Part shown: in pieces, positions 1-64,000 of the stretch
Position numbering within the stretch: the first letter of the stretch is position 1
How the letters are laid out: every line of letters starts with the position of its first letter
Source: the human T2T-CHM13v2.0 reference genome, Homo sapiens
NCBI RefSeq assembly: GCF_009914755.1
Contig: NC_060933.1
Length of the DNA: 64,000 nt
Strand: one strand, 5' to 3'
The notes under the pieces: model-generated
Told to the model about the DNA's origin: nothing
Databases searched by the model: none
Seen by the model: only the letters and a program-made list of their open reading frames with translations
Program-made: the position numbers and the translations under genes

Positions 1-3000
1 ATACCAGGTTTGAGACACTCTTTCTGCACTATCTGGAAGTGGACATTTGGAGCGCTTTGAGGCCTATGATGAAAAAGGAAATATCTTCCCATAAAAACAA
101 GACAGAAGCATTCTCAGAAACTTGTTTGTGATGTGTGTATTCAACTAACAGAGATGAACCTTTCTTTTTACAGAGCAGTTTTGAAACACTCTTTTTGTGG
201 AATCTGAAAGTGGATATTTGGATAGCTTTGAGGATTTCGTTGGAAACGGGATTACATTTAAGATCTAGAGAGAAGCATTCTCAGGAACTTCTTTGTGATG
301 TTTGCATTCAAGTCACAGAACTGAACATTCCCTTTCATAGAGCATGTTTGAAACACTCTTTCTGTAGTATCTGCAAACGGACATTTCAAGCGCTTTCAGG
401 CCTATGGTAAGAAAGGAAATATCTTCAAATAAAAACTAGACAGAAGCATTCTCAGAAACTTATTTGCGATGTGTGTCCTCAACTAACAGAGTTGAACCTT
501 TGTTTTGATACAACATTTTGGAAACACTCTTTGTGTAGAATCTGCAAGTGGATATTTGGATAGCTTTGAAGGTTTCGTTGGAAACGGGAATATCTTCATA
601 TAAAATCAAGACAGAAGCATTCTCAGAAACTTCTCTGTGATGTTTGCATTCAACTCATAGAGTTGAACACTTCCCTTCATAGAGCAGGTTTGAAACACTC
701 TTTTTGTAATATTTGGAAGTGGACATTTGCAGCGCTTTGAGGCCTATGTTGAAAAAGGAAATATCTTCTCCTAAAAACCAGACAGAAGCATTCTCAGAAA
801 CTTCCTTGTGATGTGTGTACTCAAGTAACAGAGTTGAACCTTACTTTTGACAGAGCCGTTTTGAAACAGTCTTTTTGTAGAATCTGGAAGTAGATATTTG
901 GATACCTTTGAGGATTTCTTTGGAAACGGGATATCTTCATATAAAATCTAGACAGAAGCATTCTCAGAAACTTCTTTCTGCTGTATGTCCTCAATTAACA
1001 GAGTTGAACCTTTGTGTGGATACAGCATTTTGGAAACACTCCTTTAGTAGAATCTGCAAGTTGATATTTAGATAGCTAGGAAGATTTCCTTGGAAACGGG
1101 AATATCTTCATATAAAATCTAGACGGAAGCATTCTCAGAAAGTGCTTTGTGATGTTTGCATTCAAGTCACAGAGTTGAATATTCCCTTTTATAGAGCAGG
1201 TTTGAAACACTCTTTCTGCACTACCTGGAAGTGGACATTTGGAGCGCTTTGAGGCCTATGTTGAAAAAGGAAATATCTTCCCATAAAAACTAGACAGAAG
1301 CATTCTCAGAAACTTGTTTGTGATGTGTGTATTCAACTAACAGAGATGAAACTTTCTTTTTACAGAGCAGTTTTGAAACACTCTTTTTGTGGAATCTGAA
1401 AGTGGATATTTGGATAGCTTTGAGGATTTCGTTGGAAACGGGATTACATATAAAATCCAGAGAGAAGCATTCTCAGGAACTACTTTGTGATGTTTGCATT
1501 CAAGTCACAGAACTGAACATTCCCTTTCATAGAGCAGGTTTGAAACACTCTTTCTGTAGTATCTGCAAGCGGACGTTTCAAGCGCTTTCAGGCCTATGGT
1601 GAGAAAGGATATATCTTCAAGTAAAAACTAGACAGAAGCATTCTCAGAAACTTATTTGCCATGTGTGTTCTCAACTAACAGAGTTGAACCTTTGTTTTGA
1701 TACGGCATTTTGGAAACACTCTTTTTGTAGAATCTGCAGGTGGATATTCGGATAGCTTTGAAGGTTTCGTTGGAAACGGGAATAACTTCATATAAAATCT
1801 AGACGGAAGCATTCTCAGAAACTGCTTTGTGATGTTTTCATTCAAGTCACAGAGTAGAATGTTCCCTTTTATATACCAGGTTTGAGACACTCTTTCTGCA
1901 CTATCTGGAAGTGGACATTTGGAGCGCTTTGAGGCCTATGATGAAAAAGGAAATATCTTCCCATAAAAACAAGACAGAAGCATTCTCAGAAACTTGTTTG
2001 TGATGTGTGTATTCAACTAACAGAGATGAACCTTTCTTTTTACAGAGCAGTTTTGAAACACTCTTTTTGTGGAATCTGAAAGTGGATATTTGCATAGCTT
2101 TGAGGATTTCGTTGGAAACGGGATTACATATAAGATCTAGAGAGAAGCACTCTCAGGAACTTCTTTGTGATGTTTGCATTCAAGTCACAGAACTGAACAT
2201 TCCCTTTCATAGAGCATGTTTGAAACACTCTTTCTGTAGTATCTGCAAACGGACATTTCAAGCGCTTTCAGGCCTATGGTAAGAAAGGAAATATCTTCAA
2301 ATAAAAACTAGACAGAAGCATTCTCAGAAACTTATTTGCGATGTGTGTCCTCAACTAACAGAGTTGAACCTTTGTTTTGATACAACATTTTGGAAACACT
2401 CTTTGTGTAGAATCTGCAAGTGGATATTTGGATAGCTTTGAAGGTTTCGTTGGAAACGGGAATATCTTCATATAAAATCAAGACAGAAGCATTCTCAGAA
2501 ACTTCTCTGTGATGTTTGCATTCAACTCATAGAGTTTAACACTTCCCTTCATAGAGCAGGTTTGAAACACTCTTTTTGTAATATTTGGAAGTGGACATTT
2601 GCAGCGCTTTGAGGCCTATGTTGAAAAAGGAAATATCTTCTCCTAAAAACCAGACAGAAGCATTCTCAGAAACTTCCTTGTGATGTGTGTACTCAAGTAA
2701 CAGAGTTGAACCTTCCTTTTGACAGAGCCGTTTTGAAACAGTCTTTTTGTAGAATCTGGAAGTAGATATTTGGATACCTTTGAGGATTTCTTTGGAAACG
2801 GGATATCTTCATATAAAATCTAGACAGAAGCATTCTCAGAAACTTCTTTCTGCTGTATGTCCTCAATTAACAGAGTTGAACCTTTGTGTGGATACAGCAT
2901 TTTGGAAACATACCTTTAGTAGAATCTGCAAGTTGATATTTAGATAGCTAGGAAGATTTCCTTGGAAACGGGAATATCTTCATATAAAATCTAGACGGAA

Positions 3001-6000
3001 GCATTCTCAGAAAGTGCTTTGTGATGTTTGCATTCAAGTCACAGAGTTGAATATTCCCTTTTATAGAGCAGGTTTGAAACACTCTTTCTGCACTACCTGG
3101 AAGTGGACATTTGGAGCGCTTTGAAGCCTATGTTGAAAAAGGAAATATCTTCCCATAAAAACTAGACAGAAGCATTCTCAGAAACTTGTTTGTGATGTGT
3201 GTATTCAACTAACAGAGATGAACCTTTCTTTTTACAGAGCAGTTTTGAAACACTCTTTTTGTGGAATCTGAAAGTGGATATTTGGATAGCTTTGAGGATT
3301 TCGTTGGAAACGGGATTACATATAAAATCCACAGAGAAGCATTCTCAGGAACTTCTTTGTGATGTTTGCATTCAAGTCACAGAACTGAACATTCCCTTTC
3401 ATAGAGCAGGTTTGAAACACTCTTTCTGTAGTATCTGCAAGCGGACGTTTCAAGCGCTTTCAGGCCTATGGTGAGAAAGGAAATATCTTCAAGTAAAAAC
3501 TAGACAGAAGCATTCTCAGAAACTTATTTGCCATGTGTGTTCTCAACTAACAGAGTTGAACCTTTGTTTTGATACGGCATTTTGGAAACACTCTTTTTGT
3601 AGAATCTGCAGGTGGATATTCGGATAGCTTTGAAGGTTTCGTTGGAAACGGGAATAACTTCATATAAAATCTAGACGGAAGCATTCTCAGAAACTGCTTT
3701 GTGATGTTTTCATTCAAGTCACAGAGTAGAATGTTCCCTTTTATATACCAGGTTTGAGACACTCTTTCTGCACTATCTGGAAGTGGACATTTGGAGCGCT
3801 TTGAGGCCTATGATGAAAAAGGAAATATCTTCCCATAAAAACAAGACAGAAGCATTCTCAGAAACTTGTTTGTGATGTGTGTATTCAACTAACAGAGATG
3901 AACCTTTCTTTTTACAGAGCAGTTTTGAAACACTCTTTTTGTGGGATCTGAAAGTGGATATTTGGATAGCTTTGAGGATTTCGTTGGAAACGGGATTACA
4001 TTTAAGATCTAGAGAGAAGCATTCTCAGGAACTTCTTTGTGATGTTTGCATTCAAGTCACAGAACTGAACATTCCCTTTCATAGAGCATGTTTGAAACAC
4101 TCTTTCTGTAGTATCTGCAAACGGACATTTCAAGCGCTTTCAGGCCTATGGTAAGAAAGGAAATATCTTCAAATAAAAACTAGACAGAAGCATTCTCAGA
4201 AACTTATTTGCGATGTGTGTCCTCAACTAACAGAGTTGAACCTTTGTTTTGATACAACATTTTGGAAACACTCTTTGTGTAGAATCTGCAAGTGGATATT
4301 TGGATAGCTTTGAAGGTTTCGTTGGAAACAGGAATATCTTCATATAAAATCAAGACAGAAGCATTCTCAGAAACTTCTCTGTGATGTTTGCATTCAACTC
4401 ATAGAGTTGAACACTTCCCTTCATAGAGCAGGTTTGAAACACTCTTTTTGTAATATTTGGAAGTGGACATTTGCAGCGCTTTGAGGCCTATGTTGAAAAA
4501 GGAAATATCTTCTCCTAAAAACCAGACAGAAGCATTCTCAGAAACTTCCTTGTGATGTGTGTACTCAAGTAACAGAGTTGAACCTTACTTTTGACAGAGC
4601 CGTTTTGAAACAGTCTTTTTGTAGAATCTGGAAGTAGATATTTGGATACCTTTGAGGATTTCTTTGGAAACGGGATATCTTCATATAAAATCTAGACAGA
4701 AGCATTCTCAGAAACTTCTTTCTGCTGTATGTCCTCAATTAACAGAGTTGAACCTTTGTGTGGATACAGCATTTTGGAAACATACCTTTAGTAGAATCTG
4801 CAAGTTGATATTTAGATAGCTAGGAAGATTTCCTTGGAAACGGGAATATCTTCATATAAAATCTAGACGGAAGCATTCTCAGAAAGTGCTTTGTGATGTT
4901 TGCATTCAAGTCACAGAGTTGAATATTCCCTTTTATAGAGCAGGTTTGAAACACTCTTTCTGCACTACCTGGAAGTGGACATTTGGAGCGCTTTGAGGCC
5001 TATGTTGAAAAAGGAAATATCTTCCCATAAAAACTAGACAGAAGCATTCTCAGAAACTTGTTTGTGATGTGTGTATTCAACTAACAGAGATGAACCTTTC
5101 TTTTTACAGAGCAGTTTTGAAACACTCTTTTTGTGGAATCTGAAAGTGGATATTTGGATAGCTTTGAGGATTTCGTTGGAAACGGGATTACATATAAAAT
5201 CTAGAGAGAAGCATTCTCAGGAACTTCTTTGTGATGTTTGCATTCAAGTCACAGAACTGAACATTCCCTTTCATAGAGCAGGTTTGAAATACTCTTTCTG
5301 TAGTATCTGCAAGCGGACGTTTCAAGCCCTTTCAGGCCTATGGTGAGAAAGGAAATATCTTCAAGTAAAAACTAGACAGAAGCATTCTCAGAAACTTATT
5401 TGCCATGTGTGTTCTCAACTAACAGAGTTGAACCTTTGTTTTGATACGGCATTTTGGAAACACTCTTTTTGTAGAATCTGCAGGTGGATATTCGGATAGC
5501 TTTGAAGGTTTCGTTGGAAACGGGAATAACTTCATATAAAATCTAGACGGAAGCATTCTCAGAAACTGCTTTGTGATGTTTTCATTCAAGTCACAGAGTA
5601 GAATGTTCCCTTTTATATACCAGGTTTGAGACACTCTTTCTGCACTATCTGGAAGTGGACATTTGGAGCGCTTTGAGGCCTATGATGAAAAAGGAAATAT
5701 CTTCCCATAAAAACAAGACAGAAGCATTCTCAGAAACTTGTTTGTGATGTGTGTATTCAACTAACAGAGATGAACCTTTCTTTTTACAGAGCAGTTTTGA
5801 AACACTCTTTTTGTGGGATCTGAAAGTGGATATTTGGATAGCTTTGAGGATTTCGTTGGAAACGGGATTACATTTAAGATCTAGAGAGAAGCATTCTCAG
5901 GAACTTCTTTGTGATGTTTGCATTCAAGTCACAGAACTGAACATTCCCTTTCATAGAGCATGTTTGAAACACTCTTTCTGTAGTATCTGCAAACGGACAT

Positions 6001-9000
6001 TTCAAGCGCTTTCAGGCCTATGGTAAGAAAGGAAATATCTTCAAATAAAAACTAGACAGAAGCATTCTCAGAAACTTATTTGCGATGTGTGTCCTCAACT
6101 AACAGAGTTGAACCTTTGTTTTGATACAACATTTTGGAAACACTCTTTGTGTAGAATCTGCAAGTGGATATTTGGATAGCTTTGAAGGTTTCGTTGGAAA
6201 CGGGAATATCTTCATATAAAATCAAGACAGAAGCATTCTCAGAAACTTCTCTGTGATGTTTGCATTCAACTCATAGAGTTGAACACTTCCCTTCATAGAG
6301 CAGGTTTGAAACACTCTTTTTGTAATATTTGGAAGTGGACATTTGCAGCGCTTTGAGGCCTATGTTGAAAAAGGAAATATCTTCTCCTAAAAACCAGACA
6401 GAAGCATTCTCAGAAACTTCCTTGTGATGTGTGTACTCAAGTAACAGAGTTGAACCTTCCTTTTGACAGAGCCGTTTTGAAACAGTCTTTTTGTAGAATC
6501 TGGAAGTAGATATTTGGATACCTTTGAGGATTTCTTTGGAAACGGGATATCTTCATATAAAATCTAGACAGAAGCATTCTCAGAAACTTCTTTCTGCTGT
6601 ATGTCCTCAATTAACAGAGTTGAACCTTTGTGTGGATACAGCATTTTGGAAACATTCCTTTAGTAGAATCTGCAAGTTGATATTTAGATAGCTAGGAAGA
6701 TTTCCTTGGAAACGGGAATATCTTCATATAAAATCTAGACGGAAGCATTCTCAGAAAGTGCTTTGTGATGTTTGCATTCAAGTCACAGAGTAGAATGTTC
6801 CCTATTATAGAGCAGGTTTGAAACACTCTGTGCACTACCTGGAAGTGGACATTTGGAGCGCTTTGAGGCCTATGTTGAAAAAGGAAATATCTTCCCATAA
6901 AAACTAGACAGAAGCATTCTCAGAAACTTGTTTGTGATGTGTGTATTCAACTAACAGAGATGAACCTTTCTTTTTACAGAGCAGTTTTGAAACACTCTTT
7001 TTGTGGAATCTGAAAGTGGATATTTGGATAGCTTTGAGGATTTCGTTGGAAACGGGATTACATATAAAATCTAGAGAGAAGCATTCTCAGGAACTTCTTT
7101 GTGATGTTTGCATTCAAGTCACAGAACTGAGCATTCCCTTTCATAGAGCATGTTTGAAACACTCTTTCTGTAGTATCTGCAAGCGGACGTTTCAAGCGCT
7201 TTCAGGCCTATGGTGAGAAAGGAAATATCTTCAAGTAAAAACTAGACAGAAGCATTCTCAGAAACTTATTTGCCATGTGTGTTCTCAACTAACAGAGTTG
7301 AACCTTTGTTTTGATACGGCATTTTGGAAACACTCTTTTTGTAGAATTTGCAGGTGGATATTCGGATAGCTTTGAAGGTTTCTTTGGAAACGGGAATAAC
7401 TTCATATAAAATCTAGACGGAAGCATTCTCAGAAACTGCTTTGTGATGTTTTCATTCAAGTCACAGAGTAGAATGTTCCCTTTTATATACCAGGTTTGAG
7501 ACACTCTTTCTGCACTATCTGGAAGTGGACATTTGGAGCGCTTTGAGGCCTATGATGAAAAAGGAAATATCTTCCCATAAAAACAAGACAGAAGCATTCT
7601 CAGAAACTTGTTTGTGATGTGTGTATTCAACTAACAGAGATGAACCTTTCTTTTTACAGAGCAGTTTTGAAACACTCTTTTTGTGGAATCTGAAAGTGGA
7701 TATTTGGATAGCTTTGAGGATTTCGTTGGAAACGGGATTACATATAAGATCTAGAGAGAAGCATTCTCAGGAACTTCTTTGTGATGTTTGCATTCAAGTC
7801 ACAGAACTGAACATTCCCTTTCATAGAGCATGTTTGAAACACTCTTTCTGTAGTATCTGCAAACGGACATTTCAAGCGCTTTCAGGCCTATGGTAAGAAA
7901 GGAAATATCTTCAAATAAAAACTAGACAGAAGCATTCTCAGAAACTTATTTGCGATGTGTGTCCTCAACTAACAGAGTTGAACCTTTGTTTTGATACAAC
8001 ATTTTGGAAACACTCTTTTTGTAGAATCTGCAAGTGGATATTTGGATAGCTTTGAAGGTTTCGTTGTTAACGGGAATATCTTCATATAAAATCAAGACAG
8101 AAGCATTCTCAGAAACTTCTCTGTGATGTTTGGATTCAACTCATAGAGTTGAACACTTCCCTTCATAGAGCAGGTTTGAAACACTCTTTTTGTAATATTT
8201 GGAAGTGGACATTTGCAGCGCTTTGAGGCCTATGTTGAAAAAGGAAATATCTTCTCCTAAAAACCAGACAGAAGCATTCTCAGAAACTTCCTTGTGATGT
8301 GTGTACTCAAGTAACAGAGTTGAACCTTACTTTTGACAGAGCCCTTTTGAAACAGTCTTTTTGTAGAATCTGGAAGTAGATATTTGGACACCTTTGAGGA
8401 TTTCTTTGGAAACGGGATATCTTCATATAAAATCTAGACAGAAGCATTCTCAGAAACTTCTTTGTGCTGTATGTCCTCAATTAACAGAGTTGAACCTTTC
8501 CGTGGATACAGCATTTTGGAAACACTCCTTTAGTAGGATATGCAAGTTGATATTTAGATAGCTAGGAAGATTTCCTTGGAAACGGGAATATCTTCATATA
8601 AAATCTAGACGGAAGCATTCTCAGAAAGTGCTTTGTGATGTTTGCATTCAAGTCACAGAGTTGAATATTCCCTTTTATAGAGCAGGTTTGAAACACTCTT
8701 TCTGCACTACCTGGAAGTGGACATTTGGAGCGCTTTGAGGCCTATGTTGAAAAAGGAAATATCTTCCCATAAATACTAGACAGAAGCATTCTCAGAAACT
8801 TGTTTGTGATGTGTGTATTCAACTAACAGAGATGAACCTTTCTTTTTACAGAGCAGTTTTGAAGCACTCTTTTTGTGGAATCTGAAAGTGGATATTTGGA
8901 TAGCTTTGAGGATTTCGTTGGAAACGGGATTACATATAAAATCTAGAGAGAAGCATTCTCAGGAACTTCTTTGTGATGTTTGCATTCAAGTCACAGAACT

Positions 9001-9466
9001 GAACATTCCCTTTCATAGAGCATGTTTGAAACACTCCTTCTGTAGTATCTGCAAGCGGACGTTTCAAGCGCTTTCAGGCCTATGGTGAGAAAGGAAATAT
9101 CTTCAAGTAAAAACTAGACAGAAGCATTCTCAGAAACTTATTTGCCATGTGTGTTCTCAACTAACAGAGTTGAACCTTTGTTTTGATACGGCATTTTGGA
9201 AACATTCTTTTTGTAGAATCTGCGGGTGCATATTCGGATAGCTTTGAAGGTTTCGTTGGAAACGGGAATAACTTCATATAAAATCTAGACGGAAGCATTC
9301 TCAGAAACTGCTTTGTGATGTTTTCATTCAAGTCACAGAGTAGAATGTTCCCTTTTATATACCAGGTTTGAGACACTCTTTCTGCACTATCTGGAAGTGG
9401 ACATTTGGAGCGCTTTGAGACCTATGATGAAAAAGGAAATATCTTCCCATAACAACTAGACAGAAG
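1..9466 (+). repeat. Canonical 11-mer HOR block, ~5 copies, 1872-bp period
   Basis: Marker monomer (spurious MYSTNRD ORF) at 135, 1327, 2007, 3199, 3879, 5071, 5751, 6941, 7621, 8813: strictly alternating ~1192 and 680 bp spacing. Confidence 0.95.
235..251 (+). promoter_or_regulatory. CENP-B box (representative; 4 intact boxes per canonical 11-mer)
   Basis: tttcgttggaaacggga matches NTTCGNNNNANNCGGGN. Further intact boxes lie near 573, 1427 and 1765. Boxes near 915 (TTCT) and 1085 (TTCC) are broken. Confidence 0.95.
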
Positions 9467-12400
9467 CATTCTCAGAAACTTGTTTGTGATGTGTGTATTC
9501 AACTAACAGAGATGAACCTTTCTTTTTACAGAGCAGTTTTGAAACACTCTTTTTGTGGAATCTGAAAGTGGATATTTGATAGCTTTGAGGATTTCGTTGG
9601 AAACGGGATTACATATAAAATCTAGGGAGAAGCACTCTCAGGAATTTCTTTGTGATGTTTGCATTCAAGTCACAGAACTGAACATTCCCTTTCATAGAGC
9701 AGGTTTGAAACACTCTTTCCGTAGTATCTGCAAGCGGACGTTTCAAGCGCTTTCAGGCCTCTGGTGAAAAAGGAAATATCTTCAAATAAAAAGTAGACAG
9801 AAGAATTCTCAGAAACTTATTTGCGATGTGTGTTCTCAACTAACAGTGTTGAACCTTTGTTTTGATACAGCATTTTGGAAACACTCTTTTGCAGGATCTG
9901 CAGGTGGATATTTGGATAGCTTTGAAGGTTTCGTTGGAAACGGGAATATCTTCATATAAAATCAAGACAGAAGCATTCTCAGAAACTTCTCTGTGATGTT
10001 TGCATTCAACTCATAGAGTTGAACACTTCCTATCATGGAGCTGGTTTGAAACACTCTTTTTGTAATATTTGGAAGTGGACATTGGCAGCGCTTTGAGGCC
10101 TATGGTGAAAAAGGAGATATCTTCTCCTAAAAACCAGACAGAAGCATTCTCAGAAACTTCCTTGTGATGTGTGTACTCAAGTAACAGAGTTGAACCTTCC
10201 TTTTGACAGAGCATTTTTGTAACATTCTTTTTGTAGAATCTGCAACTGGATATTTTGATACCTTTGAGGATTTCGTTGGACACTGGATATCTTCATATAA
10301 AATCTAGACAGAAGCATTCTCAGAAACTTCTTTGTGCTGTATGTCCTCAATTAACAGAGTTGAACCTTTGTGTGGATACAGCATTTTGGAAACATTCCGT
10401 TAGTAGAATCTGCAAGTTGATATTTAGATAGCTAGGAAGATTTCCTTGGAAACGGGAATAGCTTCATATAAAATCTAGACGGAAGCATTCTCAGAAACTG
10501 CTTTGTGATGTCTTCCATCAAGTCACAGAGTAGAATGTTCCCTTTTATAGAGCAGGTTTGAAACACTCTGTGCACTACCTGGAAGTGGACATTTGGAGCG
10601 CTTTGAGGCCTATGTTGAAAAAGGAAATATCTTCCCATAGAAACTAGACAGAAGCATTCTCAGAAACTTGTTTGTGATGTGTGTATTCAACTAACAGAGA
10701 TGAACCTTTCTTTTTACAGAGCAGTTTTGAAACACTCTTTTTGTGGAATCTGAAAGTGGATATTTGGATAGCTTTGAGGATTTCGTTGGAAACGGGATTA
10801 CATATAAAATCTAGGGAGAAGCATTCTCAGGAACTTCTTTGTGATGTTTGCATTCAAGTCACAGAACTGAACATTCCCTTTCATAGAGCAGGTTTGAAAC
10901 ACTCTTTCTGTAGTATCTGCAAGCGGACGTTTCAAGCGCTTTCAGGCCTATGGTGAGAAAGGAAATATCTTCAAATAAAAACTAGACAGAAGCATTCTCA
11001 GAAACTTCTTTGCGATGTGTGTTCTCAACTAACAGAGTTGAACCTTTGTTTTGATACAGCATTTTGGAAACACTCTTTTTGTAGGATCTTCAGGTGGATA
11101 TTTGGATAGCTTTGAAGGTTTCGTTGGAAACGGGAATATCTTCATATAAAATCAAGACAGAAGCATTCTCAGAAACTTCTCTGTGATGTTTGCATTCAAC
11201 TCATAGAGTTGAACACTTCCCTTCATAGAGCAGGTTTGAAACACTGTTTTTGTAATATTTGGAAGTGGACATTTGCAGCGCTTTGAGGCCTATGTTGAAA
11301 AAGGAAATATCTTCTCCTAAAAACCAGACAGAAGGATTCTCACAAACTTCCTTGTGATGTGTGTACTCAAGTAACAGAGTTGAACCTTACTTTTGACAGA
11401 GCCGTTTTGAAAAAGTCTTTTTGTAGAATCTGGAAGTAGATATTTGGATACCTTTGAGGATTTCTTTGGAAACGGGATATCTTCATAAAAAATCTAGACA
11501 GAAGCATTCTCAGAAACTTCTTTGTGCTGTATGTCCTCAATTAACAGAGTTGAACCTTTGTGTGGATACAGCATTTTGGAAATATTCCTTTAGTAGAATC
11601 TGCAAGTTGATATTTAGATAGCTAGGAAGATTTCCTTGGAAACGGGAATATCTTCATATAAAATCTTGACGGAAGCATTCTCGGAAACTGCTTTGTGATG
11701 TCTTCATTCAAGTCACAGAGTAGAATGTTCCCTATTATAGAGCAGGTTTGAAACACTCTGTGCACTACCTGGAAGTGGACATTTGGAGCGCTTTGAGGCC
11801 TATGTTGAAAAAGGAAATATCTTCCCATAGAAACTAGACAGAAGCATTCTCAGAAACTTGTTTGTGATGTGTGTATTCAACTAACAGAGATGAACCTTTC
11901 TTTTTACAGAGCAGTTTTGAAACACTCTTTTTGTGGAATCTGAAAGTGGATATTTGGATAGCTTTGAGGATTTCGTTGGAAACGGGATTACATATAAAAT
12001 CTAGGGAGAAGCATTCTCAGGAACTTCTTTGTGATGTTTGCATTCAAGTCACAGAACTGAACATTCCCTTTCATAGAGCAGGTTTGAAACACACTTTCTG
12101 TAGTATCTGCAAGGGGACGTTTCAAGCTCTTTCAGGCCTGTGGTGAAAAAGGAAATATCTTCAAATAAAGACTAGACAGAAGCATTCTCAGAAACTGATT
12201 TGCGATGTGTGTTCTCAACTAACAGAGTTGAACCTTTGTTTTGATACAGCATTTTGGAAACACTCTTTTTGTAGGATCTGCAGGTGGATATTTGGATAGC
12301 TTAGAAGGTTTCGTTGGAAATGGGAATATCTTCATATAAAATGAAGACAGAAGCATTCTCAGAAACTTCTCTGTGATGTTTGCATTCAACTCATGGAGTT

Positions 12401-15400
12401 GAACACTTCCTTTCATAGAGCAGGTTTGAAACAGTCTGTGCACTACCTGGAAGTGGACATTTGGAGCGCTTTGAGGCCTATGTTGAAAAAGGAAATATCT
12501 TCCCATAAAAACTAGACAGAAGCATTCTCAGAAACTTGTTTGTGATGTGTGTATTCAACTAACAGAGATGAACTTTTCTTTTTACAGAGCAGTTTTGAAA
12601 CACTCTTTTTGTGGAATCTGAAAGTGGATATTTGGATAGCTTTGAGGATTTCGTTGGAAACGGGATTACATATAAAATCTAGGGAGAAGCATTCTCAGGA
12701 ACTTCTTTGTGATGTTTGCATTCAAGTCACAGAACCGAACATTCCCTTTCATAGAGCAGGATTGAAACACTCTTTCTGTAGTATCTGCAAGCGGACGTTT
12801 CAAGCGCTTTCAGGCCTGTGGTGAAAAAGGAAATATCTTCAAATAAAAACTAGACAGAAGCATTCTCAGAAACTTATTTGCGATGTGTGTTCTCAACTAA
12901 CAGAGTTGAACCTTTGTTTTGATACAGCATTTTGGAAACACTCTTTTTGTAGGATCTGCAGGTGGATATTTGGATAGCTTTGAAGGTTTCGTTGGAAACG
13001 GGAATATCTTCATATAAAATCAAGACAGAAGCATTCTCAGAAACTTCTCTGTGATGTTTGCATTCAACTCATAGAGTTGAACACTTCCCTTCATAGAGCA
13101 GGTTTGAAACACTCTTTTTGTAATATTTGGAAGTGGACATTTACAGCGCTTTGAGGCCTATGTTGAAAAAGGAAATATCTTCCCATAAAAACTAGACAGA
13201 AGCATTCTCAGAAACTTGTTTGTGATGTGTGTATTCAACTAACAGAGATGAAGCTTTCTTTTTACAGAGCAGTTTTGAAACACTCTTTTTGTGGAATCTG
13301 AAAGTGGATATTTGGATAGCTTTGAGGATTTCGTTGGAAACGGGATGACATATAAAATCTAGGGAGAAGCATTCTCAGGAACTTCTTTGTGATGTTTGCA
13401 TTCAAGTCACAGAACTGAACATTCCCTTTCATAGAGCAGGTTTGAAACACTCTTTCTGTAGTATCTGCAAGCGGACGTTTCAAGCGCTTTCAGGCCTGTG
13501 GTGAAAAAGGAAATATCTTCAAATAAAAACTAGACAGAAGCATTCTCAGAAACTTATTTGCGATGTGTGTTCTCAACTAACAGAGTTGAACCTTTGTTTT
13601 GATACAGCATTTTGGAAACACTCTTTTTGTAGGATCTGCAGGTGGATATTTGGATAGCTTTGAAGGTTTCGTTGGAAACGGGAATATCTTCATATAAAAT
13701 CAAGACAGAAGCATTCTCAGAAACTTCTCTGTGATGTTTGCATTCAACTCATAGAGTTGAACACTTCCCTTCATAGAGCAGGTTTGAAACACCCTTTTTG
13801 TAATATTTGGAAGTGGACATTTGCAGCGCTTTGAGGCCTATGTTGAAAAAGGAAATATCTTCTCCTAAAAACCAGACAGAAGCATTCTCAGAAACTTCCT
13901 TGTGATGTGTGTACTCAAGTAACAGAGTTGAACCTTACTTTTGACAGAGCCGTTTTGAAAAAGTCTTTTTGTAGAATCTGGAAGTAGATATATGGATACC
14001 TTTGAGGATTTCTTTGGAAACGGGATATCTTCATAAAAAATCTAGACAGAAGCATTCTCAGAAACTTCTTTGTGCTGTATGTCCTCAATTAACAGAGTTG
14101 AACCCTTGTGTGGATACAGCATTTTGGAAACATTCCTTTAGTAGAATCTGCAAGTTGATATTTAGATAGCTAGGAAGATTTCCTTGGAAACGGGAATATC
14201 TTCATATAAAATCTTGACGGAAGCATTCTCAGAAACTGCTTTGTGATGTCTTCATTCAAGTCACAGAGTAGAATGTTCCCTATTATAGAGCAGGTTTGAA
14301 ACACTCTGTGCACTACCTGGAAGTGGACATTTGGAGCGCTTTGAGGCCTATGTTGAAAAAGGAAATATCTTCCCATAGAAACTAGACAGAAGCATTCTCA
14401 GAAACTTGTTTGTGATGTGTGTATTCAACTAACAGAGATGAACCTTTCTTTTTACACAGCAGTTTTGAAACACTCTTTTTGTGGAATCTGAAAGTGGATA
14501 TTTGGATAGCTTTGAGGATTTCGTTGGAAACGGGATTACATATAAAATCTAGGGAGAAGCATTCTCAGGAACTTCTTTGTGATGTTTGCATTCAAGTCAC
14601 ACAACTGAACATTCCCTTTCATAGAGCAGGTTTGAAACACTCTTTCTGTAGTATCTGCAAGCGGACGTTTCAAGCGCTTTCAGGCCTGTGGTGAAAAAGG
14701 AAATATCTTCAAATAAAAACTAGACAGAAGCATTCTCAGAAACTGATTTGCGATGTGTGTTCTCAACTAACAGAGTTGAACCTTTGTTTTGATACAGCAT
14801 TTTGGAAACACTCTTTTTGTAGGATCTGCAGGTGGATATTTGGATAGCTTAGAAGGTTTCGTTGGAAACGGGAATATCTTCATAGAAAATCAAGACAGAA
14901 GCATTCTCAGAAACTTCTCTGTGATGTTTGCATTCAACTCATGGATTTGAACACTTCCTTTCATAGAGCAGGTTTGAAACAGTCTGTGCACTACCTGGAA
15001 GTGGACATTTGGAGCGCTTTGAGGCCTATGTTGAAAAAGGAAATATCTTCCCATAAAAACTAGACAGAAGCATTCTCAGAAACTTGTTTGTGATGTGTGT
15101 ATTCAACTAACAGAGATGAACTTTTCTTTTTACAGAGCAGTTTTGAAACACTCTTTTTGTGGAATCTGAAAGTGGATATTTGGATAGCTTTGAGGATTTC
15201 GTTGGAAACGGGATTACATATAAAATCTAGGGAGAAGCATTCTCAGGAACTTCTTTGTGATGTTTGCATTCAAGTCACAGAACTGAACATTCCCTTTCAT
15301 AGAGCAGGATTGAAACACTCTTTCTGTAGTATCTGCAAGCGGACGTTTCAAGCGCTTTCAGGCCTGTGTTGAAAAAGGAAATATCTTCAAATAAAAACTA

Positions 15401-18400
15401 GACAGAAGCATTCTCAGAAGCTTATTTGCGATGTGTGTTCTCAACTAACAGAGTTGAACCTTTGTTTTGATACAGCATTTTGGAAACACTCTTTTTGTAG
15501 GATCTGCATGTGGATATTTGGATAGCTTTGAAGGTTTCGTTGGAAACGGGAATATCTTCATATAAAATCAAGACAGAAGCATTGTCAGAAACTTCTCTGT
15601 GATGTTTGCATTCAACTCATAGAGTTGAACACTTCCCTTCATAGAGCAGGTTTGAAACACTCTTTTTGTAATATTTGGAAGTGGACATTTACAGCGCTTT
15701 GAGGCCTATGTTGAAAAAGGAAATATCTTCCCATAAAAACTAGACAGAAGCATTCTCAGAAACTTGTTTGTGATGTGTGTATTCAACTAACAGAGATGAA
15801 GCTTTCTTTTTACAGAGCAGTTTTGAAACACTCTTTTTGTGGAATCTGAAAGTGGATATTTGGATAGCTTTGAGGATTTCGTTGGAAACGGGATTACATA
15901 AAAAATCTAGGGAGAAGCATTCTCAGGAACTTCTTTGTGATGTTTGCATTCAAGTCACAGAACTGAACATTCCGTTTCATAGAGCAGGTTTGAAACACTC
16001 TTTCTGTAGTATCTGCAAGCGGACTTTTCAAGCGCTTTCAGGCCTATGGTGAGAAAGGAAATATCTTCAAATAAAAACTAGACAGAAGCGTTCTCAGAAA
16101 CTTATTTGCGATCTGTGTTCTCAACTAACAGAGTTGAACCTTTGTTTTGATACAGCATTTTGGAAACACTCTTTTTGTAGGATCTGCAGGTGGATATTTG
16201 GATAGCTTTGAAGGTTTCGTTGGAAACGGGAATATCTTCATATAAAATCAAGACAGAAGCATTCTCAGAAACTTCTCTGTGATGTTTGCATTCAACTCAT
16301 AGAGTTGAACACTTCCCTTCACAGAGCAGGTTTGAAACACTCTTTTTGTAATATTTGTAAGTGGACATTTGCAGCGCTTTGAGGCCTATGTTGGAAAAGG
16401 AAATATCTTCTCCTAAAAACCAGACAGAAGCATTCTCAGAAAGTTCCTTGTGATGTGTGTACTCAAGTAACAGAGTTGAACCTTACTTTTGACAGAGCCG
16501 TTTTGAAAAAGTCTTTTTGTAGAATCTGGAAGTAGATATTTGGATACCTTTGAGGATTTCTTTGGAAACGGGATATCTTCATAAAAAATCTAGACTGGAG
16601 CATTCTCAGAAACTTCTTTGTGCTGTATGTCCTCAATTAACAGAGTTGAAGCTTTGTGTGGATACAGCATTTTGGAAACATTCCTTTAGTAGAATCTGCA
16701 AGTTGATATTTAGATAGCTAGGAAGATTTCCTTGGGAACGGGAATATCTTCATATAAAATCTAGACGGAAGCATTCTCAGAAACTGCTTTGTGATGTCTT
16801 CAATCACGTCACAGAGTAGAATGTTCCCTTTTATAGAGCAGGTTTGAAACACTCTGTGCACTACCTGGAAGTGGACATTTGGAGCGCTTTGAGGCCTATG
16901 TTGAAAAAGGAAATATCTTCCCATAGAAACTAGACAGAAGCATTCTCAGAAACTTGTTTGTGATGTGTGTATTCAACTAACACAGATGAACCTTTCTTTT
17001 TACAGAGCAGTTTTGAAACACTCTTTTTGTGGAATCTGAAAGTGGATATTTGGACAGCTTTGAGGATTTCGTTGGAAACGGGATGACATATAAAATCTAG
17101 GGAGAAGCATTCTCAGGAACTTCTTTGTGATGTTTGCATTCAAGTCACAGAACTGAACATTCCCTTTCATAGAGCAGGTTTGAAACACTCTTTCTGTAGT
17201 ATCTGCAAGCGGACGTTTCAAGCGCTTTCAGGCCTGTGGTGAAAAAGGAAATATCTTCAAATAAAAACTAGACAGAAGCATTCTCAGAAACTTATTTGCG
17301 ATGTGTGTTCTCAACTAACAGAGTTGAACCTTTGTTTTGATACAGCATTTTGGAAACACTCTTTTTGTAGGATCTGCAGGTGGATATTTGGATAGCTTTG
17401 AAGGTTTCGTTGGAAACGGGAATATCTTCATATAAAATCAAGACAGAAGCATTCTCAGAAACTTCTCTGTGATGTTTGCATTCAACTCATAGAGTTGAAC
17501 ACTTCCTTTCATAGAGCAGGTTTGAAACACTCTTTTTGTAATATTTGGAAGTGGACATTTGCAGCGCTTTGAGGCCTATGTTGAAAAAGGAAATATCTTC
17601 TCCTAAAAACCAGACAGAAGCATTCTCAGAAACTTCCTTGTGATGTGTGTACTCAAGTAACAGAGTTGAACCTTACTTTTGATAGAGCCGTTTTGAAACA
17701 GTCTTTTTGTAGAATCTGGAAGTAGATATTTGGATACCTTTGAGGATTTCTTTGGAAACGGGATATCTTCATACAAAATCTAGACAGAAGCATTCTCAGA
17801 AACTTCTTTGTGCTGTATGTCCTCAATTAACAGAGTTGAACCTTTGTGTGGATACAGCATTTTGGAAACATTCCTTTACTAGAATCTGCAAGTTGATATT
17901 TAGATAGCTAGGAAGATTTCCTTGGAAACGGGAATATCTTCATATAAAATCTTGACGGAAGCATTCTCAGAAACTGCTTTGTGATGTCTTCATTCAAGTC
18001 ACAGAGTAGAATGTTCCCTATTATAGAGCAGGTTTGAAACACTCTGTGCACTACCTGGAAGTGGACATTTGGAGCGCTTTGAGGCCTATGTTGAAAAAGG
18101 AAATATCTTCCCATAGAAACTAGACAGAAGTTATCTCAGAAACTTGTTTGTGATGTGTGTATTCAACTAACAGAGATGAACCTTTCTTTTTACAGAGCAG
18201 TTTCGAAACACTCTTTTTGTGGAATCTGAAAGTGGATATTTGGATAGCTTTGAGGATTTCGTTGGAAACGGGATGACATATAAAATCTAGGGAGAAGCAT
18301 TCTCAGGAACTTCTTTGTGATGTTTGCATTCAAGTCACAGAACTGAACATTCCCTTTCATAGAGTAGGATTGAAACACTCTTTCTGTAGTATCTGCAAGC

Positions 18401-21400
18401 GGACGTTTCAAGCGCTTTCAGGCCTGTGGTGAAAAAGGAAATATCTTCAAATAAAAACTAGACAGAAGCATTCTCAGAAACTTATTTGCGATGTGTGTTC
18501 TCAACTAACAGAGTTGAACCTTTGTTTTGATACAGCATTTTGGAAACACTCTTTTTGTAGGATCTGCATGTGGATATTTGGATAGCTTTGAAGGTTTCGT
18601 TGGAAACGGGAATATCTTCATATAAAATCAAGACAGAAGCATTCTCAGAAACTTCTCAGTGATGTTTGCATTCAACTCATAGAGTTGAACACTTCCCTTC
18701 ATAGAGCAGGTTTGAAACACTCTTTTTGTAATATTTGGAAGTGGACATTTACAGCGCTTTGAGGCCTATGTTGAAAAAGGAAATATCTTCCCATAAAAAC
18801 TAGACAGAAGCATTCTCAGAAACTTGTTTGTGATGTGTGTATTCAACTAACAGAGATGAAGCTTTCTTTTTACAGAGCAGTTTTGAAACACTCTTTTTGT
18901 GGAATCTGAAAGTGGATATTTGGATAGCTTTGAGGATTTCGTTGGAAACGGGATTACATAAAAAATCTAGGGAGAAGCATTCTCAGGAACTTCTTTGTGA
19001 TGTTTGCATTCAAGTCACAGAACTGAACATTCCGTTTCATAGAGCAGGTTTGAAACACTCTTTCTGTAGTATCTGCAAGCGGACGTTTCAAGCGCTTTCA
19101 GGCCTATGGTGAGAAAGGAAATATCTTCAAATAAAAACTAGACAGAAGCATTCTCAGAAACTTATTTGCGATGTGTGTTCTCAACTAACAGAGTTGAACC
19201 TTTGTTTTGATACAGCATTTTGGAAACACTCTTTTTGTAGGATCTGCAGGTGGATATTTGGATAGCTTTGAAGGTTTCGTTGGAAACGGGAATATCTTCA
19301 TATAAAATCAAGACAGAAGCATTCTCAGAAACTTCTCTGTGATGTTTGCATTCAACTCATAGAGTTGAACACTTCCCTTCATAGAGCAGGTTTGAAACAC
19401 TCTTTTTGTAATATTTGTAAGTGGACATTTGCAGCGCTTTGAGGCCTATGTTGGAAAAGGAAATATCTTCTCCTAAAAACCAGACAGAAGCATTCTCAGA
19501 AAGTTCCTTGTGATGTGTGTACTCAAGTAACAGAGTTGAACCTTACTTTTGACAGAGCCGTTTTGAAAAAGTCTTTTTGTAGAATCTGGAAGTAGATATT
19601 TGGATACCTTTGAGGATTTCTTTGGAAACGGGATATCTTCATACAAAATCTAGACAGAAGCATTCTCAGAAACTTCTTTGTGCTGTATGTCCTCAATTAA
19701 CAGAGTTGAACCTTTGTGTGGATACAGCATTTTGGAAACATTCCTTTAGTAGAATCTGCATGTTGATATTTAGATAGCTAGGAAGATTTCCTTGGAAACG
19801 GGAATATCTTCATATAAAATCTAGACGGAAGCATTCTGAGAAAATGCTTTGTGATGTCTTCATTCAAGTCACAGAGTAGAATGTTCCCTTTTATAGAGCA
19901 GGTTTGAAACACTCTGTGCACTACCTGGAAGTGGACATTTGGAGCGCTTTGAGGCCTATGATGAAAAAGGAAATATCTTCACATAGAAACTAGACAGAAG
20001 CATTCTCAGAAACTTGTTTGTGATGTGTGTATTCAACTAACAGAGATGAACCTTTCTTTTTACAGAGCAGTTTTGAAACACTCTTTTTGTGGAATCTGAA
20101 AGTGGATATTTGGATAGCTTTGAGCATTTCGTTGGAAACGGGATTACATATAAAATCTAGGGAGAAGCATTCTCAGGAACTTCTTTGTGATGTTTGCATT
20201 CAAGTCACAGAACTGAACATTCCCTTTCATAGAGCAGGTTTGAAACACTCTTTCTGTAGTATCTGCAAGCGGACGTTTCAAGCGCTTTCAGGCCTGTAGT
20301 GAAAAAGGAAATATCTTCAAATAAAAACTAGACAGAAGCATTCTCAGAAACTTATTTGCGATGTGTGTCCTCAACTAACAGAGTTGAACCTTTGTTTTGA
20401 TACAACATTTTGGAAACACTCTTTTTGTAGAATCTGCAAGTGGATATTTGGATAGCTATGAAGGTTTCGTTGGAAACGGGAATACCTTCATATAAAATCA
20501 AGACAGAAACATTCTCAGAAACTTCTCTGTGATGTTTGCATTCAACTCATAGAGTTGAACACTTTCTTTCATAGAGGTGGTTTGAAATACTCTTTTTGTA
20601 ATATTTGGAAGTGGACATTGGCAGCGCTTTGAAGCCTATGGTGAAAAAAGAGATATCTTCCCCTAAAAACCAGACAGAAGCATTCTCAGAATCTTTCTTG
20701 TGATGTGTGTAGTCAAGTAACAGAGTTGAACCTTCCTTTTGACAGAGCAGTTTTGAAGCACTCTTTTTGTAGAATCTGCAAGTGGATATTTTGATACCTT
20801 TGAGGATTTCGTTGGACACGGGATATCTTCATATAAAATCTAGACAGAAGCATTCTCAGAAACTTCTTTGTGATGTATGTCCTCAATTAACAGAGTTGAA
20901 CCTTTGTTTCGATACAGCATTTTGGAAACATTCCTTTAGTAGAATCTGCAAGTTGATATTTATATAGCTAGGAAGATTTCGTTGGAAACGGGAATATCTT
21001 CATATAAAATCTAGACGGAAGCATTCTCAGAAAGTGTTTTGTGATGTTTGCATTCAAGACACAGAGTTGAATATTCCCTTTTATAGAGCAGGTTTGAAAC
21101 ACTCTTTCTGCACTACCTGGAAGTGGACATTTGGAGCGCTTTGAGGCCTATGTTGAAAAAGGAAATATCCTCCCATAAAAACTAGACAGAAGCATTCTCA
21201 GAAACTTGTTTGTGATGTGTGTATTCAACTAACAGAGATGAACCTTTCTTTTTACAGAGCAGTTTTGAAACACTCTTTTTGTGGAATCTGAAAGTGGATA
21301 TTTGGATAGCTTTGAGGATTTCGTTGGAAACGGGATTACATATAAAATCTAGAGAGAAGCATTCTCAGGATCTTTTTTGTGATGTATGCATTCAAGTCAC

Positions 21401-21872
21401 AGAACTGAACATTCCCTTTCATAGAGCATGTTTGAAACACTCTTTCTGTAGTATCTGCAAGCGGACGTTTCAAGCGCTTTCAGGCCTATGGTGAGAAAGG
21501 AAATATCTTCAAGTAAAAACTAGACAGAAGCATTCTCAGAAACTTATTTGCCATGTGTGTTCTCAACTAACAGAGTTGAAACTTTGTTTTGATACGGCAT
21601 TTTGGAAACACTCTTTTTGTAGAATCTGCAGGTGGATATTCGGATAGCTTTGAAGGTTTCGTTGGAAACGGGAATATCTTCATATAAAATCTAGACGGAA
21701 GCACTCTCAGAAACTGCTTTGTGATGTTTTCATTCAAGTCACAGAGTAGAATGTTCCCTTTTATATACCAGGTTTGAGACACACTTTCTGCACTATCTGG
21801 AAGTGGACATTTGGAGCGCTTTGTGGCCTATGTTGAAAAAGGAAATATCTTCCCATAAAAACTAGACAGAAG
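9467..21872 (+). repeat. Mixed HOR structural-variant block (7-mers and 4-mers in irregular order)
   Basis: Marker spacings 1188, 1190, 678, 680, 1190, 678, 680, 1190, 1190, 680, 1190, 1192, 680. Confidence 0.9.
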
Positions 21873-24800
21873 CATTCTCAGAAACTTGTTTGTGATGTGT
21901 GTATTCAACTAACCGAGATGAACCTTTCTTTTTACAGAGCAGTTTTGAATCACTCTTTTTGTGGAATCTGAAAGTGGATATTTGGATAGCTTTGAGGATT
22001 TCGTTGGAAACGGGATTACATATAAAATGTAGGGAGAAGCATTCTCAGGAACTTTTTTGTGATGTTTGCATTCAAGTCACAGAACTGAACATTCCCTTTC
22101 ATAGAGCAGGTTTGAAACACTCTATCTGTAGTATCTGCAAGCGGACGTTTCAAGCGCTTTCAGGCCTGTGGTGAAAAAGGAAATATCTTCAAATAAAAAC
22201 TAGACAGAAGCATTCTCAGAAACTTATTTGAGATGTGTGTTCTCAACTAACAGAGTTGAACCTTTGTTTTGATACAGCATTTTGGAAACACTCTTTTTGT
22301 AGGATCTGCAGGTGGATATTTGGATAGCTTTGAAGGTTTCGTTGGAAACGGGAATATCTTCATATAAAATCATGACAGAAGCATTCTCAGAAACTTCTCT
22401 GTGATGTTTGCATTCAACTCATAGAGTTGAACACTTCCCTTCATAGAGCAGGTTTGAAACACTCTTTTTGTAATATTTGGAAGTGGACATTTGCAGCGCT
22501 TTGAGGCCTATGTTGAAAAAGGAAATATCTTCTCCTAAAAACAAGACAGAAGCATTCTCAGAAACTTCCTTGTGATGTGTGTACTCAAGTAACAGAGTTG
22601 AACCTTACTTTTGACAGAGCCGTTTTGAAACAGTCTTTTTGTAGAATCTGGAAGTAGATATTTGGATACCTTTGAGGATTTCTTTGGAAACGGGATATCT
22701 TCATATAAAATCTAGACAGAAGCATTCTCAGAAACTTCTTTGTGCTGTATGTCCTCAATTAACAGAGTTGAACCTTTGTGTGGATACAGCATTTTGGAAA
22801 CATTCCTTTACTAGAATCTGCAAGTTGATATTTAGATAGCTAGGAAGATTTCCTTGGAAACGGGAATATCTTCATATACAATCTAGACGGAAGCATTCCC
22901 AGAAACTGCTTTGTGATGTCTTCATTCAAGTCACAGAGTAGAATGTTCCCTTTTATAGAGCAGGTTTGAAACACTCTGTGCACTACCTGGAAGTGGACAT
23001 TTGGAGCGCTTTGAGGCCTATGTTGAAAAAGGAAATATCTTCCCATAGAAACTAGACAGAAGCATTCTCAGAAACTTGTTTGTGATGTGTGTATTCAACT
23101 AACAGAGATGAACCTTTCTTTTTACAGAGCAGTTTTGAAACACTCTTTTTGTGGAATCTGAAAGTGGATATTTGGATAGCTTTGAGGATTTCGTTGGAAA
23201 CGGGATTACATATAAAATCTAGGGAGAAGCATTCTCAGGAACTTCTTTGTGATGTTTGCATTCAAGTCACAGAACTGAACATTCCCTTTCATAGAGTCAT
23301 GTTTGAAACACTCTTTCTGTAGTATCTGCAAACGGACATTTCAAGCGCTTTCAGGCCTATGGTGAGAAAGGAAATATCTTCAAATAAAAACTAGACAGAA
23401 GCATTCTCAGAAACTTATTTGCGATGTGTGTCCTCAACTAACAGAGTTGAACCTTTGTTTTGATACAACATTTTGGAAACACTCTTTTTGTAGAATCTGC
23501 AGGTGGATATTTGGATAGCTCTGAAGGTTTCGTTGGAAACGGGAATATCTTCATATAAAATCAAGACAGAAGCATTCTCAGAAACTTCTCTGTGATGTTT
23601 GCATTCAACTCATAGAGTTGAACACTTCCCTTCATAGAGCAGGTTTGAAACACTCTTTTTGTAATATTTGGAAGTGGACATTTGCAGCGCTTTGAGGCCT
23701 ATGTTGAAACAGGAAATATCTTCTCCTAAAAACCAGACAGAAGCATTCTCAGAAACTTCCTTGTGATGTGTGTACTCAAGTAACACAGTTGAACCTTACT
23801 TTTGACAGAGCCGTTTTGAAACAGTCTTTTTGTAGAATCTGGAAGTAGATATTTGGATACCTTTGAGGATTTCTTTGGAAACGGGATATCTTCATACAAA
23901 ATCTAGACAGAAGCATTCTCAGAAACTTCTTTGTGCTGTATGTCCTCAATTAACAGAGTTGAACCTTTGTGTGGATACAGCATTTTGGAAACATTCCTTT
24001 AGTAGAATCTGCATGTTGATATTTAGATAGCTAGGAAGATTTCCTTGGAAACGGGAATATCTTCATATAAAATCTAGACGGAAGCATTCTGAGAAAATGC
24101 TTTGTGATGTCTTCATTCAAGTCACAGAGTAGAATGTTCCCTTTTATAGAGCAGGTTTGAAACACTCTGTGCACTACCTGGAAGTGGACATTTGGAGCGC
24201 TTTGAGGCCTATGTTGAAAAAGGAAATATCTTCCCATAGAAACTAGACAGAAGCATTCCCAGAAACTTGTTTGTGATGTGTGTATTCAACTAACAGAGAT
24301 GAACCTTTCTTTTTACAGAGCAGTTTTGAAACACTCTTTTTGTGGAATCTGAAAGTGGATATTTGGAGAGCTTTGAGGATTTCGTTGGAAACGGGATTAC
24401 ATGTAAAATCTAGAGAGAAGCATTCTCAGGAACTTCTTTGTGATGTTTGCATTCACGTCACAGAACTGAACATTCCCTTTCATAGAGCATGTTTGAAACA
24501 CTCTTTCTGTAGTATCTGCAAACGGACATTTCAAGCGCTTTCAGGCCTATGGTGAGAAAGGAAATATCTTCAAATAAAAACTAGACAGAAGCATTCTCAG
24601 AAACTTATTTGCGATGTGTGTCCTCAACTAACAGACTTGAACCTTTGTTTTGATACAACATTTTGGAAACACTCTTTTTGTAGAATCTGCAGGTGGATAT
24701 TTGGATAGCTTTGAAGGTTTCTTTGGAAACGGGAATATCTTCATATAAAATCAAGACAGAAGCATTCTCAGAAACTTCTCTGTGATGTTTGCATTCAACT

Positions 24801-27800
24801 CATAGAGTTGAACACTTCCCTTCATAGAGCAGGTTTGAAACACTCTTTTTGTAATATTTGGAAGTGGACATTTGCAGCGCTTTGAGGCCTATGTTGAAAA
24901 AGGAAATATCTTCTCCTAAAAACCAGACAGAAGCATTCTCAGAAACTTCCTTGTGATGTGTGTACTCAAGTAACAGAGTTGAACCTTACTTTTGACAGAG
25001 CCGTTTTGAAACAGTCTTTTTGTAGAATCTGGAAGTAGATATTTGGATACCTTTGAGGATTTCTTTGGAAACGGGATATCTTCATACAAAATCTAGACAG
25101 AAGCATTCTCAGAAACTTCTTTGTGCTGTATGTCCTCAATTAACAGAGTTGAACCTTTGTGTGGATACAGCATTTTGGAAACATTCCTTTAGTAGAATCT
25201 GCATGTTGATATTTAGATAGCTAGGAAGATTTCCTTGGAAACGGGAATATCTTCATATAAAATCTAGACGGAAGCATTCTGAGAAAATGCTTTGTGATGT
25301 CTTCATTCAAGTCACAGAGTAGAATGTTCCCTTTTATAGAGCAGGTTTGAAACACTCTGTGCACTACCTGGAAGTGGACATTTGGAGCGCTTTGAGGCCT
25401 ATGTTGAAAAAGGAAATATCTTCCCATAGAAACTAGACAGAAGCATTCTCAGAAACTTGTTTGTGATGTGTGTATTCAACTAACAGAGATGAACCTTTCT
25501 TTTTACAGAGCAGTTTTGAAACACTCTTTTTGTGGAATCTGAAAGTGGATATTTGGATAGCTTTGAGGATTTCGTTGGAAACGGGATTACATGTAAAATC
25601 TAGAGAGAAGCATTCTCAGGAACTTCTTTGTGATGTTTGCATTCACGTCACAGAACTGAACATTCCCTTTCATAGAGCATGTTTGAAACACTCTTTCTGT
25701 AGTATCTGCAAACGGACATTTCAAGCGCTTTCAGGCCTATGGTGAGAAAGGAAATATCTTCAAATAAAAACTAGACAGAAGCATTCTCAGAAACTTATTT
25801 GCGATGTGTGTCCTCAACTAACATAGTTGAACCTTTGTTTGGATACAACATTTTGGAAACACTCTTTTTGTAGAATCTGCAGGTGGATATTTGGATAGCT
25901 TTGAAGATTTCGTTGGAAACGGGAATATCTTCATATAAAATCAAGACAGAAGCATTCTCAGAAACTTCTCTGTGATGTTTGCATTCAACTCATAGAGTTG
26001 AACACTTCCCTTCATAGAGCAGGTTTGAAACACTCTTTTTGTAATATTTGGAAGTGGACATTTGCAGCGCTTTGAGGCCTATGTTGAAAAAGGAAATATC
26101 TTCTCCTCAAAACCAGACAGAAGCATTCTCAGAAACTTCCTTGTGATGTGTGTACTCAAGTAACAGAGTTGAACCTTACTTTTGACAGAGCCGTTTTGAA
26201 ACAGTCTTTTTGTAGAATCTGGAAGTAGATATTTGGATACCTTTGAGGATTTCTTTGGAAACGGGATATCTTCATATAAAATCTAGACAGAAGCATTCTC
26301 AGAAACTTCTTTGTGCTGTATGTCCTCAATTAACAGAGTTGAACCTTTGTGTGGATACAGCATTTTGGAAACATTCCTTTAGTAGAATCTGCAAGTTGAT
26401 ATTTAGATAGCTAGGAAGATTTCCTTGGAAACGGGAATATCTTCATATAAAATCTAGACGGAAGCATTCTCAGAAACTGCTTTGTGATGTCTTCATTCAA
26501 GTCACAGAGTAGAATGTTCCCTTTTATAGAGCAGGTTTGAAACACTCTGTGCACTACCTGGAAGTGGACATTTGGAGCGCTTTGAGGCCTATGTTGAAAA
26601 AGGAAATATCTTCCCATAGAAACTAGACAGAAGCATTCTCAGAAACTTGTTTGTGATGTGTGTATTCAACTAACAGAGATGAACCTTTCTTTTTACAGAG
26701 CAGTTTTGAAACACTCTTTTTGTGGAATCTGAAAGTGGATATTTGGATAACTTTGAGGATTTCGTTGGAAACGGGATTACATATGAAATCTAGGGAGAAG
26801 CATTCTCAGGAACTTCTTTGTGATGTTTGCATTCAAGTCACAGAACTGAACATTCCCTTTCATAGAGCATGTTTGAAACACTCTTTCTGTAGTATCTGCA
26901 AACGGACATTTCAAGCGCTTTCAGGCCTATGGTGAGAAAGGAAATATCTTCAAATAAAAACTAGACAGAAGCATTCTCAGAAACTTATTTGCGATGTGTG
27001 TCCTCAACTAACAGACTTGAACCTTTGTTTTGATACAACATGTTGGAAACACTCTTTTTGTAGAATCTGCAGGTGGATATTTGGATAGCTTTGAAGGTTT
27101 CGTTGGAAACGGGAATATCTTCATATAAAATCAAGACAGAAGCATTCTCAGAAACTTCTCTGTGATGTTTGCATTCAACTCATAGAGTTGAACACTTCCC
27201 TTCATAGAGCAGGTTTGAAACACTCTTTTTGTAATATTTGGAAGTGGACATTTGCAGCGCTTTGAGGCCTATGTTGAAAAAGGAAATATCTTCTCCTAAA
27301 AACCAGACAGAAGCATTCTCAGGAACTTCCTTGTGATGTGTGTACTCAAGTAACAGAGTTGAACCTTACTTTTGACAGAGCCGTTTTGAAACAGTCTTTT
27401 TGTAGAATCTGGAAGTAGATATTTGGATATCTTTGAAGATTTCTTTGGAAACGGGATATCTTCATATAAAATCTAGACAGAAGCATTCTCAGAAACTTCT
27501 TTGTGCTGTATGTCCTCAATTAACAGAGTTGAACCTTTGTGTGGATACAGCATTTTGGAAACATTCCTTTAGTAGAATCTGCATGTTGATATTTAGATAG
27601 CTAGGAAGATTTCCTTGGAAACGGGAATATCTTCATATAAAATCTCGACGGAAGCATTCTCAGAAACTGCTTTGTGATGTCTTCATTCAAGTCACAGAGT
27701 AGAATGTTCCCTTTTATAGAGCAGGTTTGAAACACTCTGTGCACTACCTGGAAGTGGACATTTGGAGCGCTTTGAGGCCTATGTTGAAAAAGGAAATATC

Positions 27801-28680
27801 TTCCCATAGAAACTAGACAGAAGCATTCTCAGAAACTTGTTTGTGATGTGTGTATTCAACTAACAGAGATGAACCTTTCTTTTTACAGAGCAGTTTTGAA
27901 ACACTCTTTTTGTGGAATCTGAAAGTGGATATTTGGATAGCTTTGAGGATTTCGTTGGAAACGGGATTACATGTAAAATCTAGAGAGAAGCATTCTCAGG
28001 AACTTCTTTGTGATGTTTGCATTCACGTCACAGAACTGAACATTCCCTTTCATAGAGCATGTTTGAAACACTCTTTCTGTAGTATCTGCAAACGGACATT
28101 TCAAGCGCTTTCAGGCCTATGGTGAGAAAGGAAATATCTTCAAATAAAAACTAGACAGAAGCATTCTCAGAAACTTATTTGCGATGTGTGTCCTCAACTA
28201 ACAGAGTTGAACCTTTGTTTTGATACAACATTTTGGAAACACTCTTTTTGTAGAATCTGCAGGTGGATATTTGGATAGCTTTGAAGGTTTCGTTGGAAAC
28301 GGGAATATCTTCATATAAAATCAAGACAGAAGCATTCTCAGAAACTTCTCTGTGATGTTTGCATTCAACTCATAGAGTTGAACACTTCCCTTCATAGAGC
28401 AGGTTTGAAACACTCTTTTTGTAATATTTGGAAGTGGACATTTGCAGCGCTTTGAGGCCTATGTTGAAAAAGGAAATATCTTCTCCTAAAAACCAGACAG
28501 AAGCATTCTCAGAAACTTCCTTGTGATGTGTGTACTCAAGTAACAGAGTTGAACCTTCCTTTTGACAGAGCCGTTTTGAAACAGTCTTTTTGTAGAATCT
28601 GGAAGTAGATATTTGGATACCTTTGAGGATTTCTTTGGAAACGGGATATCTTCATATAAAATCTAGACAGAAGCATTCTC
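21873..28680 (+). repeat. Pure 7-mer HOR block, 1190-bp period, ~5.7 copies
   Basis: Marker monomer at 21899, 23089, 24280, 25470, 26660, 27850. The array stops after the 5th monomer of the last copy. Confidence 0.93.
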
Positions 28681-31600
28681 AGAAACTTCTTTGTGATGTT
28701 TGCACTCAAATCACAGAGCTGAACATTCCCTTTCTTAGAGCACGTTTGAAACTCTCTTTTTGTAGTATCTGGAAGTGGACATTTGGAGTGATTTGAGGCC
28801 TATGGTGAAAAAGCAAATATCTTCCCATTAAAACTAGACAGAAGCATTCTCAAAACTTGATTGTGATGTGCGTACTCAAGTAAGAGAGTTGAACCATTCT
28901 TTTGATAGAACTGTTTTGAAACACTCTTTTTGTAGAATCTGCAAGTGCGTATTTGGATATCTTTGAGGATTTCATTGCAAATGGGAATATCCATATAAAA
29001 AGTAGACAGAAGGATTCTCAGAAACTTCTTTGTAATGTTTGTATTCAAGTCAGAGAGGTGAACATTGCCTTTCATAAAGCAGGTTTGACACACTCTTTTT
29101 ATAGTATCTGGAAGTGGACATCTGGAGTGCTTTGAGGACTATGGTGAAAAAGGAACTATCTTCTCATAAAAACTAGAAAGAATCATTCTCAGAAACTTGT
29201 TTGTTATGTATGTACCCAACTAACAGAGTTGAACCTTTGTTTTGATAGAGCAGTTTTAAAGCAGTCTTTTTGTAGAACCTGCAAGTGGATATTTGGATAG
29301 CTTTGAGGATTTCTTTCGAAACGGGCATGTCAATATAAAAAGTAGACAGAAGCCTTCTCAGAAACTTCTTTGTAATGTTTGTATTCAACTCACAGAATTG
29401 AACATTCCCTTTCATAGAGGAGGTTTGAAACAGTCTTTTTTATTATGTGGAAGTTGACATTTGGAGCACTTTGAGGCCTATGTTGAAAAAGGAAATATCT
29501 TCTCATAAAAACTAGACAGAAGCATTCTCAGAATCATGTTTGTGATGTGTGTACTCAACAAACAGAGTTGAACCTTTCTTTTCATAGAGCACTTTTGAAA
29601 CACTCTTTTTGTAGAATCTGCAAGTGTATATTTGGATAGCTTTCAGGATTTCATTGGAAACGGGAATATCTTCATATAAAAACCAGACAGAAGAATTCTC
29701 AGAAACTACTTTGTGATGTTTGCATTCTAATCACAGAGTTGAACATTCCCTTTCATAGAGCAGGTTTGAAACACTCTTTTTGTAGTATCTGCAAGAGGAC
29801 ATTTGGAGTGCTTTGAGGTCTATGGTGAAAAAGGAAGTATCTTCCCATGAAAACGAGATAGAAGCAATCTCATAAACTTGTTTATGCTGTATCTCCTCAA
29901 GAAACAGTGTTGAACCTTTCTATTGATATAGCAGTTTTGAAACACTCCTTTTGTAGAATTTGCCAGTGGATATTTCGATAGCTTTGAGGATTTCGTTGGA
30001 AACGGGAATGTCTTCGTATAAAATATAGACAGAAGCATTCTCAGAAACTTCTTCATGATGTTTGCATTCAAGTCACATATTTGAACATTCCCATTCATAG
30101 AGCAGGTTTGAAAAACTCTTTTTGTATTATCTGGAACCGGACATTTGGAGTGCTTTGAGGTCTATGGTGAAAAGGGAAATATCTTCCCATAAAAACTAGA
30201 CAGAAGCATTCTCAAAAACTTGTTTGTGATGTGTGGACTCAACTAACAGATTTGAAGCTTTCTTTTGATAGAGCAGTTTTGAAACACTCTTTTTGAAGAA
30301 CCTGCAAGTAGATATTTCGATATCTTTGAGGATTTCTTTGGAAAAGGGAATATCTTCTTATAAAATCTAGAGAGAAGCATTCTCAGAAACATCTTTGGAT
30401 GTTTGCTTTCAATTCAGAGAGTTGAACATTCCCTTTCAGAGAGCAAGTTTGAAACACTGTTTTTGTAGTATCTTGAGATGACTTTTGGAGCGCTTTGTGG
30501 CCTATGGTGAAAAAGGAAATATCTTCCCATAAAAACTAGACAGAAGCATTCTCAGAAACTTGTTTCTGATGTGTGTACTCAAGTAACAGGTTTGAACCTT
30601 TCTTTTGATAGAGCAGTTTTGAAACCGTCTTTTGGTAGAATCTGCTAGTGGATATTTGGATAGCTTTGAGGATTTCGTTGGAAACGGTAATATCTTAAAT
30701 AAAATCTACACAGAAGCATTCTCAGAAACTTCTTTGTGATGTTTGCATTCAAGTCACAGAGGTGAACATTCCCATTCATAGAGAAAGTTTGAAACACTCT
30801 TTTTATAGTATCTGAAAGTGGTCATTTGTTGCGCTTTGTGGCTTACGTTGAAAAAGGAAATATCTTCCCATAAAAACCAGACAGAAGCATTCTCAGAAAC
30901 TTGTTTGTGATGTGTGTATTCAACTAACAGAGATGAACCTTTCTTTTTACAGAGCAGTTTTAAAGCACTCTTTTTGTGGAATCTGAAAGTGGATATTTGG
31001 ATAGCTTTGAGGATTTCGTTGGAAACGGGATTACATATAAAATCTAGAGAGAAGCATTCTCAGGAACTTCTTTGTGATGTTTGCATTCAAGTCACAGAAT
31101 TGAACATTCCCTTTCATAGAGCAGGTTTGAAACACTCTTTCTGTAGTATCTGCAAGCGGACGTTTCAAGCGCTTTCAGGCCTATGGTGAGAAAGGAAATA
31201 TCTTCAAATAAAAACTAGACAGAAGCATTCTCAGAAACTTGTTTGTCATGAGTGTACTCAAGTAACAGAGTTGAAGCTTTCTTTTGATAGAGCAGTTTTA
31301 AAATCGTCCTTTTGTAGAATCTGCAAATGGATATTTGGATATCTTTGAGGATTCCTTTGGAAATGGGAATATCTTCATATAAAATCTACACAGAAGCATT
31401 CTCAGAAACGTCTTTGTGATGTTTGCATTCAAGTCACGGAGTTGAATATTGCCTTTCATGGAGCAGGTTTGAAACACTCTTTTTGTAGTATCTGGAAGTG
31501 GACATTAGAAGCGCTTTGGCCCTGTGGTGAAAAGGAAATATCTTCCCATAAAAACTAGACAGAAGCATTCTCAGAAACTTGTTTGTCATGTATGTACTCA

Positions 31601-34600
31601 ACTAACAGAGTTGAACCTTTCTTTTGATAGAGCAGTTTTGAATCACTCTTTTTGTGGAATCTTCAAGTGGATATTTGGATAGCTTTGAGGCTTTCGTTGG
31701 AAACGGGAATATCTTCACATAAAAGCTAGACAGAAGCATTCTCAGAAACTTCTTTGTGATGTTTGCATTCAACTCACAGAGTTGAACATTCCTTTTCATA
31801 GAACAGATTTGAAACACTCTTTTTGAAGAATGTGCAAGTGGACATTTGGTGCGATTTGAGACCTATGGTGAAAAAGGAGATAACTTCACACAAAAAGTAG
31901 ACAGAAGCATCTCAGAAACTACTTTGTGATGTGTGTACTCAACTCTCAGAGTTAAACCTTTCGTTTCATACAGTAGTTTTGAAGCACTCTACTTGTAGTA
32001 TTTATAAGTGGATATTAGGACAGCTTTGAGGATTTCGTTGGAAACGGGAATATCTTCACATAGAAACTAGACAGAAGCATTGTCAGATACTTCTTTCGGA
32101 TGTTTGCATTCAACTCACTGTTTTGAACATTGCTTTTCTTAGAGCTGTTTTGAAACTCTTTTGGTAGAATCTGTAAGTGGAAACGTGGAGCGCTTTGAGG
32201 CCTATGGTGAAAAAAGGAATATCTTGCCATAAAAACCAGACAGAAGCATTCTCAGAAACTTCCTTGTGTTGTGTGTACTGAACTCAGAGTTGAAGCTTTC
32301 TTTAGATAGAGCAGTTTTGGAACACTGTTCTTGTAGATTTTACAAGTGGGTTTTAGGAGAGCATTGAGGGTTTCATTGGAAACGGGATTATTTTCACATA
32401 AAACTAGACAGAAGCATTCTGAGAAACTTCTTCGTGTTGCTTGCATTCAACTCAGAGAGTTGAACATTCCTTTTCATAGAGCAGTTTTGAAACACTCTTT
32501 TTGTAGATTCTGTAAGTGGATATTTGGTTCACTTAGAAGCCTATGGTGAAAAAGGAAATATCTTCGCATAAAAAATAGACAGAATTCTCAGAAACTTCCT
32601 TGTGATGTGTGTACTCAACTCACAGAGTTGAACTATTCTATTGATCGAGCAGTTTTGAAACACTTTTTGTAGAAACTGCAAGTGGATATGTGGATAGCTT
32701 GGAGGATTTCATTGGAAACGGGATTTTCTTTACATAAAAACCAGGCAGTAGCATTCTCAGAAACTACTTTGTGGTATTTGCATTCAACTCACAGAGTTGA
32801 ACATTCCTTTCCATAGAGAAGTTTTGAAACACTCTTTTGTAGTATCTGGAAGTGGACATTTTGAGCGCTTTGAAGCCTATGGTGAAAAACAAAATTTCCT
32901 CACATAAAAACGAGACAGAAGCATTCTCAGAAACTTCTTTGTGATGTGTGTACTCAACTCACAGAGTTTAACATTTCTTTTGATACAGCAGGTTTGAAAC
33001 ACACTTTTTGTGGAATCTGCAAGTGGATATTTTGATAGCTTTGAGGCTTTCGTTGGAAACGGGAATATCTTCACATAAAAATTAGACAGAAGCATTCTCA
33101 GAAACTTCTTTGTGATGTTTGCATTCAACTCACAGACTTGAACATTCCCTTTCATAGAGCAGTTTTGAAACACTCTTTTTGTGAAATCTGCAAGTGGACA
33201 TTTGGAGTGATTTGAGACCTGTGCTGAAAAACAAAATACCTTCACATAAAAAGTGGACAGAAGCATTCTCAGAAACTACTTTGTGAGGTGTGTACTCAAC
33301 TCACAGAGTTAAACCTTTCCTTTGATATAGCAGTTTTGAAACTCTCTTCTTGTAGTCTTTACAAGTGGATATTAGGACAGCTTTGAGTATTTCATTTGAA
33401 ACGGGAATACCTTCACATAAAAACTAGACAGAAGCATTCTGAGAAACTTCTTTGTGATGCTTGCATTCAACTCACTGAGTTGAACATTCCTTTTCATAGA
33501 GCAGTTTGGAAACACTCCTTTTGTAGAATGTGTAAGTGGAAACTTGGAGCTCTTTGAGGCCCATGGTGAAAAAGGTAATATCCTCCCATAAAAACTAGAC
33601 AGAAGAATTCTCAGAAACTTCTTTGTGATGTGTGTACTCAACTCACAGAGTTGAACTTTTCTTTTCATAGAGCAGTTTTGAATCACACTTTTTGTTGAAT
33701 CTGCAAGTGGATATTTGGATACCTTTGAGGATTTCGTTGGAAACGGGAATATCTACACATAAAACCAGACAGAAGCATTCTCAGAAACTACTGTGTGATG
33801 TTTGCATTCACCTCACAGAGATGAACATTCCTTTTGATAGAGAAGTTTTGAAACACTATTTTTGTTGTATCTGGTAGTTGACATTTGGGTCACTTTGACG
33901 CCTATGGTGAAAAACGAAATATCCTCACATAAAAACTAGGCAGAAGCATTCTCAGAAACTTGTTTGTGACGTGTGTACTCAACTAACAGAGTTGAACCTT
34001 TCTTTTGATAGAGCAGTTTTGAAACACTCTTTTTGTAGAATCTGCAGTGGATATTTGCATTGCTTTGAGGATTTCATTGGAAACAGGAATATCATCATAT
34101 AAAATCTAGACAGAAGCATTCTCAGAAACATCTTTGTGACGTTTGCATACAAGTCACAGAGTTGAACATTCGCTTTCATAGAGCAGGTTTGAAACACTCT
34201 TTTTGTAGTATCTGAAAGTGGACACATGGAGCTCTTTGAGGCCTATGGTGAAAAAGGAAATATCTTCCCATAAAAACTAGACAGAGGCATTCTCAGAAAC
34301 TTGTTTTTGATGTGTGTACTCAACTCAATGAGTTGCACATTCCTTTTCATAGAGCAGTTTTGGAACACTCTTTTTGTAGAATCTGTAAATGGAAACTTGG
34401 AGCGCTTTGAGGCCTATGGTGAAAAAGGAAATATCTTCCCATAAAAACTAGACAGAAGAATTCTCAGAAACTTCCTTGTGATGTGTGTACTGAACTCACA
34501 GAGTTGAACCTTTCTTTTGATACAGCAGTTTTGAAACACTCTTTCTGTAGAATCTGCAAGTGGATATTTGGATAGCTTTGAGGATTTCATTGGAAACGGG

Positions 34601-35770
34601 AATATCTTCACATAAAAACAACACAAAATCACTCTTAGAAACTTCTTGGGATGTTTTCATTCAACTCCCAGAGTTGAACATTTCCTTTCATAGAGCAGTT
34701 TTGAAACACTCTTTTTGTAGTATCTGGAATTGGACAATTGGAGGACTTTGAGGCCTATGGTGAAAAAGGAAATATCTTCTCATAAAAACTAGACCGAATG
34801 AATCTCAGAAACTTCTTTATGATGTGTGTACTCAACTCACAGAATTTAACATTTCTTTAGATAGAGCTGTTTTGAAATACTCTTCTTCTAGGTTTTACAA
34901 GTGGATATTATGACAGCTTTGAGGATTTCCTTTGAAATGGGAATATCTTCACATATAAACTAAACGGAAGCATTCTCAGAAACTACTTTGTGATGTTTGC
35001 ATTCAACTCACCGAGTTGAACATTCCTTTTCATAGAGGAGTTTTGAAACTTTCCTTTTGTATTATCTGCAAGTGGACATATTGAGCGATTTGACTCCTAT
35101 GGTGAAAGAGGAAATATCTTCACATGAAAAGTAGAGAGAAGCATTCTCAGAAACTACTTCGTGATGTGTGTACTCAGGTAACAGAGTTAAACCTTTCCTT
35201 TGATACAGCAGTTTTGAAAAACTCTTCTTGTAGAATTTACAAGTGGATATTAGGAGAGCATTGAGGATTTCGTTAGAAACGGGAATATTTTCACATAAAA
35301 CTAGACAGAAGCATTCTGAGAAACTTCCTCTGGACGTTTGCATTCAACTCACAGAGTTGAACATTCCCTTTCATAGAGCAGTTTTGAAACACTCTTTTTG
35401 TAGAATCTGTAAGGGGACGTTTGGAGCGCTTAGAGGCCTATGGTGAAAAAGGAAATATCTTCGCATAAAAACTAGACAGAAGAATTCTCAGAAACTTCTT
35501 TTTGATGTGTGTACTCAACTCACAGAGTTGAACCTTTCTATTGATACAGCAGTTTTGAAACACTCTTTTTGTAGAATCTGCAAGTGGATATTTGGATAGC
35601 TTTGAAGCTTTCATTGGAAACGGGAATATCTTCACATAAAAACTAGACAGAAGCATTCTCAGAAACTTCTTTGTGATGCTTGCATTTAACTCACTGAGTT
35701 GAACATTCCTTTTCATAGAGCAGTTTTGAAACACTCTTTTTGTAGAATCCGCAAGTGGATGCTAGAAAGC
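28681..35770 (+). repeat. Divergent alpha satellite with A- and B-type monomers (divergent HOR; dimeric SF2-like grading into R1/R2 SF5-like)
   Basis: No exact periodicity, but monomers still alternate between ggcctatggtgaaaaagg and gaggatttc.ttggaaacggg ends. Scattered intact CENP-B cores occur (e.g. ~29990, ~31692, ~32033, ~33048, ~33732, 35268). The subfamily label is inference. Confidence 0.85.
35268..35284 (+). promoter_or_regulatory. Last intact CENP-B box core seen in the window
   Basis: tttcgttagaaacggga keeps all 9 core positions. I saw none further right. Confidence 0.75.
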
Positions 35771-38912
<3,142 letters not shown>

Positions 38913-39213
38913 GCTTTTTAAAAAAATTTTTTTATTTAACATTTTCTAAAAATATATACAAAAAGAAGCATATCAAACATATTAGGAAGGTTGCACATGG
39001 GAAGATGGGGAATAGAAATGGGGGGTGGGAATGAAAGAAAATAAATGAGAGAGGGACTTTGTATTGATCAATGATAATAACTCAATCCTCTATGTCTTTG
39101 AAAAGAAGGAGAAGGAAGAGGAAGAAAAAGAAAGTGGGATAAAGGATCAGAAAGGGAGGAAAATAGAAAAACTTAGAGTATGACTCCAGGGTAGACCTGT
39201 TTTGTTGTTGCTG

Positions 39214-39233
39214 GGTTGGTTGGTTGGTTGGTT
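39214..39233. repeat. (GGTT)n microsatellite
   Basis: ggttggttggttggttggtt seen directly. Confidence 0.9.
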
Positions 39234-39250
39234 TGTTGTAATTTTCATAT

Positions 39251-39358
39251 GTTTTGCCATGTTGGCCAGGCTGGTCTCAAACCCCTAGCCTCAAGTGATC
39301 AACCCGCCTTGGCCTCCCAGAGTGCTGGGATTACAGGCGTGAGCCACCACGTCCAGCC
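39251..39358 (-). mobile_element. Alu left-arm fragment (AluS-like)
   Basis: gccatgttggccaggctggtctcaaac...gcctcccagagtgctgggattacaggcgtgagccacc is the reverse complement of the Alu 5' arm. Confidence 0.95.
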
Positions 39359-39387
39359 CCCACACTGCGTCTGGCCTCCGTGGTAGA

Positions 39388-39545
39388 CCTCCCAGACAGG
39401 GTGGCCAGGCAGAGGCACTCCTCACTTCCCAGATGGGGCAGCCAGGCAGAGGCGCTCCTCACTTCCCAGACGGGGTGGCCAGGCAGAGGAGCTCCTCACT
39501 TCCCAGATGGGGCGGCCGGGCAGAGGCACTCCTCACGTCCCAGAT
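39388..39545 (-). repeat. SVA/LAVA-type VNTR, ~4 x 37 bp
   Basis: Unit ggggcagccaggcagaggcgctcctcacttcccagac is the antisense of the SVA VNTR gtctgggaagtgaggagcgcctctgcc. Confidence 0.92.
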
Positions 39546-39874
39546 CCACAAAAGAAGTGAAAATAGCCTTAACTGATGACATTCCACCATTGTGATTTGT
39601 TTCTGCCCCACCCTAACTGATGTACTTTGTAATCTCCCCCACCCTTAAGAAAGTTCTTTGTAATCTCCCTCACCCTTGAGAAGGTTCTTTGTAATTCTCC
39701 CCACCCTTGAGAATGTACTTTGTGAGATCCAACCCCTGCCGGCAAAACATTGCTCCTAACTCCACTGCCTATCCCAAAACCTATAAGAACTAATGATAAT
39801 CCGATCACCCTTTGCTCTCTTTTCAGACTCAGCCCACCTGCACCCAGGTGAAATAAACAGCCTTGTTGCTCACA
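39543..39874 (+). mobile_element. HERV-H LTR (LTR7B-like) U3-R fragment lacking its 5' end and U5
   Basis: gatccacaaaagaagtgaaaatagccttaactgatgacattccacc, three 31-bp internal repeats (ctttgtaatctcccccacccttaagaa), TATA-like cctataag at ~39781, and cacccaggtgaaataaacagccttgttgctcaca followed by poly(A). Confidence 0.9.
39852..39857 (+). terminator. Polyadenylation signal of the LTR, used by the source transcript
   Basis: AATAAA lies 16 nt upstream of the A-tail. Confidence 0.9.
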
Positions 39875-39887
39875 AAAAAAAAAAAAA

Positions 39888-42450
39888 GACAAAAGCATTC
39901 TGACAAAATTCTTCATGAGGCATGCGTTCATCTCACAGAATTGAACTTTTCTTTTGATTGAGCAGCTTTGAAACACACTTTTTTTAGAATCTGCAAGTGT
40001 ACATTTCGAGTGCTTTGAGGCCTATAGTAGAAAACGACTTATCTTCACATAAAAACTGGACAGAAGCATTCTGAAAAACTACTTTGTGATGTCTGCATTC
40101 ATCTCAAAGAGTTGAACCTTACTTTTGATTGGTCAGTTTTGAAACACCATTTTTGTAGAATCTGCAAGTGTGCATTTGGAGAACTTTGAGGCCTATGGTG
40201 GAAAAGGAAATATCTTCACAACAAAACTAGACAGAAGCATTATGAGAAACTTCTTTGTGATGTTTGCATTCATCTCACACAGAGTTGAACTGTTCTTTTA
40301 ATTGAGCAGCTTTGAAACCCTCTTTTTTTAGAATCTGCAAGAGGCCATGTGGAGAGCTTTGAGGCCTACCGTGGAAAAGGAAATATGTTCACATAAAAAC
40401 TAGACAGAAGCATTCTTACAAACTTCTTTGAGATGTGGGCATTCAGCTCACAGTGTTGAACCTTTCTTTTCATTGAGCAGCTTTGAAACACTCTTTTTGT
40501 TGAATCTGCAAGTGGACATTTCGAGCACTTTCTGGCCTATTGTGGAAAAGGACATATCATCATATAAAAACTAGACAGAAGCATTCTGACAAACTTCTTC
40601 ATGAAGTGTGTATTCATCTCACAGTTGAATCTTTCTTTTCATTTAGCAGTTTTTAAACACTCTGTTTGTAGAATCTACAAGTGGACATTTGGAGCACTTT
40701 GAGGCCTATGGTGGAAAAGGAAATATTTTCACAAAAAAAATAGACAGAAGCATTCTGATAAACTTCATTGTGATCTGTGCATTCATGTCACAGAGATGAA
40801 CGTTTCTTTTGATTGAGCAGCTTTGAAACACTCTTTCTGTAGAATCTGCAACTGGACCTGTGGAACGCTTTGGGGCCTATCATGGAAAAGGAAATATGTT
40901 CACATAAAACCTAGACAGAAGCATTCTGACAGACTTCTTTGTGATTTGTGCATTCATCTCATAGAGTTGAACCTTACTTTTCATTGAGCAGCTTTGAAAC
41001 ACTCTTTTTGTAGAATGTGCAAGTGGACATTAGGAGCGCTTTGATGCCTATGTTGGAAAAGAAAATATCTTCACATAAAAACTAGACAGAAGCATTCTGA
41101 AAAACTTCTCTTGGATGTGTGCATTCATCTCACAGAGGTGAACCTTTCTTTTCATTGAGCAGTTTTGAAACACTCATTTTGTAGAATCTGCAAATGGATA
41201 TTTGGAGCGCTTTGAGGTCTATGGTGGAAAAGGAAATATCTTCACATGAAAACTAGACAGAAGCATTCTGACAAAAAACTTTGTAATGTGTGTACTCATC
41301 TCACAGAGTATAAACCTACTTTTCATTGAGCAGTTTTGAAACACTCTTTTTCTAGAATCTGCAAGTGGACATTTGGAGCCCTTTGAGGCCTATGGTGGAA
41401 AAGGAAATATCTTCACATAAAAACTAGACAGAAGCATTCTGACAAACTTCTTTGTGATGTGTGCATTCATCTCACAGAGTTGAACCTTACTTTTCATTGA
41501 GCAGCTTTGAAACACTCTTTCTGTAGAATCTGGAAGCGGACATTTGCAGCACTTTGATGTCCATGGTGGAAAAGAAATTATCTTCACATGAAAACAAGAC
41601 AGAAGCTTTTTGAAAAACTTCTATGTGACATGTGCCTTCATCTCAGAGAGTTGAACCTTTCCTTTGTTTGAGCAGCTTTGAAACAATCTTTTTGTAGAAT
41701 CTGCAAGTGGACTATTCGAGCATCTTGTGGTCTATGGTGGAAAATGAAACATCTTCACATAAAAACTACACAGAAAAATTCTGAGAATCTTCTTTTTGAT
41801 GTGTGCATTCACCTCACAGAATTGAACGTTACTTTTCATTGAGCAGTCTTGCATCTCTCTTTTTGTAGAATCTGCAAGTGGACATTTGGAGCGCCTTGAG
41901 GTCTCTGGTGGAAAAGGAAAGATCTTCACATGAAAACTAGACAGAAGCATTCTCACAAACTTCCTTGTGATGTGTGCATTCATCTCCCAGACGTGAACCT
42001 TTCTTTTGATCGAGCAGCTTTGAAACACGCTTTTTGTAGAATCTGCAAGTGGACATTTGGAGCACTTTGAGGCCTATGGTGGAAAAGGGAATATTTTCAC
42101 ATAAAAATTAGACAGATGCATTCTGACAAGCTTCTTTGTGATGTGTGCATTCATCTCACAGAATTGTAACTTTCTTTTCATTGAGCAGCTTTGAAACACT
42201 CTTTTTGTAGAATCTGCAAGTGGACATTGGAGCACTTTGAGGCCTATTATGGAAAATCAAATATCTTCACATAAAAACTAGACAGAAGCATTATGACAAA
42301 CTTATTTGTGATGCGTGTGTTCATCTCACAGAGTTGAACCTTTCTTTTGATTGAGCAGTTTGGAAACACTCTTTTTGTAGAATCTGCAAGTGGACATTTC
42401 AAGCACTTTGAGGCCAATGTGGAAAAGGTAATATCTTCATATAAAAACTA
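39888..42450 (+). repeat. Monomeric alpha satellite, 'cattctgacaaa' layer
   Basis: Same signature as 35771-36848 (attctgacaaact, gagcagctttg, aaccttacttttcattg). No CENP-B boxes. Confidence 0.88.
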
Positions 42451-45400
42451 GATAGAAGCATTCTGAGAAACTTCTTTGTGATGTGTGCATTCACCTCCCA
42501 GAGTTGAATCTTTCCTTTGAAAGACCAGTTTTGAAATACTCTTTTTGAAGAATCTGCAAGTGGACATTTAAAGCGCTTTGCGTGCTATGGTAGAATAGGA
42601 AATATCTTCACATAAAATCTAGACAGAAGGAATCTGAGAAACTTCTTTGTGATGTATGCATTTATCTCACCATGTTAAACCTTTCTTTGGATTGAGCAGT
42701 TTTGAAACTCTCATTTGTAGAAGCTGCAAGTAGACCTTTGGAGCGGTTTGAGGCCTATCCTGGAAAAGGGAATATCTTAACATAATAACTAGACAGAAGA
42801 ATTCTGAGAAACTTCTTTGTGATTTGTGTGGTCATCTCACAGAGTTGAAACTTTCTTTTATTTAGCATTTTGGAAACAATCTTTTTGATGATTCTGCTAG
42901 TGGATCTTTGGAGCGCTTTGTGGCCTATGGCAGTAAAGAAAATATCTTCACATAAAATCTAGACAGAAGGAATCGGAGAAACTTTTTGTGATGTGTCTAT
43001 TCATCTCACAGAGTTAAACCTTTCTTCTGATTGTGCAGTTTTGAAACTCTGTTTTTGTAGAAAATGCAATTTGACATTTTTAGCACTTTGAGGCCTATGG
43101 TGTAAAAGGAAATATCTTCACATAAAAACTAGACAGAAGAATTCTGAGAAACATCATTGTGATGTGTGCGTTCATCTCACAGTGTTGAACCTTTCTTTTG
43201 ATTGAGCAGTTTTGAAACACTGTTTTTGCATAATCTGAAATTGGACATTTGGAGCGCTTTGCTGTCTAAGGTAGAAAAGGAAATATCTTCATATAGCATC
43301 TAGACTGAAGCAGTCTGAAAAACTTCTTTGTGATATGTGCATTCATCTCACAGAGTTAACTTTTTCTTTTCACTGAGCAATTATGAAAATCTCTTTTTGT
43401 AGAATCTGCAAGTGGACATTAGGGGCGCTTTGAGGCCTATGGTGGAAATCGAAATACCTTCACATAAGAACTAGACAGAAGGATTCTGAGATGTTTCTTT
43501 GTGAAGTGTGAATTCATCTCACCGAGTTGAATTTTACTTTCAGTTGAGCAGTTTTGAAACACTCTTTTTGCAGAATCTGCAAGTGGACATCTGGAGTGCT
43601 TTGAGGCCTATGGTGGATAACGAAATATCTTCCCATAATAACTAGACAGAAGCATTCTCAGAAACTTCTTTGTGATGTGTGCATTCAACTCACAGAGTTG
43701 AACCTTTCTGTTGTTGGATTAGCTTTGAAACACTCCTTTCATAAAATCTGCAAGTGGACATTGGGAGCACTTTGAGGCCTCTGGTGGAAAAGAAAACATC
43801 TTCACATAAAAACTAAACAGAAGCATTCTGTCAAATTTCTTTGTGATGTGTGCATTCATCTCACAGAGTTGAGCCTTTCTTTTCATTGAGCAGTTTGGAA
43901 ATGCTCTTTTTGTACAATGTGCTAGTGGACATTTGGAGCACTTTTAGGACTATGGTGGAAAAGGAGATATCTTCAGATAAAAACTAGATCGAAGCATTCT
44001 GACAACCTTCTTTGTGATATGTGCATTCATCTCACACAGTTGAAACTTACTTTTGATTGAGCAATTTTGAAACATCCTTTTTGTGGAATCTGCAGGAGGA
44101 TATTTGGAGGGCTTTGATGCCTATTGTGGGGCCTATTGTGGAATAGGAAATATCTTCACATTAAAACTAGATAGAAGAATTCTGAGAATCTTCTTTGTTA
44201 TGTGTGCATTAATCTCAGAGAGTTGAACCTTTCTTTTGATTGAGCAGTTTTGGAACACTCTTTTTGTACAATCTGCAAGTGGATGTTTGGAGCGCTTTCA
44301 GGACTATTGTGGAAAAGGAAATATCTTCAAATAAAAACTAAACAGAAGCATTCTGAGAAACTTGCTTGTGGTGTGTTCATTGGTCTCACAGAGGTGAAGT
44401 TTTCTTTTGATTGAGCTGTTGGAAACACTCTTTTTGTAGAATCTGCAAGTGGACATTTGGAGTGCTTTGTAGCCTATGGTAGAAAAGGTAACATCTTCAC
44501 ATAAAATATAGACAGAAGCAATCTGAGAAATTTTTTGTGATGTGTGCACTCAGCTCAGAGAGATAAACCTTTCTTTTGATTAAGCAGTTTTGAAACTGTC
44601 GTTTTGTAGAATCTGCAAGTGAACATTTGGAGTGCTTTCAGGCCTATTTTGGAAAAGGAAATATCTTCACATAAAAACTAGACAGAAGAATTCTAAGAAA
44701 CTTCTTTGTGATGCGTGCGTTCATCTCAGAGAGTTGAACATTTCTTTTGATTGAGCAGTTTGGAAACACTCTTTTTGTACAACCTGCAAGTGGACATTTG
44801 GAGGGCTTTGCAGCCTATGGTAGGAAAGGAAATATCTTCACATAAAATCTAGACAGAATCAATCTGAGAAACTTCTTTGTGATGTGTGCATATATCTCAC
44901 AGAGTTAAACTGTTCTTTTTATTGAGCAGTTTTGAAACTCTCTTTTTGTAGAATCTGCAAGTGGACATTTGGAGCGATTTGAGGCCTATGGTGGAAAAGG
45001 TAACATCTTCACATAAAAACTACACAGAAGAATTCTGAGAAACTTCTTTGTGATGTGTGCATTCCTCCCACAGAGTTGAACCTTTCTTTTGATTGAGCAA
45101 CTTGAAAACACTCTTTTTGTAGAATCTACAAGTGGATATTTAGAGCGTTTTGCGACCTATGGTGGAAGAATAAATATCTTCACATAAGAACTAGACAGAA
45201 GAATTTTGAGAAACTTCTTTCTGATGTGCTCATTCATCTCACAGAGTTGAACCTTTCTTCTTATTGAGCAGTTTGGAAACACTCTTTGTATAATCTGCAA
45301 GTGGACATTTGGAGCGATTTGCTGCCTATGGTAGAAAAGGAAATATCTTCATATAAAATCTCGATAGAAGCAATCTGAGAAACTTCTTTTTGATGTGTGC

Positions 45401-48400
45401 ATTCATCTCACAGAGTAAAACCTTTCTTTTGATTTAGGAGTTTTGAAACTCTCTTTTTGTAGCATCTGCAAGTGGACATTTGGAGCGCTTTGAGACCTGT
45501 GATGGAAAAGGAAATATCTTCACATAAAAACTACACTGAAGAATTCTGTGAAACTTCTTTGTGATGTGAGCGTTCATCTCTCAGATTTGAAACTGTCTTT
45601 TCATTGAGAAGTTTGGAAACACTCTTTTTGGAGTATTTGGAAGTGAACATAATGTGCGCTTTGTCGCCTATGGTAGAAAAGTAAATATCTTCATATAAAA
45701 TCTAGACAGAAGCAATCTGAGAAATATTTCTGTTATGTGTGCATTCATCTCACAGAGTTAAACCTTTTTTTGATTGAGCAGTTTTGAAACTCTCTTTTTC
45801 AGGAATCTGCAAGTGGACATTTGGAGCGCATAGAGGCCTATGGTGGAAAAGGAAATAACTTCACATAAAAACTAGACAGAAGAATGCTCAGAAACTTTGT
45901 GATGTGTGTGTTCATCTCACAGAGTTGAATCATTCTTCTGATTGAGCAGTTTGGAAACACTCGTTTTGTAGAATCTGCAAGTGGACATTTGGAACGCTTT
46001 GCAGCCTATGGTAGAAAAGGAAATATCTTCACATGAAATCTAGAAAGAAGCAATCTGAGAAACTATTTTGTGATGTGTGCATTCATCTCACAGAGTTAAA
46101 CTTCTCTTCTGATTCAACAGTTTTGAAACTCCCTTTTTCTAGAATCTGAAAGTGGACATTTGGGGCACTTTGAGACCTCTAGTGGAAGAGGAAATATCTT
46201 CACATAAAAAGTAGACAGAAGTATTCTGAGAAACCTCTTTGTGATGTGTGCATTCATCTCACAGGGTTGAATCTTTCTTTTGATTGAGCAGTTTGGAAGC
46301 ACTGTTTTTGTGGAATCTGCAGGTGGATATGTGGAGGGCTTTGAGGCCTATTGTGGGGCTTATTGGGGAGTAGGAAATATCTTCACATTAAAGCTAGACA
46401 GAAGAATTCTGAGAAAATTCTTTGTGATGTGTGCATTAATCTCACAGAGTTGAACCTTTCTTTTGATTGAGCAGTTTTGAAACACTATTTTTGTAGAATC
46501 TGCAATTGGATGTTTGGAGCGCTTTCAGGACTATTGTGGAAAAGGAAATATCTTCAAATAAAAATGAAACAGAAGCATTCTGAGAAATTGCCTGTGATGT
46601 TTCCATTCATCTCACAGAGTTGAACTTTTCTTTTGATCGAGCTGTTGGAAACACTGTTTTTGTACAATCTGTAAGTGGACATTTGGAGTGCTTTGTGGCT
46701 TATGGTAGAAAAGGAAACATCTTCACATAAAATCTAGACAGAAGCAACCTTATAAATTTTTTATTATGTGTGCATTCATCTCATAGACTTAAACCTTTCT
46801 TTTCATTGATCAGTTTTGAAAATCTCTTTTTATAGAATCTGCAAATGGACATTTGTAACACTTTGAGGCCTATGGTGGAAAAGGAAATATCTTCAATTAA
46901 AAACTAGACAGAAAAATTCTGAGAAACTACTTTGTGATGTGTACGTTCATCTCACAGAGTTGAATCTTTCTTTTGATTGAGCAGTTTGGAAACACTCTTT
47001 TTGTAAAATATGAAAATGGACATTTGGAGGGCTTTGCAGCCTATGGGAGAAAAGGAAATATCTTCACATAAAATCTAGACAGAATCAATCTGAGAAACTT
47101 CTTTGTGATGTGTGCATTCATCTAACAGAGTTAACGTTTCCTTTGATTGAGCAGTTTTGAAACTCTCTTTTAGTACAATCTGCATGTGGACATTTGTAGT
47201 GCTTTGGGGCCTATGGTGGAAAAGGAAATATCTTCACATAAAAACTAGACAGAAGAATTCTGAGAAACTTCTTTGTGATGTGTGTGTTCATCACACAGAG
47301 ATGAAAGTTTCTTTTGATTGAGCAGATTGGAAACACTCATTTTGTAGAATCTGCAAGTGGACATTTTTAGCGCTTTGTGGCCTACATAAGAAAACTAAAT
47401 ATTTTCAAAAAAATCTAGACAGAAGCAATCTGAGAAACTTCTTTGTGATGTGTGCATTCATCTCACAGAGTTAAACCTCTCTTCTGATTCAGCAGTTTTG
47501 AAATTCTCTTTTTCTAGAATCTGAAAGTGGACATTTGGGGCACTTTGAGACCTGTAGTGGAAGAGGAAATATCTTCACATAAAAACTAGACAGAAGAATT
47601 CTGAGAAACCTCTTTGTGATGTGTGCATTCATCTCACAGAGTTGAACCATTCTTTTGATTGAGCAGTTGGAAGCACTCTTTTTGTGGAATCTGCAGGTGG
47701 ATATTTGGAGGGCTTCGAGGCCTGTTGTGGGGCCTATTGGGGCATAAGAAATATCTTCACATTAAAGCTAGACAGAAGAATTCTGAGAAAATTCTTTGTG
47801 ATGTGTGCATTCATCTCACAGAGTTGAACTTTTCTTTTGATCGAGCAGTTTGGAAACACTCTTTTTGTGGAATCTGCAAGTGGACATTTGGAGCGCTTTG
47901 CGGCCTAAGGTAGAAAAGGAAATATCTTCATATAAAATCTAGACAAAAGCAATCTGAGAAACTTCTATCTTATATGTGCATTCATCTCACAGCGTTAAAT
48001 CTTTCTTTTGATTGAGCAATTTTGAAACTCTTTTTTTGTAGGATCTGGAAGTGGACATTTGGAGGAGTTTGAGGCCTGCTGTGGAAAAGGAAATAACTTC
48101 ACATAAAAACTAGACAGAAGAATTCTGAGCAACATCTTTGTGATGTGTGCATTCATCTCAGAGTTGAACCTTTCTTTGATTGAGCAGTTTGGAAATACTC
48201 TTTTTGTAGAATCCGTCAGTGGACATTTGGAGCGCTTTGCAGCCTATGGTAGAGAACGAAATATCTTCACATAATATCTAGACAGAAGCAATCTCAGAAA
48301 CTTCTTTGTGATATGTGCATTCACCTCACTGTATTAAACCTTTCTTTTGATAGAGGAGTTTTGAAACTCTCTTGTTGTAGAATCTGCAAGTGGACATTTG

Positions 48401-51400
48401 GATCAATTTGTGGCCTATGGTGAAAAAGTTAATATCTTCATATGAAAACTAGACAGAAGAATTCTGACAAACTTCTTTGTGATGTGTGCATTCATCTCAC
48501 ACAGTTGAACTTTTCTTTTGATTGGGCAGTTTGGAAACACTCTTTTTGTAGTATCTGCAGGAGGACATTTGGAGCGCTTTGTGGTCTATGTATGGTAGAT
48601 AAGGAAATATCTTCACATAAAATCTAGACAAAAGCAATCTGTGAAACTTCTTTCTGATATGTACATTCATCTCACAGAGGTAAAACTTTCTTTGGATTGA
48701 ACAGTTTTGAAACACTCTTTTTGGAGTATCCACAAGTGGACATTTGGAGCGTTCTGAGGTCTATGTTGGACAATGAAAAATCTTCACTTAAAAACTAGAC
48801 AGAGGAATTCTGAGAAACTTCTTTGTGATGCATGTGCTCATCTCACAGAGTTGAATCTTTCTTTGGATTGAGCAGTTTGGAAACACACTTTTTGTAGAAT
48901 CTACAAGTGGAAATTGGAGCTCTTTGTGGCCTACAGTAGAAAAGGAAATATCTTCAAATAATATCTAGACAGAAGCAGTCTGAGAAATCTCTTTGTGATG
49001 TGTGCATTCATCTCACAGAGTTAAACGTTTCTTTTGATCGAGCAGTTTGGAAACACTCTTTTTGTAGAATCTGCAAGTGGACATTTCGAGAGCTTTGAGG
49101 AATATTATGGAAAAGGAAATATCTTCACATAAAAACTAGACAGAAGAATTCTGACAAACTACTTTGTGATGTGTGCGATCATCTCACAGAGTTGAACTTT
49201 TCTTTTGATTGAGCAGTTTGGAAACACTCTTTGTAGAATCTGCATGTCGACATTTGCGGCACTTTGTGGCCTATGGTAGAAAAGGAAATATCTTCACATA
49301 AAAACTAGAGAGAAGAATTCCGAGAAACTTCATTGATATGTGTGTGTTCATCTCACAGTGTTGAAACTTTGCTTTGATTGGGCAGGTTGGAGACACTCTT
49401 TTCATAGAATCTGCAATTGGACATTAGGATCGCTTTGCGGCCTATGGTAGTAAAGCAAATACCTTCACATAAAATCCAGACAGAAGTAATCTGAGGAACT
49501 TCTTTCTGGTGTATGCATTCATCTCACAGAGTTAAACCTTTCTTTTGATAGAGCAGTGTTGAAACTCTTTTTGTATAATCTACAAGTGGACATTTGGAGC
49601 GCTTTGAGACCTATGGTAAAAAAGGAAATATCTTCACATAAAAACTAGACAGAAGAATTCTGAGAAACGTCCTTGTGATGTGTGCATTCATCTCACAGAG
49701 TTGAACCTTTCTTTTGATTGAGCAGTCTGGAAACACTCTTTTTGTAGAATCTGCAAGTGGAGATTTGTAGCGCTTTGCAACCAATGGAAGAAAAGCAAAT
49801 ATCTTCACATAAAATCTAGACAGAAGGAATCTGAGAAACTTCTTTGTGATGTGTGCATTCATCTCACAGTGTTAACACTTTCTCTTGATTGAGCAGTTTT
49901 GAGACTCTTTTTGTAGAATCTGCTAGTAGACATTTGGAGTGCTTTGAGTCTTATGATTAAAAAGGAAATATCATCACACAAAAACTAGACTGAAGAATTT
50001 GGAGAAACTTCTTTGTAATGTGTGCATTCATCACTCAGAGTTGAACCTTTCTTTTGATTGAGCAGTTTGGAAACACTTTTTTTTTGAATCTGCAAGTGGA
50101 CATTTAGAGCGCTTTGCAGCCTATGGTAGAAAAGGAAATATCTTCACATAAAATCTAGACAGAAGCAATCTGAGAAACTTCTTTGTGATGTGTGCATTCT
50201 TCTCATAGAGTTAAACCTTCATTTTGATTGAGTAGTTTTGAAACTCTCTTTTTGTAGAATCTGCAAGTAGACATTTGGAGTGCTTTGACGCCTACGGTGG
50301 AAAGGAAATATCTTCACATAAAAACTAGACAGAAGAATTCTGACAAACTTCTTTGTGATGTGTGCTGTCATCTCACAGATTTGAAAATTTCTTTTGATTC
50401 ATCAGTTTGGAAACACTCTTTTTGTTGAATCTACAAATGGACGTCTGGAGCACTTTTCATCCTATGGAATAAAATGAAGTATCTTCACATAAAATCTAGA
50501 CAGAAAAAATCTGAGAAACTTCTCTGTGATGTGTGCATTCACCTCACAGAGATAAACGTTTCTTTTTATTGAGGAGTTTTGAAACTCTCTTTTTGTAGAA
50601 TCTGCAAGTGGACATTTTTAACGCTTTGATGCCTATGGTGGAAAAGGAAATATCTTCATATAAAAAGTAGACAGAAGAATTCTGAGAAACTTCTTTGTGA
50701 TATATGCTTTCATCTCACAGAGTTCAACTTTTCTTTTGATTGAGCAGTTTGGAAACACTCTTTTTGTAGAAACTTCGAGTGGACATTTTGTGTGCTTTGA
50801 GGCCTACAGTAGAAAAGGAAATACCTTCACATACAATCTAGACAGAAGCAATCTGAGAAACTTCTTTGTGATGTGTGTATTCATCTCACAAAGTTAAGCC
50901 TTTCTTCTGATTGAGCAGTTTTGAAACTCTCTTTTTGTAGAATCTGCAAGTGGACATTTTTAGTGCTTTGACACCTATGGTCGAAAAGGAAATATCATCA
51001 CATAAAAAGTAGACAGAAGAATTCTGAGAAATTTCTTTGTGATGTGTGCACTCATCTCACAGAGTTAAACCTTTCTTTTGATTGAGCAGTTTCAAAACTC
51101 TTTTTGTAGAATCTGCAAGTGGACATTTTTAGCACTTTGAGGCCTATGGTGGAAAGAAAATAACTTCACATAAAAACTAGATGGAAGCATTCTGAGAAAC
51201 TTCTTTGTGATGTGTGCCTTCATCTCCCAGAGTTAAACTTTTCTTTTGATGGAGCAGTTTTGAACCTCTCTTTTTATAGAATCTGCAAATGGACATTTGG
51301 AGCGCTTAGAGGCCTAAGGTGGAAAAGGAAATATCTTCACATAAAAACTAGACAGAAGAATTCTGAGAAACTTCTTTGTGATGTGTGTGTTCATCTCACA

Positions 51401-54400
51401 GATTTGAAACTTTCTTTTGATTGAGCAGTTTGGAGACACTCTTTTTGTAGAATCTGCAAGTGGACATTTCGAGTGCTTTGTGGCCTGTGGTAGAAAACGA
51501 AATATCTTCACATAAAATCTAGACAGAAGCAATCTGAGAAACTTCTTTGTGATGTGTGCATTCATCTCCCAGAGTTGAACCTTTCTTTTGTTGGACCAGC
51601 TTTAAAACACTCTTTTTGTAGAATCTGCAAGTGGACATTTTGAGCTTCTTGAGTCTATGGTGGAAAAATGAAATATCTTCACATAAAAACTAGACAGAAG
51701 AATTCTGAGAAACTTGTTTGTGACGTGTTCATTCATCTCACAGAGTTGAACCTTTCTTTTGATTGAGCAGTTTAGAAACACTCTATTTGTAGAATCTGCA
51801 AGTGGATATTTAGAGCATGTTGTGGCCTATGGTAGAAAGGGAAATACCTTCACATAAAATCTACACAGAAGCAATCTGACAAATTTCTTTGTGATGTGTG
51901 CTTTCATCTCACAGATTTGAAAATTTCTCTTTATTCAACAGTTTGGAAACACTCTTTTTGTAGAATCTGCAAGTTGACATTTGGAGCGCTTTGAGGCCTA
52001 ACGTGGAAAGGAAATATCTGCACATAAAAACCAGACAGAAACAATCTGAGAAACTTTTCTGTGATGTGTGCATTCATCTCACAGAGTTAAACATTTCTTT
52101 TGATTGAGGAGTTTTGAAACTCTCTTTTTGCAGAATCTGCAAGTGGACATTTGGAGCCCTTTGAGGCCTATGGTGGAAAAGGAAATATCTTCACATAAAA
52201 ACTAGGCAGAAGAATTCTGAGAAACTTCTTTGTGATATGTGTGTTCATCTCACAGAGTTGAACTTTTCTTTTGATTCAGAAGTTTGGAAACACTGTTTTT
52301 GTACAACCTACTAGTGTACATTTGGTGCACTCTGTGGCCTACAGTAGAAAAGGAAATACCTTCACATAAAACCTAGACAGAAGAAATTTGAGAAACTTCT
52401 TTGTGATATGTGTATTCAACTCACAGAGTTAAACCTTTCTTTTGATTGAGCAGTTCTGAAACTCTTTCTGTAGAATCTTCAAGTGGACATTTGGAGCGGT
52501 TTGAGGCCTATGGTGGAAAAGTAAATATCTTCACATAAAAACTGGACAGAAGAATTCTGAGAAACTTCTCTGTGATATGTGCATTCGTCTCACAGAGTTG
52601 AGCCTTTCTTTTGATTGAGCAGTTTGGAATCACTCTTTTTGTAGAATCTGCAAGTGGACATTTGGAGTGCTTTGGGGCCTGTGGTAGAAAGGGAAATATC
52701 TTCACATAAAATCTAGACAGAAGCAATCTGAGAAACTTCTTTATGATGTGTGCATTCATCTCATAGAGTTAAACCTTTCTTTTGATTGAGCAGTTTTGAA
52801 ACTCTCTTTTTGTAGAAACTGCAAGTGGACATTTGGAGCGCTTTGAGGCCTATGGCCGAAAAGGAAATATCTTCACATAAAAACTGGACAGAAGAATTCT
52901 GAGAAACTTCTTTGTGATGTGTGCATTGATCTCACAGAGTTAAACTTTTCTTTTTATTGAGCAGTTTGGAAAGCCTCTGTTTGTAGAATCTGCAAGTGGA
53001 TATTTGGAACACTTTGCAGCCTATGGTAGAAAAGGAAATATCTTCACATAAAATCTAGAAAGAAGCAATCTGTGAAACTTCTTTGTGATGTGTGCATCCA
53101 TCTCACAGAGTTAAGCCTTTATTTTGACTGAGCAGTTTTGAAACTCTCTTTTTGTAGTATCTGCAAGTGGACAATTTGAGCACTTTGAGGCCTCAGCTGG
53201 AAAAGGAAATATCTTCATGTAAAACTAGACAGAAGAATTCTGAGAAACTTCATTGTGATATGTGCATTCATCTCACAGAGTTGAAGCTTTCTTTTTATTA
53301 AGCAGTTTGGAAACACTCTTTTTGTAGAATCTGCAACTGGACAGTTAGAGCTATTTGCAGCCTACTGTAGAAAAGGAAATATCTTCACACAAAATCCAGA
53401 CAGAAGCAATATGAAAAACTTCTTTGTGATGTGTGCATTCAGCTCACAGAGTTAACCCTTCCTTTTGATTGAGGCGTTTTGAAACTCTCTTTTTGTAGAA
53501 TCTGCAAGTGGACATTTGGAGCGCCTTCAGGCCTATGGTGGAAAGGAAATATCTTCACTTAAAAACTAGACAGAAGAATTCTGAGACAATTCTTTGTGAT
53601 GTGTGCATTCATCTCACAGACTTGAGCCTTTCTTTTGATTGAGCAGTTTGAAAACACTCTTTTTGTAAAATCTGCAAGTGGACATTTGGAGCGCTTTGCA
53701 GCCTTTGCTAGAAAAGGAAATATCTTCACATAGAATCTAGACAGAAGCAATCTGAGAAACTTCTTTGTGACACGTGCATTCATCTCACAGAGTTCAACAT
53801 TTCTTTTGATTGAGGAGTTTGGAAACACTCTTTTTGTAGAATCTGCAAGTAGATATTTGGAGCATGTTGCGGCCTGTGGTAGAAAAGGAAATAACTTCAC
53901 ATAAAAACTAGATAGAAGAATCCTGACAAACTTCTTTGTGATGTGTGCTTTCAACTCACAGATTTGAAAATTTATTTTGATTCAACAGTTTGGAAACACT
54001 CTTTTTGTTGAATCTACAAGTGGACATTTGGAGCGCTTTTGGTCCTATGGAAGAAAACGAAGTATCTTCACGTAAAGTCTAGACAGAAACAATCTGAGAA
54101 ACTTCCCTGTGATGTGTGCATTCATCTCACAGAGTTAAACATTTCTTTTCATTGAGTTTTGAAACTCTCTTTTTGTAGAATCTGCAAGTGGACATTTTTA
54201 GTGCTTTGACGCCTATGGTGGAAAAGGAAATATCTTCATATAAAAACTAGACAGAATTCTGAGAAACTTCCTTGTGATATGTGCTTTCATCTCACAGAGT
54301 TCAACTTTTCTTTTGATTGAGCAGTTTGGAAACACTCTTTTTGTAGAAACTGCAAGTGGACATTTGGTGCGCTTTGAGGCCTACGGTAGAAAAGGATATA

Positions 54401-55560
54401 TCTTCCTATAAAATGTAGACAGAAGCAATCTGAGAAACTTCTTTGCGATGTGTGCATTCATCTCACAGAGTTAAACCTTTCTTTTGATTGAGCAGCTTTG
54501 AAACTCTCTTTTTGTACAATCTGCAAGAGTACATTTGGAAAGGTTCGCGGCCTATGGTGGAAAAGGAAATATCTTCACATAAAAACTAGACAGAAGAATT
54601 CTGAGAAATTTCTTTGGGATGTGTGCACTCATGTCACAGAGTTAAACCTTTCTTTTGATTGAGCAGTTTCAAAACTCTTTTTGTAGAATCTGCAAGTGGA
54701 CATTTTTAGCGCTTTGAGGCCTATGGTGGAAAGGAAATATCTTCACATAAAAACTGGACAGAATTCTGAGAAAGTTCTTTGTGATGTGTGCATTTGTCTC
54801 ACAGAGTTGAACTTTTCTTTCAATTGAGCAGTTTGGAAACACTCTTTTTGTAGAACCTGCAAATGGAAGTTTGGAGTGCTTTGTGGCCTATGGTAGAAAA
54901 GGAATTATCTTCACATAAAATCTAGACAGAAGCAATCTGAGAAACTTCTTTGTGACTTGTGCATTCATCTCACGGAGTTAAACCTTTCTTTTGATTGAGC
55001 AGTTTTGAAACTCTCTTTTTGCAGAATCTGCAAGAGTACATTTGGAATGCTTCGAGGCCTATGGTGGAAAATGAAATATCTTCACATAAAAACTAGAGAG
55101 AAGAATTCTGAGAAACTTTTTTGTGATGTGTGCATTCATCTCACAGTGTTAAACCTTTCTTTTGATTGAGCAGTTTTGAAACTCTTTTTGTAGAATCTGC
55201 AAGTGGACATTTTCAGTGCTTTGAGGCCTATGGTGGTAAGGAAACATCTTCACATAAAATCTAGACAGAAGCAATCTGAGAAACTTCTTTGTGATGTGTG
55301 CATTCATCTCACAGAGTTAAACTTTTCTTTTGCTCGAGCAGTTTAGAAAGCTTCTGTTTGTAGAATCTGCAAGTGGACATTTGGAGCACTTTGCTGCCTA
55401 TGGTAGAAAAGGAAATATCTTCACATAAAATCTAGACTGAAGCAATCTGAGAAAATTCTTTCTGATGTGTGCATTCATCTGACAGAGTTGAACCATTCTT
55501 TTGATTGAGCAGTTTGGAAACACTCTTTTAGTAGAATCTGCAAGTGCATATTTGGGGCCC
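42451..55560 (+). repeat. Old alpha satellite layer with residual dimeric alternation, no CENP-B boxes
   Basis: Monomers mostly alternate between aaaactagacagaagAATTctgag...tttGGaaacactc...ggTAGaaaagg and aaaTctagacagaagCAATctgag...gttAaacc...tttgaaaCTCtc...ggTGGaaaagg. Confidence 0.85.
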
Positions 55561-58500
55561 TTGGGGTCTGAATGATTGTCCCTCACATAGGATTCGTGAA
55601 CACTGCTGCTGGGGTCTGAATGTTTGTCCCTCACATAGGATCCCAGAACACTGCTGCTGGGGTCTATATGTATGTCCGTCACGTGGGATTCCAAAACACT
55701 GCTGCTGGGTTCTGACTGTTTCTCCCTCTCATAGAATTCCATAGCACTGCGACGAGGTTCTGAATGTTTGTCTGTAACATAGGATTCCAGAACGCCCCCC
55801 GCCCGTTGTTTAAATGTTTGTCCCTCACATTGGATTCCAGAACACTGCTGTTGGATTCTGAATGTTTGTCCCTCACAGAGGATTCCAGAACACTGCTACT
55901 ATTGTCTGAATGTTTGTCCCTCACATAGGATTCCAGAACCCTCCTAAGAGTGTGTGAATGTTTGTCCCTCACATAGATTTCCAGATCACTGCTACGATTG
56001 TCTGAATGTTTGTCCTACACTTAGTATTCCAGAACACTGCTACGACAGTCTGAATGATTGTCCCTCACACAGAATTCCAGAACACTGCTACGACGGTCTG
56101 AATGATTGCCCCTCACATAGGATTCGAGAACACTGCTGCCGGGGTCTGAATGTTTTTCCCTCACATAGGATCCTAGAACACTGTTGCTGGGGTCTACATG
56201 TGTGTCTGTCACATAGGATTCCAAAACACTGCTGCGGGGTTCTGACTGTTTTTCCCTGACATAGAATTCAAGAACACTGCGACGAGGTTCTGAATGTTTG
56301 TCTGTAACATAGGATTCCAGAAACCCCCTCCCCGTAGCTTAAATATTTGTCCCTCACATTGGATTCCAGAACACTGCTACCATTGTCTGAATGTTTGTCC
56401 TTCACATAGGATTCCAAAACATTGCTATGGGGGTCTGAATGTTTGTTCTTCACATAGGATTCCAGAACACTCCTGCTGTGTTCTGAATGTTAGTTCCTCC
56501 TATAGGATTCCCTAACACTGTCACGAGGTTCTGAATGTTTGTTCCGCACATAGGATTCCAAAACACTCCTGCTGTGTTCCGAGTGTTTGTCCCTCACATA
56601 GGATTCCAGAACAATCCTGCCGTGGTCTGAATGTGAGTCCCTCACATAGGTTTCCAGAATACTGCTGCTGGGTTCTGTGTGTTTCTCCCTCACATAGAAT
56701 TCCATAACACTGTGAAGAGATTATTAATGGTTGTCCGTTACATAGGATTCCAGAACAATCTCGGTGTTGTTTGAATGTTTTTCCCTTACATAGGTTTCCA
56801 GAACACTGCTACGTTTGTCTGAATGTTTGTCCCTCACATAGGATTCCAGAACACTGCTGGGAGGGTCCGAATGTTTTTCTCTCACATGGGATTCCAGAAC
56901 ACTGCTATGATTGTCTGAATGTTTGTCCCTCACTTAGGATTCCAGAACACAGCCACGAGGGTCTGAATGATTGTCCCTCACATGGGATTCCAGAACAATC
57001 CTGCTGTGTTCTGAATATTTGCCCCTCACATATAGTTACAGAACACTGCTGCTGGGTTCTGAGTGTTTGTCCATCACATGGGATTCCAGAACACAGCTAT
57101 GAGGGTCTGATTGTTTTTCTCTTACAAAGGATTACAGAACACTGCTGCTGGGGTCTAAAAGTTTCTCCATCACACACTATTCCAGAGCATTGCTACGAGG
57201 GTCTGAATGTTTGTCCCTCATTTAGAATTCCACAACACTTCTGCTGGGGTGTGAATGTTTGTCCCTCACACAAAATTCCAGAACACTGCTATGACGATCT
57301 GAATGATTGTCCCTCATTTAGGATTCCAAAACACTCCTGTTGTTTTCTGAGTGTTTGTCCCTCACCTAGGATTCCAGAAACTATCCTCCTGTTGTCAGAA
57401 TGTTTGTCTCTCACATAGGGTTTCAGAACACTGCTGCTGGGTTCTGAGTGTTTCTCCCTCACATAGGATTCCAGAACACTCCTACAAGGGTCTGAATGTT
57501 TGACCCTCACATAGGATCCCAGAACACTGCTGCTAGGGTCTAGATTTTTGTCCATCACACCGGATTCCAGAACCCTCCTAAGAAGGTCTGAATGTCTGTT
57601 CCTCACAGGGGATTCCAGAACACTCCTGCTGTGGTCTCAATGTTTTTCCCTCACACAGGCCTACAGAACACTGCTACGGGAGTCAGAATGTTTGTCTGTC
57701 ATGCAGAATTCCAGAACACTGGCACGAGTGTCTGAATGATTGGCCATCACATAGGATTCCAGAACACTGTCGCTGGGGTCGTAATGTTTGTCCCTCACAT
57801 AGGATTCCAGAACACTGCTGCTAGGGTCTACAGGTATGTCCATCACATAGGATTCCAGAACACTGCTTTTGGTTTCTGAGTGTTTCTCCCTCACATAGAA
57901 TTCCAGAACACTGCGATGAGGGTCAGAATATTTGTCCATAACATAGGATTCCTGAACAATCCCGCTGTTGTTTGAATGTTTGTCCCTCACATAGGATTAT
58001 GGAACACTGCTACAATTGTCTGAATGTTTGTCCCTCACATAGCATTCCAGAACACTGCTACGACTGTCTGAACGTTTATTCCTCACAGGGGATTCCAGAA
58101 CACTCCTGCTATGGCCTGAATGATTGTCCCTCACATAGGATTCCAGAACACTGCTATGGGGGTCTGAATGTTTGTGCTTGACACAGAATTCCAGAACACT
58201 GCTACGAGGGTCTGAATGACTGTCCCTCACATAGGATTCCAAAACACTGCTGCTGGGGTCTACATGTATGTCCGTCACATAGGATTCCAGAACACTGCTA
58301 TTGGGTTCTGACTGTTTCTCCCTCACATAGAATTCCAGAACATTGTGACGAGCGTCTGAATGTTTGTCTGCAACATAGGATTCCAGAACACTGTCGCTCT
58401 TGTTTTTGTTTGTCCCTCACATAGGATTCCAGAACACTGCTACCATGGCCTGAATGTTTGTTCCTCACACAGGATTCCAGAACACTGCTACAAGGGTCTG

Positions 58501-61500
58501 AATGTTTGTCCCTCACACAAAATTCCAGAACATTGCTATGAGGGTCTGAATGTTTGTCCCTCATACAGAATTCCAGAACACTGCTATGATGGTCTGAATG
58601 ATGGTCCCTCACATGGGACTCCAGAACACTGCTGCTGGGTTCTGAATGTTTGTCCCTCACATAGGATTCCAGAACACGGCTGCAGGGGTCTACATGTATG
58701 TCCGTCACATGGGATTCCAGAACAATGCTGCAGGATTCTGAGTGTTCCTCCCTCACATAGAATTCCAGAAGACTGTGACGAGGGTGTGAATGTTTGTCCG
58801 TAACTTAGGATTCCAGAAGACTCCCGCTGTTGTTTGAATGTTTGTTTCTCACATAGGATTCCATAACACTGCTGCTTGAGTCTGAAGGTTTTTCCCTAAC
58901 ATAGGATTCCAGAACACTGCTATGATTGTCTGAATGTTTGTCACTCCGTAGGATTCCGGAACACTGCAACGAGGGTCTGAAAGTTTGTCCCTCACTCTGG
59001 ATTTCAGAACACTCTGCTGTGGTCTGAATATTTGTTCCTCACTTCGGATCCAGAACAGTGATACGAGGGTCTGAATGTTCGTCCCTCATGTAGGATTCCC
59101 CAACACTGCTACAATTGTCTGAATGTTTGTCCCTCACATAGGATTCCAGAACACTCCTGCTGTGGTCTGAATGTCTGTCCCTCACATAGGGTTGCAGAAC
59201 ACTGCTGCTAGATTCTCAGTGTTTGTCCCTCACATAGGATTCCAGAACACTGCTACAAGGGTCTGAATATTTGTCACACACATAGAATTGCAAAACACTG
59301 CTGCTGGGGTCCGAAAATTTGTCCCTTACATAGGATTCCAGAACATTGCTGCTGGGGTCTACATGTATGGCTATCACATAGGATTCCAGATCACTGCTGC
59401 TGGGTTCTGAATGTTTCTCCCTCACATAGAATTCCAGAACACTGTGACGAGGGACTGAATGTTTCTCAGTAACATAGCATTCCAGAACACTCTCGCAGTT
59501 GTTTGAATATTTGTCCCTCACATAGGATTCCAGAACACTGCTACTGGGGTCTGAGTTTTTGTCCCTCACATAGTATTCCAGAACACTGCTACGATTGTCT
59601 GAATGTTTGTCCCTCACATAGGATTCCAGAACGATCCTATGAGGGTCTGGATGTTTGTCCCTCACATAGGATTCCAGAACACTGCTATGATTGTCTGAAT
59701 GTCTGTCACTCACATAGGATTCCAGATCAGTGCTACGAGGGTCTGAATGTTTTTCCCTAATATAGGATTCCTGAATACTGCAACAAGGGTCTGAATGTTT
59801 GTCTGTAACATAGGATCATGGAACACTACCCCTGTTGTTTGAATGTTTGTCCCTCACATTGGATCCCAGAACACTGCAACTAGGGTCTGAATGTTTGTCC
59901 CTCACATAGGATTCCAAAACACTCCTGCCATGCTCTGAGTGTTTATTCCTCACATAAGATTCCAGTACAATCCTGCTGTGGTCTGAAAGTTTTTCCCTCA
60001 CATAGGGTTCCAGAACAATGCTTCTCGGTTCTGAGTGTTTTTCCCTCACATATGATTTCATAACTCTACTGGGAGGGTCTGAATATTTGTCCCTCACATA
60101 GCATTCCAGAACACTGCTGTTGGGCTCTAAATGTCTGTCCATCACATAGGATTCCAGAACAGTGCCACGAGCTTCTGAATGTTTGTTCCTTACAGGGGAT
60201 TCCAGAACACTCCTGTTGTGAATATTTGTCCCTCACACAGGATTCCAGAACACTGCTATGAGGGTCTGAATTTTTGTCCCTCACACAGAGTTCCAGAACA
60301 CTGCTGTGAGGGTCTGAATGATTTTCCCTCACATAGTTTTCCAGAACACTGCTACTGGGGTCTGAATGTTTGTTCCTCACATAGGATTAAAGAACACTGT
60401 CCCTGGGTTCTGAGTGTTTCTCCCTCACATAGAATTCCGGAAGACTGCAACGAGGGTAACAACGTTTGTCGCTCTCATATGGTTCCATAACACTGCTGGT
60501 AGGTTCTCAGTGTTTGCCCCAAACATAGGATTCCAGAACATTGCTGCTTGTGTCTAAATGTTTGTCCTTCACATAAGATTCCAGAACACTGCTATGAGGG
60601 TCTGAATGATTGTCCCTCATGTAGGATTCCAGAACACTGTTGCTGGGGTCTACAGGTGTGTCCGTCACATGGCATTCCAGAACACTGATATGAGGTCCTG
60701 AATATTTGCTCCTCACAGGGGATTCCAGAAACCTCCTGCTGTGTTCTGAATGTTTTTCCCTCACACAGAATTCCAGACCACTGCTACAAGGGTCTGAATG
60801 TTTGTCCCTCACACAGAATTCCAGAACACTGCTATGACGGTCTGAATGATTGTCCCTCACATGGGACTCCAGAACACTGCTGCTGGGTTCTGAATGTTTG
60901 TCCCTCACATGGGATTCCAGAACACAGCTACAAGGGTCTTCATGTATGTCCGTCACATAGGATTCTAGAACAATGCTGCAGGATTCTAAGTGTTCCTCCC
61001 TCGCACAGAATTCCAGAAGACTGCGACGAGGGTCTGAATGTCTGTCGGTAACATAGGATTCCAGAAGACTCCCGCTGTTGTTTGAATGTTTGTCCCTCAC
61101 ATAGGATTCCAGAACACTGATGCTTGAGTCTGAAAGACTTTCCCTCACACAGGATTCCAGAACATTGCTACGACTGTCTGAATGTTTGTCATTCCGTAGG
61201 ATTCCAGAACACTGCCACGAGGGTCTGAAAGTTTGTCCCTCACTGTGGATTCCAGAACACTCTGCTGTGGTCTGAATGTTTGCCCCTCACTTGGGATCCG
61301 AAACAGTGATACGAGGGTTGGAATGTTCGTCCCTCACATAGGATTCCCCAACACTGCTACGATTGTCTAAATGTTTGTCCCTCACATAGGATTCCAGAAC
61401 ACTCCTGCTGTGGTCTGAATGTCTGTCCCTCACATAGGGTTATAGAACACTGCTTCTAGATTCTCTGTGTTTGTCCCTCACATAGGATTCCAGAACACTG

Positions 61501-64000
61501 CTACAAGGGTCTGAATATTTGTCACATGCATAGGATTCCAAAACACTGCTGCTAGGGTCTGAATGTTTGTCCCTCACAGAGGACTACAGAACACTGAAGC
61601 TGGGGTCTGAATGTTTCTCCCTCACATAGGACTACTGAACACTGCTGCTGGGGTCTACATGTATGGCCGTCACATAGGATTCCAGATCACTGTTGCTGGG
61701 GTCTACATGTATGGCCGTCACATAGGATTCCAGATCACTGCTGCTGGATTCTGAATGTTTCTCCCTCACATAGAATTCCAGAAAACAGCGACGAGGGTCT
61801 GAATGTTTCTCCGTAACGTAGCATTCCAGAACACTCTGGCTGTTGTTTGAATGTTTGTCCCTCACATAGTATTCCAGAACACTGCTACGATTGTCTGAAT
61901 GTTTGTCCCTCACATAGGATTCCAGAATGATCCTATGAGGGTCTGGATGTTTGTCCCTCACATACGATTCCAGAACACTGCTATGATTGTCTGAATGTCT
62001 GTCACTCACATAGGATTCCAGATCAGTGCTACGAGGGTCTGAATGTTTTTCCCTAACATAGGATTCCTGAATACTGCAACGAGGGTCTGAATGTTTGTCT
62101 GTAACATAGGATCATGGAACACTACCCCTGTTGTTTGAATGTTTGTCCCTCACATTGGATTCCAGAACACTGCAACTAGGGTCTGAATGTTTGTCCCTCA
62201 CATAGTATTCCAAAACACTCCTGCCGTGCTCTGAGTGTTTATCCCTCACATCGGATCCCAGAACAATCCTGCTGTGGTCTGAAAGTTTTTCCCTCACATA
62301 GGGTTCCAGAACACTGCTGCTGGGTTCTGAGTGTTTTTCCATCACATATGATTTCATAACACTACTGGGAGGGTCTGAATGTTTATCCCTCACATTGCAT
62401 TCCAGAACACTGCTGTTGGGGTCTAAGTGTTTGTCCATCATGTAGGATTCCAGAACACTGCAACGAGGTTCTGAATGTTTGTTCCTTACAGGGGATGCCA
62501 GAACACTCCTGTTGTGTTGTGAATGTTTATCCCTCACACAGGATTCCAGAACACTACTGTGAGGGTCTGAATTTTTGTCCCTCACCCAGAATTTCAGAAC
62601 ACTGCTATGAGGGTCTGAATGATTTTCCCTCACATAGCATTCCAGAACACTGCTGCTGAGGTCTGAATGTTTGTCCCTCACATACGATTACAGAACACTG
62701 CCGCTGGGTTCTGAGTGTTTCTCCCTCACATAGAATTCCAGAACACTGCAACGAGGGTCTCAACGTTGGTCCCTCTCATATGGTTCCAGAACACTGCTGG
62801 TAGGTTCTCAGTGTTTGTCCCAAACCTAGGATTCCAGAACACAGCTGCTGGGTTCTAAATGTTTGTCTGTCACATAGGATTCTAGAACGCTGTTATGTGG
62901 TTCTAAATCTTTGTTCATCACAGGGGATTCCAGAAGAATCCTGCTGTGATCTGAATGTTTGTCCCTCACACAGGATTCCAGAACACTCCTACTATGGTCT
63001 GAATGTTTGGCCCTAACATAGGATTCCAGAACATGGCTATGACAGTCTGAATCTTTGTCCCTCACATAGGATTCCGGAACAATCCTGCTGTGGTCTGAAT
63101 GTATGTCCTTCACATTGCATTCGAGAACACTGCTGCTGCATTATGGGTGTTTGTCCCTCACATTGGATTCCAGAACACTGCTACTAGCGTCTGAATATTT
63201 GTCCCTCACATAGGATTCCAGAACACTGCTGCTGTGGTCTAAATGTTTGTCCATCACATGGGATTCCAGAAAACTGCTATGAGGGTATGCATGTTTTTTC
63301 CTCACAAGGGATTCGAGAACAATCTTGCTGTGTTCTGAATCTTTGTCCCTCACAAAGGATTCCAGAACACTGCTACGAAGGTCTGAATATTTGCCCTCAC
63401 ACAGAATTCTAGATCACTGCTACATGGGTTTGAATGATTTTCCCTCACATAGGATTCCAGAACACTGCTTCTGGCATCTGAATGTTTGTCCCTCAATAGT
63501 GTTACTGAACACTGCTGCTGGGGTCTACATGTATGTCCGTCACATAGGGTTCTAGAGCATGGCTGCTGTGTTCTGAGTGTTTCTCCCTCACATAGAATTT
63601 CAGAACACTGGGATGAAGGCCGGAATGTTTGTCCGAACATAGGATTCATGAACACCCTTGCTGTTGTTTGAATGTTGTCCCTTTCATAGGATTCCAGAAA
63701 ACTGCTGCTGGGGTCTGAATGTTTGTCCCTCACATATCATTCCACAATACTGTTGCGATAGTCTTAATGTTCCTCCCTCACATAGGATTCCAGAGCACTG
63801 CTATGAAGTTCTGAATGTTTTTCTCTCACATACGATTCTGGAACACTGCTACAATTATCTGAATATTTTTCCCTCACATAGGATTCCAGAACACTGCTAT
63901 GATTCTCTGAATGTTTCTCCGTCACATAGGATTCCAGAACACTGTTACGAGAGTCTGAATGTTTGTCCGTCACAAAGGATTCCAGAACACTGCTATGATA
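55561..64000 (+). repeat. CER (D22Z3-type) 48-bp satellite array, ~175 units, runs off the window
   Basis: Unit ggggtctgaatgtttgtccctcacataggattccagaacactgctgct repeated head to tail; matches the recalled CER consensus. Confidence 0.92.

What the first reader, a model, noticed from the sequence alone, without database searches (positions are those of the whole stretch)
38915..39545. LAVA-like VNTR-U1-Alu-U2 module in an apparently human centromere
Seen: on the minus strand an SVA-type VNTR is followed not by SINE-R but by a short unique piece, an Alu arm, (AACC)n, a pyrimidine-rich tract and AATAAA/A-tract. Known: this is the layout of the LAVA 3' end, which derives from an HSD17B3 intron, and LAVA amplified only in gibbons. 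Inference: this is a relic of a LAVA prototype from the hominoid ancestor, carried here passively in antisense. Rare great-ape LAVA-like precursors may already be described.
Basis: partly seen in the sequence, partly recalled or inferred. Interest (0 to 1): 0.8.

Follow-up and report, generated by a model that had tools for sequence, protein, structure and literature searches.

The report
Human fossil of gibbon LAVA retrotransposon
A piece of the "gibbon-only" LAVA jumping gene lies backwards inside an old processed gene copy in human chromosome 9 centromeric satellite, which suggests LAVA's tail was put together before gibbons and great apes split.

Summary
On the minus strand, a 37-bp SVA-type VNTR (39387-39543) runs into U1, an Alu arm, (AACC)n/U2, a pyrimidine-rich L1ME5 piece and an A-rich tail (38914-39386).

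The non-VNTR part is collinear with one VNTR-less locus at chr9:108.44 Mb. I infer this is the published LAVA 3' source in HSD17B3 intron 2.

T2T-CHM13 holds exactly six VNTR-joined copies. All six share three features with printed gibbon LAVA sequences:
- the VNTR/U1 junction;
- the LAVA-diagnostic 7-nt deletion with CTACT->ATATG;
- two diagnostic substitutions.

They lack a third diagnostic substitution, the last 15 nt of LAVA, and any Alu-like/CT 5' part. I therefore read them as stem-LAVA ("proto-LAVA") relics.

The module did not insert here itself. It is an antisense passenger in a ~3 kb spliced retrocopy (36849-39887). That retrocopy carries LSP1-like and striatin exons plus a non-coding exon, and was polyadenylated at an LTR7 signal. 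It was inserted L1-style into alpha satellite with a target-site duplication (TSD). Differently spliced sister retrocopies sit on chr3, chr5 and chr13. Two chr9 copies are segmental duplicates.

Carbone 2012 noted six human U1-AluS-U2-L1ME5 copies. No paper I could read mentions the attached VNTR. No non-human genome was searched, and gibbon sequences were compared by eye.

The parts
36841..36848 (+). 5' target-site duplication of the retrocopy, in an alpha-satellite monomer (GACAAAAG; a longer AAAAAGTAGACAAAAG can be read in the two chr9 paralogues)
36849..39887 (+). Whole L1-type processed retrocopy of a chimeric spliced RNA. It interrupts 171-bp alpha satellite on both sides.
   Evidence: TRF. 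Sharp homology ends, poly(A) and TSDs at four independent loci.
36849..37115 (+). LSP1-like exon sequence (gene name by recall), starting with a 29-bp GC-rich repeat (3.9 copies, 36849-36959)
   Evidence: 91-93% matches to chr11:1.96-1.97 Mb and about 25 pericentromeric duplicon copies. Weak Pfam Caldesmon match in the chr5 copy.
37116..37196 (+). 81-bp striatin (STRN) exon, 100% identical to chr2:36912677-36912757
   Evidence: The chr5 copy, which has one more STRN exon, gives Pfam Striatin PF08232 E=2.5e-16.
37197..38913 (+). GC-rich terminal-exon-like segment with no Pfam domain. Its chr2:88.77 Mb paralogue is preceded by a pyrimidine tract plus CAG and shows the empty site GCAGGGC^CTGGTTGAC.
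38914..38937 (-). Degenerate A-rich tail of the LAVA-type module (contains AATAAA in LAVA sense); not present in the source locus
38938..39134 (-). L1ME5-derived part of the LAVA 3' end. It stops 15 nt short of the gibbon LAVA end. The U2/L1ME5 boundary is approximate, placed using the 103-bp U2 length in Meyer 2016.
39135..39237 (-). U2 with (AACC)n; carries the LAVA-diagnostic T->C (CAACAAAAC). Boundaries approximate.
39238..39358 (-). AluSz arm with the LAVA-diagnostic 7-nt deletion / ATATG and the CACGCC state
   Evidence: Rfam
39359..39386 (-). U1 (28 nt)
39387..39543 (-). SVA/LAVA-type VNTR, about 4 units of 37 bp. The first 4 nt (AGGT) overlap the source locus. At the far end it is cut and joined to LTR7 with AGAT microhomology.
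39544..39873 (+). 3' part of an LTR7-type (HERV-H) LTR, from about consensus position 85 to the cleavage site, with AATAAA at 39852-39857
   Evidence: By-eye match to LTR7 consensuses printed in bioRxiv 10.1101/2021.07.08.451617
39874..39887 (+). Poly(A) tail of the retrocopy (14 A)
39888..39895 (+). 3' target-site duplication (GACAAAAG), followed by the continuation of the alpha-satellite monomer

Best explanation
The module is a dead relic of a stem-LAVA ('proto-LAVA') element: an SVA-type VNTR joined to U1-AluSz-U2-L1ME5 from HSD17B3 intron 2.

Most likely history:
1. (Inferred) A VNTR-bearing composite RNA acquired the intron piece. The junction reads as GGGAG|GTCTACC, and the source locus has AG just before GTCTACC, which fits splicing.
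2. (Shown by shared character states) A retrotransposed master copy picked up the 7-nt deletion/ATATG and two substitutions.
3. (Inferred) Before the gibbon/great-ape split, a descendant inserted antisense into the last exon of a chimeric pericentromeric gene carrying LSP1-like and STRN exons.
4. (Shown for the junction; its cause inferred) That gene's RNA read through the antisense module. It left it after a few VNTR units, joined an LTR7 at about position 85, and was polyadenylated at the LTR7 signal.
5. (Shown) L1 copied differently spliced versions of this mRNA into at least four places: chr9 alpha satellite (this window), chr3, chr5 and chr13.
6. (Shown) The chr9 copy was duplicated twice together with its satellite flanks.

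The module has no evident present function here. It is a passenger.
For: **Source.** 38938-39390 is collinear with chr9:108435613-108436071 (91%, E=1e-186). That is the only one of 7 loci without a VNTR.

**Junction.** TCTGGGAGG|TCTACCAC is present in 6 of 6 VNTR-bearing human copies. It is printed identically for gibbon LAVA_C (Meyer 2016 Fig S2) and LAVA_E/F (Lupan 2015 supplement).

**Derived states.** Lupan 2015 Fig S4 prints 24 LAVA subfamily consensuses plus the macaque and gibbon source loci. I read these against my alignment.
- 7-nt deletion with CTACT->ATATG: 24 of 24 LAVA rows and 6 of 6 human copies. The macaque, gibbon and human source loci keep the canonical Alu tail.
- CAATAAAAC->CAACAAAAC: 24 of 24 LAVA rows and 6 of 6 human copies; T in all 3 source loci.
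- CACACC->CACGCC: 24 of 24 LAVA rows and 6 of 6 human copies; A in all 3 source loci.
- The human copies keep AAAGACATAGAGG as LAVA_A1/A2 do. They lack the 4-nt deletion seen in the B-F subfamilies.

**Carrier.**
- Poly(A) directly after the LTR7 cleavage site, with TSDs at 4 of 4 independent loci. These are chr9 (at least 8 bp), chr13 (15 bp), chr3 (about 14 bp) and chr5 (9 bp).
- The cleavage point varies by 1-3 nt between loci.
- Exon content differs between copies: the STRN exon 2-like piece is in chr5 and chr13 only, one LSP1-like exon is in chr5 only, and a 21-nt alternative acceptor is used in chr3 and chr5 only.
- Pfam Striatin E=2.5e-16.
- The splice acceptor and the empty site are visible in the chr2:88.77 Mb paralogue.
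- The chr9:42.41 and 77.28 Mb copies share the alpha-satellite flanks.

**Rough ages.** Non-CpG K2P is 2.4-4.1% between independent retrocopies (2311 sites). It is 3.8-4.1% between the three best-kept modules and the source locus. The tree has the source locus as outgroup.
Against: - One change present in 24 of 24 LAVA consensuses (TGTAATCC->TGTAGTCC) is absent from 6 of 6 human copies.
- The human module ends at AGAAAATGTT plus tail. That is 15 nt before the LAVA end ...TTATTGTTTTGTGTGC seen in all consensuses.
- No CT-hexamer or Alu-like 5' part is present, so a full LAVA cannot be shown.
- No TSD flanks the module itself. The neighbouring host sequence is not a typical L1 nick site.
- CACGCC could be a retained CpG rather than a shared derived state.
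- The gibbon and macaque comparisons were made by eye from printed alignments, not computed.
- No ape or monkey genome was searched, so pre-split age is not demonstrated. Divergence dating is compatible with retrocopies made after the split (about 12-20 My at an assumed 1e-9 per site per year).
- That the chr9:108.44 Mb locus equals hg19 chr9:99026506-99026986 is inferred without a liftover.
Confidence: 0.85

Rival explanations
1. Independent, convergent capture. A hominid SVA-type RNA spliced into the same cryptic acceptor in HSD17B3 intron 2, unrelated to the event that founded gibbon LAVA.
For: The junction lies at an AG|GT-compatible site, so it could recur. An SVA_D VNTR printed in Lupan Fig S5 ends ...GTCTGGGAGGTG. 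The human 3' end is 15 nt shorter than LAVA, and one LAVA-wide substitution is missing.
Against: The 7-nt deletion with three adjacent substitutions and the non-CpG T->C are shared with 24 of 24 LAVA consensuses. They are absent from the macaque, gibbon and human source loci. Two independent captures would need the same rare source allele.
Confidence: 0.07
2. The whole ~3 kb LSP1-like/STRN/antisense-LAVA/LTR7 unit is itself a small undescribed composite retrotransposon family that copied itself serially, rather than a set of pseudogenes of one host gene.
For: There are four independent L1-type insertions of one odd chimera. No intron-containing source was found in T2T-CHM13: 7 of 7 loci are accounted for.
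Against: The copies differ by whole exons and by an alternative acceptor, which needs a multi-exon template and not copy-from-copy descent. Copy number is very low. The tree is near star-like.
Confidence: 0.08
3. Chance neighbourhood: a segmental duplicate of the HSD17B3 intron landed next to an unrelated GC-rich minisatellite.
For: The region is pericentromeric and rich in duplications.
Against: Homology to the source starts exactly at U1 and ends near the LAVA 3' end with an A-rich tail. The repeat unit and junction equal those printed for LAVA. Dispersed copies have TSDs and poly(A).
Confidence: 0.01

Closest known systems
LAVA (L1-Alu-VNTR-Alu), gibbon composite non-LTR retrotransposon
   Same: Same order: VNTR-U1-AluSz-U2-L1ME5-poly(A). 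Same VNTR/U1 junction. Same source in HSD17B3 intron 2. Shares the LAVA-wide deletion/ATATG and two substitutions. Keeps the LAVA_A state where later subfamilies have a 4-nt deletion.
   Different: Lies in human, not gibbon. Lacks one LAVA-wide substitution and the last 15 nt. No CT repeat or Alu-like 5' region. Only 3-7 VNTR units. No TSD of its own. Six copies, all spread by a carrier RNA or by duplication rather than by the element itself.
SVA (SINE-R-VNTR-Alu) of great apes
   Same: Same type of 35-40-bp GC-rich VNTR, with the last unit ending ...GTCTGGGAGG.
   Different: No SINE-R follows the VNTR; the HSD17B3-intron piece does. No Alu-like or CT 5' end is present.
LAVA 3' progenitor locus (HSD17B3 intron 2; Carbone 2012, Meyer 2016)
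   Same: Collinear over about 453 bp, from U1 to the L1ME5 piece.
   Different: The progenitor has no VNTR, keeps the canonical Alu tail, has no A-rich tail, and continues into the intron on both sides.
L1-mediated processed pseudogenes of chimeric or fusion transcripts
   Same: Intron-less exon joins, poly(A) at a real polyadenylation site, TSDs starting in A-rich target sites, and 5' truncation of some copies.
   Different: The template gene was not found in the human assembly. Its 3' end is built from an antisense composite retrotransposon and an LTR7.
SVA carried inside the lcr16a duplicon (Damert 2022, PMC9132208; passages seen)
   Same: A VNTR composite element is propagated passively as part of a larger duplicating unit, inserted antisense to the host gene.
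   Different: There the spread is by segmental duplication of SVA. Here it is mainly by retrocopying of a host mRNA that contains a LAVA-type fragment.

Membership tests
LAVA | 3' part U1-AluSz-U2-L1ME5 derived from HSD17B3 intron 2, collinear | tested here: met
   91% over 38938-39390 against the VNTR-less chr9:108.44 Mb locus. Naming that locus HSD17B3 intron 2 rests on Meyer 2016 and Lupan 2015, without a liftover.
LAVA | SVA-type VNTR joined directly to U1 at ...GTCTGGGAGG|TCTACCAC | tested here: met
   6 of 6 human copies. Identical in printed gibbon LAVA_C, E and F (read by eye).
LAVA | Changes shared by all 24 subfamily consensuses against the source loci: 7-nt deletion/ATATG, T->C in U2, A->G (CACGCC) | tested here: met
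   6 of 6 human copies carry all three; the human source locus carries none (read by eye).
LAVA | A->G giving TGTAGTCC in all 24 subfamily consensuses | tested here: not met
   6 of 6 human copies have TGTAATCC. This places them below the common ancestor of the gibbon consensuses.
LAVA | 3' end at ...TTATTGTTTTGTGTGC followed by poly(A) | tested here: not met
   The human copies stop at AGAAAATGTT plus an A-rich tail, 15 nt earlier.
LAVA | 5' (CCCTCT)n and Alu-like region | tested here: not met
   In all 6 copies the VNTR is cut after 3-7 units and joined to LTR7. Whether the original insertion had a 5' part cannot be told.
LAVA | Own target-site duplication | tested here: inconclusive
   The empty-site paralogue shows GCAGGGC^CTGGTTGAC. 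The far side of the insertion is missing from the RNA-derived copies.
SVA | SINE-R (HERV-K-derived) 3' end after the VNTR | tested here: not met
   The VNTR is followed by U1-Alu-U2-L1ME5.
L1-mediated processed retrocopy (the carrier, 36849-39887) | Poly(A) at a genuine polyadenylation site, TSDs, spliced exon joins, independent loci | tested here: met
   TSDs at 4 of 4 independent loci, exon-content differences between copies, and AATAAA 16 nt before the tail.
LTR7 (HERV-H LTR) as 3' end of the carrier | Sequence match to the LTR7 consensus including AATAAA and the R/U5 cleavage site | tested here: met
   By-eye match of the first ~45 nt and last ~60 nt to the LTR7 consensuses printed. The middle differs, so the subfamily is undetermined. 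No repeat library was available.

The most novel reading that the evidence does not exclude
LAVA's 3' half (VNTR spliced to the HSD17B3-intron piece) was already assembled, had mutated in a master copy, and was retrotransposing in the common ancestor of gibbons and great apes. It is therefore not a gibbon invention. The six human copies are its only known non-gibbon remains. They survived because one insertion was caught in the 3' exon of a now-lost germline-expressed LSP1-like/STRN fusion gene whose mRNA L1 copied repeatedly. That lost gene, if still present in another ape, could hold a full-length proto-LAVA.
Probability: 0.7. Interest if true: 0.6.

Novelty: new member of a known kind. Interest (0 to 1): 0.55.

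Why it matters
The papers I could read describe LAVA as having "emerged exclusively in gibbons" (Carbone 2014). They model its assembly as an event in the gibbon ancestor at a source locus that is unique in other primates (Meyer 2016).

Human copies that carry the LAVA junction and most, but not all, LAVA-wide mutations give an outgroup inside the LAVA lineage. This has three uses.
- It orders the earliest mutations: deletion/ATATG, T->C and CACGCC came first, TGTAGTCC later.
- It argues that assembly preceded the gibbon/great-ape split.
- It makes the question testable by presence/absence of four dated insertions in complete ape genomes.

It also documents a rare way for a transposon fossil to spread: antisense inside a host mRNA that ends in an LTR7. 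The stakes are modest. This is an inert relic, of interest mainly to people who study primate mobile elements and pericentromeres.

Tried and rejected
**Sources I could not use.**
- Ianc et al. 2014 (Mol Biol Evol, mst256), the paper most likely to have discussed human copies, is not held. Hara et al. 2012 was not looked up; it has no PMC id in the reference list seen. Either may already describe the VNTR-joined human copies.
- The LAVA consensus in Carbone 2012's supplement is stored cut at about 400 characters, and motif searches in it found nothing.

**Paper searches for a prior description.**
- Searches gave no paper that mentions a VNTR attached to the human copies. One search returned only unrelated uses of the word 'lava'.
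- A search for LSP1P/STRN chimeras gave nothing relevant.
- Passages seen only restate that LAVA is gibbon-specific.

**Analyses that led nowhere.**
- Pfam on five open frames of 36807-38826 gave no family, so I call the terminal segment non-coding.

**Readings rejected.**
- SINE-R/SVA identity: no SINE-R is present.
- Pure segmental duplication of all copies: chr3, chr5 and chr13 have their own TSDs and tails.
- The minus-strand T-tract at 39874-39887 as part of the LAVA-like unit: it is the poly(A) of the plus-strand carrier.
- Simple insertion of the module into an LTR7: the other flank is host exon, not LTR7.

**Left open.** The VNTR/LTR7 junction could come from splicing, from a deletion at insertion, or from microhomology (AGAT) joining. 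I could not tell these apart.

I did not compute an alignment with gibbon or macaque sequences, because those were available only as printed text. I did not confirm HSD17B3 exons around chr9:108.44 Mb.

Full report
**1. What is at 38915-39545**

Read on the minus strand, the stretch begins with 4.2 copies of a 37-bp GC-rich unit (TRF, 39390-39545, 87% matches). After the repeat come, in order:
- a 28-nt unique piece (39386-39359);
- an Alu arm (Rfam Metazoa_SRP, 39249-39357, minus strand, E=3.3e-8);
- (AACC)n;
- a pyrimidine-rich tract;
- the A-rich run AAATAAAAAAATTTTTTTAAAAAG (38937-38914).

**2. Where the non-VNTR part comes from**

The window's own assembly (T2T-CHM13) could be searched.
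- With 38915-39400 as query, seven places matched over nearly the full length (query coverage 453-486 of 486 bases). The other matches were ordinary Alus. Only 40 of 1671 first-look candidates were scored.
- With the Alu-free part (38915-39245), exactly 7 loci matched, all 7 candidates scored. They are the window, chr9:42.409 Mb, chr9:77.277 Mb, chr3:75.439 Mb, chr5:29.034 Mb, chr13:24.228 Mb and chr9:108.436 Mb.
- The chr9:108.436 Mb locus shares only 38938-39390 with the window (91%) and has no VNTR.

Carbone 2012 and Meyer 2016 place the LAVA 3' progenitor (U1-AluSz-U2-L1ME5, about 480 bp, no TSD) on human chr9. They give hg19 chr9:99,026,502-99,026,986 (the two papers' ranges combined), in intron 2 of HSD17B3 and in the gene's orientation, with AT just before U1. 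The T2T locus reads ...AAAATAT|AGGTCTACC and keeps a canonical Alu tail. The macaque and gibbon source loci printed by Lupan 2015 keep the same tail. I take the T2T locus to be that progenitor. This is an inference, because I could not run a liftover.

**3. Is it LAVA-lineage or a look-alike?**

Three printed sources let me compare by eye.
- Meyer 2016 Fig S2 prints a gibbon LAVA_C element.
- Lupan 2015's supplement prints LAVA_E/F junctions.
- Lupan 2015 Fig S4 aligns 24 LAVA subfamily consensuses with the macaque and N. leucogenys source loci.

Results:
- *Junction.* Gibbon ...CCCCGTCTGGGAGG|TCTACCAC... equals the junction in 6 of 6 human copies. A pattern search finds it at 6 loci in the genome and 0 times in the reversed control.
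- *Deletion.* All 24 LAVA consensuses lack 7 nt of the Alu tail and read ATATG where the source loci read CTACT. All 6 human copies have exactly this state. The human, gibbon and macaque source loci do not.
- *Two substitutions.* CAATAAAAC->CAACAAAAC in U2, and CACACC->CACGCC in the Alu. Both are in 24 of 24 LAVA rows and 6 of 6 human copies, against all three source loci. The second is at a CpG and is weaker evidence.
- *One LAVA-wide change is missing.* TGTAATCC->TGTAGTCC is absent from all 6 human copies.
- *LAVA_A-like state.* The human copies keep AAAGACATAGAGG as LAVA_A1/A2 do, not the 4-nt deletion of subfamilies B-F.
- *Shorter 3' end.* All LAVA consensuses run to ...TTATTGTTTTGTGTGC. 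The human copies stop at AGAAAATGTT and then have the A-rich tail.

Several other differences between the human copies and the human source locus are changes private to that locus, because macaque and gibbon agree with the copies. Examples are TAATTTCTTC and CTTTTTTTTTC.

The simplest reading is that the human module branched from the LAVA stem after the capture and after three or four mutations. It branched before the last common ancestor of the gibbon subfamilies.

**4. What carries it**

The module is not an insertion into the satellite in its own right. Alpha satellite (171-bp period) stops at 36848 and resumes at 39888.

The ~3 kb between is one plus-strand unit. It ends in an LTR7-type LTR fragment with AATAAA (39852-39857) and a 14-A tail directly after ...GTTGCTCAC. 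It is flanked by GACAAAAG on both sides. The LTR7 name rests on a by-eye match to consensuses printed in a HERV-H paper, since no repeat library was at hand.

The chr3, chr5 and chr13 copies end at the same place with their own tails and TSDs of about 14, 9 and 15 bp. The cleavage point varies by 1-3 nt between loci. The two other chr9 copies share the satellite flanks and are therefore segmental duplicates.

From 5' to 3', the unit holds:
- LSP1-like exon sequence. It matches chr11:1.96-1.97 Mb at 93% and about 25 pericentromeric duplicon copies. There is a weak Pfam Caldesmon match. The gene name is by recall.
- A striatin exon. The window's 81 bp are 100% identical to chr2:36912677-36912757.
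- A 1.7-kb GC-rich segment without Pfam domains.
- The antisense LAVA-type module.
- The LTR7 end.

The copies differ by whole exons.
- chr5 and chr13 carry an extra striatin exon.
- chr5 carries an extra LSP1-like exon and about 375 bp more at the 5' end.
- chr3 and chr5 use an acceptor 21 nt upstream.
- The chr5 copy has a 178-aa open frame that matches Pfam Striatin (E=2.5e-16).

A paralogue of the 1.7-kb segment at chr2:88.77 Mb is preceded by a pyrimidine tract and CAG. It runs uninterrupted through the point where the module sits (GCAGGGC^CTGGTTGAC).

So the copies are L1-made retrocopies of alternatively spliced mRNAs of one chimeric gene that had the LAVA-type element antisense in its last exon. 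That gene is not among the 7 loci in this assembly.

All six copies share the same VNTR/LTR7 junction (...CCCAG|ATCCACAAAAG, with AGAT common to both partners). They hold 3 to 7 VNTR units. I cannot tell whether that junction came from splicing, from a deletion at insertion, or from end joining.

**5. A side inference**

[quoted passage not shown] In the printed consensus, that signal lies in the last 15 nt (...GTTTATTG...). The human module lacks exactly these nucleotides, and its plus-strand reading has no AATAAA. This would explain why the host RNA read through to the LTR7 signal. This is inference only.

**6. Ages (rough)**

| Comparison | Non-CpG K2P | Sites or differences |
|---|---|---|
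| Between independent retrocopies | 2.4-4.1% | 2311 sites |
| Window vs its chr9 duplicates | 2.6% | 2311 sites |
| The two chr9 duplicates vs each other | 0.6% | 2311 sites |
| Three best-kept modules vs source locus | 3.8-4.1% | 16-17 of 424-428 |
| chr3 module vs source locus | up to 6.6% | partly alignment noise |

A maximum-likelihood tree rooted on the source locus is nearly star-like for the four insertions.

At an assumed 1e-9 substitutions per site per year (my assumption), the retrocopies would be about 12-20 My old and the capture about 19-21 My or more. The published gibbon/great-ape split is about 16.8 My, and the oldest LAVA subfamilies are dated 17-18 My. The numbers are compatible with the reading but too imprecise to prove it. 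The argument for a pre-split origin is the pattern of shared and unshared derived states.

**7. What is known already**

[quoted passage not shown] They also stated that no sequence matches the entire element (passages). Meyer 2016 treats the spacers as unique in other primates and models assembly in the gibbon ancestor (passages). Carbone 2014 says LAVA 'emerged exclusively in gibbons' (passage).

None of the passages or listings I saw mentions a VNTR on the human copies, their LAVA-diagnostic mutations, or their carrier. Ianc 2014 could not be read and Hara 2012 was not looked up; either may hold such a note.

**8. Verdict**

- It is a passenger in a retrocopy family of a lost chimeric gene, placed in chr9 alpha satellite by L1 and then duplicated.
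- It is a new (non-gibbon, basal) member of a known kind, and its interest is moderate.

Noticed in passing
window 55562-63994: A 48-bp-period satellite array (176 copies, 74% matches) begins right where the alpha satellite ends and runs to the end of the window. I did not identify the family.
   Followed up: no
L023 3558-7310 (chr5:29.0316-29.0353 Mb): The chr5 sister retrocopy is the most 5'-complete. It holds a 178-aa open frame that matches Pfam Striatin (E=2.5e-16). This hints that the lost source gene encoded a fusion protein.
   Followed up: partly
L021 4068-4190 and 7268-7580 (chr3:75.437-75.441 Mb): The chr3 sister retrocopy, which itself ends in an LTR7 fragment, inserted into another LTR7-type LTR (TSD about GAAAAGTGAAAATG).
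   Followed up: partly
window 36849-36959: A 29-bp GC-rich repeat at the 5' end of the retrocopy has 3.9 copies here and about one fewer in the chr9 duplicates. It has little repeat structure in the chr3, chr5 and chr13 copies, so it expanded after insertion or differed between source RNAs.
   Followed up: partly
window 39390-39382 and 39198-39190 (minus strand): The 9-mer AGGTCTACC occurs both at the start of U1 and inside U2, on either side of the Alu arm. It is not placed like a clean Alu TSD. Unexplained.
   Followed up: no
G000 chr1, 2, 9, 14, 15, 16, 22 and Y pericentromeres: About 25 copies (91-94% identical) of the LSP1-like exon duplicon are scattered in pericentromeric regions, including chr9:44.79, 77.58 and 79.97 Mb. 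One of these duplicon copies was probably the 5' part of the lost source gene.
   Followed up: no
six copies, VNTR segment (window 39387-39543): VNTR length differs between copies: about 3 units on chr13, 4 in the window, 5 in the chr9 duplicates, and 6-7 on chr3 and chr5. The two flanking junctions are identical. The last unit reads GGGATGTGGGGAG on chr5 and chr13, close to the last unit printed for gibbon LAVA_C.
   Followed up: partly
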